NCBI GenBank assembly: GCA_045631845.1
Contig: JAZQVM010000045.1
Coordinates: 3,563 to 67,562, forward strand
DNA: 64,000 bases
Origin: Eubacteriales bacterium
GTDB taxonomy: Bacteria; Bacillota; Clostridia; Oscillospirales; UMGS1783
Direction of reading: 5' to 3'
Both the position numbers and the translations under genes were made by a program. Below the pieces are notes generated by a model that worked only from the letters and a program-made list of their open reading frames with translations, made no database searches and was not told the origin of the DNA. Positions 1-64,000 of this stretch are shown here, in pieces. Position 1 is the first letter of the stretch. Each line of letters starts with the position of its first letter.

Positions 1-2750
1 TCCGGCGTGTAAACAACGGCCGATCCCGCATAGGGACAGTGCCATATCCCGTATTCCGCATCCACTCGCCCTTGGATATGATCCCGTAACGAAAGAGGCA
101 GACTAATCTCCAAAGAAAACGGATCCATATCCCCTTCCATGGCAGCATCCACCCAATCAGTCAACCCTAATTCATAAGCGGCATGCAACCGATGCATCCC
201 GCCTTCCATGGAAAGTTCAGGAAATATTCTTTTGATTTCCATGGCCGCCAGCAATAACGACCGCAAGCCATGTTCTTCAATCCATTCCTTTTCCTGCGGA
301 TAATGATTCAAAACCTCATCCAATCGTCTTGAATAAGATTCATCGGCCGGACAAGGCAACATCGGTTGCGGGATAGGCATCGCCGTCTCGCACCGATTGG
401 CAATATCGGTCGATGCTTCTACTACAATCCGATATGTTTCCTCATCACTTATACCGTCGAATCCTTTAAGCATCTGTTCAGTTGTACGCATATGCTTCAG
501 CCCCTGCGTATCTTCATCCCGCATATTCTTGGTGGCCGCCAAAACCACACGGGACAGATGCTGATCCTCATCCAAATAATGCACATCCCCCGTCGCCACC
601 ACCGGACGACCGAGTTCCTTCGCAATCGCCATAACACGCTTATGCATATCCTCTAACATCTGAGAATCATGCAAACGTCCGCTATCCACCATGTGCATAT
701 AGGTCTCGGCCGGTTGCAATTCGAAATAATCATAAAATGACGCCGCCCGTATCAGGTCTTCATCCCGCCGAAATTCAGTCAACATCTCAAATAATTCTCC
801 CTCACTGCAAGCACTGCCAATCAAAATATGCTCACGATTCTCGAGAAGAACACTCTTGGGAATCAGCGGTTTTCTTGAAAAATAGTCCAAATATGACAAA
901 CTACACAACTTGTGCAGCTGCCGCATACCTTCCTCATTTTTCGCTAAGAGCACCACATGATACCGATGTTGTTTCGCCCAGTTTACCGTAATGGCGCGAT
1001 TGATCTGCGAAACCAGTTCGACCCGCTTTTTCTTCTTTAAATCCTCTAAAAGCGGTAAAAAAATCTTAGCCAACATCCGCGCATCATCACAAGCACGATG
1101 ATGATTAAATTCGCCCAACCCCATAAAGGCCGCCACCGTATCCAGTTTCACATTGCGCAACTGCGGAAAAGCACTGCTGCAAAGCGGCACCGTATCCATG
1201 TATGTATGATTAAATTCCTTACCTAATCGAGAGGCTGCCGCACGCACAAATCCACAGTCAAAATTGGCATTATGCGCCACCAAAACACTATCCTTTGCAA
1301 AAGCAAGGAACTTCTCAAGCGCCTCATCAATTTTCGGCGCATCGGCCACCATCTGATTGGTAATACCCGTCAATTCAGTAATGCGAGGCGGAATGGGAAT
1401 TCCAGGATTAACGAAGGAGTTAAATTCATCAACAATCTCTCCGTTTTCCACCAATACAGCCCCGATTTCCGTGATACGATCCACCGACATACTCAGTCCC
1501 GTCGTCTCCAAATCGAATACGGTAAATCTGCCCGTCAAGGCCTGTACGCTATCACCGCTTACCGCCGCATCCTGATCGTTGACCATATAAGCTTCCATGC
1601 CACCGATGATCTTTACGCCCAAATCACGGCCAACCCGCACCGCCTGCGGCAAACTACGCAACGAAGCATGATCAGTAATAGCAATCGCCCGATGCCCCCA
1701 GTCGGCCGCACGCTGCACCAGTGCCTCCACCGATAGCGGTGCATCCATTGCCGAAGCAAAGGTATGCGTGTGCAGTTCAACACGCTTTTCCTCGCTATTG
1801 TCTTGACTGCCCTCTACCTGCACACGGCAAACCCCGTAAGCACGCATGGATAATCCTCCCGCAAAGGCATCCTCATTCACAGCACCCCGAATCATCAACC
1901 GATCTCCCATATGCAGGCCGGCTATGATATCATCCGCTTTCTCCGAGTTAAATATCTTAACAGGCAAAACGCCGCTTCCATCTTCAATGGAAAAAGCAAT
2001 CATCGCCCGCTCTTTGGCTTCTTCTTGTTCGTCTTCCTGTTTGGCATGATATACTCTCTTTTTCGGCGTGTCAATCTGTCCGCAAACAATAGCGTTCTTC
2101 ATGCCATCTTGCAAGGAAGAGATCTTCTGCGGCTCACCCTCAAATGCCCTTCCATACAGAATATCTCCTGCCAAAATAGCACCTTCGACCCCCTCAACCT
2201 CTTGCGACATCGCTCCCGCCGTCATGGGCGCCGTGCGATCTACCATACTTTCCTTTCGCCGTATATACTCCTCTACTGTTTCCGTCGTATTCGTATGATC
2301 AACAAATTGAACCGTCGCACGAATCCCGTACTTAAATTCCAGATATTCCTGAAACTTCTTCACCATCCCGATCCGCTCCAGCACCGCCGCACCCGAAGCC
2401 ATCACCGGCACCGAAAGAGTATCCCCATTCCATACAGCATCACCCGTCACATAAGCACCAAGCGCCGCATGATCCGCCTTCATTTCATTAAGAAAATCAT
2501 CTACGCTATCCAAATGCGCACCTTGGCAACAACACCGCACAATCACTTCCGCCAAAACATAGGCCTCTTTAAGATTGCGAGCAATTCGGGCACATACATC
2601 CACCGAAAGATATGATTGACTCTCCAGCCATACCTTGATCTTTCGTTGCCCCTTGTTAACCAATGTGCTTTTTACAACGCACAAGCGGACGAGTTCATAC
2701 AACTCGTCCGATTTAGGATATTTAGGAAAATATTCAGCAAATGTCTTCAT
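1..2750 (-). CDS. polC: DNA polymerase III PolC-type, N-terminal ~916 codons (3' end lies beyond the left edge)
   Basis: Absent from the ORF track because there is no stop in the window. My minus-strand translation from the ATG at 2750 gives MKTFAEYFPKYPKSDELYELV. It contains the PHP motif RVELHTHTFASAMDA (~1741-1785) and the exonuclease ExoI motif FTVFDLETTGLS (~1480-1530). TAATG overlap with the ispG stop. Confidence 0.85.
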   Translation of the reverse strand, partial: MKTFAEYFPKYPKSDELYELVRLCVVKSTLVNKGQRKIKVWLESQSYLSVDVCARIARNLKEAYVLAEVIVRCCCQGAHLDSVDDFLNEMKADHAALGAYVTGDAVWNGDTLSVPVMASGAAVLERIGMVKKFQEYLEFKYGIRATVQFVDHTNTTETVEEYIRRKESMVDRTAPMTAGAMSQEVEGVEGAILAGDILYGRAFEGEPQKISSLQDGMKNAIVCGQIDTPKKRVYHAKQEDEQEEAKERAMIAFSIEDGSGVLPVKIFNSEKADDIIAGLHMGDRLMIRGAVNEDAFAGGLSMRAYGVCRVQVEGSQDNSEEKRVELHTHTFASAMDAPLSVEALVQRAADWGHRAIAITDHASLRSLPQAVRVGRDLGVKIIGGMEAYMVNDQDAAVSGDSVQALTGRFTVFDLETTGLSMSVDRITEIGAVLVENGEIVDEFNSFVNPGIPIPPRITELTGITNQMVADAPKIDEALEKFLAFAKDSVLVAHNANFDCGFVRAAASRLGKEFNHTYMDTVPLCSSAFPQLRNVKLDTVAAFMGLGEFNHHRACDDARMLAKIFLPLLEDLKKKKRVELVSQINRAITVNWAKQHRYHVVLLAKNEEGMRQLHKLCSLSYLDYFSRKPLIPKSVLLENREHILIGSACSEGELFEMLTEFRRDEDLIRAASFYDYFELQPAETYMHMVDSGRLHDSQMLEDMHKRVMAIAKELGRPVVATGDVHYLDEDQHLSRVVLAATKNMRDEDTQGLKHMRTTEQMLKGFDGISDEETYRIVVEASTDIANRCETAMPIPQPMLPCPADESYSRRLDEVLNHYPQEKEWIEEHGLRSLLLAAMEIKRIFPELSMEGGMHRLHAAYELGLTDWVDAAMEGDMDPFSLEISLPLSLRDHIQGRVDAEYGIWHCPYAGSAVVYTP

Positions 2751-3796
2751 TATTTCTCCTGCATTTTCTTAATTTCCAGCATTAACTCATCCAACGCCCG
2801 CTCCGCCGGTACTTTGCGCAATACTTGTCCGCCACGAAACAGCATATATTCATCCACACCGCCGGCCAACCCGATGTCCGCCTCCTTCGCTTCACCCGGC
2901 CCGTTGACAATACATCCCATAACCGCCACCGTAATCGGCATGTCCACATCCGCCAATCGATCTTCCACCTGCTGCGCCAAGGACACTAAGTCCACCTTGG
3001 TGCGCCCACAAGTCGGGCAGGACACCACCTGCACCCCTCGATTTGACAATCCCAGCGCCCGCAAAAGCTTATAGGCCGCCTTAACCTCCTCAACCGGATC
3101 CGCGGTTAACGATACCCGCATCGTATCCCCAATCCCGTCCAACAATAAGGAACCAATACCTACGCTGGACTTGATGATGCCGTTAATCAATGTACCAGCC
3201 TCGGTCACCCCAATATGTAACGGATATGGCGACTGTTCATGCAACAACCGATTACAAGCCACCATCTCCGGCACCCGTGAGGACTTAACCGAAATTACAA
3301 TATCGTCAAAATCAAAGCGCTCCAAAAGTGATGCACTGTATTTCGCACTCTCACAAAGCGCCTCCGGACATACGCGTCCGTATTTCTCTAAAATATTTTT
3401 CTCTAATGAGCCCGAATTCACCCCCACACGAATCGGAATCCCCGCCATACGGCAGGCATCCGCCACCGCCTTGACCCGCTCATCCGACCCAATATTACCC
3501 GGATTGATGCGAATCTTATCCGCACCGGCCGAAATCGCACCAAGGGCCAGCTTATAATCAAAATGAATATCCGCAACCATCGGCAACGGCGACCGCTCAC
3601 GAATCTTAGCAAACGTCCTTACGGCCTCTTCATCCGGCACCGCCAACCGTACAATCTGACATCCCGCCTTTGCAAGCCGTTCAATCTGCAATAAACAACC
3701 CTCAACATCATGCGTGTCAACCGATAACATACTCTGCACCGATACCGTTGCGTCACCCATACAGATATCGCCAACATATACTCGCTTACGCTCCAT
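2750..3796 (-). CDS. ispG: 4-hydroxy-3-methylbut-2-en-1-yl diphosphate synthase (MEP pathway)
   Basis: 348 aa with GcpE-like sequence (RINPGNIG, SCPTCGRT Fe-S cysteines). TAATG coupling to rseP. Confidence 0.93.
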   Translation of the reverse strand: MERKRVYVGDICMGDATVSVQSMLSVDTHDVEGCLLQIERLAKAGCQIVRLAVPDEEAVRTFAKIRERSPLPMVADIHFDYKLALGAISAGADKIRINPGNIGSDERVKAVADACRMAGIPIRVGVNSGSLEKNILEKYGRVCPEALCESAKYSASLLERFDFDDIVISVKSSRVPEMVACNRLLHEQSPYPLHIGVTEAGTLINGIIKSSVGIGSLLLDGIGDTMRVSLTADPVEEVKAAYKLLRALGLSNRGVQVVSCPTCGRTKVDLVSLAQQVEDRLADVDMPITVAVMGCIVNGPGEAKEADIGLAGGVDEYMLFRGGQVLRKVPAERALDELMLEIKKMQEK

Positions 3797-4797
3797 TATG
3801 TCACCACCCGGATAATATCATTAATAAATACAAATACCGTCAACAGCATCAATAATCCAAAGCCAACCAGATGCACAATCCCCTCTTTTTCCGGCGGAAT
3901 CGGCCGCCCAAGGATCGCCTCAATGCAAATAAATAAAATTCGCCCACCATCCAACGCAGGCAACGGCAACAGGTTCATTACTCCCAAATTTATGGCAATC
4001 AATGCCACTAAATTGAGTACGCTCAAAGCCCCGTACTCTACCGTCTCCCCAATCATAGCCGTAATCCCGACAGGCCCCGTCAATTCCCCGACACCAACCC
4101 GTCCGGTCACCAAAAAGGCCAGTGATTTCCATACCGACCGCACAATCGATAGACTCTCGGTCGCCGTCTGCGTAAATACCGATCCTAAAGTCATATCTTC
4201 CACACCGAACGATATACCGATCCGCTTTCCTTCCTCAGTCTCAATAATAGGGATGTCGGTCAATTTAATCCGCTCACCATCACGAATCACCGTCGCATCA
4301 AAGGTATCCGAATCAATAAAATTGATAGCCAAATTCAAATCGGTGTAATTCAGCACACCGTATCCGTCACATCTCACAATACGGTCTCCCGCCCGAAATG
4401 CCGTCTGCTCCTCTAAATATACATTCTCAATGCGTGTCGTCACATACTGCGGCACAAAACATTGAATGATAAATACAAGAATCACGCCAAACAATAGGTT
4501 CATGCCGGCTCCCGCCGCCAATACCCCTATGCGTGCACGTTTACTCTTTTTATTAAAGGCACGCTCATCCTCGATATCCTCATCCTCGCCCACCATCATG
4601 CACGATCCGCCGATCGGGAACAGTTTTAAAGAGAACAGCGTTTCCTTGCCTTGCTTTTTCCATATACGAGGCCCCATCCCCAGCGAAAATTCCACAACAC
4701 CGATACCGGCCTTCTTCGCTGCTAAAAAATGCCCCAATTCATGAATGAATATCAAAAATCCAAACATGAAAACCGCAATCAGTATTGACCAAAACAT
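3796..4797 (-). CDS. rseP: RIP site-2 zinc metalloprotease RseP/RasP
   Basis: HELGH motif near the N-terminus, multiple TM segments, an internal PDZ-like region, and a C-terminal NLLPLPALDGG motif. Confidence 0.9.
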   Translation of the reverse strand: MFWSILIAVFMFGFLIFIHELGHFLAAKKAGIGVVEFSLGMGPRIWKKQGKETLFSLKLFPIGGSCMMVGEDEDIEDERAFNKKSKRARIGVLAAGAGMNLLFGVILVFIIQCFVPQYVTTRIENVYLEEQTAFRAGDRIVRCDGYGVLNYTDLNLAINFIDSDTFDATVIRDGERIKLTDIPIIETEEGKRIGISFGVEDMTLGSVFTQTATESLSIVRSVWKSLAFLVTGRVGVGELTGPVGITAMIGETVEYGALSVLNLVALIAINLGVMNLLPLPALDGGRILFICIEAILGRPIPPEKEGIVHLVGFGLLMLLTVFVFINDIIRVVT

Positions 4798-4805
4798 CGT
4801 CAGGC

Positions 4806-5951
4806 TTAGCCCCTCTCCATCAAAATATCCGCCGTCTGCCGCGCGAAACGGTCAGCTTCTATTATATCCTCCAAACTCGGATTTAACACATGCTCCACTC
4901 GAGAGCAAACTTCCTCAACAACCATCGGTATCCGATAAAAGGGAATCCGATCGGCCAAAAATGCCGCCACGGCACACTCATTCGCACCATTCAGAATGGT
5001 CGGCATCGTCCCGCCAACCGTGATAGCATACCGAGCCAATCCCACCAAACGGAAGGTCTCTTCATCGCAAGCATCAAAAGTCAATGTCCCCGCCCCGATC
5101 AAATCCAGCGGCTCAACAACCGCAGGCGTACTGTCCGGATAGGCCAATGCATATTGAATAGGCAGGCGCATATCGGGTACCCCCATCTGCGCCAACACAC
5201 TGTTATCCTCAAACCGTACCATCGAATGAACAATGCTCTGTCGATGCACCACGATCTCCACCTGCTCGGGCTTCACATCAAACAGATGCACCGCTTCAAT
5301 CAATTCCAACCCCTTATTCATCATGGTTGCACTATCAATCGTAATTTTTGCACCCATGCTCCAATTCGGATGCTTTAACGCCTGCTCCTTGGTCACTGTG
5401 CGAAGTTTCTCGGCACTATACCCAAAGAAGGGCCCACCCGATGCTGTCAAGATAATGGACTTTACATTACGCTTGGCATCCTGCAAACACTGAAAAATCG
5501 CACTATGCTCACTATCCACAGGCAAAACGCTTGCCCCGTGCTTCTTGGCTTGTGCCTTTACCAATTCACCACCGGTTACCAGCGTTTCCTTATTGGCCAA
5601 GGCCACATCTTTTCCTGCATGCAACGCCGCTAACGTTGGCCGCAATCCAGCAATGCCAACAATGGCATTGAGAACAACATCTGCCGAATCCCATGTCGCC
5701 AGATCCTCAACCGCCTTCGCTCCGCCCAAAACCACCGTTTCGGTATCGTTAACACGAACACGAAGATCAGCCGCCGCCTGCTCATCCGCCATAACGGCCA
5801 ACGGGATATGATGAGCCCGAATAATCTGCTCCATCCCTGCCACATCACGGTTAGCACTCACGCCTGCGATTTCATATCCGTTTTTTATGCAAACATCAAT
5901 GGCCGAACAACCGATTGAACCGGTCGCCCCCAAAAGAATAACCTGTTTCAT
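4806..5951 (-). CDS. dxr: 1-deoxy-D-xylulose 5-phosphate reductoisomerase
   Basis: N-terminal LGATGSIG NADPH fold, PVDSEHSAIFQC and LTASGGPF motifs. Confidence 0.95.
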   Translation of the reverse strand: MKQVILLGATGSIGCSAIDVCIKNGYEIAGVSANRDVAGMEQIIRAHHIPLAVMADEQAAADLRVRVNDTETVVLGGAKAVEDLATWDSADVVLNAIVGIAGLRPTLAALHAGKDVALANKETLVTGGELVKAQAKKHGASVLPVDSEHSAIFQCLQDAKRNVKSIILTASGGPFFGYSAEKLRTVTKEQALKHPNWSMGAKITIDSATMMNKGLELIEAVHLFDVKPEQVEIVVHRQSIVHSMVRFEDNSVLAQMGVPDMRLPIQYALAYPDSTPAVVEPLDLIGAGTLTFDACDEETFRLVGLARYAITVGGTMPTILNGANECAVAAFLADRIPFYRIPMVVEEVCSRVEHVLNPSLEDIIEADRFARQTADILMERG

Positions 5952-5962
5952 ATTTCCCTCTT

Positions 5963-6784
5963 TTAACTATATAGCGGATGCATCCACATTATGAAAAGAC
6001 ATACGCACGGCCCTACATACAACAAACTGTCAAACCGATCCAATACCCCACCGTGACCGGGCATCCATGATCCAAAATCTTTAACTTCAAAATTGCGCTT
6101 GATGGCCGACATCGATAGATCCCCAAACTGATCCAATACGCCACAGATCACGCCCAACATAATCAGCATCGGGAAACTCACCGTCACATGACAAGCCAAC
6201 AAAAGAACCAGCCCTACAATACCATAGATCACCGCCGAAATCACAACCCCGCCGATGAACCCCTCTACGGTCTTCTTCGGACTGATAACCGGAGCCAACT
6301 TATGCTTTCCACAAGCACGCCCTACAAAATAAGCACCCGTATCCGTTCCAAAACAACTCAAAAGAATTAAAATCAAATAGGCTAACCCCTGCGTCCGTAC
6401 ATAGGCAATGCTATTATACAAAATCGGAAATACCAGCGATATCGCAAAAACCATCCACGGCTTTTTCAGAGAATATGCCCCAAATTTCAACATATTCCAC
6501 CCACTTAATGCCATAGACAGAATGAAAACTACCGCCAACACAAGCAAATAGTACCGATAAGGCAAAAAAGAAAAACCAAGCCCCCATACCAAGGAAACGC
6601 CAAACAGCCCTCGAGCCATTTTACTCTGCTTCAACAAGCCGCTGACTTGAAACAATTCATACACCGCAAAGCCGGACAAGAAGGATACAACACCTTTCAT
6701 TACCCAAACAATATCGGAAAACACCAAGATCAAGGCGGTGCACAACCCGATAAAAAAGCCGGTAATTACCCTCTGTTTGAGCAT
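5963..6784 (-). CDS. cdsA: Phosphatidate cytidylyltransferase
   Basis: Polytopic membrane protein with the C-terminal CTP-transferase signature (SAIKRNFEVKDFGSWMPGHGGVLDRFDS). Confidence 0.9.
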   Translation of the reverse strand: MLKQRVITGFFIGLCTALILVFSDIVWVMKGVVSFLSGFAVYELFQVSGLLKQSKMARGLFGVSLVWGLGFSFLPYRYYLLVLAVVFILSMALSGWNMLKFGAYSLKKPWMVFAISLVFPILYNSIAYVRTQGLAYLILILLSCFGTDTGAYFVGRACGKHKLAPVISPKKTVEGFIGGVVISAVIYGIVGLVLLLACHVTVSFPMLIMLGVICGVLDQFGDLSMSAIKRNFEVKDFGSWMPGHGGVLDRFDSLLYVGPCVCLFIMWMHPLYS

Positions 6785-6786
6785 GA

Positions 6787-7521
6787 TTATACCCCTCCGA
6801 ACCGCCGTGTACGACGGTTAAAGTCTAAAATAGCCGCATCCAAATCCCGCTCGGAAAAATCGGGCCACAACACATCCGAATACCAAAACTCGGCATAAGC
6901 ACATTGCCATAGCAGAAAATTCGATAGCCGCTGTTCTCCGCTTGGGCGAATAATCAAATCGGGATCGGGCTGATCGCCCGTATACATGGCTTGTCCCATC
7001 ATCCCTTCATCAATCGACGATGGTGCAATTTCTCCATCTACACACTGCCCCGCCAAACGCTTGACCGCCTGCACAATCTCCTGCCGTCCTCCGTAATTGA
7101 TGGCGATATTAACCGTAATACCGGTCATCGACTCGGTCAACGCCATCGCCTTAGTTATCTTCTCCTGTAATTCATTCGAAAGACGTGACAAATCCCCGAT
7201 AAATCGCAATTTCATGTTATACTCATTGAAATCCACCAGAATCTCATCCAAGTATTCATTAAACTGCTTCATCAAAGCATCAATTTCTTCCTGCGGCCGA
7301 CTCCAGTTCTCGGTAGAAAAGGCGTAATAGGTCACATATTTTACCCCTATTTTAGAGCAGTAACGGGTAATGGTACGGAACGTCTTACCACCCTGTGCAT
7401 GTCCTAAAAAGCGGGGTAACCCACGCTTCTTGGCCCATCGGCCGTTTCCGTCCATGATAATCCCGATATGAGAAGGAATGACACACTGGGAAATGTCTGT
7501 TTTTTTCGAAAAAATACCCAC
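6787..7521 (-). CDS. uppS: Di-trans,poly-cis-undecaprenyl-diphosphate synthase
   Basis: HIGIIMDGNGRWA and FSTENWSRP motifs; C-terminal RRFGG. Confidence 0.95.
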   Translation of the reverse strand: MGIFSKKTDISQCVIPSHIGIIMDGNGRWAKKRGLPRFLGHAQGGKTFRTITRYCSKIGVKYVTYYAFSTENWSRPQEEIDALMKQFNEYLDEILVDFNEYNMKLRFIGDLSRLSNELQEKITKAMALTESMTGITVNIAINYGGRQEIVQAVKRLAGQCVDGEIAPSSIDEGMMGQAMYTGDQPDPDLIIRPSGEQRLSNFLLWQCAYAEFWYSDVLWPDFSERDLDAAILDFNRRTRRFGGV

Positions 7522-7581
7522 AAAAATTCTCCTATGATATGATGACCCCGCAGGCGCTTAACGACTGCGGGGATGGTTCGG

Positions 7582-8136
7582 TTATACCGATTTCAGTTCC
7601 TTTTCTTTTGCCGAATAGATCTCATCAATCGCCTTAACGCTCTTGTCGGTCAGTTCCTGAATATCCTTTTCAATAACCTTGTAATCGTCTTCGGTAATCT
7701 CACTGGCCTTCTGCTGCTTCTTGTATTTATCGATAGCATCGCGGCGAATGGAACGGATCGAAACCTTAGCCGACTCCGCCATGGCCGAAACCTCTTTAAT
7801 CAGATCCTTACGACGTTCCTCGGTCAGCGGCGGGAACACCAGACGAATTACCTTACCGTCGTTCGACGGGTTGATTCCAATATCCGAAGCATTGATAGCC
7901 TTCTCAATCGGCTTGAGCTGGGAAGCATCATAGGGCTGAACCACCAGCACACGAGCTTCACTAACCGAAATCGACGCCATCTGGTTAAGCGGAGTCTCGG
8001 TCCCCCAGTAATCAATACGGATCTTATCCAATACCGCAGGATTGGCACGGCCGGCACGAACTGCCGCATAATCCTTCTCCAATACGGAAATGGTCTTATT
8101 CATTTTTTCTTGAATTTCGGGATAACTGCCTTTCAT
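7582..8136 (-). CDS. frr: Ribosome recycling factor
   Basis: 184 aa, typical Frr sequence (RAGRANPAVLD, PPLTEERRKDL). Confidence 0.95.
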   Translation of the reverse strand: MKGSYPEIQEKMNKTISVLEKDYAAVRAGRANPAVLDKIRIDYWGTETPLNQMASISVSEARVLVVQPYDASQLKPIEKAINASDIGINPSNDGKVIRLVFPPLTEERRKDLIKEVSAMAESAKVSIRSIRRDAIDKYKKQQKASEITEDDYKVIEKDIQELTDKSVKAIDEIYSAKEKELKSV

Positions 8137-8139
8137 GTT

Positions 8140-8850
8140 TTAATCCTCCTCAACTAATGTTCCGACATTCTCGCCGGAAATGGCTCTTACAATATTATCA
8201 GGATCGTTTAATCCAAACACCAAAATCGGAATATGGTTATCTTTACACATAGCCGCCGCCGTGCTATCCATAACACCAAGATCCTTATTGAGAATCTCAG
8301 CAGGGCTCAAATGATCAATCTTAACCGCATTGGGATCCTTCTTCGGATCAGCCGTATACACACCGTCCACATTAGTAGCCTTCATGAAAATATCAGCATC
8401 AATCTCTGCCGCACGCAAGGCCGCCGCCGTATCGGTGGAGAAAAACGGATTGCCTGTACCGCATCCAAACACAACCACACGTCCCTTTTCCAGATGACGA
8501 ACCGCCTTGTTGCGAATGTACGGCTCGGCAATTTGCCGCATTTCAATGGCCGTCTGCACACGAGTCGGCACACCCAACTGCTCCATGGCATCAGCAAAAG
8601 CCAGCGCATTAATGGTCGTGGCCAACATACCCATATGATCGGCTCTCGTGCGGTCCATATTTCCGCTGGTTTTCCCACGCCAGAAATTACCGCCGCCGAC
8701 AACGATAGCCACCTGCGCTCCAAGTGCCACACTCTCACTTACCTTCTGCGCAACACGACCCAGAACTTCAAAGTCTATACCCGATCCTTTTCCGCCGGCC
8801 AAAGCTTCTCCGCTGATTTTTAATAAAATCCTTTTATATTTGAGTCCCAT
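8140..8850 (-). CDS. pyrH: UMP kinase
   Basis: [11 protein letters not shown] and [10 protein letters not shown] motifs. Confidence 0.95.
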
Positions 8851-8916
8851 ACCCTTCTCCTTAAAATGGTCTTGCCTATAGTGTACTATATTGTAAAGAT
8901 TTTTTCAATATTTTTC

Positions 8917-8948
8917 TAAAAAAAAGAGTCGCTTTTCACAGCGACTCT
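8917..8948 (-). terminator. Rho-independent terminator after ispH::S1
   Basis: Minus-strand hairpin AGAGTCGC-N8-GCGACTCT followed by a run of 8 T. Confidence 0.75.
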
Positions 8949-8954
8949 TTATCA

Positions 8955-10949
8955 TTATTCTTCAGCAGGAGCTTCTTCGGCCGTTTCCTCAACCGCAACT
9001 TCTTCCTCCACCTCTTCTACAGGCAATGCCGCCTTGATAGAGAGAGAAATACGATTGCGCTCAAAGTCAATTTCAATGATCTTAGCCGAAACCACATCGC
9101 CGACCTTCAGCTTATCCGAAACCTTCTCGATGTGCTCGGGAGCAATCTCGGAAATGTGAATCAAACCATCAATGCCGGGGATGATCTCTGCAAAAGCACC
9201 GTATTTCATGAGCTTCACGATCTTGGCATCAACAATGTCATCTACATTGTAGTTGTTGCGGAAATTATCCATCGGGTTAGCGTTTGGATCTTTGTAACCC
9301 AGCGAAATGCGGCCGGTCTCTTCATTGAAGTCCTTCACATAGACATCAATCACATCGCCCACATTGACAACCTCGTTGGGATGTCTGAGTTTGCTCCAGG
9401 ACAGCTCGGTAATATGTACCATGCCGTCTACACCGCCGATATCAACAAAAGCACCGTAAGAAGTCAAAGAACGAACGGTACCCTCATAATGCTTACCAAC
9501 TTCGATCTCAGCCAAAATCTTTTCACGAGCTTCTTTTCTCATTTCGGAAGAAGCACGCTTCACCGAGCCGATAACACGTCTGCGACGCTTGTCAACCTCG
9601 ATAATCTTGAACTGAACAGTCTGTCCGACAAACAGGGACAGATCGGCTTCACGATCGGATGTGATCTGCGAAGCAGGGATGAAGATGCGGTTGGATTCAT
9701 AGGTTACCACAACACCGCCGTTAACGGCACTGGAGATCTTGCCGGCCAGAATAGCGCCGCTTTCCTCAGCATCGCTGATCTGCTGCCAAGCCTTCTGAGC
9801 CTCCATGCGCTTGCGGCTGAGAGTAGCCGTGCCTTCCACATCATTGGTCTTGATAACCTGAGCCTCAATGGTGTCGCCCACTTTGAACTGAGCCGCCACG
9901 TCGGCAAAACTTGCAGACAATTCATCGGTGGGCAGAATGCCGGTATACTTGGCACCCACATCTACCTGAATCTCATTCGGCATAACGGCCATAATGATAC
10001 CGGTAACGATTTCTCCTCTGCGAACGGTTTTGAAGGATTCGTTCAATGCCTCTTCGAACGACATTTCCTCCTGAGCTTCCATGTTTTTGATGTTTTCTTC
10101 CATGGTGAATAATACCTCCTCGATAATCCAGACGGGAGTAGAGGCGCCCGCTGTTATCCCAATCAGATTATTGTTTTTAAATTTTGACCAACTTAATTCC
10201 GACACATCCTGAATCAAAACAGTATTCTCGCATCGACTACGGCATATCTCATAAAGGCGCACCGTGTTCGCGCTGTTGCGACCGCCGATCACGATCATTC
10301 CGTCACACCGAGCCGCAAGTTGCTCAGCTTCCAGCTGTCGTTCATAAGTTGCAAAGCATATTGTATCAAATATTTGAGCGTTTGTATAGTCTTTCTTGCG
10401 AAATTCTTTACAAATATTTTTCCAAATAGCCTCATTGAATGTCGTTTGAGCCGCTAAAACAGGTGATTTTGTCGAAAAATCGTGCTCAGAAAAGAGTTTT
10501 TTTGCTTCATTTTCGCTCGAAATGACATAAAAATCATCAAAGAAATAGTGTCCCCGGATGCCGTTTACCTCCGGATGTCCCTCATCACCCGCAATAATGA
10601 AGGCCCTTTTCTCCTCACTGGCCTTGGCCGCCAATTGCTGGATACGGGCAACAAACGGACAGGTCATATCCTCTACCGTACCGCCGATTGCCTCAATCTC
10701 ATCCTTAACCGTCTGCCCTACACCGTGAGCCCGAATAATGACTCGCATCCCCTTTTCCACCTGCGACACCTGATCAATACGGCAAATGCCGCTTTCCTCT
10801 AAGCGCTTTAATACATCGGGATTGTGTATCAGCTCGCCGTAGGTGACGGTCGTTTGCCCTCGCTCTGTCATCAATTCCTGCGCCCGGGTTACAGCACGGT
10901 TAACCCCAAAACAAAATCCTGCCGATTTGGCTACTATAATCTGCTTCAT
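8955..10949 (-). CDS. ispH: Fusion protein: 4-hydroxy-3-methylbut-2-enyl diphosphate reductase (IspH/LytB) plus a ribosomal protein S1-like C-terminus (four S1 domains)
   Basis: N-terminal ~285 aa is LytB-like (AKSAGFCFGVNRAV, MTCPFV). The C-terminal ~380 aa has repeated S1 motifs (G.V..V...G..V.....GL.H.SE) and an acidic tail. This fusion type is known in Clostridia. Confidence 0.88.
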   Translation of the reverse strand: MKQIIVAKSAGFCFGVNRAVTRAQELMTERGQTTVTYGELIHNPDVLKRLEESGICRIDQVSQVEKGMRVIIRAHGVGQTVKDEIEAIGGTVEDMTCPFVARIQQLAAKASEEKRAFIIAGDEGHPEVNGIRGHYFFDDFYVISSENEAKKLFSEHDFSTKSPVLAAQTTFNEAIWKNICKEFRKKDYTNAQIFDTICFATYERQLEAEQLAARCDGMIVIGGRNSANTVRLYEICRSRCENTVLIQDVSELSWSKFKNNNLIGITAGASTPVWIIEEVLFTMEENIKNMEAQEEMSFEEALNESFKTVRRGEIVTGIIMAVMPNEIQVDVGAKYTGILPTDELSASFADVAAQFKVGDTIEAQVIKTNDVEGTATLSRKRMEAQKAWQQISDAEESGAILAGKISSAVNGGVVVTYESNRIFIPASQITSDREADLSLFVGQTVQFKIIEVDKRRRRVIGSVKRASSEMRKEAREKILAEIEVGKHYEGTVRSLTSYGAFVDIGGVDGMVHITELSWSKLRHPNEVVNVGDVIDVYVKDFNEETGRISLGYKDPNANPMDNFRNNYNVDDIVDAKIVKLMKYGAFAEIIPGIDGLIHISEIAPEHIEKVSDKLKVGDVVSAKIIEIDFERNRISLSIKAALPVEEVEEEVAVEETAEEAPAEE

Positions 10950-11542
10950 ATCTCTTTGGCCAATTCTTCCGTAATTCCCATCAACCGCTGAGCCATCTGT
11001 TGCAGGTTTTCTGCCGTACCATCAACATAACCGAGCTGATCCACAGTCAACGGCTCACCGAAAATAACGCTAACCCGACGAAAGAGGCGCAGACGCTGAT
11101 TCTTAGTTTTAACATATACCGGCACAATCGGACAACCACTACGAATCGCCAACAGGGCAAAACCGGTTTTATATTTGGACAACGTTTCCCCCTTTACCCG
11201 TTTACCCTGCGGAAAAATGCCGACAATATGCCCTTTTTCAATCATATCAATGCCGTTTTTGATAGCGGAAATATCCTTTGACCCCCGTTTTACCGGGAAA
11301 GCCCCCATCGATCGAAAGAACCAAGACGCTAATTTCCCTTTAAATATCTCAGCCTTGGCCATATAATGAACCGTACGCTTCTTGACCCCCAACCCCAAAA
11401 AAACAGGATCGAGCAAGGACATATGATTACAAGCAAAAATACAGCCCCCATCGACTGCTATCCGTTCCGTTCCGACAGTCTTATGAAAGAACAATACCTT
11501 CATCAAAAACCAAGCAATCGGCCGTAATATTTTATACATCAT
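10946..11542 (-). CDS. plsC: 1-acyl-sn-glycerol-3-phosphate acyltransferase
   Basis: HX4D motif (NHMSLLDP) and FPQGKR motif. Start moved to the ATG at 11542 (GAGGAG SD 8 nt upstream, ATGA overlap with the cmk stop). Confidence 0.85.
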   Translation of the reverse strand: MMYKILRPIAWFLMKVLFFHKTVGTERIAVDGGCIFACNHMSLLDPVFLGLGVKKRTVHYMAKAEIFKGKLASWFFRSMGAFPVKRGSKDISAIKNGIDMIEKGHIVGIFPQGKRVKGETLSKYKTGFALLAIRSGCPIVPVYVKTKNQRLRLFRRVSVIFGEPLTVDQLGYVDGTAENLQQMAQRLMGITEELAKEI

Positions 11543-12210
11543 CCGAGTTTCTCCTCGATGATGCGGCACATATACTCTACCGTTTGCGCCTCATCCATAT
11601 CGGAATTATCTACCAAGACCGCATCCTCGGCCGCCTTGAGCGGCGCCGTAGCACGGGAGGAATCGCTGGCATCCCGCTGCTCAATCTCACGCAATACCGT
11701 GTCATAATCAGCCGCTATACCTTTCGCCTGCAATTCCAATGTGCGACGGCGGGCACGTGCCGACGCATCAGCCGTGAGGAAAAATTTAACCTGTGCCTGC
11801 GGCAAAATGACCGTACCGATATCCCGTCCATCCATTAATACATTGTGTTCTGCCGCCATTTTTCGTTGCAAATCCAATAAGAAGGTACGGACAACGGGAT
11901 GGGCTGACACATCGGATGCCGCTTGCGCCACCGGCTGTGTACGAATCAAGCCCGACACATCTTCCCCATTGAGATATACTCTTTGTTCCCCCTCAACAAA
12001 CCGTAAACTGACATCAATATCAGCCAACAAAGGAGCAACCAAATCCGCCTTTTTCATATCAACAACATTCCGTCGGATAGCATACAGTCCGATAGCGCGG
12101 TAGAGCGCACCGGTATCGATATACAAATAGCCAAGTTTCTTAGCCAGCGCCTTAGCCGCACTGCTCTTACCTGCACCCGACGGGCCATCTATGGCAATAT
12201 TTATAGACAT
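11539..12210 (-). CDS. cmk: Cytidylate kinase
   Basis: IAIDGPSGAGKSS P-loop; typical Cmk length and sequence. Confidence 0.93.
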   Translation of the reverse strand: MSINIAIDGPSGAGKSSAAKALAKKLGYLYIDTGALYRAIGLYAIRRNVVDMKKADLVAPLLADIDVSLRFVEGEQRVYLNGEDVSGLIRTQPVAQAASDVSAHPVVRTFLLDLQRKMAAEHNVLMDGRDIGTVILPQAQVKFFLTADASARARRRTLELQAKGIAADYDTVLREIEQRDASDSSRATAPLKAAEDAVLVDNSDMDEAQTVEYMCRIIEEKLG

Positions 12211-12214
12211 AACA

Positions 12215-13441
12215 TCATCCTCCGTTTATCATGGCTTCTGCCGCCGCAGCCGCCGTTGTAAATGCTAATTGCAGATTAAATCCACCGGTTAAGGCATCGA
12301 TATCCATTACCTCACCGGCAAAATATAAGCCGTTTACCAATTTGGATTGCATGGTTTTTGGATCAATTTCCTTCAGGGAAACCCCGCCGGCCGTCACCAC
12401 GGCTTCTTCAATGGGACGAGTTCCCGTAACGGTAAAAGAAAAATTCTTGATTAATGAACAAAGCCGTTGCCGCTCCTCTCGGGATACGACATTGACCGGC
12501 TTCTCCGAATCGATCCCGCTACGCTCAATCATAACAGGAATTAAACTGGCCGGCAATAATTTACCAAGACTATTGCGAAAACTCTTGTTTTTCTGCTCAG
12601 AAAAATCGCGCAAAATGCGCTGATCCAACTGATCGATAGACAGCCCCGGCTTCAAATCCAAAGATATGGTGGCCTTTTCCGGCTTTTTATGGGCTATGTA
12701 GGCCGATGCCGTGAGCACCAAGGGCCCCGAAAGACCAAAATGCGTAAATAGCGCCTCTCCAATCTCGGAATATAATACCTTTCCCTTTTCATTTAAAAGG
12801 GTGAGAGCCACATTTTTAAGCCCCAGACCACTCATGCGAGAACACTCATTCCCTGCACAATGCACCCCCACCAAGGATGGCATGGGCGGCTGAATGGAAT
12901 GTCCTAAACTTTCTGCAAATCGATATCCGTCACCACTACTGCCCGTCTGCGGATAAGAAAGACCGCCGGTGGCCAGCAACACTTTAGAATAATGACGCTT
13001 TCCACTTTTTGTAACAACGGAAAAACCATCACTCACCGATATTTCCGTTACTTCCTCTTTGATACGGGCAACATAACGCTCATCACATGCCTTGAGCAGA
13101 GTACCCACTACATCCAGCGCCCGATCGGAAACCGGAAAAACTCGATCGCCTCGCTCAATTTTAAGTGCCAAACCCCACTCGCGAAAGATCTGCATAAGCC
13201 ACATATTATCATAGCGGGAAAAGGCACTGTATAAAAATCGATCCCCTTGCATGATGTTTGCCCGAAAACGATCCGCATCACAGGCATTGGTAAGATTACA
13301 TCTTCCTTTTCCGGTAATGCCGATCTTCAGACCAAAGCGATCCTTTTTTTCATAAAGATCACACGGCACGCCGGCTTGCGCCAACAAAGATGCAGCCATC
13401 AACCCTGCCGCACCGCCGCCGATAATGGCGATATCAGACAT
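12215..13441 (-). CDS. NAD(P)/FAD-dependent oxidoreductase, HI0933/BaiN-like flavoprotein
   Basis: IAIIGGGAAGLMAA dinucleotide fold and TGKGRCNLTN motif. Start placed at MSDIAII (GGAGG 8 nt upstream); the ORF-track extension overlaps the upstream gene. Confidence 0.8.
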   Translation of the reverse strand: MSDIAIIGGGAAGLMAASLLAQAGVPCDLYEKKDRFGLKIGITGKGRCNLTNACDADRFRANIMQGDRFLYSAFSRYDNMWLMQIFREWGLALKIERGDRVFPVSDRALDVVGTLLKACDERYVARIKEEVTEISVSDGFSVVTKSGKRHYSKVLLATGGLSYPQTGSSGDGYRFAESLGHSIQPPMPSLVGVHCAGNECSRMSGLGLKNVALTLLNEKGKVLYSEIGEALFTHFGLSGPLVLTASAYIAHKKPEKATISLDLKPGLSIDQLDQRILRDFSEQKNKSFRNSLGKLLPASLIPVMIERSGIDSEKPVNVVSREERQRLCSLIKNFSFTVTGTRPIEEAVVTAGGVSLKEIDPKTMQSKLVNGLYFAGEVMDIDALTGGFNLQLAFTTAAAAAEAMINGG

Positions 13442-14312
13442 CGGCATGACCTCCGTCCTGCTTCTCATATACCTGGTATTCATCCCATATCTGTTCCAAT
13501 TCTCCCAGCCGTTTTTCAATCTCCTGCCTACGCTTCATGGTCACACCCACAATGAGGGCATTGATCAGACTCATCGGCGCCGTTAAGGAGTCGACAAAGG
13601 AGGCCATATCACTTCGAGCCAATAACAGATTGGTTGCCGCCTGCGCCAAAGGAGAAGACGGCGCATCGGTAATTGCCACAACATCCGCCCCACGGTCACG
13701 CGCAAAATTAAGGGCACGAATCGTACGCTGGGAATAGCGAGGAAAACTGATGCCAATAATGACATCCCCCTGCCCGATCCGAACGATCTGCTCAAACACC
13801 TCTTCGGTACCCGAAGCGTTAACCGGCCGAATATTATCACAGATCAGATTTAGATTATACCCCAAAAATTCAGATAACATACTGGCGGTACGTACACCAA
13901 TGATATAAACATTGCGTGCAGCCACAATTTTCTGAATAGCCGATTCAAATTCTACAGGATCTATATGGGCCAACGTTTGGCTAATATTAATAATATCATT
14001 GGATAGAACGCTACCGAGTACTCCATCTTCACGGATGCGCTCCTCGGTAATCTGAACCCTTTGCAAGGCAGTAAGCCGACTACGGCTAAGCTGATGCAAC
14101 GCCTGCTTAAGCCCTTGGTAACTTTCAAAACCCAGTTCCGTTACAAAGCGCACAACCGTAGATTCACTGACACCCACGGCTTGTCCCAATTTCGCCGCCG
14201 TCATAAATGCGACCTTTTCATAATGCGCCAACAGATAATCCGCAATGGCTTTCTGCCCTTTAGAAAATGACGGATACAGTTGTTCAATGGATGCAAATAT
14301 ATCTCCCATCAT
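13434..14312 (-). CDS. MurR/RpiR-family transcriptional regulator (HTH + SIS domain)
   Basis: N-terminal HTH_6-like (GQKAIADYLL...AAKLGQAVGVSESTVVRF) and a C-terminal SIS-like region. Start placed at MMGDIF with an AAGGAGG SD. Confidence 0.8.
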   Translation of the reverse strand: MMGDIFASIEQLYPSFSKGQKAIADYLLAHYEKVAFMTAAKLGQAVGVSESTVVRFVTELGFESYQGLKQALHQLSRSRLTALQRVQITEERIREDGVLGSVLSNDIINISQTLAHIDPVEFESAIQKIVAARNVYIIGVRTASMLSEFLGYNLNLICDNIRPVNASGTEEVFEQIVRIGQGDVIIGISFPRYSQRTIRALNFARDRGADVVAITDAPSSPLAQAATNLLLARSDMASFVDSLTAPMSLINALIVGVTMKRRQEIEKRLGELEQIWDEYQVYEKQDGGHADV

Positions 14313-14429
14313 ATCGGACTGCGCCTCCTTATATACTATTTTATTATTGTAACAGATTTCCATGGGGATTACAATCATTTTTTGCAAGATAAAAGACCGG
14401 GAAATCCCGGTCTTTTATCTTGCAGAATG

Positions 14430-14609
14430 TTACATGCTTTCCTCAACGGACTTGATCATCTTCTTAACCATCTGGCCACCGATCGAACCGGCCTGCTTGG
14501 AGGTCAGGTCGCCGTTGTAGCCCTGCTTAAGATTGACACCAACTTCGTTAGCACATTCCATCTTGAAACGATTCATGGCTTCTTTAGCCGAAGGAACCAT
14601 AGCGCTCAT
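14430..14609 (-). CDS. Alpha/beta-type small acid-soluble spore protein
   Basis: MSAMVPSAKEAMNRFKMECANEVGV...LTSKQAGSIGGQMVKKMI is the classic alpha/beta SASP signature. Start at 14609 (AAAGGAG SD); the longer ORF-track start contains the SD itself. Confidence 0.9.
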   Translation of the reverse strand: MSAMVPSAKEAMNRFKMECANEVGVNLKQGYNGDLTSKQAGSIGGQMVKKMIKSVEESM

Positions 14610-14735
14610 TGATATTTCTCCTTTACTCAAAATATAGTGGTTGCACTATTATTTTATCCTTCGCCATTCTCGTTATAATTTGAAATATATGTAAAGCATT
14701 GAGATCTAATCGCATTCCTAACAATGACATGCATA

Positions 14736-15344
14736 CTACATATCAACAAAATCTATCTGCGAACAGGAGATCTCCCATGCCGTCATTTCCTTCTCACCCG
14801 TTTCGATCTTCTTTATGTAATTTCGACTTTGAATACGCCCCCAAATGTGCAACATATCCGATTGCCTGAGCGATTGAACAAAGACGGAATCTCTGCCCCA
14901 TGCCAAGCATGGAATATAATCACATCGGCCATATCGCCGATTCACTGCCAACATGATATCAGCGATCTCTCGCCCAAGCGGAGTTGTTCGATGAATGGGT
15001 GTTTTACATAAAAAACCAGCCAACTCGATCTTGTTTTCATGCTCTAACGGTTCGACGCATATCTGAACTTCCTGCGCAAAAACATACAAGATTAAACGAC
15101 GACGACCTTCCACATCCATATTTTTAGATCGAAACTCTCCGGTAATTTCCAGCAAATCCCCAACATCCACATAACGCTTTGGAAATAAGCGTTCGGATAC
15201 GACTACCGATATACGGTCGGGCTGTCCGCTTAGCCGATCGACTCGAAGAATAAATGTATAAAAATTCTCCCCGTATGCTTGATGACCGGACGTTGGCAAT
15301 TGATCGACGACGCCACGCAAAAAAACTGAATTTGTGCAGTTCAT
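14736..15344 (-). CDS. SSB-family protein with two tandem OB folds and no acidic C-terminal tip (function unknown)
   Basis: Second half has LAVNRR...WGRDSV...WGRIQSRNY, as in canonical SSB. The first half aligns to the second (N.[VI].L.G...L.V.R..G..D.I...D.L.I.G...S.N). Start at MNCTNS, with ATGA overlap onto the upstream stop and a GGAGAAAGGG SD. Confidence 0.6.
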   Translation of the reverse strand: MNCTNSVFLRGVVDQLPTSGHQAYGENFYTFILRVDRLSGQPDRISVVVSERLFPKRYVDVGDLLEITGEFRSKNMDVEGRRRLILYVFAQEVQICVEPLEHENKIELAGFLCKTPIHRTTPLGREIADIMLAVNRRYGRCDYIPCLAWGRDSVFVQSLRQSDMLHIWGRIQSRNYIKKIETGEKEMTAWEISCSQIDFVDM

Positions 15345-15874
15345 ATATTCCCTTTCTCCTGTGTCAACAATAACAGTGCGCATGCCAATATAGCAGAAGG
15401 CACATCCCAAATTTGAGCATGATAGATATGATCCTGTATCTCTATGGATTCACCATTTACATTTTGCACATCCCGCCCTACCGTCAGCACGATGGCATCA
15501 TCGGCAATACTGGAGATAGAGAGCGTATTTCGTTCTCCAACTCCGCAGGTAACCGGCCGTAACCCTCGCCGCTCAATAAAGCGACAATGAGCGGCATCCT
15601 CCGGATCAAAGACAACAAGCGCATTCTTTTTTATACAACCATACGGCAAATCATGAATATCTGCAACATCATTTCCGATCAATACGATATCGGCACCGAA
15701 ATCACAAGGTCCCGCAACATTTCGCAGTTCCAATATTAAAAGCTCTGTTGCCGCATCCCCGCACACGGCACCTGAATCGGCCGAAACATATAATAATCCA
15801 CGACAATTACGGACAATTTCAATAAATTGTCGCGGATCAAAGTTTTTGCCCGGTATCATTAGTACCTTAACCAT
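15341..15874 (-). CDS. Hypothetical protein; by-eye resemblance to a Mur-ligase central domain with a degenerate P-loop
   Basis: 177 aa. MIPGKNF sits where Mur ligases carry GKT. LLILELRN, ADIVLIGNDVADIHD, ALVVFDPEDA and VTCGVGERN resemble Mur-ligase central-domain blocks. AGGAG SD; 3-nt gap after the pdaB-like stop. Confidence 0.45.
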   Translation of the reverse strand: MVKVLMIPGKNFDPRQFIEIVRNCRGLLYVSADSGAVCGDAATELLILELRNVAGPCDFGADIVLIGNDVADIHDLPYGCIKKNALVVFDPEDAAHCRFIERRGLRPVTCGVGERNTLSISSIADDAIVLTVGRDVQNVNGESIEIQDHIYHAQIWDVPSAILACALLLLTQEKGNI

Positions 15875-15877
15875 GCC

Positions 15878-16669
15878 TTACACTCCTACCGTTTCTTTTG
15901 GTTGCTCTATCTGATATTGTTGCCCCGTATGATCCATATTATAATTTTCCGTATAGATCAGTTCAGATATCTTTATCAATTCAATCCCCTTCTCTTTGGC
16001 ATAGTCCAATATCGCAGGCAATGCTTCGGGCGTATGCAGGGCAGCATTATGGAACAAGGTAATCGAACCGGCTTCCATTTTTTTTGTTACACGAGAGGTA
16101 ATTTCTTTAGCCGAAAGATCTTTCCAATCCAAACTGTCAATCGACCATTGTATGGTATAATAACCGTTTTCCAATAGGGTATTTACTACCTGATCGTTAT
16201 AATCGCCATAAGGCGGACGGAACAGATGCGGACGAACACCCGTTACTTTTTCAATTTTATCCGAGCATGCGTTGACCTGTTTGAGCATATCCTCGGGAGA
16301 AAGTTTTGTCATATAGGGGTGGGTATCGGAATGATTCATAATTTCGTGACCGGCATCATGCAACGCCTTAACCGATTCCGGATATTTATCCACCCATTCT
16401 CCTACCACAAAAAAGGTGGCCTTCACCTCGTATTTGGCCAAAATATCAATAATTTGCTGGGTATCCTCATTGCCCCATGCCGCATCAAAGGAGATAGAGG
16501 CTTTGTTATCGTTTCGCTTTACGCTGTAAATAGGAAGGCTACGTGAGGCCATCGTTGTGCTCATTGCACTTTGCACCACACTACCTGAAAAGATCACAGC
16601 CGCCAAGGTCACAACCACAAGCACTATCGTTGCAATAACGGCATTCTTACGAAACACTACAATTTTCAT
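15878..16669 (-). CDS. Polysaccharide deacetylase (NodB domain), PdaB-like, N-terminal membrane anchor
   Basis: NodB motifs SFDAAWG, HEIMNHSDTHP, LFRPPYG; N-terminal hydrophobic helix. Confidence 0.85.
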   Translation of the reverse strand: MKIVVFRKNAVIATIVLVVVTLAAVIFSGSVVQSAMSTTMASRSLPIYSVKRNDNKASISFDAAWGNEDTQQIIDILAKYEVKATFFVVGEWVDKYPESVKALHDAGHEIMNHSDTHPYMTKLSPEDMLKQVNACSDKIEKVTGVRPHLFRPPYGDYNDQVVNTLLENGYYTIQWSIDSLDWKDLSAKEITSRVTKKMEAGSITLFHNAALHTPEALPAILDYAKEKGIELIKISELIYTENYNMDHTGQQYQIEQPKETVGV

Positions 16670-16752
16670 ACAGTCACCCTCCTGTCTTTACAACCTATTC
16701 GCAATATAGCGCAAATATGCAAAGATGGCGGCAGTTCCCCTGCCGCCTCTCT

Positions 16753-17778
16753 TTAGCAATAAAATTCCATAGGATAGGTTAAATATTCGACCGGCTCTAA
16801 TTGATCAACCGTAACAACTCCGGCCGGCGCACATAAAACACTGGGAATACGATTTACAACCGTCGCACAGGTATGCTCAACCGTGGCGGGTTTCACCACC
16901 TGAAATTCGGTCTCCGGCTCACCGATCATTCGCCACTGACACATATCACCGTCATCCTCTCCATATACCTTACCGATACATCGAGTCTGAATGACAGGAC
17001 CCTGATGAGTATAGGTTTCCACAATGGCGGCCATACCTAAGCATTGCCCCTCGGTAATTTCTCGCCCAAGGGTTGTCGAATACACGCTTCCTTTTTCGAA
17101 ATACGGGACATGTTTTTGGGTTTGGGAACGGATTGTCCAGCCCATTTTCTGCGCCAATGCCTCATTGGAATTCCAAACATAGGAAGGTTCAAACTGTTCA
17201 GGCTCGCCTATCTTTTGCTGAAACTCATCGTAGGTCAAGCCCACGCCGTGAGCCTTAGCCAAGGCCAATCCGTAATCCTCTACATTATAGCTAACTGCAC
17301 CCTCAATGCGAGAAATATTGTGACAGCCGGCAGCAATATGCGCTACAGCATTAACCCAAAAGATATCCTCCATGCCGCTTCCCACAAAAGTACAGCCGTT
17401 ATCTTTGGCTATTCGATCCAATTTATTGGTGCGTATCGGATCGGTAGTCCAACTATAGGTGGCTTCCTCACATGTAGTGATAACATTAATACCTCGGCTT
17501 AAACATTTCACATAATGCTCATAGCAGTCACCTACAAAGCTAAACAAGGTTACAATGGCGATATCGGCATCAACATTGTCCAATACGGCATCAGCATCAT
17601 CGCTGATCAATATGCCCGTTTTAAATCCAAGATCGGCATATTCTCCGATATCCATGCCGACAATCTGCGGATCTACATCAATGGCACCCACAATTTGTGC
17701 CCCTTTATCATGAAGATAACGCAAAATATATTTACTCATCTTGCCACAACCGTACTGTACAACCTTAATCTTGCTCAT
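16753..17778 (-). CDS. NAD(P)-dependent amine dehydrogenase family protein (2,4-diaminopentanoate dehydrogenase / DapB-N-like)
   Basis: N-terminal [13 protein letters not shown] Rossmann fold, overall resemblance to Ord-type dehydrogenases. Start at MSKIKV (AGGAG SD 8 nt upstream). Confidence 0.6.
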
Positions 17779-17834
17779 AATTCCTGCTCCTATTATATTT
17801 TTGTGATTAGTATAGCCACATCCTTTCATTCTAT

Positions 17835-17865
17835 ACAAAAAGCCTCCGAAACGTGTTCGGAGGCT
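17835..17865 (-). terminator. Rho-independent terminator after rnfB
   Basis: Hairpin AGCCTCCGAA-N5-TTCGGAGGCT followed by TTTTGT on the minus strand. Confidence 0.75.
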
Positions 17866-17869
17866 TTTG

Positions 17870-18703
17870 TTACTGACGGGTATCCCCGTTTTTCATTTGA
17901 AATTCGCCAAACCATATCGTACTTCTCGGACATTTCTCGAAGCAGGTTCCGCATTGGATGCATCGATCATAGTCGATTTCCGCCAAGTGATTCACAACTT
18001 TAATAGCATCCGTCGGACAATTTTTCTGGCAGATGCCACAGCCGATACACCCGATTTGGCAATAGGAACGAACCATCTTACCATGATCACGGGAGGAGCA
18101 GCCCACCCAATATTGACCCGAAAACGGAACAAGATGAATGATATGCTTGGGGCAGGCATTGGCACACAAACCACAGCCTACACATTTTTCATATTCCACC
18201 ACCGCTACGCCGTTTTCCACCTTGATCGCACCAAAGGGGCAAGCACGCACACAAGTACCGTACCCCAAGCAACCATAGGGACATTCTTTATCACCGCCGC
18301 CAATACGGGATACCGACACACAGTCCATCAGCCCGTCGTATTGGAATTTATGACGAGCCAGATCATTAGTACCCGAGCACATCACCTGTGCACGCAAACG
18401 AAGGGTGTCCGACTTTGTTTCCTCACCCATAATCTTACCGATCTGTTCAGTAACCTCGGGCGGGGCAGCCATGCACTTGTTACCGGGAACCTTATCATTG
18501 ACAATGGCTTCGGCATAGTTGGCACAGCCGGCATACCCACAAGCACCGCAATTGGCTCCGGGTAAAATATTTTTGATATCATCAATGCGCTTATCCACTT
18601 TGACTTTAAAGGCTTTACTGGCAATACCAAGCAAAGCACCGAAAATCAGCCCAAAGACACCCAGCGGAATAAGGGCGCGCAAGACCTGTTCAAATACAGT
18701 CAT
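17870..18703 (-). CDS. rnfB: Rnf complex subunit B (polyferredoxin)
   Basis: N-terminal TM helix, CGACGYAGC cluster motif, several CxxCxxCxxxCP 4Fe-4S motifs. Confidence 0.92.
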
Positions 18704-18715
18704 CTTTTTCCCTCC

Positions 18716-19303
18716 TTACCCGAATATCTTCATACCGGAAAATCCGGAGAAGGCGATGGCCAACAAGGCCGCCGTAATCAAGGCAATAGGAAATCCCTTG
18801 AACGGCTTGGGAATATCATTCAGTTCAATTCTCTCTCGTACACAGGCAAAGATGAAGATTGCCAACAAGAACGACACGCCCGAAGCGAAACCGTAGAAGG
18901 TAGCCAAGCCGAAATCATACTGGCGCTGGATACCTAAAATAGCCGAACCGAGAACGGCACAGTTGGTCGTAATCAAAGGCAGATAGATGCCAAGCGCACG
19001 GTAAAGGGACGGAATCATCTTCTTAAGGAACAACTCAATGAATTGCACCAGCGAGGCAATGATCAAAATAAAGGAGATCGTTTGCAGATATTCCAGTTCA
19101 TACGGCACTAAAACAAAGGTATTATCCAACCAGGTAACCATAGACGACAAGGTCATGGTGAAAATAACGGCCATACCCATGCCAACGGCAGTGCTGCGTT
19201 TTTTAGAAACCCCTAAAAACGGACAAACACCCAAGAACTGCACCAGTACATAGTTTTCAATAAAGATAGTAGTGATGGCTACCGAAAAATAGGTCTGCAA
19301 CAT
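18716..19303 (-). CDS. rnfA: Rnf complex subunit A
   Basis: Polytopic RnfA/NqrE-like sequence (FLGVCPFLGVS). Start at MLQTYF, with TAATG overlap onto rnfE and an AAGGGGG SD. Confidence 0.92.
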   Translation of the reverse strand: MLQTYFSVAITTIFIENYVLVQFLGVCPFLGVSKKRSTAVGMGMAVIFTMTLSSMVTWLDNTFVLVPYELEYLQTISFILIIASLVQFIELFLKKMIPSLYRALGIYLPLITTNCAVLGSAILGIQRQYDFGLATFYGFASGVSFLLAIFIFACVRERIELNDIPKPFKGFPIALITAALLAIAFSGFSGMKIFG

Positions 19304-19929
19304 TAGTTGTCGCCCCCTTTCCATTTGTCGGAAAGCTTATTAAAAGCGGCAATCAAGAACCCAAGTGCCAGGAAGCCACCGGCAGGCAGAATCATAATAA
19401 CAGCCGGTTCATACCCGATGTACTGCGCAAAATCCCAGCCCAGGATCTTTCCCGAACCTAAAATTTCACGCACGGCCGAAACAATGATTACAACCAAGGT
19501 ATAGCCAATACCCATAGATAATCCATCCAGCACCGACATAAGCGGATTATTTTTAGAGGCAAAACTTTCGGCACGAGCCAAGATAATGCAGTTTACCACA
19601 ATCAGCGGGATAAAAAGACCCAAGGCTTCAGATATATCCGGTAAATATGCCTCAAGAAGCATCTCAATAGCCGTAACAAATCCCGAGATAATAACGATAA
19701 AGGCCGCAATACGAATCTGATTGGGAATGACCGACCGAAGCAAAGAAATGACAAGATTAGCCCCAATCAAAACCGCCGTAACGGCAAGCCCCATGAAAAA
19801 TCCGTTTTTTACACTTACGGTAATGGCAAGTGCCGAACACATACCGAGCAACTGCACAAAAACAGGATTTTGATTGAGGATACCGTCCATGAATATTTTA
19901 CTGATTTTATTTGGTTGTTTCTCACTCAT
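19303..19929 (-). CDS. rnfE: Rnf complex subunit E
   Basis: RnfE/NqrD-like (NPVFVQLLGMCS). Confidence 0.92.
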   Translation of the reverse strand: MSEKQPNKISKIFMDGILNQNPVFVQLLGMCSALAITVSVKNGFFMGLAVTAVLIGANLVISLLRSVIPNQIRIAAFIVIISGFVTAIEMLLEAYLPDISEALGLFIPLIVVNCIILARAESFASKNNPLMSVLDGLSMGIGYTLVVIIVSAVREILGSGKILGWDFAQYIGYEPAVIMILPAGGFLALGFLIAAFNKLSDKWKGGDN

Positions 19930-19931
19930 GG

Positions 19932-20774
19932 TTAGCCCTCCCCTCCCGGTTGTGCCATATCCAAGCGCACCTCATCTACAGCGCCCAGCGCCGTATTGAT
20001 ACCGTTCTTAATACCATCCGAGGTAAAGGTAGCTCCGCTGACTGCCGTGACCTGATTGGAAAATTCAATTGGACGGGACAGCCCTTCAAACTGTTTAAAG
20101 AAGCCCTCGTTACCGGAAATCACGGTTTCACCGATACCCGGAGTTTCCGAATGATTAACTACCTGTATAGCCGTCACCTTATTAAGAAGATCACTGCCAA
20201 TGATCATTTCAATCGGCGTACTCGAGTAACCAATCGCTTGAACATTAACGCAATATCCGATGATTTCATCATTTTCATAAACCAAGTAAACCGAATCCAC
20301 ATTAGCATCGCTGTAAGCAAATTCGCTTGATGTCAGTTCCTTGGCATCCACAAACTTATCCGCCTGCGGGAAAATGGATTCCAGTGCCGCCTGCCGTTTC
20401 TCCGCCTCATGCTGAGCAATGATGGGGTTGGTTTGCGCATGAATAAAACCCAGCAATCCCGCTACAATGGCCGCAATAGCCATCAGCACAACGCCAAACA
20501 GGAAAATATCAGTAATATCATTATCATTACTGGTTTCTCCGTCTGTTCTCTTTCTAAAGGAAGGCATAATACGAGGTTTACGAGGCGGCATCTTCTGCTC
20601 CTCAATCTGCGTCATAGCCTCCATTTGTGCAATGGGAGAATCGTTATCGGCGGGCAATTCGTCCGCAGTTACCGAAGCCAAAGCCTCATCCGCAATCTTC
20701 TCAATTTCTTCAATCTGTGGTTGCGGTCGGTTCTGCCTTGTTCGTTTCTGTGTCGGCTTCTTCTCGTCTGCCAT
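19932..20774 (-). CDS. rnfG: Rnf complex subunit G (FMN-binding), with an unusually long charged N-terminal extension
   Basis: TM helix followed by an FMN_bind region (SGATFTSDG flavinylation-type motif). Start is ambiguous: ATG 20774 (AAGGGGGG SD, lies inside rnfD) or ATG 20591 (GAGGAG SD 6 nt upstream). Confidence 0.8.
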   Translation of the reverse strand: MADEKKPTQKRTRQNRPQPQIEEIEKIADEALASVTADELPADNDSPIAQMEAMTQIEEQKMPPRKPRIMPSFRKRTDGETSNDNDITDIFLFGVVLMAIAAIVAGLLGFIHAQTNPIIAQHEAEKRQAALESIFPQADKFVDAKELTSSEFAYSDANVDSVYLVYENDEIIGYCVNVQAIGYSSTPIEMIIGSDLLNKVTAIQVVNHSETPGIGETVISGNEGFFKQFEGLSRPIEFSNQVTAVSGATFTSDGIKNGINTALGAVDEVRLDMAQPGGEG

Positions 20775-21756
20775 AGAACGCGCCCCCCTTTCCAAATCTT
20801 CTGGGTTTGGTTGCCCCGTCAATCGCCCATGCCAAAGCATTCATTAACAAAATGGCAAAGGAAACACCTTCGGGATAGTTAGAAAATCTACGAAATACAA
20901 AGGTAAGCAATCCGCAGCCAATAGCATACAGAATCCTTCCTCTTGTCGTTGTGGGTGAAGAAGAATAGTCGGTCGCCATATAAATGGCACCCAGCAACAA
21001 ACCGCCGCCAAGCATTTGCGCCAACGCATATTGCATGGGCGTACCGGACGTGGGGAATAGATAGGCCAACAGGCCAACCGTACCAATGTAAAATACAGGA
21101 ATATGCCAGTTAATTACCTTACGCACCAACAGATAGATTCCGCCAATCAGGAGCAAAACTGCCGAAGTTTCACCAATACAGCCGGCAATATTACCCCAAA
21201 ACAGATCCGAGAGATTGGTAAAACTATATTCCAGATTCCGCAAAGACTGCAGCGGCGTAGCGCTGGTAATGATCTGATCGGTATTTACATTCAACAGAAT
21301 AGGAACCCCGTTATACTCAAACGGTTTAAGCCATGTTGTCATGTGAACCGGCCAGGCGATAAACAAAAATGCACGGGCGGCAAGCGCAGGATTCATAAAG
21401 TTGTTACCCAGTCCACCAAATACACCCTTAACCACAATCATGGCAAAAAATGCGCCGACAATCGGAATCCATAACGGCACGGTGACAGGCAGCGTCAGCG
21501 CTAATAACAGCCCCGAGACAGCCGCCGAAAGATCACTGATCGTCTGCTTTTTTTTGCAGCACATATTGAACAATGTCTCTGCCAACATCGAGGCCCCAAC
21601 ACTGATCAAGGTTATAATAATAGCACGCAAACCAAATAAAAATCCCGAAAAGACAACGGCAGGAGTTAATGCCACCAACACAGAAAACATGAGCGACTGC
21701 GTGGTATCATTGGATCGAATATGCGGCGAGGATGTAATAAGAAATTTTCCGTCCAT
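20710..21756 (-). CDS. rnfD: Rnf complex subunit D
   Basis: Polytopic RnfD/NqrB-like with the SGATPL-type region (ITSATPL) and a C-terminal KPRRFG. Confidence 0.92.
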   Translation of the reverse strand: MDGKFLITSSPHIRSNDTTQSLMFSVLVALTPAVVFSGFLFGLRAIIITLISVGASMLAETLFNMCCKKKQTISDLSAAVSGLLLALTLPVTVPLWIPIVGAFFAMIVVKGVFGGLGNNFMNPALAARAFLFIAWPVHMTTWLKPFEYNGVPILLNVNTDQIITSATPLQSLRNLEYSFTNLSDLFWGNIAGCIGETSAVLLLIGGIYLLVRKVINWHIPVFYIGTVGLLAYLFPTSGTPMQYALAQMLGGGLLLGAIYMATDYSSSPTTTRGRILYAIGCGLLTFVFRRFSNYPEGVSFAILLMNALAWAIDGATKPRRFGKGGAFYGRREEADTETNKAEPTATTD

Positions 21757-21762
21757 ATCGAT

Positions 21763-23085
21763 TTAACCCTCCCTTTTCTTTTTACTGGTGATCTTAAACT
21801 TGGTCAAACGCATCATTTGTACCAACTGAATCTTAGCAGGACAGCTGTACGAACAAGCCCCACATTCAATACAATCGAGTACATTGTATTTCTCAGCCTC
21901 ATCATACATTTCGTTCTTGGCATAGCGATAAATATAATTAGGCATCAAATGCATCGGGCACCCCTTGACACACCGACCGCAACGAATGCATACCGGATTC
22001 TCCACCAATTCCACATTGTTTGTGGTATAGGCAATCAATCCGTTTGTCTGCTTAATGATCGGCGCTTCCAATGTGTGCTGAGCAATACCCATCATAGGCC
22101 CGCCCATAATGATCTTCGTGGGTTCAACCGTAAAGCCGCCGGCCGCTTCAAACATATACTGCATCGGCGTGCCGATACGGGCCAGAGCATTTTTACTGGT
22201 CTTTACTGCCGGACCGGACACCGTCACCACACGCTTAATAACCGGCAAACCACTGCTGGCACTGCGATACAATGACGCACAAGTATCAATGTTAAACACC
22301 GCACAACCCGCATCCAGCGGCAACTCTCCGGGTTTCACCTCACGACGAGTGATGGCGCGAATCAACTGCTTTTCCGCACCCTGAGGATACTTCGTTTTCA
22401 GCGGAACAATATGAATGCCATACGATTCAGCGATAATTTTCATAGTAGAAATGGCATCCGCCTTGTTGGTTTCAATACCAACATAAGCCTCATCCAAACT
22501 CAACGCACGCATGAGCATACGAATGCCGCCCACAATGAATTTAGGATATTCTATCATCGCTCGCTCATCAGCCGCAATGACCGGTTCACATTCGGCACCG
22601 TTAATGATCAGCGTATCCACCTTGCGGTCAATCGCCGTTCTTAACTTAACATGCGTAGGGAAACCTGCACCACCCATGCCGACCAGACCCATTTCTCTGC
22701 AAAAATCCACAATCTCATCGGGCGTCATCTTGTCCACATTTTTTATGTTTTTCTGCTTACCGGGAATCGGATCATCCTGAAAATCATTCTCGATAACTAC
22801 ACTCATCACCCGCTCACCGGTAGGATGCCAGCGGGGCGCTACATCAATAACATTGCCGGAAACCGAAGCATGCACAGGGACCGACATAAAGGCATCACTA
22901 TCGCCGATCTTCTGCCCCATATATACATAATCACCCGTTTTAACCAGCGGCGTACAAGGTACACCGATATGTTGCCGCATCGGAATTACCACATACTGCG
23001 GTTGTTCTACATGTTCAATCGGGCGAGCATGCGTTAATTCCTTGTTGGAAGGAAAATGAATACCGCCACTAAATGTATTGGCCAT
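21763..23085 (-). CDS. rnfC: Rnf complex subunit C
   Basis: GMGGAGFPTHVK NADH/FMN motif and two C-terminal CxxCxxCxxxCP clusters. Confidence 0.93.
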   Translation of the reverse strand: MANTFSGGIHFPSNKELTHARPIEHVEQPQYVVIPMRQHIGVPCTPLVKTGDYVYMGQKIGDSDAFMSVPVHASVSGNVIDVAPRWHPTGERVMSVVIENDFQDDPIPGKQKNIKNVDKMTPDEIVDFCREMGLVGMGGAGFPTHVKLRTAIDRKVDTLIINGAECEPVIAADERAMIEYPKFIVGGIRMLMRALSLDEAYVGIETNKADAISTMKIIAESYGIHIVPLKTKYPQGAEKQLIRAITRREVKPGELPLDAGCAVFNIDTCASLYRSASSGLPVIKRVVTVSGPAVKTSKNALARIGTPMQYMFEAAGGFTVEPTKIIMGGPMMGIAQHTLEAPIIKQTNGLIAYTTNNVELVENPVCIRCGRCVKGCPMHLMPNYIYRYAKNEMYDEAEKYNVLDCIECGACSYSCPAKIQLVQMMRLTKFKITSKKKREG

Positions 23086-23130
23086 TACAGCACCTCTTCT
23101 TTATGCTTTCTCTAAATTGCAAAAAATACC

Positions 23131-23159
23131 ACACATGCATTATAGCACAAAGTAAAAGT
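23131..23159 (-). promoter_or_regulatory. Sigma-A-type promoter of the rnf operon, with an embedded inverted repeat
   Basis: Minus strand reads TTGCAC-17 nt-TATAAT, ~45 nt upstream of the rnfC ATG. GCACAAA-N7-TTTGTGC occupies the spacer. Confidence 0.6.
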
Positions 23160-23167
23160 TTGTGCAA

Positions 23168-23206
23168 TATAAAAAGGATAAGTAACCCTAAAAAAGATTA
23201 CTTATC
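23168..23206 (-). terminator. Rho-independent terminator after nrdR
   Basis: Hairpin GATAAGTAA-N12-TTACTTATC followed by CTTTTTAT on the minus strand. Confidence 0.65.
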
Positions 23207-23243
23207 TATTTTTACAAGTTTATTATGTTCCATGCATTGATTC

Positions 23244-23699
23244 TTATTTTTCACTTAACAGCCGATCCAATTCCTTTTTAAAGGTACTGATATCCTTAAA
23301 CTGACGATATACCGATGCAAATCGCACATAGGCTACCTCATCAATACCCCGTAGTTTTTCCATGGCCAATTCCCCGATCTTCTCCGAGGAGATTTCCTGT
23401 TCCATGGAATTGGAAATGGCATACTCGATCTCATCCGCCGCCTTTTCCAGCGTAGATAGAGAAACCGGACGCTTATCACAGGAACGCAAAAATCCCCGCA
23501 ACAACTTATCCCGATCAAACTCTTGTCGCGAACCGTCTTTCTTAACTACGACAATGGGAACCGTTTCAATAATCTCAAAGGTCGTAAATCGCTTCTGACA
23601 TTTTAAACATTCTCTACGGCGACGAATCCTCTGCCCGTCATCCGTCGGACGGGAATTGCTGACCTTGCTCTCTTCATGACCGCAAAAAGGACATCTCAT
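23244..23699 (-). CDS. nrdR: Transcriptional repressor NrdR
   Basis: [18 protein letters not shown] zinc ribbon plus ATP-cone. Confidence 0.95.
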
Positions 23700-23720
23700 C
23701 GATTCTATTTTCCTCTCTTT

Positions 23721-24008
23721 TTAAAATTCGAAATCATTCCCTGCCAAATAATCGTCTACTATCTCACTCAAAGACACGGGAAAGGTTTTCCCCCGCGCCA
23801 AACGATCGATCAACCGACAAATTTCCTGCCGATCCGCACCAATATGGTCCACTGCCACATACTCTTCCATCGTATCCGTCTCGCACCTCTTTACAATGCT
23901 AATCCCAAACGGATCACTCGCCGATGTATCATCCACCGTCATATAGTAGTCCAATACCACACCATCCATGCCATCAACAGACACTTGGTATATCCGCTCC
24001 TGTCTCAT
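23721..24008 (-). CDS. Hypothetical 95-aa acidic protein co-transcribed with nrdR
   Basis: ORF with an AAAGGGGA SD at MRQERIY. A candidate promoter (TTTACA-18-CATAAT, 24039-24068) lies inside the longer ORF-track extension. No motif recognised. Confidence 0.5.
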   Translation of the reverse strand: MRQERIYQVSVDGMDGVVLDYYMTVDDTSASDPFGISIVKRCETDTMEEYVAVDHIGADRQEICRLIDRLARGKTFPVSLSEIVDDYLAGNDFEF

Positions 24009-24158
24009 GTTCCCATTCCCCTTTGCTTCGTTGAGAACATTATGACACGAGTACTGTTGCCTTGTAAACAACAATCATTCGACAAAAAATGCTAAAAAGT
24101 CATTCTTTTTTTCAAAAATTTCATTTTAAGCAATATTATGTTAACTTAAAAAATAAAT

Positions 24159-24929
24159 TTACAGTTTGTTCATAAAGTCAGCTGCATCTCGCAGTTGCAA
24201 ATCTTGCTGATAGTTATCAGAATACACCTCTATAACCTTGCTTACCGCCTCACTGCGAATGTGATCATTCAGGATAGCCGCATAATCACATACGCCCTGT
24301 CCTGGTAAAGCACAAGACCCATCATCATGATAGTCACTGGCATGAAAATGGATCAACTGCTCCCCCATCACATCTCGTATACGGCACGGATCCTCGTGGC
24401 AACGCATGGCTTGTTTGACATCCAGCGTAAAATACACATTTGTCTGCAACATTTGCTTCATCTGACCAATAAAATCCATATGCCCTGCATAGTGTCGGTT
24501 CACATTTTCCTGGGAAAAGCATATCCCTTCCCGCTTGGCCAATTCGAATAACGCCGCGTAAATATCGCAATATTTCTCCACGCTGATAGGCCATTCCGAT
24601 CGACAGCCATGAAAATTAAACACACGGGCACCCATAGCCGCCGCTGCCTCAAAATACCCTTTGTAAATCTCGTAAAAATCTCGGCGGCGGGTTTCATAAC
24701 TACCAAACAAACAATAGGTTTCGGCAAATGAGGTAAAGGGATGAAACGCCAGTATCTGCAAACCCAATCGGTTTGCGCGCTCTCGAAATCTACGGGCATA
24801 ATCCACGGTAGATTCGGAAGGGGCATTAACAAAAACCTCTATATCAGAAAAGCCCAATGCCGCAATACGTTCCAACGTTTCTTCTGTTTTATCCGGATAG
24901 AAACAAGAGGTGGATATTCCGATTTTCAT
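24159..24929 (-). CDS. Sugar phosphate isomerase/epimerase (xylose isomerase-like TIM barrel)
   Basis: 256 aa, AP-endonuclease-2/TIM-barrel-like pattern (GFSDIEVF...FHASDY). Confidence 0.7.
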   Translation of the reverse strand: MKIGISTSCFYPDKTEETLERIAALGFSDIEVFVNAPSESTVDYARRFRERANRLGLQILAFHPFTSFAETYCLFGSYETRRRDFYEIYKGYFEAAAAMGARVFNFHGCRSEWPISVEKYCDIYAALFELAKREGICFSQENVNRHYAGHMDFIGQMKQMLQTNVYFTLDVKQAMRCHEDPCRIRDVMGEQLIHFHASDYHDDGSCALPGQGVCDYAAILNDHIRSEAVSKVIEVYSDNYQQDLQLRDAADFMNKL

Positions 24930-24934
24930 ACCTG

Positions 24935-26212
24935 TTATGCCAACAATTTCTCAATGGCGGCCAATTTCACGCACACGCAGAAAACATCCATCGCCATCTG
25001 CAGATCCTCAACAGAAGGAAAACTGGGTGCAATACGGATATTGCTGTCCTGAGGATCATTCTTATAGGGGAAGGTAGCGCCGGCACCCGTCATAACCACG
25101 CCCGCCTCCTTCATCAGCACGACGATACGCTTAGCGCATCCCGCCATAGCATTAAAGGATACAAAATAACCACCCTTGGGCGTGATCCAGCAGCCGATGC
25201 CCAATCCGCTCAATTCCCGATCCAGCGTGTCGGTCACCACGTCAAAACGAGGACGAAGCACCTGCGCATGCTTTCTCATGTGCGCTTTGATGCCTGCAAC
25301 ATCCTTAAAATATTTGATATGTCGTAACTCGTTAATTTTGTCCGGACCAATGGTCTGATAGAACATCTGCTTCTTAATAAATTCCACATTCGCCTTTGAT
25401 GCAACCATGCAGGCCACGCCGGCACCGGGATAGCAGATCTTAGATGTGGATGCAAATTCAAAGATCATATCTTCATTGCCGTACTCACGAGCCAAGGAGA
25501 AAATTTCGGGAATTTCAATCTCCTCATCGGTCAAATGATGGACAACATAGGCATTATCATAGAAAATACGGAAATCGTCAGCCGCAGGCTTGAGAGCCGC
25601 CAATCGGCGTACCGTTTCATCCGAATACACAATACTGTCGGGATTGGAGTATTTGGGAACACACCAAATACCCTTAATCGAAGCATCCTGCGCTACTAAT
25701 TTCTCCACAACATCCATATCGGGACCATCTTCGGTCATCGGAACCGTGACCAGTTCAAAACCAAAGAACTCAGTAATGGCAAAATGACGGTCATAGCCGG
25801 GGGACGGACAAAGGAACTTCAATCCTTCCTGTTTGCCCCAAGGCTTGTCAGAACCGTATACACCATGAGTCATGGCACGGGCAACGGTATCGTACATCAT
25901 GGTTAAAGAAGAGTTTCCGCCCACAATTACCATGGAATCGTCCACATCCAAGAGTTCGGCAAACATTTTCTTAATCGAGGGCAGACCGTCGAGCACACCA
26001 TAGTTACGCGCATCAATACCATCGATCATGCAATCGGCACTATCTTTGATGCAATGAAGCATATCTTCGCTCAAATCCAATTGCTCTTTACCCGGTTTGC
26101 CTCGGGACATATCCAAGGACAGATTTCGGCTTTGAATCTGCGCATATTCCTTCTGCAATCCGCTATACAGTTCTTGCAGTTCTTCTCTGGTCATTTCTGT
26201 GTACTTTTTCAT
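24935..26212 (-). CDS. PLP-dependent aminotransferase (class I/II fold; aspartate-aminotransferase-like family)
   Basis: ~425 aa; N-terminus LDMSRGKPGKEQLDL is typical of this aminotransferase subfamily; a lysine-containing STSK block. Start at MKKYTEM (GGAG SD). Confidence 0.7.
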   Translation of the reverse strand: MKKYTEMTREELQELYSGLQKEYAQIQSRNLSLDMSRGKPGKEQLDLSEDMLHCIKDSADCMIDGIDARNYGVLDGLPSIKKMFAELLDVDDSMVIVGGNSSLTMMYDTVARAMTHGVYGSDKPWGKQEGLKFLCPSPGYDRHFAITEFFGFELVTVPMTEDGPDMDVVEKLVAQDASIKGIWCVPKYSNPDSIVYSDETVRRLAALKPAADDFRIFYDNAYVVHHLTDEEIEIPEIFSLAREYGNEDMIFEFASTSKICYPGAGVACMVASKANVEFIKKQMFYQTIGPDKINELRHIKYFKDVAGIKAHMRKHAQVLRPRFDVVTDTLDRELSGLGIGCWITPKGGYFVSFNAMAGCAKRIVVLMKEAGVVMTGAGATFPYKNDPQDSNIRIAPSFPSVEDLQMAMDVFCVCVKLAAIEKLLA

Positions 26213-26224
26213 GATTTTCTCCAT

Positions 26225-26944
26225 TTATAACGATTTAATATATTGTACTTCTTCTTCGGTTAAAAACCGTGTTTGTCCGGGCTTAATATTTCCTAATCGC
26301 AACTGGGCGATAGACTCTCTTTTGAGCAATTTCACCTGCAATCCCAATTGTTCGCACATGCGTCGAATCTGTCGGTTTTTCCCTTCATAGATCGTAATAT
26401 GAAAAACACTGCGCGCTTCGGTTTTTTCACGCACCTGAATTTCGGCAGGTTGCAACTGCTCCCCGTCTTCCAAGGCCATACCTTCACTCATGAGCCTAAT
26501 CTGCTCGTCGGTCAATTCCCCATTTACCGTGACTCGATAAGTCTTGGGAATATGCGCCGAGGGCGAAGCCAAACGGTGAGCCAATTCCCCGTCATCGGTC
26601 AACAACAACATGCCTTCCGAATCCTTATCTAACCGCCCGACAGGATAAACTCTGGCGCTGATGTTAGGAATTAAATCCTTCACACATTTTCGCCCCAACT
26701 CATCACTAAGCGTTGTAACATAGCCACGGGGTTTATACAAAATCAAGTAGGTCGGGCGGCGCTGAATCGTCCGTACCGGCTTACCGTCTACCGAAATCTT
26801 TTCCTCTCCGGTCACCGTCTGTCCGAGATAGGCGGATTTTCCGTTCACGCTGACACGACCGGCCTCAATCAGCGTTTCCCCTTGCCGTCGAGAACATAAT
26901 CCCTGATCGGCTAAAAATTTTTGCAAACGAATCGGTTTGTCCAT
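26225..26944 (-). CDS. rluB: Pseudouridine synthase, RsuA/RluB family (S4 domain + catalytic domain)
   Basis: N-terminal S4 (RLQKFLADQGLCSRRQ) and catalytic GRLDKDSEGMLLLT motif. Confidence 0.88.
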   Translation of the reverse strand: MDKPIRLQKFLADQGLCSRRQGETLIEAGRVSVNGKSAYLGQTVTGEEKISVDGKPVRTIQRRPTYLILYKPRGYVTTLSDELGRKCVKDLIPNISARVYPVGRLDKDSEGMLLLTDDGELAHRLASPSAHIPKTYRVTVNGELTDEQIRLMSEGMALEDGEQLQPAEIQVREKTEARSVFHITIYEGKNRQIRRMCEQLGLQVKLLKRESIAQLRLGNIKPGQTRFLTEEEVQYIKSL

Positions 26945-26985
26945 ATCAAATCCTCCTATCCCTTTATTTTATATGATTTTTTCAT

Positions 26986-28110
26986 TTATAGCAATAACAA
27001 ATTGAAAATTCTTCGCCATTCCATTTGAAAACTTTTTGTTACAGAAGATCGTAGCGCAACATCCTCTACCGCACATAGATCGATGGTAGCCACCGCTTTT
27101 CCGTTACAGCTAATCTCTGCCTTGGCCAACACCTGCCCTTTGCGTATGGGCGCAAATACAACCGCAGGCGTTTGGTGCAATATCTCATAGGTCAACCCCT
27201 CTTGCGTATTCGGCAAGCAGATCGGCATACTGTTGGTAGCCACAACCGATCCCGCCACGCCGCCGGCAACCGGAACCGTTACCGCAATTTCATCGACATC
27301 GGCTTGCTTGGTTATCGCCATCTTGCTAAAACCGTAATCCAATAATTGCGCATGGTCCTGCCAATCGTCGGGGGCGCGTAAGGTAACGCAGATCAAGGCA
27401 ATACCGTCCTTAGAGGCCGAGGATACCAAACAACGCCCCGCCGCCTTGGTAAATCCCGTCTTCATACCCGTTGCATAGTCATACATGCGAAGCAAAGAAT
27501 TGTGATTGCTGTAACTATGAGTGAGGCCATCCACAGTGGTAAATGTTATATTTTTTGTTGCCACTATGCGGGAGAGTACCGCATCCTGATGAGCAAAGCG
27601 TCCAATCTGCGCCAACTCCCGTGCCGTAGTATAATGTGTCTCATCAGGCAAGCCCGATGGGTTGGCAAATGCGGTACTCGCCAATCCCATCTCTCCTGCC
27701 CGTCGGTTCATATAGGAAATAAACGTCTCTCGATCCCCGTCAAATGCATGTTCTGCTAATGCCTCGGCCGCATCATTACCCGAACTGAGAAGCAGCGCAT
27801 AAAGCAACTGCTCTACACTTATCCGCTCCCCTGCCTGCAAATTTGAACTGCTTCCTTCAACGCCTGCCGCGGATTGGCTGATCGTCACAATCTCATCCAA
27901 CCGACAACATTCCCGTATCATTAACGCCGTAAATAGCTTTGTTGTGCTGGCCATAGGCATGACCATATCGGGATCCTTTTCATATAATACATGACCTGTC
28001 ATGGCTTCAATCAAAATACAACTTTGCGCCGATATCGCCATCTCCGCCCGCACAGGCAAAACAAAACTGCATATAATAATCACGAGTATTATGCTGCATA
28101 TTCGCTTCAT
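26986..28110 (-). CDS. dacB: D-alanyl-D-alanine carboxypeptidase (PBP5 family serine peptidase)
   Basis: Signal/anchor sequence plus SxxK (ASTTK), SxN (SSGND) and KTG (MKTGFT) motifs. Confidence 0.88.
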   Translation of the reverse strand: MKRICSIILVIIICSFVLPVRAEMAISAQSCILIEAMTGHVLYEKDPDMVMPMASTTKLFTALMIRECCRLDEIVTISQSAAGVEGSSSNLQAGERISVEQLLYALLLSSGNDAAEALAEHAFDGDRETFISYMNRRAGEMGLASTAFANPSGLPDETHYTTARELAQIGRFAHQDAVLSRIVATKNITFTTVDGLTHSYSNHNSLLRMYDYATGMKTGFTKAAGRCLVSSASKDGIALICVTLRAPDDWQDHAQLLDYGFSKMAITKQADVDEIAVTVPVAGGVAGSVVATNSMPICLPNTQEGLTYEILHQTPAVVFAPIRKGQVLAKAEISCNGKAVATIDLCAVEDVALRSSVTKSFQMEWRRIFNLLLL

Positions 28111-28165
28111 ATTATCCCCTCCTATTAATACTTTATCTTATTCTAAACCATAGGGGAAAATGAAC

Positions 28166-28200
28166 GCAAAAAAACAGGAAAAGCACATGGCTTTTCCTGT
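28166..28200 (-). terminator. Rho-independent terminator after rpsU
   Basis: Hairpin ACAGGAAAAGC-N5-GCTTTTCCTGT followed by 7 T on the minus strand. Confidence 0.8.
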
Positions 28201-28210
28201 TTCTCAATGC

Positions 28211-28387
28211 TTATTTGTATTTGCGCTTACGAGCAGCTTCGGACTTTTTCTTACGCTTAACACTGGGTTTCTCGTAATGCTCTCTCTTGCGGAGTTCGGA
28301 CAACGTGCCGTCCTTCGAGCAGGATCTCTTAAATCTTCTAAGAGCGCTGTCGAGCGACTCGTTTTCTTTAACCTTAACGACTGCCAT
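28211..28387 (-). CDS. rpsU: 30S ribosomal protein S21
   Basis: Not in the ORF track (58 aa). My translation is [70 protein letters not shown]. Confidence 0.93.
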
Positions 28388-28435
28388 TATGTTCTACCCT
28401 CCCTCCGAATATGAAACCTTAAAACTACGAGTTTA

Positions 28436-28464
28436 ATTATAATAAACCTATCGTCAATTGTCAA
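28436..28464 (-). promoter_or_regulatory. Consensus sigma-A promoter for rpsU
   Basis: Minus strand reads TTGACA-17 nt-TATAAT. Confidence 0.7.
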
Positions 28465-28472
28465 GCAATATT

Positions 28473-30878
28473 TTACTTTACAACCAAGTTAATTAACTTA
28501 TTTTTAACATAAATCGTCTTAAAGACAGATTTTCCGTCAATGGCGGCCTTCACTTTCTCGTCAGCAAGCGCCAAATCCACCACCGTCTGCTGCTCCGAGT
28601 CGGGCGCAATGGGAATCAGGCTGCGCAATTTGCCGTTGATCTGAACGGGAATCTGAATGGTGTCATCCACCGTCTTGCTCTCGTCATACTCGGGCCAAAC
28701 AGCCGAGGTAGTGATGTCTTGCTCATGACCGCACATCTGCCACATTTCCTCAGCCAGATGCGGAGCAAAGGGGCTAACCATCAGAATGTAATCGCTCAGC
28801 GCCTTCTTGGTGATAGATCCCGCCGCATAGATATCATTCAGTAACGCCATCAGCGAAGCAATTGCCGTATTGAACTTCATATCTTCAATATCCGCCGAAA
28901 CCTTCTTGATGGTCTTGTGGAAATTCTTCTCCAGAGCGCCGTAATCGTCGCCCTCAACCATCATATCCAGCAGGTTAAAGACACGTTCCAAGAACCGCTT
29001 GCATCCCTTGATCGACTGGCTCGACCAAGGCGCCGCCTTCTCAAAGTCACCAATAAACATGATAAACAAGCGCAAGGTGTCAGCACCGTACTCAGCCACC
29101 ACATCATCGGGATTGACCACATTCCCACGGGACTTGGACATCTTTTCACCGTTCTCGCCCAAAATCATACCGTGCGAGGTACGCTTCTGATAAGGCTCAC
29201 AGGTCGGTACTACACCCAAATCATACAGGAACTTATGCCAGAACCGAGAATAGAGCAAATGCAACGTGGTGTGCTCCATACCGCCGTTATACCAGTCGAT
29301 CGGCGACCAGTACTCCAGCGCTTCCTTCGAAGCCAACGCATCATCGTTGTTCGGGTCAATGTAGCGCAGGAAATACCACGAAGATCCCGCCCACTGCGGC
29401 ATGGTATCGGTCTCTCTGCGAGCAGGAGCTCCACAGTGAGGACAGGTCGTGTTAATCCACTCGGTCATATTGGCCAACGGTGACTCGCCGTTGTCGGTCG
29501 GTTCATAACTCTCCACTTCCGGTAACTGTAAAGGCAATTCACTTTCCGGAATGGGCACCCAACCGCAATGCTCACAATAGACCATCGGAATCGGCTCACC
29601 CCAATACCGCTGACGGGAGAATACCCAGTCACGCAACTTGAAGTTGACCTTCTTGGTGCCAATTCCCTGCTCCTCAAAAAACTCAATAATCTTATCAATG
29701 GCTTCCTTAACCGTCAATCCATTTAAGAATCCCGAATTGATCATCGTTCCGTTCTCAATATCGGTAAACGGTCCATCACTAATATCTCCACCATCCACAA
29801 CCTGCACCATCGGCAAATCAAACGCCTTGGCAAAATCATAGTCACGGGTATCGTGTGCCGGCACCGCCATGATCGCACCCGTGCCATAGGACATCAACAC
29901 GTAATCGGACACAAAAATGGGAATCTCCTTACCCGTCGCCGGATTGATGGCACGAATCCCATCTAAGCAAACGCCCGTCTTATCCTTGTTGATCTCGCTA
30001 CGCTCAAAATCACTCTTGCGTGCCGCCAACGCTGCATAGTCCTTGATCGCATCATAGTTGGCCAGCTTATCCTTGTTCGCCTCAATCATCGGATGTTCAG
30101 GCGAAATAACCATGTAAGTAGCACCAAAAATGGTATCGGGACGTGTTGTGAAGATTAAGAGCGTATCTCCCGCCGTCGTCTTAAAGGAAACCTCAGCCCC
30201 ATAGCTCTTACCGATCCAGTTCTTCTGCTGAATCTTAACACGCTCAATGAAATCAACCTCATCCAGATCGCTGATCAAACGGTCGGCATACTCGGTAATC
30301 TTGAGCATCCACTGGCTCTTAACACGACGCTCAACAGGCGATCCGCAACGCTCGCAAACACCGTTGACCACTTCCTCGTTAGCCAATACACACTTACAGG
30401 AGGTACACCAGTTAACGGCCATCTCCTTCTTGTAGGCCAATCCCTTCTTGAATAACTGCAGGAAAATCCACTGTGTCCACTTATAATATGCCGGATCGGT
30501 CGTCGAAATCTCTCTGGACCAGTCAAAGGACATACCCGTCGCTTTGATCTGCTCCTTAAAATGCGCAATGTTTTGCGCCGTAACAATCTTCGGATGAATC
30601 TTATTCTTAATCGCATAGTTCTCGGTCGGCAAACCAAACGCATCCCAGCCAATCGGGAACAATACATTGTAACCGTTCAAACGACGTTTACGCGCCACAA
30701 CATCCATCGCCGTGTAAGGACGGGTATGCCCTACATGAAGCCCCTGCCCCGACGGATACGGAAACTCAATAAGCGCATAGAATTTCGGTTTGTCCGAATC
30801 GGTTCCCGTCTTAAATGTTTCGTTCTTCTCCCAATGGTCTTGCCATTTCTTTTCAATTGCAGAAAAATCGTATTTCAT
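28473..30878 (-). CDS. leuS: Leucine--tRNA ligase
   Basis: 801 aa; HVGH (HIGH-type) and KMSKS motifs; CP1 editing region. Confidence 0.96.
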
Positions 30879-30908
30879 TTTATGCCTTCCTGTCAGCCTT
30901 TCGGCGTA

Positions 30909-31262
30909 TTATTCTTCAAATTGAGCCGTGTCGATCTCGTCGGCATCCGCCCAAAGTTTTTCAAGGTTGTAATAATCTCTGGCCGTAGGGTGGAAAATAT
31001 GCACCACAACACTATCATAGTCAAGCAAAATCCAGTTCCCCGAACTGTACCCTTCCCGATGCGATACCACAACTCCGGCCTGCTCCAGCTTAAATTCCAC
31101 TTCATCGGCAATCGCCTTGATCTGCGTCGTCGATGTACCGTTACAAATGACAAAATAATCAGCAACCGCCGTCAATTTGTCAATCTTCAACACCTTAACG
31201 TTGATCGCCTTACGGTTTTCCATAGCGCCAACAATTGTCTTCAACATTACCTTTTCCATCAT
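30909..31262 (-). CDS. rsfS: Ribosome silencing factor RsfS (iojap family)
   Basis: 117 aa, typical RsfS (DYFVICNGTSTTQ, WILLDY). Confidence 0.88.
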   Translation of the reverse strand: MMEKVMLKTIVGAMENRKAINVKVLKIDKLTAVADYFVICNGTSTTQIKAIADEVEFKLEQAGVVVSHREGYSSGNWILLDYDSVVVHIFHPTARDYYNLEKLWADADEIDTAQFEE

Positions 31263-31831
31263 TTCGCCCTTTCTGATACTAATTGATTATAACATAAAAA
31301 TGTGTCCGGATGAATCGGTGCCGACCTCTCCAATAACTCCTCAATCGTCTGTTTCATGGCCTGCAACAACATCGCATCCAATCCCTCATCGATCAAGGCT
31401 CGCACTTCCTCTACCCCATCAAAGGTTCGGTTCACTTCAATATAATCGGCTAAATACACGATTTTATCCAATACCGTCATATTCGCCCGCCCTGTCGTGT
31501 GATACCGAAGCGCATCCAACACCATCGGATCATCAATACCTAAACAATCTCGGGCATACCCCGCCGCCGTCATAGCATGCCATAACTTGGGCGAACACTT
31601 CTCCATATCCGTCAAAGCAATACCGAATTGCCCACACATCTCCAATTGCTCTTGCGCAGAACATTCCTTGGTAATGTCATGCAACCAGCTGGCCAAGCAC
31701 GCCTGCTCGGGATCCGCCCCATACCGCACCGCCAAGTCATACGCCGCATCCACCACACCGCAGGTATGCAGATACCGCTTGAGCGATAACCGCTCCTTGG
31801 CCAGCGATTTGAAATCTTGCTTATTCTTCAT
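31259..31831 (-). CDS. yqeK: HD-domain bis(5'-nucleosyl)-tetraphosphatase YqeK
   Basis: HD motifs (RYLHTCGV, WLHDITKE); conserved position after nadD. Confidence 0.85.
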   Translation of the reverse strand: MKNKQDFKSLAKERLSLKRYLHTCGVVDAAYDLAVRYGADPEQACLASWLHDITKECSAQEQLEMCGQFGIALTDMEKCSPKLWHAMTAAGYARDCLGIDDPMVLDALRYHTTGRANMTVLDKIVYLADYIEVNRTFDGVEEVRALIDEGLDAMLLQAMKQTIEELLERSAPIHPDTFLCYNQLVSERAK

Positions 31832-32411
31832 GATATAACTGATGCTCCTGCATATACTGCCACACCGCCGGCTCTACCATATTCCCCTGCACCGATCCGT
31901 CCCGTATCTCACTGGAACTGACCGCCAAAGGCTTTATGAAAATAATCCGACAACGGGCACGATATTTAAAAAAGTAAAAAACTTTTTTCAACCACAATTT
32001 CAAAAGCACATGCTTCTCCCTTGCCGCCGTTACGATGGTCGCCATCGCAAAAATGGAAGCCGTGTCCCGCCATGTTCCCAAGGATAAAAACATATCACTG
32101 CCGCAAATCAAATGCAGCTGATCGGTCGGATACTGCTCCCGCAACTGTCGCAGCGTATCTACCGTGTAACTCTTCCCCTTCCGCTCCAATTCTATGTTCG
32201 AAACTTCATGATCGGGAAAAGCCAACCGAGCCATCTCAAACCGATGAGTAGGATCGTTATCGGCCACCGTCTTATGCGGCGGCATATAGGACGGAATGAC
32301 AATCACCCGATCCAAACCAACTTTCTCCACTACACGGTCCAATAACAACCGATGCCCCTTGTGCGGCGGATTAAAAGTGCCGCCGAAAATACCGATTTTC
32401 ACATCGATCAC
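31821..32411 (-). CDS. nadD: Nicotinate-nucleotide adenylyltransferase
   Basis: GIFGGTFNPPHKGH motif and a SSSEIR motif. Confidence 0.92.
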   Translation of the reverse strand: MIDVKIGIFGGTFNPPHKGHRLLLDRVVEKVGLDRVIVIPSYMPPHKTVADNDPTHRFEMARLAFPDHEVSNIELERKGKSYTVDTLRQLREQYPTDQLHLICGSDMFLSLGTWRDTASIFAMATIVTAAREKHVLLKLWLKKVFYFFKYRARCRIIFIKPLAVSSSEIRDGSVQGNMVEPAVWQYMQEHQLYHEE

Positions 32412-32704
32412 TCCAAAACGATCTTACGTTTCTCGTGATCGCTGGCCGGCCGATACAATACAATCTTTGACCCAATGCATTGCACCACATCCGCCCCCAA
32501 AGCCTCGGCTAACTGCCCGGCGCACTCCTTGGTAGTCATAAATGCCGTCTCCAGCACATTGATCTTGAACATTTCTTTGATTTCTAAGGTTTCATCCAGC
32601 TGCCGAATCAGATTCTCGGTAATGCCCGCCTTGCCCAGCTGCTCGGTCGCCTTCATGGTATTTGCCATCTTGCGCAACTGCGCCCGTTGTCCACTGGTAA
32701 TCAT
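32408..32704 (-). CDS. yhbY: RNA-binding protein YhbY (CRM domain)
   Basis: 98 aa; CRS1/YhbY pattern (LTSGQRAQLRKMA...LGKAGIT). Confidence 0.85.
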   Translation of the reverse strand: MITSGQRAQLRKMANTMKATEQLGKAGITENLIRQLDETLEIKEMFKINVLETAFMTTKECAGQLAEALGADVVQCIGSKIVLYRPASDHEKRKIVLE

Positions 32705-33294
32705 TTGTTCTCCTGTATCTCTTGTAGTTTCATTCGAAGCGCCGCCAAGGCCGCACCCCGATGACTGATCGCATTCTTTTCCTCATCCGTAAGTTCCGAA
32801 AAGGTCTTCCCCTGCGACGGAATGTAGAAAACGGGGTCATAACCAAACCCGCCGCTTCCTGCCGCCTCATGGGCAATTTCACCCAAACAACGACCCGTTA
32901 CGGTAAACGACACATCCTCAGGTAATACACAGGCAATCGCACACTCGAAACTGGCACTGCGGTCAGCCGCATCCCCGATCTCCTGTTGCAGTTTGGCAAT
33001 CTTCTCCGGATAGGTTGCATCCTCACCGCCATAGCGTGCCGAGTAAATACCGGGGCGCCCGCCCAAAGCATTTACGCACAAGCCCGAATCATCGGCAATC
33101 GTGCCCAGCCCTGTTAACGCATAGCCACACTGCGCCTTGATCATGGCATTTTCTTCAAAGGTCGAGCCGGTCTCCTCGGGATCAAAGTCAACACCTAATT
33201 CTTTAGGTATCACCGTTTCAAATCCGAGAGGACCTAAAATCTCATCGATTTCCCGTTTCTTGTTGACATTATTGGTCGCAATCAGCAGTTTCAT
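32701..33294 (-). CDS. rdgB: Non-canonical purine NTP pyrophosphatase (RdgB/HAM1)
   Basis: LLIATNNVNKKREI, EETGSTFEENA and GFGYDPVF motifs. Confidence 0.92.
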   Translation of the reverse strand: MKLLIATNNVNKKREIDEILGPLGFETVIPKELGVDFDPEETGSTFEENAMIKAQCGYALTGLGTIADDSGLCVNALGGRPGIYSARYGGEDATYPEKIAKLQQEIGDAADRSASFECAIACVLPEDVSFTVTGRCLGEIAHEAAGSGGFGYDPVFYIPSQGKTFSELTDEEKNAISHRGAALAALRMKLQEIQENK

Positions 33295-34199
33295 TCTAAC
33301 AATCCTTTAGCATAACTCTCGGGCGAGAATAAGTCAAAATCATCCGCACCTTCGCCCAATCCTACAAACTTAATGGGAATCCCCAGCTGATGCAACACGC
33401 CGATGGCCATACCGCCGCGAGCCGTGCCGTCCAGCTTGGTCAATACAATACCGGTCAATCCCGTTGCCGTGGCAAATTCCTTGGCTTGGTTGATGGCATT
33501 CTGCCCTGTCGTCGCATCAATCACCAGCAAAAATTCCTTGTCGGCATCGGGTAACTCCCGATCAATCACACGACTCATCTTGGTCAGTTCATCCATCAAA
33601 TGCTTTTTGTTATGCAAGCGACCGGCCGTATCACAAACAATCACATCTTTGCCCCGAGCCTTGGCCGCCGCAATGGCATCAAACAGTACCGCCGCCGGAT
33701 CTCCGCCCTCACGGTGCTTGACAATATCAATATCAATCCGCTTGGCCCAGATATCCAACTGCTCCGACGCCGCCGCACGGAAGGTATCTCCTGCCGCCAG
33801 CAACACCTGCTTGCCGTTGTCGTGCAGGTACTTAGCCAATTTAGCGCAAGTAGTCGTCTTGCCCGTACCGTTAACACCAATGACCATAATCACCGACGGC
33901 TTGGTGTTAATCTGCAAGGCCGACCGATCGTCCGACATCTGCTCGGTAATAATCCGCATCAACAGTTCCCGCACCTGCTCGGCCGTAGAGATCTTCTCCA
34001 GTTTCGCCTGCTTTCTTAACTTGTCAATGATCTCCTCGGTCACTTCCACTCCCGCATCGGCCATAATCAGAGTTTCTTCCAGTTCTTCCAGAAAATCCTC
34101 ATCCACCGTGCGGAAATTGGAAAGCAAGGAGTTCATACTCTCACCAAAAGATTGGCGGGTCTTGCTTAATGTACTTTTCAGCTTTTCAAAAAGTCCCAT
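33291..34199 (-). CDS. ftsY: Signal recognition particle receptor FtsY
   Basis: NG domain with GVNGTGKTTT, DTAGR and TKLDGTARGG motifs. Confidence 0.95.
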   Translation of the reverse strand: MGLFEKLKSTLSKTRQSFGESMNSLLSNFRTVDEDFLEELEETLIMADAGVEVTEEIIDKLRKQAKLEKISTAEQVRELLMRIITEQMSDDRSALQINTKPSVIMVIGVNGTGKTTTCAKLAKYLHDNGKQVLLAAGDTFRAAASEQLDIWAKRIDIDIVKHREGGDPAAVLFDAIAAAKARGKDVIVCDTAGRLHNKKHLMDELTKMSRVIDRELPDADKEFLLVIDATTGQNAINQAKEFATATGLTGIVLTKLDGTARGGMAIGVLHQLGIPIKFVGLGEGADDFDLFSPESYAKGLLE

Positions 34200-34209
34200 C
34201 TATATGCTC

Positions 34210-37200
34210 CTATTGAATCCGCAATTCATCATACACTTCACCAACATTGATCGTCAGTAGCTTGGAAACACCTTTCTCCTGCATGGTAACGCCATACAGA
34301 ACATCGGCCTCCTCCATCGTACTGCGACGGTGAGATACAATAATCACCTGCGTATGCTCGGTAATGGTATGTAAGAAGGCGGCAAAACGTGCCGTATTGA
34401 CTTCGTCCAGCGCCGTTTCAATCTCGTCCATGATACAGAACGGAGTAGGACGAACACGGATAATGGCAAAGTACAAGGCAATGGCAACAAAGGCCTGCTC
34501 ACCACCCGACAAGGCCGACAGATTCTTAATCACCTTACCCGGCGGGGTCACTCGGATTTCGATGCCGGTATTGAGCATATCGGTCGGGTCGGTCAGAATC
34601 AGATCGGCTTTACCGCCGCCGAACAACTCACGGAAGGTCTGCTTAAAGGTCTCATTGATAACCACAAACTGCTCGCTGAAGATCGACTTCATCTGCTCGG
34701 TCAGCTCGGCAATTACCTTTTCCATGTCACTCTTGGCCTGCTCTAAGTCATTGGTCTGCCCCATCAGGAAATCATAACGATCCTTAACCGCTTTATATTC
34801 CTCAATGGCGCCAATATTAACATCTCCCATGCGCTTCATCTTGCCCTTGATCTCCCCTAAACGCTGTTGCGCCTTGGTAATACTCGGCAATTCCTGACGA
34901 AGCGGCTGGGCATCGGTCAGCGTCAATTCATATTCGTCAAACAGACGAGCCACAATGTTATCATACTCCGACTCGATGGTTTCCCGTCTGGTTTCCAAAC
35001 GCTCCACCTCACGAATCAGACGCTCCTTCTCGGCCGCCACATCACGGGAAGATACCCGAAGTTCATTAACCTTCTTCTCGGCCTCTTCACGCTGACGGCG
35101 AATATCCTCCACATGAGCCTGTTTATCTAAAGCCTGCGCACGCAAGTCCTCAGCCTGCTGACGGCAATTTTCAATACCGTTTTCCAGTTCTACATTCTTC
35201 TGTGTCAGCTGATCCATTTCGGCATGCTTGGCATCTATAATCGAATTACGCTCCAGCTTGTAGCCGTTGAGTTCCTCAATCGAACGCAGAATCGTTTCAA
35301 TATCCTTTTCCATGGTAAAGATGGCCAGTTTGCGCTCACCAATTTGAGCCACAACCGCATCCCGTCTGGCAATGATCTCCTCATGCCCCTTAAGCAACTC
35401 ATCCGATTGCGCCGTATGCTGGGCAATTTCCTGCGTCAACTGATCGGACAAGGCCGAGCAAGAAACCATCTCCGCCTTAGCCGCATCATATTCGGCATGG
35501 GCATCAGCATCCCGCTGGGTCAACTGGGACACAACCGCCTGGGCATTGGACAGCCGCTGCTTGGCATCATCCAAACGTAAGCGATTGGCCATGTTGGCAT
35601 CTTCATGCTGACGAATCTCGGCACGCACCCCGTCGGCAAACGCATTATCTCTTGCCAATTTGTCACTCAACTCATTGAGTGCTTCGCAAGCCTTCTGATA
35701 CTCGATCTCGTGCGCCTTGAGTTCGCCTTCCAAACGCTTCATTTCGTTTTGGCGAGTCAGAAGCCCCGACCCCTTAACGGCACTACCGCCGGTCATACTG
35801 CCGCCGGCATTTACCACCTGACCGTCCAAGGTCACAATACGGAACTTATACCCAATCTGCTTTGCCAAGGTAACGGCATTTTCCAGATTGTAAACCACGC
35901 AGACACGACCCAGCAACCAGTTGACAAGGCTGCGGTATTTGTCGTCACACTTCACCATCTCCGATGCAATACCCAAAAAACCAAGGCTCTCTTTCATGTC
36001 ATCGGTATTGATCACCTTGCCCGAAATGGTGGATACGGGCAGGAATGTAGCCCGTCCGGCATTGTTGTTCTTCAGGTAATACACCGCCGCCTTGGCATCG
36101 CTTTCGGTGTCTACTACGATATTTTGAATGGTATTGCCCAATGCCGTTTCAATGGCAACGGCATATTTCTCATCGGTACGCACGATCGAAGAAACAGGGC
36201 CGCACACGCCGTGCAACTGCTGACGGGAGGAGGCTTGCATCACCCGTTTAACGCTGTCGTGATACCCGTCAAAATGGTTCTGCATATCCGCCAAAGTCGT
36301 CAATCGCAGTTTCTTGGCGTTCATATTGTTTTCCAGTTCCAGTTTAATCTTTTCCTGCTTCTCCACCCGCAATTGCAGGGCGCTAATGCGCATTTCATAA
36401 CCGCTGACCGTATTGCTAAGTCCGTTAATAGCCTCACAGGTCTTGGCAATTTCTTCTTCCTTTTCCTTAACCTGTCCTTCAATCTCGGCATATTCGCTCT
36501 TCGCCTGCATCAATTGCTCAGACAGTCTTTCAAAGTTTTGATTGAGTACCGCACAGTTGCTTTCGGCAAAACCGATCTTAATCTTAGCATCGGTCAAGCG
36601 CTCCGACAATTCCAGTATCTCTTTGTTGAGCGTGTTGATACGCTCCTCTACCTGCGATTCCTCGCCATGGATGGCCGAATTGGTATCATTCAGGGCAGTC
36701 AGTTGTTCCTGCTCTTTGGTTAAATCCACACGCAAAGCATCAATTTGAGATTGACGATCGGCAATGGTTTGATCAAAACTCTTCATCTTTTCATCGTCTT
36801 CGTCGATCTCAGTCTGCAAACGGGCGATCAATTCCCCGTTGTGCTCGATATCACTGCGAATCAAAGAAATTTCATTTTCTTTAGCCGCCGCCTGCTCGTT
36901 GAGAGATACGATCTCACCACGCAGAAAATCGATAGCTTGGGTGGCCTGCTGAGCGGCCAAATAAATGTCTTCCGATTCCTTTTCCTGCAGAGCAATTTTC
37001 TGCTCTACCTGCTCTAAATCGGCACGGCCGGTAATGCAATCCTGCTCAATCTTCTCTTTGTTAACCTTAATGTTATCAATATTTCCCAGCCAAAGGCTAA
37101 CTTCCAGCCCCTTCTTCTCGTCCCGCAAACGCAGATATTCCCGTGCCGTTTCTGCCTGCTTCTCCAGCGGGCCCACACGAGATTCCAGTTCGGCAACAAT

Positions 37201-37779
37201 ATCCCGCAGACGGATCAGATTTTCTTCGGTCTGTTCCAGCTTACGCTCCGATTCCTGCTTGCGATAGCGGTACTTGGAAATACCGGCCGCCTCTTCAAAA
37301 ATCTGGCGGCGCTCATCGCTCTTAGAGGCCAAAATATCTGAAATTTTACCCTGACCGATGATCGAATACCCATCGCGGCCAATGCCGGTATCCATAAGCA
37401 ATTCATGAATATCCTTTAGGCGAACAGGGCTGCGATTGATCATATATTCGCTCTCACCCGAACGGTAATACCGCCGAGTCACGGTAACTTCCGTAAAATC
37501 AATAGGCAAACTCTTATCCGAGTTATCCAGCGTCAGCGAAACCTCCGCAAATCCCATAGCCTTGCGGCCGGTCGTACCGTCGAAAACAACATCTTCCATC
37601 TTGGTACCGCGCAGCATCTTAGAACTCATTTCGCCCAAAACCCAGCGCACGGCATCGGTAATATTACTCTTACCGCTTCCGTTAGGACCCACAATAGCCG
37701 TGATGCCCTTGTTAAAATGGATGGTTGTCTTATCAGGGAACGATTTAAATCCCTGCATTTGTAAAGATTTTAAAAACAT
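34210..37779 (-). CDS. smc: Chromosome segregation protein SMC
   Basis: N-terminal GPNGSGKSN Walker A, long coiled coils, hinge, C-terminal LSGGE signature and Walker B. Start placed at [14 protein letters not shown]; upstream in-frame ATGs remain possible. Confidence 0.95.
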
Positions 37780-37821
37780 ATCTTGCATAAACCTCAATTC
37801 TGTTAATGCATTTGATTAAAA

Positions 37822-37850
37822 ATTATATCAAAAAACAAAGGAAATTTCAA
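37822..37850 (-). promoter_or_regulatory. Sigma-A-type promoter upstream of smc
   Basis: Minus strand reads TTGAAA-17 nt-TATAAT. Confidence 0.6.
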
Positions 37851-37891
37851 TATTTATTCTGTTTTTTTCGCTTTTTTGAAGGCTTTTTGAA

Positions 37892-37935
37892 CGAAAAAAG
37901 GGCTGTTTCTTCCCTTTTTCGTAAAGAAACAGCCC
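37892..37935 (-). terminator. Rho-independent terminator after rnc
   Basis: Hairpin GGGCTGTTTCTT-N12-AAGAAACAGCCC followed by TTTTTTCG on the minus strand. Confidence 0.8.
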
Positions 37936-37942
37936 AAAATTT

Positions 37943-38629
37943 TTATAAACCCATCAATTTTAATGCTTCATTGGCCGCCATTTGCTCGGCTTCTTTCTTG
38001 CTTCGCCCTGTTCCCGTGCCGATACAATTGCTGTTGAGCAGGACGGCGACCGTGAATATCTTGCGATGATCCGGCCCTTCGGTTTTGAGTAACCGATAAG
38101 TCAAGTGCTCGCCTCGATTTTGCTGAACAATCTCTTGCAACATCGTCTTGGCATCCTTAAACAGCCGCCCCGAAATAGCATCGGGCAGGCCTCGCTCCAA
38201 ATAGGGCAGGATAAACTTTCTTGCCGCTTCGATCCCGCCATCCAAATAGATGGCCGCAATCAAGGCTTCAAAGGCATCCGCCAGAGCCGAGGGACGGTGA
38301 CTGCCGTCCGACAATTCCTCACTGCGGCTAAAGCGAATATACGAACCCAAGTCGATCTCAAGGGCAAATTTCGCCAATGAGGCTTCGCATACCAAGGCGG
38401 CACGCAATTTACTTAGACTACCTTCATTAAACCGATTCTGATCCATAAAGAGCATACCGGCACAGATAAATCCCAATACCGAGTCACCCAAAAACTCCAA
38501 GCGCTCATTGGATACGGTTCCCTCTTCTTTGGCTTCGTTGACGTAAGAAGAATGGGTAAGCGCTCGCTGCAATAACGACTTATCCTGAAAACGATATCCG
38601 ATTTTTCCTTCAAGCGCCTCATAATTCAT
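37943..38629 (-). CDS. rnc: Ribonuclease III
   Basis: ERLEFLGDSVL catalytic signature and a C-terminal dsRBD (GSGRSKKEAEQ-like: GTGRSKKEAEQMAA). Start at MNYEALE. Confidence 0.93.
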   Translation of the reverse strand: MNYEALEGKIGYRFQDKSLLQRALTHSSYVNEAKEEGTVSNERLEFLGDSVLGFICAGMLFMDQNRFNEGSLSKLRAALVCEASLAKFALEIDLGSYIRFSRSEELSDGSHRPSALADAFEALIAAIYLDGGIEAARKFILPYLERGLPDAISGRLFKDAKTMLQEIVQQNRGEHLTYRLLKTEGPDHRKIFTVAVLLNSNCIGTGTGRSKKEAEQMAANEALKLMGL

Positions 38630-38692
38630 CTTCTCACACCCTTTCCCTATACAAGGCAATATCCCCTCATTCAAGGGGATATTGAATCATTC

Positions 38693-38929
38693 TCAGTTGC
38701 CCTGCTTTTCGGTAATGTAATTAACAACATCACCGATAGTCTTTACGCCGTCTACATCCTGATCGTCGATCGCCACGCCGAATTCTTCCTCAACGGCCAT
38801 GATCAATTCTACGATATCAAGCGAATCGGCCTCCAGATCATCCACAAACGAAGTTTGCATCGTGATTGTATCCGGATCGTTAATCATAAACTGTTCCACA
38901 ATAAGTGCTTTAATTTTATCAAATACCAT
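38693..38929 (-). CDS. acpP: Acyl carrier protein
   Basis: DLEADSLDIVEL phosphopantetheine site. Start at MVFDKIK (GGAGGA SD 7 nt upstream). Confidence 0.93.
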   Translation of the reverse strand: MVFDKIKALIVEQFMINDPDTITMQTSFVDDLEADSLDIVELIMAVEEEFGVAIDDQDVDGVKTIGDVVNYITEKQGN

Positions 38930-38966
38930 GATTCTTTCCTCCATACTATGGCTGATTTCACTAAAA

Positions 38967-38995
38967 ATGATAAATTGAATTTACCGTTCTGTCAA
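38967..38995 (-). promoter_or_regulatory. Sigma-A-type promoter for acpP
   Basis: Minus strand reads TTGACA-17 nt-TATCAT. Confidence 0.6.
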
Positions 38996-39025
38996 GAGTT
39001 ATTTCGAAAATATTAACAAATATAC

Positions 39026-40036
39026 TTAATTTTCCCTCTTATCCGCCGGCATCATCATTTCGGATAATTGGCTGATAATGCCTGCCTGATGCAACTCGGT
39101 CGCCTGACGAATGGCATTCTTAAAGGCCACGGCATCCGACGATCCGTGTGCTTTAATCACGATACCCGACACACCCAACAGGGGCGCGCCGCCCGCCTCG
39201 GTGTAATCGAGCGATTTCTTAAATGCCGTAAACTCTTTTGCAATCAGCAGGGTGCCCAGTTTGGTGCGAAGATTTTTAAAAAGTACACCCTTAAGCGACT
39301 TAGCAATCATCTTGCCCATGCCTTCCAAGGCTTTCAGATAGACATTACCCGAAAATCCATCGGCAACCACCACATCGACATTACCGAGCAGGCCGTCACG
39401 CCCTTCGATGTTGCCGACATAGCAGATGCGATCTTCCTGTTTAAGCAAGGCATTGGCTTCGATCTGTAAAGCGGTACCCTTGGTATCCTCGGTGCCGTTA
39501 TTGAGCAAACCGACACGGGGAGCATCCATACCGTACAGGCATTTCATATACATACTGCCCATGATGGCAAATTGGTGCAGATATTCGGCCGAACATTCAA
39601 CATTGGCACCGCTGTCAATCAACAGATGCTTCTTGCCGCCTATGCTGGGGATCATCCCGCCGATAGCCGCCCGCTTGACACCCTTCATGCGCTTGACAAG
39701 CAGAGTGGCTCCCGTAATGACAGCACCGGTATTGCCAGCCGAGATAAAGGCATCGCCCTGTCCCTCTTTGAGCATGCGCATACCGACGGCCATGGACGAA
39801 TTCTTTTTCTCCTTGACCACGCTGTCAGCACTGTCGGTCATTTCCACAACCTGCTCGGCATGGACAATCGACATACCCGTCATATTGATGTTATTCTCTT
39901 TGACCGACTGTTCAAGCACATCCTGCTTACCGCACAGAAGAATCTCCACTCCGTACTCGGCAACAGCGAGGGCGCAACCTTTTAAAATTTGCTCGGGAGC
40001 ATGATCGCCCCCCATGGCATCTACAATAATCTTCAT
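39026..40036 (-). CDS. plsX: Phosphate acyltransferase PlsX
   Basis: MKIIVDAMGGDHAP N-terminus; full-length PlsX-like. ATGA overlap with trmFO. Confidence 0.94.
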   Translation of the reverse strand: MKIIVDAMGGDHAPEQILKGCALAVAEYGVEILLCGKQDVLEQSVKENNINMTGMSIVHAEQVVEMTDSADSVVKEKKNSSMAVGMRMLKEGQGDAFISAGNTGAVITGATLLVKRMKGVKRAAIGGMIPSIGGKKHLLIDSGANVECSAEYLHQFAIMGSMYMKCLYGMDAPRVGLLNNGTEDTKGTALQIEANALLKQEDRICYVGNIEGRDGLLGNVDVVVADGFSGNVYLKALEGMGKMIAKSLKGVLFKNLRTKLGTLLIAKEFTAFKKSLDYTEAGGAPLLGVSGIVIKAHGSSDAVAFKNAIRQATELHQAGIISQLSEMMMPADKREN

Positions 40037-41355
40037 TTTTCGTTCCTTTTCTGCGGCAAAATATCGGCCGCTATCTTAGTGATTTCCTCTTGTGCCATAG
40101 CGGAAATCATGGCACGACGATCTTTTTTCTTCTTCGCTGTTATCTTCGATTGATCAAAAATGCCGAAATTGACATTCATGGGCTGGAAATTCACAATGGA
40201 TTCATTGCTGATATAGTGTGCCAAGGCGCCGATAGCCGTATTGGCAGGAATATCTACCGATGCTTCCCCTAAGGCCATACGAGCCGCGGCAATCCCTGCC
40301 ACAAGCCCCGATGCGGTACTTTCGACATATCCTTCCACTCCCGTCATCTGACCGGCAAAGAACAGCCCTGCTCGGTTTTTAACCATATAGGTGTGGTCTA
40401 ACTGACCGGGAGAATGGAGAAAGGTATTGCGATGCATGACCCCATACCGAACAAACTCAGCTTGTTCAAGACCGGGAATCATGGAGAAAATTCGTTTCTG
40501 TTCGGGTATACGCAAATGGGTTTGGAATCCGACGATATTATACAGACTGCCCTCGCTGTTGTCTTTCCGCAGTTGTACGACGGCATACGGATCTTTTCCC
40601 GTTCGGGGGTCAGGCAGACCGACCGGCTTAAGAGGGCCGAAACGGATGGTATCCTCTCCTCGACGAGCCATAACCTCAATGGGCATACACCCCTCAAAAA
40701 CGCGGCTATCCTCAAATTCATGTAGCTGTACACAGTCCCCGTTTACCAATTCCCGATGAAAAGCCAAATACTGCTCTTTATCCATAGGGCAATTGATATA
40801 ATCAGGGCTTCCTTTCCCGTAGCGGGAAGCAAAGTATGCCTTAGACATATCAACGCTCTCAAAAGACACAATGGGAGCGGCCGCATCAAAAAAGGAGAGC
40901 GGTTCTCCTAAGGCATTGGAAATATCATCCGCCAACGGCCCGCTGGTTAAGGGACCGGAGGCAATGATACAAATCTCGTCCTCGGGGATCTTCTCTACCT
41001 TTTGACTAACAAAAGCAATACGGGGGTGAGACAGTATTTTTTCGGTAATATAACGAGAAAAGGCTTCTCGATCGACCGCCAACGCTCCGCCTGCGGGAAC
41101 GGTTGTGGCATCGGCGGCGGAGAGAATCAGCGAATCCATGATACGCAATTCTTCTTTGAGCAAACCGACGGCATTTTCCAGTCCTGCGGCACGCAGAGAA
41201 TTGGAGCAAACCAATTCGGCAAAATCCCGATTGTGATGGGCGGGGGTAAATTCATGGGGCTTAATATCCACCAATTCAACGTCCACGCCCCGCTCGGCCG
41301 CCTGCCAAGCGGCTTCGCAACCGGCCAGCCCTGCACCGACTACCTTAATCTTCAT
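40033..41355 (-). CDS. trmFO: Methylenetetrahydrofolate--tRNA-(uracil-5-)-methyltransferase TrmFO
   Basis: VVGAGLAGCEAAWQ FAD fold; Gid/TrmFO-like throughout. Start at MKIKVVG (GGAG SD), overlapping the topA end by 11 nt. Confidence 0.92.
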   Translation of the reverse strand: MKIKVVGAGLAGCEAAWQAAERGVDVELVDIKPHEFTPAHHNRDFAELVCSNSLRAAGLENAVGLLKEELRIMDSLILSAADATTVPAGGALAVDREAFSRYITEKILSHPRIAFVSQKVEKIPEDEICIIASGPLTSGPLADDISNALGEPLSFFDAAAPIVSFESVDMSKAYFASRYGKGSPDYINCPMDKEQYLAFHRELVNGDCVQLHEFEDSRVFEGCMPIEVMARRGEDTIRFGPLKPVGLPDPRTGKDPYAVVQLRKDNSEGSLYNIVGFQTHLRIPEQKRIFSMIPGLEQAEFVRYGVMHRNTFLHSPGQLDHTYMVKNRAGLFFAGQMTGVEGYVESTASGLVAGIAAARMALGEASVDIPANTAIGALAHYISNESIVNFQPMNVNFGIFDQSKITAKKKKDRRAMISAMAQEEITKIAADILPQKRNEK

Positions 41356-43435
41356 TTTTCTTCTCCGGCTGCTTTTCAAAACCGCAACCGTCCTTCAAGC
41401 AATGGATTTTACCGCCTCGGCGCATTTCACGGAACAACGTTTGACCGCACTGCGGGCAGGTTTCAGCCAAGGGTTTATCCCATGTCATGAAGCCACAGTC
41501 CTTCCCCTTTTCGCAGGCGTAATAAGTCTTACCCTTACGGGTTTTTCTCTCAACAATGCGACTGCCGCAAAGGAGACATTTCCCTTCGGTTTCAACCAAG
41601 ATGGACTTGGTATTGCGGCATTGCGGGAAGCCGGGGCAGGCCAAGAACTTACCATTTTTACCGTTGCGAATGACCATATTGCGGCCACACTTTTCACAGA
41701 TAATATCGGTAACTTCTTCGGGTACTTTAATTTTAATACCCTCAAATTTCTTATCGGCCTGAGCCAAGGTTTTAGCAAAATCACCATAGAAATCCCGAAT
41801 AACCTCAACCCAGTCAACCTCACCGTCGGCCACCTTTTCCAGGTTATCTTCCATGGCGGCGGTAAATTTGACATTAACAATGTCTTTAAAATTCTCGGTC
41901 ATAACCTGATTTACCGTTTCACCCAGAGGAGTCGGAGAAAGGATCTTCTTTTCTCTCTCGGCATAGTCACGGCTGATCACGGTGGCAATAGTGGGAGCAT
42001 AGGTACTGGGGCGTCCAATACCTTTATCTTCCATGGCCTTGATCAAGGTATCATCGGTATATCGTGCGGGCGGTTGGGTAAATTTCTGCTCGGTGAGCAA
42101 CCCTAGGAAGGGCAACACATCCCCCACCTGCATTTCGGGAATACCCTTGCTGGGCGTATCGTCCTCATCCTTGCTTTCGCTATACAGTTTGGCATAGCCA
42201 TCAAAAACGACCTTATTATGAGTCAATTTAAACAGGTAGTCATTGGCCGTGATTTCCACAGTTGTGACATCCAGCGTTTTATTGGCCATCTGGCAAGCCA
42301 CAAAGCGGCTCCAGATCAATTTATAGAGCCGATACTGCTGAGGGGTTAAACTATCCTTGATGCGATCGGGGATCAAATTGACATCAGTAGGACGGATGGC
42401 TTCATGGGCATCCTGTGCATTTTTCGATTTGGTAAAGATATTGGGCGAAGACGGACAATAGTCCTTGCCATAAGTGTTAACGATATAATCACGGGCCGCT
42501 TGTGCCGCATCGTCCGAGATGCGCAACGAATCGGTACGCATATAAGTGATCAGACCGGTACTGCCAACGCCCTCGATGTCGATACCTTCATAGAGTTGCT
42601 GAGCGGTACGCATAGTAATCTCAGGGCGGAACCCGAAACGACGGGATGCTTCACGTTGCAGTGTAGAAGTAATGTAGGGCGGCATGGGTTTGACCGCTTT
42701 TTTCTTCTTAGTAATATCCGACACCACATACTGCGCCCCATCCAGTGCGGCTACGATAGCGTCGGTCTGTTCTTGATTTTTCAGATCAATTTTGCCGTCG
42801 TGATTGCCGTAGAAGGCGGCGGCATATTTGGCCTTGCCAACACCTTTAAACTGAGCGGCAAGCGACCAATACTCCTCCGGAACAAAGGCCTCGATCTCAC
42901 GTTCCCGATCGCAGAGCATACGCACAACGACCGACTGGACACGGCCGGCCGAGAGACCTTTCTTTATCTTTTTCCATAAAAAGGGGCTGATCTTATATCC
43001 GACCAAACGATCAAGTACACGGCGGGCTTGCTGAGCATCCACCATATCCTGATTGATGCAGGAGGGATGTTTCATCCCTTCCAGTACCGCCTTTTTGCTG
43101 ATCTCATTAAAGGTAACACGGTTTTTCTTTTCAATATCCAGTCCCAGCATATAGGCTAAATGCCAGGAGATGGCTTCTCCTTCACGATCCGGGTCCGTTG
43201 CCAGAAACACGGCGTCACTCTTAGCCGCCTTCTTTTTGATATCGTTGATGATATCCTTTTTCCCGCGCATCATGATATATTTAGGCTTGAAATCGTTATC
43301 AACATCCACGCCTAAGGAGCTAACGGGAAGATCACGAACATGGCCGACCGAGGCGACGACCTCATAGTCTTTTCCCAGATATTTTTTTATCGTACCCGCC
43401 TTTGCAGGCGACTCTACAATCACAAGCTTTGCCAT
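41345..43435 (-). CDS. topA: DNA topoisomerase I
   Basis: TOPRIM (LVIVESPAKA), catalytic Tyr region (ITYMRTDS), and C-terminal CxxC zinc ribbons. Confidence 0.96.
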   Translation of the reverse strand: MAKLVIVESPAKAGTIKKYLGKDYEVVASVGHVRDLPVSSLGVDVDNDFKPKYIMMRGKKDIINDIKKKAAKSDAVFLATDPDREGEAISWHLAYMLGLDIEKKNRVTFNEISKKAVLEGMKHPSCINQDMVDAQQARRVLDRLVGYKISPFLWKKIKKGLSAGRVQSVVVRMLCDREREIEAFVPEEYWSLAAQFKGVGKAKYAAAFYGNHDGKIDLKNQEQTDAIVAALDGAQYVVSDITKKKKAVKPMPPYITSTLQREASRRFGFRPEITMRTAQQLYEGIDIEGVGSTGLITYMRTDSLRISDDAAQAARDYIVNTYGKDYCPSSPNIFTKSKNAQDAHEAIRPTDVNLIPDRIKDSLTPQQYRLYKLIWSRFVACQMANKTLDVTTVEITANDYLFKLTHNKVVFDGYAKLYSESKDEDDTPSKGIPEMQVGDVLPFLGLLTEQKFTQPPARYTDDTLIKAMEDKGIGRPSTYAPTIATVISRDYAEREKKILSPTPLGETVNQVMTENFKDIVNVKFTAAMEDNLEKVADGEVDWVEVIRDFYGDFAKTLAQADKKFEGIKIKVPEEVTDIICEKCGRNMVIRNGKNGKFLACPGFPQCRNTKSILVETEGKCLLCGSRIVERKTRKGKTYYACEKGKDCGFMTWDKPLAETCPQCGQTLFREMRRGGKIHCLKDGCGFEKQPEKKNED

Positions 43436-43443
43436 GGTTCCTC

Positions 43444-44559
43444 CTAAATAGTGAATGTTTTTGAAAGGGCATAACAGCCACCGGGCTTCTCGGTTATTAT
43501 GCCTCTAATCTGCAATTCTGTCAACAGTAAAATGATATTTGTCAGATCAATTCCCGTTTTTAGCGCCAATTCCGTCATATCCGCATCGCCCGAAATCAAC
43601 GCGTTAATGATTGCCTGCATTTGTTCATTTTCCACGGTGGGAGAAGGGGTTTTCGGCTCTGTGACTGTATGGTTGGCGAAGACATATCCATACTCCTCAA
43701 GTACATCCATAGCCGACTCAATCAATTTTGCACCGCTACGGATCAACTGATTGGGTCCTTGGCTTTGGCGGACATCGGCATCACCCGGAATGGCGAAGAC
43801 ATCACGGTTATATTGCACAGCCCATTTGACGGTAATCAACGAACCGCTTTGCTGGGGAGATTGGACATGGATCACACCGTTGGACAAACCGGCGATCAGG
43901 CGGTTTCTTGCTTGAAAGTTGGATCCCAGAGGACGGGTTCCCGGTAGAAATTCGCTAATGACACATCCCTTTTCGGCGATTTCCCAGTACAGATCATATT
44001 GGGAGTTAGGATAGATCACATCAATGCCGCCAGGGAGTACAGCCACCGTTTTACCTTGGCTGTTTAAGGCCGCACGATGGGCACAGGCATCGACGCCGTC
44101 GGACATACCGCCGATGATCGTACAACCGATTTCAGACAAATCGGTCACGATATGTTCGGTCATACGACGGCCGTAGACGGTCATACCGCGAGTACCGGCT
44201 ACAGCAATCTGCAACAGAGAGTCCTTCCAGACGGGATTACCCATACAGAACAGCATAACGGGGGGATCGGGCATAGTTTTGCAATTGGGTGGATAATCCT
44301 CATCCCAATAAGTCAGGATACGGACATCGTTCTTTTCGCAATGGTACAGGGTTGGCTCAATGATGGTTAGCGTATGGTTCGATATAAGTTTTTGGATTGT
44401 ATCGGGCATTAACAAGCCGCATTGACGCAATTGCGTTTCGGTAGCGAAAAAGACAGCCTCCGCTGAGCCGAAATATTCAATAAGCGGTAAGGTATTCCGA
44501 TTGGCGGGCGTCATTAATTGAACCAGCCAAACAAGATAAGCTAAGGAGTTTTGTTCCAT
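43444..44559 (-). CDS. dprA: DNA processing protein DprA (Smf)
   Basis: Rossmann-like DprA core (IAVAGTRGMT...GGMSDGVDA). Start at MEQNS with TAATG overlap. Confidence 0.88.
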   Translation of the reverse strand: MEQNSLAYLVWLVQLMTPANRNTLPLIEYFGSAEAVFFATETQLRQCGLLMPDTIQKLISNHTLTIIEPTLYHCEKNDVRILTYWDEDYPPNCKTMPDPPVMLFCMGNPVWKDSLLQIAVAGTRGMTVYGRRMTEHIVTDLSEIGCTIIGGMSDGVDACAHRAALNSQGKTVAVLPGGIDVIYPNSQYDLYWEIAEKGCVISEFLPGTRPLGSNFQARNRLIAGLSNGVIHVQSPQQSGSLITVKWAVQYNRDVFAIPGDADVRQSQGPNQLIRSGAKLIESAMDVLEEYGYVFANHTVTEPKTPSPTVENEQMQAIINALISGDADMTELALKTGIDLTNIILLLTELQIRGIITEKPGGCYALSKTFTI

Positions 44560-45338
44560 TATTTTGACATCTCCCACATAAATATAGAGGCAGCAACCGA
44601 AGCATTCAACGATTCGGTATCTTCCTGCATGGGGATATATATTTGATGTTCACAACAATCAACGGCTTGTTGAGACAGACCGTTACCTTCATTTCCGATC
44701 CATACGGCACAGGTGTCATTCAAGCAGTACTCGGATATATCCCGAGCATTTTTACCGACCACAGCGGCATAGGATGGGATATGGTTTTGTTTTAAATATT
44801 CGGATACCTCTGAAGCGGATTGGCATATCTGAAAGGGCACACGGAAAGCGGCACCCATACTGCCGCGCAGAACCTTAATGGAATAGATATCGCAACCGCC
44901 AATAAAGAACACGCCGTCGATTCCGAATGCGGCGGCAGAGCGCAGTACAGCACCGGCATTACCGGGGTTTTGGAGGTTTTCGCAGACCATATATTTGCCT
45001 TGTTTTTTCATCTCGATAACCCTATCGGGGATGCGACAGACGGCCAAAATGCTTTGGGGGGTATCCATAGCACTGGCACGCTCTATGGCGGCAGTCGGTG
45101 CGCTATACACCGGAACATGGCGGGATTCCAGCAAATCAATCAAATCAACAATCTGTGCCGATCGGGATTGATCGACGAGGGCAGACACGATATCAATACC
45201 AGCCGATAACACCTCCCGTAGCAACACATCGCCCTCGACCGTAAAGACACGGTCACGGGTACGGATTTTAGCGCGGGATAAGGAGTTATAATATTTGATT
45301 GTAGGGTTAACCGGACTGGATATGTAAATCATGCGCAA
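44559..45338 (-). CDS. TrmH/SpoU-family RNA 2'-O-methyltransferase
   Basis: SpoU motifs (NLQNPGNAGAVLRSAAAFG, IGNEGNGLS, ESLNASVAA). Confidence 0.85.
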   Translation of the reverse strand: MRMIYISSPVNPTIKYYNSLSRAKIRTRDRVFTVEGDVLLREVLSAGIDIVSALVDQSRSAQIVDLIDLLESRHVPVYSAPTAAIERASAMDTPQSILAVCRIPDRVIEMKKQGKYMVCENLQNPGNAGAVLRSAAAFGIDGVFFIGGCDIYSIKVLRGSMGAAFRVPFQICQSASEVSEYLKQNHIPSYAAVVGKNARDISEYCLNDTCAVWIGNEGNGLSQQAVDCCEHQIYIPMQEDTESLNASVAASIFMWEMSK

Positions 45339-45398
45339 AGCCCCCTTTTTTCTTTATTATATACGCAACTGAAAAAAATGCAAATTTTTTTTATAAAC

Positions 45399-45418
45399 TT
45401 TTCACATGTTTTTCACAT
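45399..45418 (+). promoter_or_regulatory. Tandem direct repeat TTTTCACAT x2 with 11-bp phasing in the htrA promoter (candidate response-regulator site)
   Basis: 45399-45407 and 45410-45418 are identical 9-mers. They overlap the -35 position relative to TATCAT/CATAAT at 45433-45441. Confidence 0.5.
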
Positions 45419-45483
45419 ACAGACCATAGTGTTATCATAATCATCGTGCATAATATAGATATTACGACAAGGAGAAAACAATT

Positions 45484-46698
45484 ATGGAAGACAATAATAA
45501 TCTTTTTCAGTCACAGCCGATAGATCCCATTGTTTCGGTTGAACCGATCGATGAACCGCAATCCAAGAAAGGCGGCTCGGCCAAGGCGCCGATTGCCTTA
45601 GTTTTGATTATTTCCTTGCTCGCCTCTACCTTGTTGGGGCTTGGTGGCGGTGTATGCGGCTATTATTTTATGCATATGCGCCAAAATCCGAGCAAACCGT
45701 CAGAGGGACAGAGCGGTAATATTGTCATGAACTCGACGCCGATTGAATTATCGGAGGAGTCTTACAGTCGTGCTGCTGTTGTGCAGAAGGTTTACAGCAG
45801 TGTGGTTGAGATTACAACATCCTCCGTTAACACCTCCATGTTCATGCCGCAGCAGGTGCTCAGCGGTGCGGGAAGCGGCGTTATCATCACGACCGACGGC
45901 TACATTGTGACCAATCATCATGTAGTTGACGGGGCGTCAGCCATTGAGGTGGCCTTAGCCAACGGCGAGACACATCAGGCACAGCTGGTTGCTTCTGACG
46001 CGCAGACCGACTTGGCGGTTATTAAGATTGAAGCGAGCGATCTGAATGCCGCTACTTTTGGTGATTCTTCGCAATTGGTAGTTGGGCAAACGGTATTGGC
46101 CATCGGCAATCCGCTCGGTTCGCTTGGCGGAACGGTAACCGAAGGCATTATCAGCGCCTTAGATCGGGAGATCACGATTGAGAAGGAGTCGATGACGCTG
46201 TTGCAAATCAGTGCGGCGGTTAATCCCGGCAACTCGGGCGGCGGTTTATTTGATGAGCAAGGCAACCTGATTGGCATTGTTAATGCAAAGGTCAGCACCG
46301 ATTCGAGCGGTGATCCGATCGAAGGGTTGGGGTTTGCCATTCCGGCTAATCTGGCCAGAGAAGTTTCGGGCGAGCTGATGGATCACGGCTATGTCAGCGG
46401 GCGTGTGGCTCTTGGGGTTACCTTGATTCACATTGCCGATGAACGCACGGCTATGATGTATCGGGTATCCAAGACCGGTATTTATATTCTGCAGGTAGAA
46501 AATAATTCCAATGCCTCCAACGCCGGTCTGCGTTCAGGGGACTATCTGGTAAGCATCAACGATACTCAAATCACCTCCACCAAAGATGTAGAGAATATAC
46601 TGGAAGGTATCTCCCCCGGCGACACACTGCGCATCACCATTGAACGGGGCGGACAGGAAAAGACCGTAGAGGTCTTTATGGCAGAATCCACCAACTGA
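45484..46698 (+). CDS. htrA: HtrA/DegP-family serine protease (TM anchor, trypsin-like domain, PDZ)
   Basis: Catalytic H (TNHHVV), D (DLAVIKI) and S (GNSGGGLF); C-terminal PDZ; AAGGAGA SD. Confidence 0.9.
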   Translation: MEDNNNLFQSQPIDPIVSVEPIDEPQSKKGGSAKAPIALVLIISLLASTLLGLGGGVCGYYFMHMRQNPSKPSEGQSGNIVMNSTPIELSEESYSRAAVVQKVYSSVVEITTSSVNTSMFMPQQVLSGAGSGVIITTDGYIVTNHHVVDGASAIEVALANGETHQAQLVASDAQTDLAVIKIEASDLNAATFGDSSQLVVGQTVLAIGNPLGSLGGTVTEGIISALDREITIEKESMTLLQISAAVNPGNSGGGLFDEQGNLIGIVNAKVSTDSSGDPIEGLGFAIPANLAREVSGELMDHGYVSGRVALGVTLIHIADERTAMMYRVSKTGIYILQVENNSNASNAGLRSGDYLVSINDTQITSTKDVENILEGISPGDTLRITIERGGQEKTVEVFMAESTN

Positions 46699-46702
46699 TA
46701 AA

Positions 46703-46738
46703 AACAAGCCTTTGCCCTTATTGGGGCAAGGGCTTGTT
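46703..46738 (+). terminator. Long stem-loop after htrA (probable terminator, weak T-tract)
   Basis: ~15-bp stem AACAAGCCTTTGCCC/GGGCAAGGGCTTGTT with one G-U pair; no clear U-run follows. Confidence 0.5.
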
Positions 46739-46743
46739 CCCTA

Positions 46744-46772
46744 TTGCGAAAAAAAACTTTTTCATTTATAAT
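46744..46772 (+). promoter_or_regulatory. Sigma-A-type promoter for the two-component operon
   Basis: TTGCGA-17 nt-TATAAT, 20 nt upstream of the response-regulator ATG. Confidence 0.55.
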
Positions 46773-46791
46773 AGCATCAGGAGGGAAAACC

Positions 46792-47460
46792 ATGTATAAA
46801 CTTTTGATTGTTGACGATGAAGAAAATATCCGTAAATTAATACATAAATATGCTGAATATGACGGGCATGAAGTGAGTGAAGCAGAAAACGGCATGCAAG
46901 CCGTGGAGCTGGTGCGAAAAAACGATTTTGATCTGATTGTTATGGATGTCATGATGCCGGAATTGGACGGATTTTCGGCCGCTGCCGAGATTCGTAAAAT
47001 GAAAGATACCCCCATTATTATGCTTTCGGCACGAGGTGAGGAGTATGATCGCATCCACGGTTTCATGGCCGGCATTGACGACTATGTAGTCAAGCCCTTT
47101 TCTCCAAAAGAACTGATGCTTCGCATCCACGCTATTTTATCCCGTCGGGTACGAAATACCGACCGTACTGACATCTTTAAAGCCGAAGGATTAATGATTG
47201 ATTTTACCAGCCGCATTGTGACCGTTGACGGAGAACGAGCCAATCTGTCCCCTAAGGAATATGAACTGCTGTTTTACATGGTGCGCAATCGCAACATTGC
47301 CCTATACCGTGAAAAACTGTTAAGCGAAGTTTGGGGGTATGACTTTTTCGGAGATGATCGCACGCTGGATACTCACATCAAATTATTACGAAAAAGTTTA
47401 GGGGCATACAGCAAATTTATTGTGACACTAAGGGGGATAGGTTATCGTTTTGAAACATAA
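46792..47460 (+). CDS. OmpR/PhoB-family response regulator
   Basis: Receiver domain (LLIVDDEE...DLIVMDVMMPELDG) plus winged-helix (TLDTHIKLLRKSL...RGIGYRF). Start at MYKLLIV (AGGAGGGA SD). Confidence 0.9.
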   Translation: MYKLLIVDDEENIRKLIHKYAEYDGHEVSEAENGMQAVELVRKNDFDLIVMDVMMPELDGFSAAAEIRKMKDTPIIMLSARGEEYDRIHGFMAGIDDYVVKPFSPKELMLRIHAILSRRVRNTDRTDIFKAEGLMIDFTSRIVTVDGERANLSPKEYELLFYMVRNRNIALYREKLLSEVWGYDFFGDDRTLDTHIKLLRKSLGAYSKFIVTLRGIGYRFET

Positions 47461-48916
47461 ACAAAACCGCATGGGGATTCGTTCCAAACTTTTTGCCTGC
47501 TTTGCCCTCTTTGTTGCTCTTACTTTAGCATTATTATGGGTTTTGCAGGTTGTTTTTCTGGATGACTTTTACCGATTGATTAAAACGAATCTGATCAAAA
47601 AGACGGCTACTGTTATTTCCCACAATCTGGACAAGCCCTCGGATGAACTGCAAACATTGGTGACCCGCATATCGCAAGACGGCGAACTGTGCATTGTTGT
47701 GTATGACCTCAATGACAACGGCGCCTATCTGGCCGATTCCGATGTATTGGTCGGATGTTTTGTCCACAAACTCATGCCCTATGATCGGTATCATATGTGC
47801 ATGGACGCCCTGTACGCCGGCGGAGAATCTTTGGAATTTTTTGAGGGTGACATGTTCCGAAATCCCGACTATAATAACGATCATTTTCAGGGGGATGTCC
47901 CTAAAAATGACCCCGGGATGTATGACAGTTTGATGTATATTCGCGTCAAAGAAAATACCATTGGACACACCGTTGCCATCATGATCAACGGCACCATTGT
48001 ACCGGTTGATGCTACGGCGCAAACCTTAATCAATCAAATGATGATTATTACCATCATTCTGTTGTTATTAGCAGGGGCTTTTGCCTGGATTTTATCGCGC
48101 TTAATTGCCAAGCCCATTTCCAAACTCAATGACAGCGCCAAGGCCTTGGCTACCGCTAATTATAACGTTTCCTTCCAAGCCGATGGCTACCGAGAGATTG
48201 AGGAGTTGTCCGATTCTCTTACCATTGCCGCACAGGAACTCAATAAAGTTGATGAATATCGACGTGAATTACTGGCCAATGTATCCCATGATATGCGCAC
48301 GCCACTTACTTTGATTTCGGGCTACGGCGAGGTCATGCGGGACATTCCCAGTGAAAACAATGCCGAAAATTTGGATATTATTATTTCCGAAGCCAAGCGG
48401 CTTACCGCGTTGGTCAATGATATGATTGAACAAACCCAATATACCGACGGCATCATCCATTTAGATCGAAAATCGGTTAATCTTTCCTTCTGTATGCAGG
48501 AAATTGCCCTGCGCTATCGTAAATTTACCGAAAATAACGGCATTATCATCCATACTGATATTGCCGATGCCATCTATGTGAATGCCGATCCCCTCAAGCT
48601 TACGCAGGCCATTTACAACCTACTCAACAATGCCCTGAATTATACCGACAAGCACATCTACATTACACTTAAGAGTATTGAGCATCGGGCTTATGTAGAG
48701 ATACGGGATACCGGCGAAGGCATTGAAGCGGATAAGATCCCCCACATCTGGAACCGTTACTATAAAATAGACAAGCAACATCGCCGTGCCGCGCACGGGT
48801 CGGGGCTTGGATTATCCATTGTAAAGCATATTCTGGAGTTGCACGGTGCCGAGTACGGCGTTACCAGTCAGGTCGGCGAAGGCAGTACCTTCTGGTTCTC
48901 TTTACCCGAGGAATAA
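47450..48916 (+). CDS. Sensor histidine kinase (2 TM, HAMP, HisKA, HATPase_c)
   Basis: H-box VSHDMRTPLT; N, G1 and G2 boxes (NLLNNALNYT, DTGEGI, GSGLGLSIV). 11-nt overlap with the regulator gene. Confidence 0.9.
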   Translation: MKHKQNRMGIRSKLFACFALFVALTLALLWVLQVVFLDDFYRLIKTNLIKKTATVISHNLDKPSDELQTLVTRISQDGELCIVVYDLNDNGAYLADSDVLVGCFVHKLMPYDRYHMCMDALYAGGESLEFFEGDMFRNPDYNNDHFQGDVPKNDPGMYDSLMYIRVKENTIGHTVAIMINGTIVPVDATAQTLINQMMIITIILLLLAGAFAWILSRLIAKPISKLNDSAKALATANYNVSFQADGYREIEELSDSLTIAAQELNKVDEYRRELLANVSHDMRTPLTLISGYGEVMRDIPSENNAENLDIIISEAKRLTALVNDMIEQTQYTDGIIHLDRKSVNLSFCMQEIALRYRKFTENNGIIIHTDIADAIYVNADPLKLTQAIYNLLNNALNYTDKHIYITLKSIEHRAYVEIRDTGEGIEADKIPHIWNRYYKIDKQHRRAAHGSGLGLSIVKHILELHGAEYGVTSQVGEGSTFWFSLPEE

Positions 48917-49420
48917 TCGCACCGACACAACGGAGAAAATAAAGGCCGCCAGATCAGCAACCAGCCCACAGGTTAGGGCGTGTGGTAATTTCCCCACCCC
49001 TGCCGCACCGCTATACAAAGCATAGGTATAGAAGGTAGTTTCTGAAGATGCCGCCAACACGCTTGCCATACGCCCGACGGCACTATCCGCGCCGTACACG
49101 CTTAGATACTCCGATAATTGCGCAATACTTCCTGAGCCGGAAATGGGGCGCAGAATGGCCAAAGGCACCAGTTCCGGCGGAATTCCAATCGCATGACAGA
49201 CGGGTGAAAGAAGCCGAGTCAAGCCATCTACGGCACCGGAGCCGCGAAACATATTCAGTGCCGTTACCATCAACAGCAAGGTGGACGCAACGCCTAAAAT
49301 AGCTGAAATTCCCTCTTTCGCGCCCTCCGTAAAGGCATCCATGATATTCACTTTTTTTATACAGCCAAGCACTAAGATACCCAAGATAATAATGGGAATG
49401 AGATAGGATATAATTTTCAT
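48902..49420 (-). CDS. spmB: Spore maturation protein B (nucleoside-recognition domain membrane protein)
   Basis: 172-aa polytopic protein paired with spmA by an ATGA-type overlap; SpmB-like sequence. Confidence 0.8.
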   Translation of the reverse strand: MKIISYLIPIIILGILVLGCIKKVNIMDAFTEGAKEGISAILGVASTLLLMVTALNMFRGSGAVDGLTRLLSPVCHAIGIPPELVPLAILRPISGSGSIAQLSEYLSVYGADSAVGRMASVLAASSETTFYTYALYSGAAGVGKLPHALTCGLVADLAAFIFSVVSVRLFLG

Positions 49421-49980
49421 TTTCTGTTTAATGCCTTAATCATTACGATACCAATGATGGCGGAAGCAAACGATGTAACCCAGACGGGAATCAAAATATC
49501 GGCCGGCATGGCCGATCCTGCCGAGGCCCGCATGCTGATAATGGTGGTGGGGATTAGCTGAATGGAAGCCCCGTTAAGCACACAAAATACGGCCATAGCT
49601 GAAGTGGCTTTTCCTGCCGAACGCTTCCCCATACGGCGCATAGCGGCAAGACCGGCGGGGGTTGCCGCATTGCCGATACCGATCATATTGGATACGATAT
49701 TGGTTGTTATGTGACCAAGCGTTTCCTCGTCGGATTCTTTGGGAAATAAGACACGTGTAATGGGCCGCAACCATTTGGATAGAATGGTTAACAATCCCGC
49801 TTGCCTTGCGATACGGAACAAACCGCTCCAAAAAGCCATAGTACCGGCCAATCCCAAGCAAAGAGATACGGCATCTTGTGCACCGCTCAACGTTGCGGAT
49901 AATAAGGCATCGCCGTTGCCGGTAATTACAGAAACGGCAACCGAAATCAACATAAGAGCCAGCACAATATAGATCAACAC
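49417..49980 (-). CDS. spmA: Spore maturation protein A
   Basis: 187-aa polytopic protein, SpmA-like (GIGNAATPAGLAAM). Confidence 0.8.
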   Translation of the reverse strand: MLIYIVLALMLISVAVSVITGNGDALLSATLSGAQDAVSLCLGLAGTMAFWSGLFRIARQAGLLTILSKWLRPITRVLFPKESDEETLGHITTNIVSNMIGIGNAATPAGLAAMRRMGKRSAGKATSAMAVFCVLNGASIQLIPTTIISMRASAGSAMPADILIPVWVTSFASAIIGIVMIKALNRK

Positions 49981-50063
49981 GCCTATTCCTCCAAAAAGTG
50001 TAATTTGCTATTGACGAAATTTGTCGTAATGTGTTACATTATAAACAAAGGAAGGTGGAAATA

Positions 50064-50306
50064 ATGAAAGCAACCGGCATTGTCAGACAGGTCGATGATC
50101 TCGGCCGTATCGTATTGCCTATTGAATTACGCAGAAAGATGGATATTAATATTAAAGATCCCCTTGAAATTTATGTAGACAACGATACAATCATTCTCAA
50201 AAAATACCAAGCAGGATGCGTATTTTGCGGTAACGCCCAGGTGATCAATTATAAAGGAAAAAATATTTGTCCTGAATGCATCAAAGAAATGTTTGAACAG
50301 ATATAA
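50064..50306 (+). CDS. abrB: AbrB-family transition-state regulator (SpoVT-AbrB domain + C-terminal CxxC...CxxC)
   Basis: MKATGIVRQVDDLGRIVLPIELRR is near-identical in pattern to the AbrB N-terminus. Start at 50064 (GGAAGGTGG SD). Confidence 0.9.
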   Translation: MKATGIVRQVDDLGRIVLPIELRRKMDINIKDPLEIYVDNDTIILKKYQAGCVFCGNAQVINYKGKNICPECIKEMFEQI

Positions 50307-50310
50307 AAAC

Positions 50311-50343
50311 AGCCGGAAAACGATGTTTTCCGGCTATTTTTAT
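50311..50343. terminator. Bidirectional terminator between abrB and the flavin reductase gene
   Basis: Hairpin AGCCGGAAAAC-N3-GTTTTCCGGCT flanked by A-run/T-run on both sides. Confidence 0.75.
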
Positions 50344-50897
50344 AATGATAATCCATCATGAAAGGCTTGCCCAATCTTTTCCCCGATTCCCCAATAGGCA
50401 TGATTCATAGAATCATATATGATCGGTTTGAGTTTGACAGGATCAACCTTACCTTTTTCATTTAAGATGCTTTCATCTGCGCTGACATTGACAATTTCTC
50501 CAATCAATCGACAGGTTTCCTTATCATAGGATTTAACCTTACACTCCAGTGCCATGGGTAATTCTTCAAAAAGCGGGGCATCCACAAATTCGCTTTTCAC
50601 GGCATGCCAGCCTGTTTTGTTCATTTTATCGGGATGATCTTGCCCTGACACGATTCCGACATAGTCGCAGGCAATCATTGTCCGTTCCGTGCCCATGCTT
50701 ACCGTAAAGGCGTTGCGCTTTACGAGGTTGTCCGCCGTTTTGTGGGTATCATCAATACAGATGGTGATCTCCGTTTCCTCGGTGAGGCCGCCCCATGCGG
50801 CATTCATAGCGTTAGGTGTGCCATCGTCGTTATAGGTGCCGACAATAAAGACCGGCTGGGGATAGAGTTGAGGCTTGGCGCCGAAATTCTTTCGCAT
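50340..50897 (-). CDS. Flavin reductase family protein (FMN-binding split barrel)
   Basis: 185 aa; pattern typical of flavoredoxin-like flavin reductases (PNAMNAAWGG). Confidence 0.75.
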   Translation of the reverse strand: MRKNFGAKPQLYPQPVFIVGTYNDDGTPNAMNAAWGGLTEETEITICIDDTHKTADNLVKRNAFTVSMGTERTMIACDYVGIVSGQDHPDKMNKTGWHAVKSEFVDAPLFEELPMALECKVKSYDKETCRLIGEIVNVSADESILNEKGKVDPVKLKPIIYDSMNHAYWGIGEKIGQAFHDGLSL

Positions 50898-51005
50898 AAT
50901 TAGCCCTCCTTTTTACAACAGTATAGCAAAAGATTCCGAAAAAGAAAAGATATTCTTTGTATTTGCGCTATGATATGATATAATTTTAACAGAGGTGATA
51001 CCAAC

Positions 51006-51827
51006 ATGACCATACCGCTTTCCCCTGAAGATTATCAAGAGCCGGCCTGCCCGCTCTGCATGGATACCGATAAGAGCGAGCGGATTCCCGTTGCCCGCAT
51101 TATTCAAAAATTAGATGAGTATTTCAATCGAAACGATTATTCCTCAGCGCTCGATCATTTAAATTATTGGGTTAAAGAAGCCCTTGCCTTAGGCGATGAC
51201 GGTGGTCTGCTTTCGCTCTATAATGAACGCATGGGGCTTTACCGCAAGATCGGAAAGAAGGACGAAGCCATTGCGGATGCAAGAGCGGCACTCCTTTTGC
51301 TCGCGCAATTAGGACATGACGGCGACAAAACGGGAGGTACTACACTTCTCAATGCGGCCACCGTATACAAATCCTTTCAATTGTCCGAGCAGGCGTTGCC
51401 GTTATATGAAAGGGCATTGCAGATCTTTAAGCAGGTACTCTCCCCTACCGATTCGTTATTTGGCGGATTATATAACAATATGGGCTTAGCCTTGGTTGAT
51501 TTGCGTCAATATGATCGGGCGAACGACTACTATGCCAAGGCGTTGGAGATTATGGCGCATGTAGAAAACGGGGCACTTGAACAGGCCATTACCCATTTAA
51601 ATATGGCCGATGCCGTTACTGCTCAATACGGTTTAGAATCGGCGGCCGGCATGATTGAGGAACATATAGGAAAAGCGCAGGACTTATTGGAAAATTCCGC
51701 CTTGCCTCGCAATGGGTATTATGCCTTTGTTGCCGAAAAGTGTGCGCCGACATTCCGCTATTACGGACATTTCTTCTATGCCAGACAACTGGAAGATAGA
51801 TCAAGGAGCATCTATGAAAGGGCTTGA
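51006..51827 (+). CDS. Tetratricopeptide-repeat protein
   Basis: Repeated TPR-like helices (LYNERMGLYRKIGKKDEAI, LLNAATVYKSFQLSEQALPLYERAL, LYNNMGLALVDLRQYDRANDYYAKAL). AGAGGTGA SD; candidate promoter TTGTAT-16-TATAAT at 50957-50984. Confidence 0.75.
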   Translation: MTIPLSPEDYQEPACPLCMDTDKSERIPVARIIQKLDEYFNRNDYSSALDHLNYWVKEALALGDDGGLLSLYNERMGLYRKIGKKDEAIADARAALLLLAQLGHDGDKTGGTTLLNAATVYKSFQLSEQALPLYERALQIFKQVLSPTDSLFGGLYNNMGLALVDLRQYDRANDYYAKALEIMAHVENGALEQAITHLNMADAVTAQYGLESAAGMIEEHIGKAQDLLENSALPRNGYYAFVAEKCAPTFRYYGHFFYARQLEDRSRSIYERA

Positions 51828-52755
51828 GTTATCCAGACAATATTATTTGACCTATGGAGCGCCCATGATTCATGAGAAATTTTCTCATTTAGAATCACTG
51901 CTTGCGGTTGGTTTAGTGGGAAGCGGGTCGGAATGTTATGGCTTTGATGATGCTATTTCGCAAGATCATGATTTTGAGCCGGGGTTTTGTCTTTTTATTC
52001 CCGATGAGGATATCATCAGCAATCGAGAGGCCTTTGCCCTTGAACGGGCCTACGATAAACTTCCCAAGGAATTTATGGGCATGCACCGCCTTAAGCAATC
52101 TCCCGTGGGCGGCAATCGGCACGGAGTCATCCGCATAGCCGATTTTTACCGTGACAAGATTGGATTTGCGCATGGTTTTTCTTGTCTGTATGATTGGTTT
52201 TCGGTTCCTGAATTTTCGATTGCCGAAGCGGTAAACGGTGAGATTTTTCAAGATAATTATGGACAATTCAGTAAAATTCGACAATCTCTTGAACAGATTC
52301 CCGAAGATGTGCGTCGAAAAAAGCTGGCGAGTGCCCTACTGATTATGGCACAGGCGGGGCAATACAACTATCCTCGCTGTTTGGCGCATGGTGAGGGCGG
52401 TGCGGCACAGTTGGCCATTGGCGAATTCGTTAATCAGGCTATACGAATCATCTTCCTGCTGAATGGAAAATTTGCCCCATTTTACAAATGGGCATTTCGA
52501 GCCATGAAATCCCTTCCCCTGCTTTCAAATCATGCGCAAGGACTTGAATTTTTGATTTCAAGCACAAATGACTCCGCCACATCCGCCAAAAAGGCGGAAA
52601 TTATACAAGCCATAGCCAAAGATGTGGCCGGTGTGTTGCAGGAACAAGGACTCACAGCCTTACCTTACACTGATTTGGAAGCGCAAGCATATGAAATCAA
52701 TCAGACCATTTCTGACGGAAATCTTCGAAACGAGCATATTTTATTTGCCTTATAA
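51814..52755 (+). CDS. Nucleotidyltransferase-fold protein (Pol-beta-type NTase N-terminus, DUF4037-like)
   Basis: GLVGSGSECYGFDDAISQDHDF matches the G[SG]...DxD minimal NTase motif. Start at MKGLELS (AAGGAG SD), overlapping the TPR gene end by 14 nt. Confidence 0.65.
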   Translation: MKGLELSRQYYLTYGAPMIHEKFSHLESLLAVGLVGSGSECYGFDDAISQDHDFEPGFCLFIPDEDIISNREAFALERAYDKLPKEFMGMHRLKQSPVGGNRHGVIRIADFYRDKIGFAHGFSCLYDWFSVPEFSIAEAVNGEIFQDNYGQFSKIRQSLEQIPEDVRRKKLASALLIMAQAGQYNYPRCLAHGEGGAAQLAIGEFVNQAIRIIFLLNGKFAPFYKWAFRAMKSLPLLSNHAQGLEFLISSTNDSATSAKKAEIIQAIAKDVAGVLQEQGLTALPYTDLEAQAYEINQTISDGNLRNEHILFAL

Positions 52756-52760
52756 AAAAA

Positions 52761-52790
52761 GAAGCCGAAACGGTTTTCCGTTTCGGCTTC
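52761..52790. terminator. Bidirectional terminator (NTase gene / uracil permease)
   Basis: Perfect 13-bp stem GAAGCCGAAACGG-TTTT-CCGTTTCGGCTTC. The A-run on the left gives a strong T-tract for the minus strand. Confidence 0.8.
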
Positions 52791-52802
52791 TTCATGTATT
52801 GA

Positions 52803-54188
52803 TTATTCGTTATCGGTATCAATCTGAGCGGGAACTTCCTTTTTGAGATTCAAAATCGTATTAACAAGGATGCCCAAGATCAGAGCACAGGCAATGGAGG
52901 TGATGGTCACGCCGCCGAAGGTCAGCGACAGGCCGCCGATACCAGCAATGAGAATGACCGATACCACAAATACATTCTTGTTCTGCTCCAGATCAACCTT
53001 CTGAACCATTTTCAGACCGGAAACCGCGATGAAGCCATAAAGGGTCATGCAGACACCACCCATGACGCAGTTGGGAATGGTGCTCAAGAAGGCAACAAAG
53101 GGAGAAACGAAGGAGATCAGGATCGTCATGATAGCCGCCGTCATGATGGTAATAACCGAAGCATTACGGGTAATGGCTACGCAACCGACCGATTCACCGT
53201 AAGTGGTGTTCGGGCAACCGCCGAACAATGCACCGGCCATCGAGCCGATACCGTCGCCCAACAATGTGCGGGACAGGCCGGGCTCTTCTAACAGATTCTG
53301 ACCGATAATGGTGGACAGATTCTTATGGTCGGCAATATGCTCAGCAAAGACAACAAAGGCAACGGGAACATAGGCCGCGGCGATGGTGCCGAGATATGCC
53401 CAGTCAAAGCCCTTCACGCCGTCAATAGCCGTAACAAAGGTAAAGTCGGGCATGGAGAAGAAGGTACCGAAGGTAACGCCGTCGGCAAACAGAGCCTTGA
53501 ATGCGCCGAAGTTGATAACCTTAAGGGCATCGACACCTGCGGCATCACCAATGAGAGTAAAAATCAAAGCCACAACATAACCGGCTAAGATACCGATAAT
53601 GAAGGGGATTAATTTAGCCATTTTCTTACCATAGTGAGAGCAGAGAATGACAACAAACAGAGTAACCAGAGCACAAACCAAAGCTACATACGGTGAGCAA
53701 ACTGAAGCGCCTTCTACCTGCAGGCCTCCCTTGAGCATATCACCTACGGCATTGCCGGCCAGGGACAGACCGATAATAGCAACAGTAGGTCCGATAACAA
53801 CGGCTGGCATCAGTTTTTCGATCCAGTTAACACCAACAGCCTTAACAATCAGAGCGATAACGACATAGACCAGACCGGCAAAGACGGCGCCAAGGATCAG
53901 ACCGAGGTAGCCCATGCCCATTGAGGTGGCACCGGCAAAGGCGGCCAACATCGAGCCGATAAAGGCAAAGGACGAGCCAAGGAATACGGGACTCTTAAAA
54001 CGGGTAAACAACTGATAGATCAGGGTACCAACACCGGCACCGAACAGGGCTGCCGATTGCGACATGCCGTTTCCAATGATCGCAGGAACCGCAATGGTAG
54101 CCGCCATGATAGCAAGCACCTGCTGGAACGCAAAGACGATCAGCTGGCCGAATTTCGGCTTGTCATCCAGATTGTAGATGAGATTCAT
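52803..54188 (-). CDS. pyrP: Uracil/xanthine permease (NCS2 family)
   Basis: 461-aa polytopic protein with NCS2 motifs (TTYGESVG, FGLI-like blocks); located downstream of pyrR. Confidence 0.85.
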   Translation of the reverse strand: MNLIYNLDDKPKFGQLIVFAFQQVLAIMAATIAVPAIIGNGMSQSAALFGAGVGTLIYQLFTRFKSPVFLGSSFAFIGSMLAAFAGATSMGMGYLGLILGAVFAGLVYVVIALIVKAVGVNWIEKLMPAVVIGPTVAIIGLSLAGNAVGDMLKGGLQVEGASVCSPYVALVCALVTLFVVILCSHYGKKMAKLIPFIIGILAGYVVALIFTLIGDAAGVDALKVINFGAFKALFADGVTFGTFFSMPDFTFVTAIDGVKGFDWAYLGTIAAAYVPVAFVVFAEHIADHKNLSTIIGQNLLEEPGLSRTLLGDGIGSMAGALFGGCPNTTYGESVGCVAITRNASVITIMTAAIMTILISFVSPFVAFLSTIPNCVMGGVCMTLYGFIAVSGLKMVQKVDLEQNKNVFVVSVILIAGIGGLSLTFGGVTITSIACALILGILVNTILNLKKEVPAQIDTDNE

Positions 54189-54237
54189 TTTCTTCCTCCA
54201 ATTTAATTTTCTTTATTAAAACGGGATCACTCCCGAA

Positions 54238-54771
54238 TTAACCGACATGATACAGGCAGACGCCCGTTTCCTCGTCCACACCCTCGACCATAACCGAAAC
54301 CAGTTCTTCGTGAGAAGTGGGAATATTTTTACCGACAAAGTCGGGACGAATGGGTAATTCCCGATGACCGCGATCGACCAGCACGGCCAGTTGAATCGAT
54401 TTAGGACGGCCGTAATTAAATACGGCTTCGATGGCGGCACGGGCCGTGCGACCGGTATAGATCACATCGTCCACAATGATTACATTTTTATCTTCAATTG
54501 CGCACGGAAATTCGCTTGACTCGGTAATCGGCATTTCATCCGTCAAATCATCCCGATAGCGCGTGATATCAATATGCCCCATCGGCACATCAACACCCTC
54601 AAACCGCTTTAAGTTTTCAGCCAACATACCGGCAAGCGGAATCCCCCGCCGTTTAATACCCAGCAGGCAAATATCCGATACGCCTCTGTTTTTTTCAATA
54701 ATTTCATGGGTAATACGCGCCATTGAACGGCGAACAGCCGCTTCATCCATAATTTTAGCCTTAAAATTCAT
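54238..54771 (-). CDS. pyrR: Bifunctional pyr mRNA-binding attenuation regulator / uracil phosphoribosyltransferase PyrR
   Basis: 177 aa; PRPP-binding VIIVDDVIYTGRT motif; PyrR-like N-terminus (MDEAAVRRSMARITHEIIE). Confidence 0.93.
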   Translation of the reverse strand: MNFKAKIMDEAAVRRSMARITHEIIEKNRGVSDICLLGIKRRGIPLAGMLAENLKRFEGVDVPMGHIDITRYRDDLTDEMPITESSEFPCAIEDKNVIIVDDVIYTGRTARAAIEAVFNYGRPKSIQLAVLVDRGHRELPIRPDFVGKNIPTSHEELVSVMVEGVDEETGVCLYHVG

Positions 54772-54782
54772 GTAGTATCCCC

Positions 54783-54810
54783 TAAAAAAGGCTTGCCCAT
54801 GGCAAGCCTC
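54783..54810 (-). terminator. Leader (attenuator) terminator immediately upstream of pyrR
   Basis: Minus-strand hairpin AGGCTTGCC-ATG-GGCAAGCCT followed by TTTTTT; the T-tract ends 12 nt before the pyrR start codon. Confidence 0.7.
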
Positions 54811-54879
54811 TACATATTAATATTCGCTGATGCAGAAACTTACCGGCATCGCTGTACCGCTTAAAACTTCATCATTTAT

Positions 54880-54908
54880 ATGATACCATTGTCGCTCCCG
54901 CTTGTCAA
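54880..54908 (-). promoter_or_regulatory. Sigma-A-type promoter of the pyrR-permease operon
   Basis: Minus strand reads TTGACA-17 nt-TATCAT. Confidence 0.65.
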
Positions 54909-54928
54909 TTATTTTATGAACAAATTAT

Positions 54929-54956
54929 GAAAAAAGCGACAGAAATCTGTCGCTTT
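54929..54956 (-). terminator. Rho-independent terminator after galT
   Basis: Hairpin AGCGACAG-N4-CTGTCGCT with flanking A/T runs. Confidence 0.75.
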
Positions 54957-54961
54957 TTCTA

Positions 54962-56449
54962 TCAAATATTTGAAGCAAAACGAAGGAAAGCGTCCTGCCC
55001 TTCCTTGTTACGCTTAAAGACACCGGCATCCTCCAATACCTGCTCAAAGACATGAGCGATCTCCTCTTTGATTACCAAATCAAAGGTATCGGGCGTGAGA
55101 TCGGTGCGTCTTTCCATAATTTCCTGCATCCACGCTTGGTGAGAAGCGGTTTGCGGATGATCGGCAAAAGATCCGCCGTTAACATACACCTGCCGCAACA
55201 TCTCCCATTCCTGACGAAGCCGTGCCGGCAAAACGGCCAAGCCTTGCACTTCGATCAATCCAATATTCTCTTTCTTAATATGGTGCAGATGGGCATGGGG
55301 ATGGAAGACACCGAGCGGATGCTCCTGTGTGGTAATATTATTACGCAACACCAGATCCAGTTCATACTGCCCCTCTCGCATACGGGCAATAGGCGTAATG
55401 GTATTGTGCGGCTCCCCATCGGTATGACTGAACACGAAGGCCGACTCATCGGTATACTCCCGCCATGCCGCCAAAATCCGTGCTGCCAATTTTGCCAACG
55501 CTTTGCGATCCTGACTTTGCAAACGAATGACCGACATCGGCCATTTCACGATACCTGCTCTAATTTGCGGATAATCGGCAAAGGTCAGCGGCGTTTCGAT
55601 CGGCGCTTTTGCCATCGGCAATTCATGGATACCACCTTGAAAATGTTCATGGGACAAAATACTGCCGCCGACAATGGGCAGATCGGCATTAGAGCCGACG
55701 AAGTAATGCGGGAATAACCCTATAAAGTCAAACAACTTGTCAAAGACAGCCGCATCAATCCGCATTGGCTTATGCTCTGCGTTCAAAACAATGCAATGCT
55801 CATCATAATACACATAGGGCGAATATTGGAAACCCCATGCTTCGTCATTTACTGTTATGGGAATGATACGTAAATTCTGACGAGCCTGCTGGGTTGCACT
55901 GCCGACATATCCCTCATTCTCCACACACAGCGCACAGGCAGGATAATTTGCCGAAACCGTCTTCCCTGCCGCCGCAATATCTCTCGGATCCTTTTCCGGC
56001 TTGGATAAGTTGATGCTCAATTCCAATGTGCCGTATTGAGTTTGGGCGTCCCATCTCACATCCCGTGCGACACGCTCGGCACGAATATAATTGACATCAC
56101 GGGAAAAGCGATAAAACCAATCGGTAGCCTCTTTCGGCGATTGCTCATACAATTCATAAAATCGATGGGTGATGTGCGACGGACTCTCGGCCACCAATCC
56201 CATCAACAACGAATCAAACCGATCCCGATTTCCTTGCGTATCGGCAATTCTTCCTAACCGAACCGCCTCATCGCAAAGAAAGTCCAACAATCCTTGGATG
56301 GTCTTTCCTTGACAATCAGCAACATCAGGCACCCCTCCGTCGGGGCAAAAAGCACCATACAACAGATTGAGCCGATATGTACATTCACTTGCATCAATCA
56401 AACCATGCGAGATGGCATAATCGACAAGACGATCTAACGCTGTGGTCAT
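54962..56449 (-). CDS. galT: UDP-glucose--hexose-1-phosphate uridylyltransferase (long, Gram-positive type)
   Basis: 495 aa. By-eye similarity to long Firmicute-type GalT, including a histidine-containing block (GGSILSHEHFQGG); adjacent to galK. Confidence 0.85.
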   Translation of the reverse strand: MTTALDRLVDYAISHGLIDASECTYRLNLLYGAFCPDGGVPDVADCQGKTIQGLLDFLCDEAVRLGRIADTQGNRDRFDSLLMGLVAESPSHITHRFYELYEQSPKEATDWFYRFSRDVNYIRAERVARDVRWDAQTQYGTLELSINLSKPEKDPRDIAAAGKTVSANYPACALCVENEGYVGSATQQARQNLRIIPITVNDEAWGFQYSPYVYYDEHCIVLNAEHKPMRIDAAVFDKLFDFIGLFPHYFVGSNADLPIVGGSILSHEHFQGGIHELPMAKAPIETPLTFADYPQIRAGIVKWPMSVIRLQSQDRKALAKLAARILAAWREYTDESAFVFSHTDGEPHNTITPIARMREGQYELDLVLRNNITTQEHPLGVFHPHAHLHHIKKENIGLIEVQGLAVLPARLRQEWEMLRQVYVNGGSFADHPQTASHQAWMQEIMERRTDLTPDTFDLVIKEEIAHVFEQVLEDAGVFKRNKEGQDAFLRFASNI

Positions 56450-57618
56450 CAGTCCACAACCTCCATCGGGCCGTTTCCGACCGATGCAATATAGAAGGCG
56501 GCCGTAAGACCGGTTTCCTTGTTATAAATCTCGGCCACATATTTCTTCACCGCTTCGGTGCAATCGGACGAAACCAAGGCAACGGCACATCCGCCAAATC
56601 CGGCTCCTGTCATACGAGCACCGATTACGCCATCACATTCCCACGCATGATGAACCAGACTATCCAGTTCCTTGCCGGTAACCTCATAGTCCTTTTCCAA
56701 AGACTCATGAGAAGCATTCATCAATCGGCCGAATTCCTTAAGATCGTTATTCTCCAACGCCTTTACGGCACGCTGGGTACGGCCGTCCTCGGTAATGGCA
56801 TGGCGGGCACGGCGGTAAATCACCTCAGACATATCCGCCTGAGCCGCCTCCAGCATTTCCTCGGTGGCATCGCAAAGAGTTTCCGCTTCGCCGTATTGAC
56901 GCAAAATCTCCAATGCCTGTGCACATTCCTTAACACGGTCATTATACTTCGAATCTTTCAACCCACGCTTCTTGCGGGTATCCATAATCAGAATATCGCA
57001 ACCATCCAGCGACAGGGGCGCATACTGATAGTCCAGCGTAGCCGTGTTGAGATAGATGGCGCAACCTTCCTTACCCATTGCCACGGCAAACTGATCCATA
57101 ATACCGCAGTTCATGCCAACATAACCATTTTCGGCCTTTTGACCGAGAATGGCGATATGATCGTTACTCATGGGAATATCAAAAATCTTGCCCAGAGCAT
57201 AGCCGGTAACCACTTCAAGCGAGGCCGACGAAGACAGACCCGAACCGTTGGGAATATTGCCATAAACCCACATATCAAAACCGTAAGGAATTTCTTTTCC
57301 TTCCTGAGCCATGGCCCAGATTACGCCGCAGGGGTAAGCCGTCCATGTACGGTTGCTGCGGGAAGCTAAAGAATCCAAAGACAATTCATAAATACCGGAC
57401 TCGGTAAAATTCTCAGAGTAAAAGCGCAGTTTGCGATCGGCACGTTTACGAATGGCTACATAAGTACCCATCGAAAGGGCACAAGGAAAAACATGACCAC
57501 CGTTATAATCGGTATGCTCTCCAATCAGATTAACGCGACCGGGCGCAAAAAAGACCTGTACTCCATTGGCATCACCAAACGACTTGGCAAATCCATTTAA
57601 ACATTGTGCTTGATTCAT
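56449..57618 (-). CDS. galK: Galactokinase
   Basis: GRVNLIGEHTDYNGG signature and GHMP motif (PNGSGLSSSAS). Start at MNQAQ (GAGGAGGTG SD). Confidence 0.95.
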   Translation of the reverse strand: MNQAQCLNGFAKSFGDANGVQVFFAPGRVNLIGEHTDYNGGHVFPCALSMGTYVAIRKRADRKLRFYSENFTESGIYELSLDSLASRSNRTWTAYPCGVIWAMAQEGKEIPYGFDMWVYGNIPNGSGLSSSASLEVVTGYALGKIFDIPMSNDHIAILGQKAENGYVGMNCGIMDQFAVAMGKEGCAIYLNTATLDYQYAPLSLDGCDILIMDTRKKRGLKDSKYNDRVKECAQALEILRQYGEAETLCDATEEMLEAAQADMSEVIYRRARHAITEDGRTQRAVKALENNDLKEFGRLMNASHESLEKDYEVTGKELDSLVHHAWECDGVIGARMTGAGFGGCAVALVSSDCTEAVKKYVAEIYNKETGLTAAFYIASVGNGPMEVVD

Positions 57619-57701
57619 AAAAAGCACCTCCTCTTATTTGTAGTTTACTCGATTTCCCATCGCTATGCAAGTACACATCGTGTTTGTCGCATGGATTTTT
57701 G

Positions 57702-57731
57702 TTGACTTTTTAATCTTAGATATTATATAAT
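57702..57731 (+). promoter_or_regulatory. Sigma-A-type promoter of the AraC-family regulator gene
   Basis: TTGACT-18 nt-TATAAT. Confidence 0.55.
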
Positions 57732-57752
57732 GCATGGTAAGGTGGTGAGGCA

Positions 57753-58574
57753 ATGAAGACGACATATAAATACTCCTATAAATCCAAACAAAGCAGTACA
57801 CCCCTATATGTATGCAATACCGGCCTGCAACAATGCTCGTCCGGCTATTCTTGGGGACCCGGTGTTCGGGATCACTATTTAATACATTTTGTTTCTTCCG
57901 GCAAAGGAACTTTCTGCGCCAACGGCAAAGAGTTTGAGTTGCACGGCGGGCAGGCCTTTATTGCCTATCCCAATGAAACGGTATCCTACAGCGCCGATGA
58001 ACAAAGCCCTTGGGAATATTATTGGGTAGGGTTTAACGGTGCTGAAGCAGGATTGATGTTGTCGCAGACCGACTTTTCCCCTGCGGATCCGGTTCAGGAT
58101 TTTAAGGATGACGATACCTTGGCTGATCTGATTCGGGAAATTTATGATTGTCGGGGCAGTCGCAACTGTGATACGGTACGCATGACCGGTCGGGTATATT
58201 TACTGTTAGCCTATTTGATCGAACAGGCCAAACACGCACAATCCTCTGCCCCCGAAATCTATGCGGTTAAGGCGGCGGAATTTGCCCAGAACAATTATAT
58301 GCACGGAGTAACCGTTACCGATATGGCCGCACATGTGGGCATCAGCCGCAGTTGGCTCTATAAGGATTTTTGCCGACAGTTTCACATATCCCCCTTTGAG
58401 TATTTGCAGGGATTGCGCATTGACCGTAGCAAGGCATTACTAACCAATACAAAATTATCTGTAAAGGAGATTGCCTTGTCGGTTGGGTTCGAAGATCCAT
58501 TATACTTTTCACGAGCCTTCAAAAAGGAAGTCGGCATATCTCCCTTAACCTATCGACAACAGAAAGAAGAATAA
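57753..58574 (+). CDS. AraC-family transcriptional regulator (cupin sensor + HTH), divergent from galKT
   Basis: N-terminal cupin-like region, C-terminal AraC HTH (GISRSWLYKDF...SVKEIALSVGFEDPLYFSRAFKK). Confidence 0.88.
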   Translation: MKTTYKYSYKSKQSSTPLYVCNTGLQQCSSGYSWGPGVRDHYLIHFVSSGKGTFCANGKEFELHGGQAFIAYPNETVSYSADEQSPWEYYWVGFNGAEAGLMLSQTDFSPADPVQDFKDDDTLADLIREIYDCRGSRNCDTVRMTGRVYLLLAYLIEQAKHAQSSAPEIYAVKAAEFAQNNYMHGVTVTDMAAHVGISRSWLYKDFCRQFHISPFEYLQGLRIDRSKALLTNTKLSVKEIALSVGFEDPLYFSRAFKKEVGISPLTYRQQKEE

Positions 58575-58577
58575 AAG

Positions 58578-58606
58578 AGGCAGGATCATAAGATCCTGCC
58601 TTTTTC
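58578..58606. terminator. Bidirectional terminator (araC-like / fhs)
   Basis: Hairpin AGGCAGGATC-ATAA-GATCCTGCCT followed by TTTTT. Confidence 0.8.
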
Positions 58607-58607
58607 A

Positions 58608-60290
58608 TTAGAACAAGCCTGTAATTTTTCCGTTTTCATCCACATCGATACGCTCAGCCGCCGGAGACTTGGGCAGGCCGGGCATAGTCATAATGTCACC
58701 GGTCAGCACCACAACAAAACCGGCACCTGCAGACACTTTAACCTTTTTAATGGTTACGGTAAAGTCTTCGGGCGCACCCAGTTTTATGGGGTCATCGGAG
58801 AAACTGTACTGGGTCTTAGCCATGCAGACCGGACACGAACCAAAGCCCAGTTCTTCCAAACGGGCGATCTGCTTCTTAGCAGCCGGTTCTATCACAATTC
58901 CTTTACCGCCATATACCTTCTTCACAACCGATTCAATCTTTTCGGTGATCGAGCAGTCCGATTCATAGGCAAAGGTAAAGTTTCCGGTTTCCTCGTCACA
59001 CAAGCGCACCACTTCTCGTGCCAGATCTTCACCGCCTTTACCGCCGTCGGCCCATACGGTAGACAATACCGTATTGACACCTAATTGACGACACTTTTCA
59101 ATAATGAAATTGATTTCCGCATCGGTATCGGTCGGGAAACGGTTGACCGCCACCACACAGGGCAGTTGATACACGTTTTTGATATTGGAAACATGGCGAA
59201 GCAGATTGGGAACACCCTTCTCCAACGCCTCGATATCCTCATTATTGAGTGCGGTTTTCGGCAGGCCGCCGTGCATTTTAAGGGCACGAACGGTGGCCAC
59301 AACTACAACGGCATCCGGAACCAGTCCTGCCATGCGACACTTGATGTCCAGGAATTTTTCAGCGCCAAGGTCGGCACCGAAACCGGCTTCGGTAATGGTA
59401 TAGTCGCCCATCTTAAGCGCAAGCTTGGTGGCCATGACCGAGTTACAACCATGGGCAATGTTCGCAAAAGGACCGCCATGAACAAAAGCAGGGGTCCCTT
59501 CCAGTGTTTGCACCAGATTGGGCTTTATAGCATCTTTAAGCAGTGCCGTCATAGCACCTGCCGCCTTCAGTTGACCGCAGGTAACCGGCTGATCGTCATA
59601 GGTATAACCGACAATAATACGAGAGAGGCGCTCTTTCAGATCGGTAATCGAGTTGGACAGGCACAAGACTGCCATAATCTCGCTGGCCACGGTAATATCA
59701 AAACCATCCTCACGAGGAACACCGTTGACCTTGCCACCCATACCGTCCACGATAAAACGAAGCTGACGGTCGTTCATATCGACGCAGCGCTTCCATGTGA
59801 TTTTCCGCACATCAATGCCCAAGACATTCCCCTGCTGGATATGGTTATCCAGCATTGCGGCCAACAGGTTGTTAGCGGCACCGATGGCATGAAAATCTCC
59901 GGTAAAGTGCAGGTTGATATCTTCCATGGGTACGACCTGCGCATAGCCGCCGCCGGCCGCACCACCCTTGACACCGAAGACCGGACCGAGGGAGGGCTCA
60001 CGCAAAGCAACAGTGACGTCCTTACCGATACGGCGCAGACCGTCAGCCAAACCAATGGTGGTCGTTGTTTTCCCCTCGCCCGCAGGGGTGGGGGTAATTG
60101 CCGTTACAAGGATCAGCTTGCCGTTCTCACGGTCGGTTTCCTGCAACAAAGACGGGTCAATTTTTGCCTTGTATTTGCCGTATTGCTCTACATATTTCTC
60201 ATCTACATGGGCTCGTTTTGCAATTTCGGTAATGGGCTCCATCTGACAGTTCTGAGCAATCTCAATGTCGGAAAGATATGCCATTCTCAC
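58608..60290 (-). CDS. fhs: Formate--tetrahydrofolate ligase
   Basis: 560 aa; [16 protein letters not shown]-loop and FTHFS signature regions. Confidence 0.96.
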
Positions 60291-60301
60291 GCACTCCTAA
60301 C

Positions 60302-63300
60302 TTATTTAAAGTAATGAACAGCGGCTTCAAACATACGGATATCGTAGTTACCCGGCACATTCAGATACAAGCCCTCACCGATACGTTCACTGTGTCCCAT
60401 CTTACCGAAGACACGACCGTCGGGCGAAGTGATACCCTCGACCGCATAAATCGAGCCGTTGGGATTAAAGTGAACATCGGCAGTGGCATTGCCGTCCAGA
60501 TCCACATACTGGGTAGCGATCTGACCGTTTTCGGCCAGTTTTCGGATCAACTCCTCATCGGCAAGGAATCGACCCTCACCGTGAGAAATCGCAACATTAT
60601 ACACATCTCCCACCTGTGTCAGCGCCAACCACGGCGACTTATTCGAAGCCACACGGGTACGAACAATGCGGGACTGGTGACGGCCGATGGTGTTATAGGT
60701 CAATGTCGGGCAGGATGCATCGGTATCGATGATCTTACCGTAAGGAACAAGACCCAGCTTAATCAATGCCTGGAAGCCGTTACAGATACCGCACATAAGT
60801 CCGTCACGGTTCTCCAACAGTTCGGTAACGCCCTCTTTTACTGCGCCGTTGCGGAAGAATGCCGTAATAAACTTACCGCTTCCATCCGGCTCATCGCCGC
60901 CCGAGAAACCACCGGGCACGAAGACGACCTGCGAATCTTTCAGGCTCTTAACAAAGCGATCTACACTATCCTGAATTCCGCTTGCCGACAGGTTATTAAT
61001 AACCAGAATTTCCGGCTCGGCACCGGCATCACGCACGGCTTTGGCACTATCATATTCACAGTTAGTACCAGGGAATACGGGAATGAGCACCTTGGGTTTA
61101 GCCACACGGATGGCGGGCGCTTTGCGCTCCCTACTCTCATAGGAGAAGTTGCACAGCGGCGTCTTCGCATCGGGAATATTGCAGGCAAAAACGCTTTCCA
61201 GTTTATCCTCATATACACCGAGCAGTTCCGACAGGGCAACGCTTTCCTTGCCACGGCAGATGCACTCGGCATCGGTAACTTCACCCAGATAGGTTGCATC
61301 GGCAATCTCGTCGGTAACTTCTACAACAAAGGAGGCATAGCCGTAACTAAACAATGTCTGATTATCCATAGCCGTATCCACATTCACGCCAAGCCCGTTA
61401 CCGAAGGCCATCTTCATAATTGCCTCGGCAATACCGCCCAGCCCAAGCGTGTAACAGGATACCACTTTACCGGCACGCATAAGCTCGGTAACTTGGGCAA
61501 ATACCTTGAGCAAGGAGTCGGTCTTGGGCAGGCCATTCTCATCATACTCGGGAGAGATCACATACAGTTTATTCCCTGCCTTCTTCAGTTCGGGAGAAAC
61601 CATGTGCTGCAATTTATCCGTAGTAACCGCAAAAGAAACCAAGGTAGGCGGCACATCGAGATCCTCAAACGAACCACTCATCGAGTCCTTACCTCCGATC
61701 GAGCCGATCTGCAGTTCTTTCTGCGCTTTAAATGCACCGAGCAGAGCGGCCAGCGGCTTACCCCAACGACGGGCATCCTTACCGGGCTTCTCAAAATATT
61801 CTTGGAAGGTCAAATACACATCCTCAAAAGAAGCTCCGCAAGCAATCAGCTTACAAACCGATTCCACAACCGCCAGATAGGCCGAGTGATAGGGGCTCTT
61901 TTCAGCGATGAAGGGGTTATAGCCCCAAGCCATCAAGGACACATCGTCGGTATGCTTCTGCTCTACCGAGATCTTCTGTACCATAGCCTGCACCGGCGTC
62001 AACTGATGCTTACCGCCAAAGGGCATAAACACCGCACCGGCACCGATGGTCGAGTCAAACCGCTCCGAAAGACCACGCTTGGAGCAGATGTTCAGGTCGG
62101 CGGCCATCGCCTTGAAGTTACTTGCGAAATCGCCCGTTACCTTCTTTTCAAACGCTTCGGGTTTGGCGGGTTTGATATTAATGTGCTTGGATGCACCGTT
62201 GGAATTGAGAAATTCACGGCTGATATCGACGATCTTCTTCCCGTTCCAGTTCATGACCAAACGGGCTTCTTCCTGCACCACAGCCACAGGGCAGGCCTGC
62301 AGGTTTTCCATAGCGGCCAGCGCCAAAAATGCCTCAACATTTTCTTTCTCAACCACAACCGCCATACGCTCCTGCGATTCGCTGATTGCCAGTTCGGTAC
62401 CGTCAAGACCTTCATATTTCTTAGGCACAGCGTTCAGATCGATCTCCAGCCCGTCGGCCAATTCACCGATAGCAACCGATACACCGCCGGCGCCAAAGTC
62501 GTTACAACGCTTAATCATCTTGGTTGCGGTAGCATTACGGAACAAACGCTGGAGTTTACGCTCCTCGGGCGCATTACCTTTCTGCACTTCCGCCCCGCAG
62601 GTTTCCACTGAGTGGGCGTTATGCGCCTTGGAAGAACCGGTAGCACCACCGATACCGTCACGGCCGGTACTGCCGCCGAGCAGAATAACAACATCACCGG
62701 CAGACGGACGCTCACGACGTACATTCTCCTGCGGTGCCGCCGCAATAACTGCACCGATCTCCATGCGCTTAGCCGCATAGCCGGGGTGATACAGTTCATC
62801 TACAATACCCGTAGCCAGACCAATCTGGTTACCGTAAGAAGAGTAGCCTGCGGCAGCCGTTGTCACGATCTTACGCTGGGGCAACTTGCCTTGAATAGTC
62901 TCATTTACAGGCTTGAGCGGATCGGCCGCGCCGGTTACACGCATCGCACCGTAGACATAGGAGCGGCCCGACAGCGGATCACGGATCGCACCGCCGATAC
63001 AGGTAGCCGCACCGCCAAAAGGCTCAATCTCGGTCGGATGGTTATGGGTTTCATTCTTAAAGAGCAACAACCACGGCTCGTTCACACCGTCAACATTCAC
63101 GTTGATCTTAACGGTGCAGGCATTGATCTCTTCCGATTCATCCAGCTTATCCAGTTTGCCGTTTTTCTTGAGATATTTCACGGCAACCGTTGCCAAATCC
63201 ATTAAGCAGACCGGCTTGGTACGACCGATCTCCTTGCGAACTGCCAGATATTCATCAAAGGTAGCCTGCAACAATTCATCCTCAAACACAACCGAATCAA

Positions 63301-63994
63301 TCTCGGTGAGGAATGTCGTATGACGGCAATGATCCGACCAATAGGTATCGATCATACGGATCTCGGTAATGGTAGGATCCCGATGCTCGCTGCGGAAATA
63401 CTCCTGACAGAACGCAATATCATCGGCATCCATAGCCAAACCGTAATCCTTAACAAAGGACTCCAAGCCCTCACGATCCAACTGACAGAAACCGTCCAAG
63501 GTGCGAACCTCAGTCGGAATCTCGTAGTTAGCAATCAGTGTTTCGGGCATGTCCAGAGAAGCTTCGCGAGCCTCAACGGGGTTGATAACATACTTTTTAA
63601 TCTCTGCCACCTGCGCATCGGTCAAAGCACCCGACAAGATATACACCCTTGCCGTACGCACCGTCGGACGATCCCCCTGCGAGATAATCTGAATACACTG
63701 CGCGGCCGAATCGGCACGCTGATCAAACTGACCGGGCAGATACTCTACCGCAAACACGGTATCGGTATCGGCACAGGCAAACTTTGAGCTGACCGTATCC
63801 AACTGCGGCTCGGAAAAGACCGTCTGCTCGGCATAAGCAAACAGTTCGGGGGTGATGTTCTCTGCATCATACCGATTCAGAATACGAACATCGGTTAAAC
63901 TTTCAATTCCAAGAAGCGAACGGGCATCGCTAAGCAATGACTTGGCTTCTGCGGCCAATTCCTTCTTTTTTTCTACATATACACGATAAACCAT
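60302..63994 (-). CDS. purL: Phosphoribosylformylglycinamidine synthase, single-chain (FGAM synthase with C-terminal glutamine amidotransferase)
   Basis: 1230 aa; N-terminal PurS-like region, duplicated AIR-synthase-like domains, C-terminal GATase (GICNGFQAL, HGEGRF). Confidence 0.95.
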   Translation of the reverse strand: MVYRVYVEKKKELAAEAKSLLSDARSLLGIESLTDVRILNRYDAENITPELFAYAEQTVFSEPQLDTVSSKFACADTDTVFAVEYLPGQFDQRADSAAQCIQIISQGDRPTVRTARVYILSGALTDAQVAEIKKYVINPVEAREASLDMPETLIANYEIPTEVRTLDGFCQLDREGLESFVKDYGLAMDADDIAFCQEYFRSEHRDPTITEIRMIDTYWSDHCRHTTFLTEIDSVVFEDELLQATFDEYLAVRKEIGRTKPVCLMDLATVAVKYLKKNGKLDKLDESEEINACTVKINVNVDGVNEPWLLLFKNETHNHPTEIEPFGGAATCIGGAIRDPLSGRSYVYGAMRVTGAADPLKPVNETIQGKLPQRKIVTTAAAGYSSYGNQIGLATGIVDELYHPGYAAKRMEIGAVIAAAPQENVRRERPSAGDVVILLGGSTGRDGIGGATGSSKAHNAHSVETCGAEVQKGNAPEERKLQRLFRNATATKMIKRCNDFGAGGVSVAIGELADGLEIDLNAVPKKYEGLDGTELAISESQERMAVVVEKENVEAFLALAAMENLQACPVAVVQEEARLVMNWNGKKIVDISREFLNSNGASKHINIKPAKPEAFEKKVTGDFASNFKAMAADLNICSKRGLSERFDSTIGAGAVFMPFGGKHQLTPVQAMVQKISVEQKHTDDVSLMAWGYNPFIAEKSPYHSAYLAVVESVCKLIACGASFEDVYLTFQEYFEKPGKDARRWGKPLAALLGAFKAQKELQIGSIGGKDSMSGSFEDLDVPPTLVSFAVTTDKLQHMVSPELKKAGNKLYVISPEYDENGLPKTDSLLKVFAQVTELMRAGKVVSCYTLGLGGIAEAIMKMAFGNGLGVNVDTAMDNQTLFSYGYASFVVEVTDEIADATYLGEVTDAECICRGKESVALSELLGVYEDKLESVFACNIPDAKTPLCNFSYESRERKAPAIRVAKPKVLIPVFPGTNCEYDSAKAVRDAGAEPEILVINNLSASGIQDSVDRFVKSLKDSQVVFVPGGFSGGDEPDGSGKFITAFFRNGAVKEGVTELLENRDGLMCGICNGFQALIKLGLVPYGKIIDTDASCPTLTYNTIGRHQSRIVRTRVASNKSPWLALTQVGDVYNVAISHGEGRFLADEELIRKLAENGQIATQYVDLDGNATADVHFNPNGSIYAVEGITSPDGRVFGKMGHSERIGEGLYLNVPGNYDIRMFEAAVHYFK

Positions 63995-64000
63995 TTTATT

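Follow-up and report, generated by a model that had tools for sequence, protein, structure and literature searches.

Results

A translationally coupled three-gene unit

The window, i.e., the whole 64,000-nt stretch of DNA that we analysed, contains three adjacent genes, which are listed here in the direction in which they are read; the 177-aa middle protein is hereafter called MID and the 202-aa tandem-OB protein SSB2.

Positions 15878..16669, minus strand: pdaB-like polysaccharide deacetylase, 263 aa, with an N-terminal membrane anchor and a NodB domain (Pfam Polysacc_deac_1, 1.9e-39)
Positions 15341..15874, minus strand: MID, predicted stand-alone degenerate Mur-ligase middle (ATPase) domain, 177 aa, of an un-annotated family (profile search, AF2, Foldseek)
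Positions 14736..15344, minus strand: SSB2, predicted tandem-OB ssDNA-binding protein of the PRK05813/EndoTT family, 202 aa (NF004476; PF00436 in two stretches)

Both the minus-strand reading and the ORF list show that the pdaB-like coding sequence (16669-15878) ends with TAA. It is separated from the ATG of MID by 3 nt (ggc), and the TGA of MID overlaps the ATG of SSB2, read as ATATGA. The ORF lister runs the SSB2 frame back to a TTG at 15410, giving 224 aa; the ATG at 15344 is preceded by GGAGAAAGGG and agrees with the starts of the homologues. The junctions are those claimed in an earlier note on this DNA, which had proposed co-translation of three minus-strand genes with one 3-nt gap and one ATGA overlap between them, and the three coding sequences are translationally coupled. 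When we checked synteny in relatives, the tight trio was found again in L001, L090 and L091, whose SSB proteins are 76%, 70% and 56% identical to SSB2 of the window, and in the distant L026, where neighbouring genes overlap by 4 to 14 nt or lie 18 nt apart. Since the tight arrangement recurs in these loci, the trio is not an accident of one contig. As a unit it is undescribed so far, and of its parts only MID belongs to an undescribed family; the earlier statement that no function is described for the trio thus stands for the trio itself, but not for the SSB2 family, for which data on Tte0829 (EndoTT) and CD3235 exist. An Rfam search over the whole 64-kb window gave no match.

The deacetylase belongs to the PdaB/YlxY group

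The best NCBIfam match of the pdaB-like protein was TIGR02764 (spore_ybaN_pdaB) with 210.9 bits. Because this is below the trusted cutoff of 237.4, orthology to PdaB is not established, although the PdaB equivalog is still the best match. A NodB domain and an N-terminal anchor are shared with Bacillus subtilis PdaB (YbaN) and the YlxY/PdaA deacetylases, and these sequence comparisons show the predicted product to be a NodB-type deacetylase that is anchored in the membrane and falls into the PdaB/YlxY sporulation group. In B. subtilis, ybaN (pdaB according to the name of TIGR02764) is bound by SpoIIID and belongs to the mother-cell programme (PMC517825).

MID is a predicted Mur-ligase middle domain with a decayed Walker A motif

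The Pfam and NCBIfam models gave no match with MID of the window or with ten of its distant relatives. The family, as collected by profile search, comprises 239 representatives at 50% identity, all 160-200 aa long and without extra domains. An AF2 prediction with only 18 close homologues was unusable (pLDDT 54.6), and we used an alignment of 107 sequences instead, which gave a model with a pLDDT of 91.6 and a pTM of 0.89. In a Foldseek search of the PDB with this model, ranks 1-40 were all Mur-ligase-type proteins (MurC, MurE, Mpl, FPGS, cyanophycin synthetase), with E values from 5e-7 (best) to 1e-2, a probability of 1.0 and TM scores of 0.5-0.63 normalised to the query. The MID profile had only a marginal match among PDB sequences, the FHA-like domain at the N-terminus of YukB (residues 15-64, E 0.021). 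An FHA-like C-terminal half of MID was considered and dropped, as the confident model fits Mur ligases over its full length.

The sequence trail to the Mur ligases leads through the homologue in L012 (Epulonipiscium), where GNHGKT, NADD and ITYG...ASSI can be followed. This protein retains the Walker A motif and matches Mur_ligase_M (PF08245) at 3.7e-12 with 47.1 bits (cutoff 24), and the L010 homologue reaches 23.4 bits with the same model (cutoff 24); the MID family profile matches the two at 2e-20 and 2e-18, respectively. Two segments of MID can be placed relative to L012:

Positions 15836..15856, minus strand: Walker A remnant IPGKNFD, MID residues 7-13, in the loop from strand 1 to helix 1, where the L012 homologue has GNHGKT
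Positions 15509..15547, minus strand: best-conserved MID motif CGVGERNTLSISS (family consensus ITCG.S.KDT.S.SS), matching the ITYG...ASITASSI segment of L012

The N-terminus of MID is MVKVLMIPGKNFD and includes the GKN that the earlier note had read as a broken P-loop. Indeed, K10 varies even among close homologues, the family consensus at this site is G...D, and the Walker A motif of MID is lost. By contrast with K10, residues C110, G111, T117, S122 and R134 are near-invariant in the 107 sequences. The proposal of an isolated Mur-ligase central domain is borne out by the fold match of the model and by the L012 intermediate with its PF08245 domain, and we regard it as confirmed at the level of model and sequence that MID is a stand-alone Mur-ligase middle domain with a decayed Walker A. 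It would have the central ATPase fold in common with MurC/D/E/F, Mpl, FPGS and cyanophycin synthetase and differs from them in consisting of the middle domain alone (~175 aa), in the loss of Walker A and in the lack of a PF08245 match for the window protein. Since the Walker A lysine/threonine is lost and the N- and C-terminal substrate domains are absent, the predicted protein cannot be a ligase. With the Walker A-bearing intermediate still extant, MID would illustrate clearly how an enzyme domain of peptidoglycan synthesis became a pseudo-enzyme, and the family could join the sporulation gene catalogues. A literature search for a sporulation-linked Mur-ligase middle domain found none.

SSB2 is a tandem-OB protein of the PRK05813/EndoTT family

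SSB2 scored 225.5 bits with the NCBIfam equivalog NF004476 (PRK05813), above the cutoff of 171, in an alignment that spans residues 4-201 and profile positions 8-208 of 219. Its two halves align separately with known structures:

Positions 15057..15332, minus strand: predicted N-terminal OB fold, residues 5-96, aligning to PDB 4GS3 (E 4.4e-14)
Positions 14742..15035, minus strand: predicted C-terminal OB fold, residues 104-201, aligning to the SsbA/SsbB structures 5xgt, 6bhw and 3vdy (E 5e-9 to 2e-5)

The C-terminal fold carries the motifs TPLGREIAD, AVNRRYGRCD and WGRIQSRNY. In BLASTP, the halves align with each other (26% identity over 73 residues, E 1e-4); together with the two PF00436 stretches and the PDB matches, this agrees with the earlier claim of an internally duplicated SSB-type OB fold. 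As had also been noted, the protein ends with ...QIDFVDM and is without the acidic tip of the D-D-D-I-P-F type. The canonical SSB model TIGR00621 gave 24.7 bits (cutoff 53.95). The PriB model TIGR04418 gave 14.2 bits (cutoff 72; PriB has a single OB fold and ~100 aa), and the comparison with PriB structure 4APV an E value of 0.25. On these sequence comparisons, SSB2 is shown as a PRK05813/EndoTT-type protein with two predicted OB folds per chain and no SSB C-terminal tip. Its homologues form 1615 clusters, and a scan of one-genome-per-species assemblies gave relatives in at least 597 species of Clostridia, where the matches listed are all ≤50% identical. The two-OB architecture, which had been thought unexpected for a Firmicute SSB paralogue, is therefore that of an ordinary NF004476/PRK05813 member.

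A biochemically characterized member of the PRK05813 family is Tte0829 from Thermoanaerobacter tengcongensis, EndoTT, which binds and cleaves ssDNA in vitro (PMC2887958). Its N-terminal OB domain is the PDB entry 4GS3, crystallised under the name 'TtePriB'; given the ~14 bits of SSB2 with TIGR04418, no homology to proteobacterial PriB stands behind this name. SSB2 and EndoTT belong to one curated equivalog family and a similar length class, are both two-OB and tip-less, and have the motifs TPLGREIAD, AVNRxYG, WGR and GRIQSRxY in common. However, EndoTT is reported to need three residues for cleavage, G170, R172 and G177 (PMC2887958), and only G177 is kept in SSB2, where G170 is replaced by S and R172 by M (SDMLHIWGR vs GDRIRLWGR). 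Because two of the three essential residues are changed, nuclease activity of SSB2 appears doubtful. A literature search for follow-up studies on EndoTT found none.

The Deinococcus-Thermus SSB (PDB 2CWA, 2FXQ, 1SE8) likewise has two OB folds per polypeptide, with four OB folds in the dimer. The alignment to it is weak (E 1.7e-5 to 0.58) and covers the C-terminal OB of SSB2 alone. Moreover, the Deinococcus-Thermus protein serves as the housekeeping SSB and carries an acidic tail at its C-terminus, whereas SSB2 is an accessory, tip-less, sporulation-linked paralogue. The two-OB architecture of SSB2 is of independent origin.

The EndoTT paper names Clostridioides difficile CD3235 ('ssb') among the PRK05813 homologues (PMC2887958). 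CD3235 is a sigma-E-dependent, SpoIIID-repressed, sporulation-specific mother-cell gene with an assigned sigma-E promoter, a sigE/wt ratio of 0.03 and 3.6-fold higher expression in the spoIIID mutant (PMC3789822). The C. difficile polysaccharide deacetylases CD3257, CD3248 and CD1319 are in the same regulatory class (PMC3789822). Unlike the window trio, CD3235 has no reported operon with a deacetylase or MID gene.

The operon and the SASP gene have different types of predicted promoters

The trio is flanked by the following features:

Positions 16727..16747, minus strand: G+C-rich hairpin ending the upstream gene and isolating the operon promoter (direct reading and hairpin scan)
Positions 16692..16720, minus strand: putative sigma-E-type operon promoter with conserved boxes, GCATATT (16720-16714), 14-nt spacer, AATAGGTT (16699-16692)
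Positions 14650..14678, minus strand: putative forespore (sigma-G-type) SASP promoter TTATA, N17, TAAAATA (conserved in L001 and L090)
Positions 14430..14609, minus strand: gene for an alpha/beta-type SASP of 59 aa, transcribed separately (Pfam SASP PF00269, 1.7e-28, 98.8 bits, cutoff 22)
Positions 14391..14412, minus strand: intrinsic terminator after the SASP gene, GACCGGG-ATTT-CCCGGTC-TTTT (direct reading)

L001 and L090 have equivalent hairpins just 5' of their promoters. Across the window, L001, L090 and L091 the operon promoter is conserved in its boxes but not in its spacer, giving G(C/G)(A/T)ATAT(T/C)-N14-AATA... What chiefly separates the sigma-E from the sigma-G consensus is a difference of 1-2 nt in the spacing. 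Compared with the B. subtilis/C. difficile sigma-E consensus (-35 kmATAww, 14-nt spacer, -10 CATACA-T), the -35 box and the spacing (14 nt, 7-mer/8-mer) of the window promoter fit and the -10 box fits partly, since in AATAGGTT only ATA and the final T agree. A de novo search upstream of 60 stand-alone SSB2 genes, in which the last 30 nt were excluded because otherwise the ribosome-binding site dominates, returned GTTcTAaA-N14-gcATAaAtaT with a log-likelihood of 306, compared with 110-120 for shuffles. This motif has sigma-E architecture (ATA-type -35, 16 nt, CATA.A..T), and the layout of the window promoter agrees with it. With a motif model trained on Lachnospiraceae, the window promoter scores low (6.5 bits).

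The SASP gene starts 126 nt past the SSB2 stop, close to the ~100 nt given in the earlier note. Other sampled SASP genes have a like promoter layout, xxATA, N17, CA.A.TA, then GCAAACGCA. Judged by these promoters, the operon and the SASP gene are probably expressed in different compartments. The sporulation context that the earlier note had proposed for the trio is supported. On the basis of sequence and analogy, we favour, with a probability of roughly 55%, an early mother-cell (sigma-E-type) operon pdaB-like/MID/SSB2, downstream of which a forespore (sigma-G-type) SASP gene is transcribed on its own.

In such an operon, GCATATT-N14-AATAGGTT would be used by sigma-E RNA polymerase soon after asymmetric division. 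The deacetylase would be exported and act on spore peptidoglycan, and the ATGA coupling would yield MID and SSB2 in a fixed ratio in the mother-cell cytoplasm. SSB2 may sit as a pseudo-dimer of OB folds on single-stranded DNA without recruiting the usual SSB partners, and MID may be a non-catalytic binding partner or regulator, for which the conserved three-stranded sheet surface ITCG.S.KDT.S.SS...LQR...G..EP.E would be the likely interaction site. MID and SSB2 may work together, since the gene pair recurs in unrelated lineages; a physical MID-SSB2 interaction would be purely conjectural. The proposed operon does not overturn current views of sporulation and fills in unannotated genes.

Gene neighbourhoods and alternative interpretations

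Synteny, sampled at 80 + 45 loci, is a mosaic of pdaB-SSB2, MID-SSB2, MID-SASP or the full quartet, depending on the lineage. Among 80 species-level loci, the gene directly upstream of SSB2 is pdaB-like in 18 and MID-like in L010, L012, L014, L018, L019 and L026. The full quartet (trio plus SASP gene) is present in L026, the window and L001, and L090 and L091 have at least the trio. MID-SSB2 adjacency recurs where SSB2 is <50% identical to that of the window (Epulonipiscium, Cellulosilyticaceae, L026, window clade). In metagenomic MID loci, which were found by DNA pattern and sample only the I-T-C-G...K-D-T subset, 13 of the 23 that could be evaluated have a same-strand SASP gene adjoining MID, as do L006 and L007; a deacetylase is directly upstream of MID in 0/30. 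More than half of the stand-alone MID genes elsewhere have a SASP gene as their immediate downstream neighbour. Many Clostridia of the gut and the environment have the tandem-OB family, whose C. difficile member depends strongly on sigma-E. For the in vivo role of the family, its repeated wiring to a PdaB-type deacetylase and to a dead Mur-ligase domain offers a handle; the habitual position of the latter beside a SASP gene is a further one.

The MID-SASP adjacencies, and those of SSB2 and SASP genes in L040, L056 and L026, are in favour of the role in the forespore or spore nucleoid suggested by the earlier note, in which MID, SSB2 and SASP would act jointly on the forespore chromosome, being expressed from sigma-F/G-type promoters or by read-through. 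The latter is possible, as a scan found no terminator-like site in the stretch that separates SSB2 from the SASP gene. In addition, several stand-alone MID genes have upstream regions that resemble SASP promoters (sigma-G-like xxATA-N17-xAxACTA), and this points towards forespore expression of such genes in other lineages, but the motif barely exceeds shuffles (126 vs 91-107) and no sigma factor was assigned. We do not favour a forespore role for the window trio and regard it as unlikely, because the operon and the SASP gene have different promoter types: the former has the 14-nt spacing of sigma-E, the latter its own sigma-G-type promoter, and adjacency to a monocistronic, self-promoted SASP gene is no proof of co-expression. 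Furthermore, pdaB is a mother-cell gene in B. subtilis, and CD3235 is strongly sigma-E-dependent and undetected in the spore proteome column of the published table (PMC3789822). It would be similarly surprising if MID were the founding member of an unrecognised sporulation family, a repurposed, non-enzymatic Mur-ligase ATPase domain acting on the chromosome with SSB2 and/or alpha/beta SASPs. Such a module would explain why MID stands beside SASP genes in more than half of the loci and beside SSB2 in several unrelated lineages, and MID could then serve in loading or unloading DNA-binding proteins or in marking ssDNA during engulfment or spore maturation.

The descent of MID from a Mur-ligase ATPase domain, its coupling to a PdaB-like deacetylase in the window, L001, L090, L091 and L026 (with a deacetylase nearby in L006) and the 18/80 pdaB-SSB2 adjacencies would also suit a function in cortex synthesis. 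MID would bind UDP-MurNAc-peptide, a nucleotide or a true Mur ligase and tune the precursor supply for the cortex in the mother cell, and SSB2 would be a co-regulated passenger or its OB folds would bind a non-DNA ligand. We consider this improbable: no metagenomic MID locus has a deacetylase directly upstream, MID lacks the substrate-binding N- and C-terminal Mur domains and its P-loop is gone, and SSB2 family members bind ssDNA in vitro. The precursors would serve a cortex that is later modified by the PdaB-like enzyme.

Finally, three functionally unrelated early mother-cell genes could have drifted together for regulatory convenience, the mosaic being local synteny without functional coupling; all pairwise combinations exist, each gene also occurs alone (SSB2 in Lachnospiraceae, MID in L008), and C. 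difficile has its PdaB-type deacetylases and SSB2 homologue in one regulatory class, though not adjacent, but we give this little credence, as the MID-SSB2 pair recurs at SSB2 identities below 50% and the start/stop overlaps are maintained.

Organization of the locus

We analysed the minus-strand trio of genes at 14736-16669, which encodes a PdaB-like polysaccharide deacetylase, a 177-aa middle protein (MID) and a 202-aa tandem-OB protein (SSB2), together with the adjacent alpha/beta-type SASP gene. On re-reading, the earlier note proved accurate: its coordinates and gene junctions hold, as do the GKN motif, the lack of an acidic tip and the neighbouring SASP gene. The features are, in the direction of transcription:

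16747-16727, minus: G+C-rich hairpin terminating the upstream 2,4-diaminopentanoate-dehydrogenase-like gene
16720-16692, minus: putative operon promoter (29 nt), downstream of this hairpin
minus: GGAGGG ribosome-binding site, then the ATG of the pdaB-like coding sequence
16669-15878, minus: pdaB-like coding sequence, 263 aa, stop TAA
15874-15341, minus: MID coding sequence, 177 aa, ATG after the pdaB-like TAA and ggc
15344-14736, minus: SSB2 coding sequence, 202 aa, ATG overlapping the MID TGA as ATATGA
14609-14430, minus: SASP coding sequence, alpha/beta type, 59 aa, 126 nt past SSB2
14412-14391, minus: SASP terminator, a clear hairpin and T-run

A scan of the 126 nt between SSB2 and the SASP gene found no terminator-like structure. 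All long ORFs between 12.2 and 19.9 kb of the window lie on the minus strand, and the GC skew is negative to ~42 kb and again from ~54 kb, with values of ~0 between. Rfam at the gathering threshold gave 0 RNA families (no tRNA, riboswitch or leader) in the whole 64-kb window. Upstream of the operon on the same strand (17870-19929) are apparent genes of an Rnf electron-transport complex; a 277-aa protein upstream of the operon shares a 90% cluster with an NCBI-named RnfB fragment from a 'Clostridia bacterium' MAG, and the next two membrane proteins resemble RnfA and RnfE by eye.

MID is derived from a Mur ligase

The window MID had no match in Pfam, NCBIfam or PDB sequences, and a word-indexed search found only 17 clusters of close homologues. 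Searching 1.8 billion representatives with a profile extended the family to 239 proteins, all of 160-200 aa and none annotated, with the consensus M..I...G...D ... ITCG.S.KDT.S.SS.....V.SLQR......G..IEP.E ... LLL. Since a model built from 18 sequences was of poor quality, we used one from 107 sequences (pLDDT 91.6, pTM 0.89). Ranks 1-40 of its Foldseek search against the PDB were solely Mur-ligase-type proteins (MurC, cyanophycin synthetase, MurE, FPGS, Mpl; best E 5e-7, probability 1.0, query-normalised TM 0.5-0.63), followed by weak, unrelated matches.

Sequence intermediates were found as well. The gene directly 5' of SSB2 in L012, an Epulonipiscium MAG (3080-3753), encodes a 224-aa protein that matches the MID profile (2e-20) and, end to end, Pfam Mur_ligase_M (3.7e-12, 47.1 bits, cutoff 24). 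It starts MVKVGILGNHGKTAA, contains IVNADD and ITYGFNSKASITASSI, and has an intact Walker A motif (GNHGKT), NADD and ITYG, but lacks Mur domains at either terminus. This protein may represent a stand-alone middle domain that can still bind ATP. The L010 homologue scored 23.4 bits with Mur_ligase_M (cutoff 24). In a joint alignment, Walker A decays from GNHGKT (L012) through G-----D (L010) and GKSTDT (Caproiciproducens) to PGKNFD (window), and K10 varies even among the closest homologues of the window MID. From the Foldseek matches, the intermediates and the lost Walker A motif we conclude that MID is a stand-alone Mur-ligase middle domain, predicted to be no longer capable of ATP-dependent ligation; the earlier note had correctly seen it by eye as a Mur-ligase domain with a broken P-loop.

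SSB2 belongs to a large clostridial family

SSB2 gave two matches to Pfam SSB and exceeded the cutoff of the curated NCBIfam equivalog NF004476/PRK05813 (225.5 bits vs 171). It failed the canonical SSB model TIGR00621 (24.7 bits, cutoff 53.95), the SsbA/SsbB equivalogs and the PriB model TIGR04418 (14 bits, cutoff 72). Among PDB sequences, residues 104-201 align with Gram-positive SsbA/SsbB structures and residues 5-96 with 4GS3 (E 4e-14), the N-terminal domain of T. tengcongensis 'PriB' (PMC4129139); the two halves are weakly alike (26% identity, E 1e-4). The family comprises 1615 clusters (E <= 1e-3), with at least 597 relatives confirmed in one-genome-per-species assemblies, and hosts among the matches listed include Lachnospiraceae, Blautia, Oscillospiraceae, Ruminococcus, Epulonipiscium and Christensenellaceae. 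It is thus large and typical of Clostridia, and a two-OB SSB paralogue, which had been thought unexpected in a Firmicute, is therefore ordinary for this class.

Tte0829, placed in PRK05813, was characterised as EndoTT, which binds and cleaves ssDNA in vitro. Cleavage requires G170, R172 and G177, and the same study names CD3235, CAC2382 and others as homologues (PMC2887958). In the window SSB2 the residues at these positions are S, M and G.

The PdaB-like deacetylase

The first protein matched Pfam Polysacc_deac_1 (1.9e-39). Its best NCBIfam model was PdaB (TIGR02764; 210.9), ahead of YlxY, PgdA and PdaA, and because this score is under the cutoff of 237.4 we name it PdaB-like. NodB motif 1 (residues 56-62, window 16483-16503) is SFDAAWG, also found in L015, and not canonical TFDD, so that the second, metal-binding Asp is missing; HSDTH, RPPYG and DSLDW are present. 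We take this pattern to be typical of PdaA/PdaB-type sporulation deacetylases.

Gene neighbourhoods

The close relatives L001, L090 and L091, whose SSB identities to the window are 76%, 70% and 56%, keep the trio with genes that overlap or nearly abut. L001 also has the downstream order of the window (SASP, RpiR, HI0933-like, cmk) and, 5' of the operon, the dehydrogenase-like gene (3566-4591; window 16753-17838), which scored 148 bits with NF040740, far under the cutoff of 400. In L090 a 341-aa gene of equal size (5713-6738) separates SSB2 from the SASP gene, a local rearrangement that left the trio intact.

Among 80 species-level SSB2 loci, a PdaB-like gene was directly 5' of SSB2 in 18, all outside the Lachnospiraceae-type group. 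This place was taken by a MID-like gene in L010, L012, L014, L018, L019 and L026, and a SASP gene was directly 3' in L026, L040 and L056. The full quartet occurred in L026, and in Lachnospiraceae SSB2 stood by itself. Distant MID loci showed the order Polysacc_deac-72aa-MID-SASP (L006, Caproiciproducens), MID-SASP (L007), a SASP gene 1.6 kb from MID (L009) or MID alone (L008). A DNA-pattern scan gave 30 metagenome MID loci, none with SSB2 and none with a deacetylase directly 5' of MID; a same-strand SASP gene followed MID immediately in 13 of the 23 loci whose 3' flank was long enough to judge. Given these varied combinations, the neighbourhood is a mosaic of four genes, in which the commonest pair is MID-SASP for MID and, outside Lachnospiraceae, pdaB-SSB2 for SSB2.

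Putative promoters

The B. subtilis sigma-E consensus is kmATAww, 14 nt, CATACA-T. An expectation-maximisation search of the regions 5' of 60 stand-alone SSB2 genes, ribosome-binding sites left out, yielded GTTcTAaA-N14-gcATAaAtaT (log-likelihood 306 vs 110-120 shuffled), with GTCATAAT, GGCATATT and GGTATAAA among the -35 variants. This motif has the sigma-E layout, in agreement with data for C. difficile CD3235, which has a sigma-E promoter, was 33-fold lower in a sigE mutant and 3.6-fold higher in a spoIIID mutant, and is missing from the column on the spore proteome; its regulatory class also includes three polysaccharide deacetylases, and sigma-E promoters there have an ATA -35 and 16-18 nt to a CATA-type -10 (PMC3789822).

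The window operon has GCATATT-N14-AATAGGTT, and its relatives GGTATATT...AATAGGTT (L001), GCATATT...AATAGGTT (L090) and GCATATC...AATACTGT (L091). The boxes are kept and the spacers wholly different among the four, a pattern expected of a promoter. Compared with sigma-E, the putative -35 and spacing fit well, the -10 only partly. Directly after the putative -10 (window 16681-16691, minus; same place in L001 and L090) lies a common TTGTA(A/G/T)(A/G)GAC(A/G)G, whose GGACA-like core is a candidate SpoIIID-like box but overlaps the ribosome-binding site. B. subtilis ybaN (pdaB) is a mother-cell gene bound by SpoIIID (PMC517825).

The SASP gene has a separate putative promoter, TTATA-N17-TAAAATA, and 18 sampled SASP genes have similar ones (xxATA-N17-CA.A.TA), a layout suggesting sigma-G architecture. 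SASP genes of distant lineages share the -10 box and, just 3' of it, a conserved element, AaAATAaTAntGCAAACgCa (log-likelihood 223 vs ~85 shuffled), at L006, L007, L009, L092, L098, L099, L105, L111, L133 and others; its GCAAACGCA portion has the look of a conserved 5' leader or transcription start, and in the window (14641-14656, minus) the element takes a weaker form, GTGCAACC. The regions 5' of stand-alone MID genes did not yield a convincing shared motif (126 vs 91-107 shuffled), and several of them look sigma-G-like by eye.

Proposed role

We put at roughly 55% the probability that the trio is an early mother-cell operon and the SASP gene a separate forespore unit. The operon would supply a cortex-type deacetylase, the non-catalytic Mur-ligase-derived MID and the tip-less, ssDNA-binding SSB2, the last two in a fixed ratio. 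We favour MID and SSB2 as putative partners because their pairing recurs and their genes are coupled by ATGA. Mere co-regulation, set beside this coupling, seems improbable despite the many loci where either gene occurs without the other. A peptidoglycan-precursor role for MID would suit its fold, less so its lost Walker A, and is equally doubtful. Nor is a forespore nucleoid module likely, for all the MID-SASP pairs, next to the sigma-E layout of the SSB2 promoters.

SSB2, the deacetylase and SASP are of known kinds, and for C. difficile it is already published that the SSB2 family is under sporulation control (PMC3789822); our literature search found no description of the MID family or the mosaic pdaB/MID/SSB2/SASP neighbourhood. 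For specialists in sporulation the locus holds moderate interest; it is not a new kind of system.

Further observations

A MAG contig labelled Corallococcus (Myxococcota; L073, JAMPEJ010000005.1) carries a typical clostridial pdaB-SSB2 pair, probably because the public record was misbinned or mislabelled. L004/L005 are otherwise crowded with small unannotated ORFs; their SSB2 copy has a long acidic tail and may be carried by a mobile or phage region. tRNA-like sequences, with for instance GGTTCGATTCC T-arms, lie just 5' of a stand-alone SSB2 gene in L004/L005 (~5890-5960) and just 5' of a MID gene in L007 (~4850-4920).
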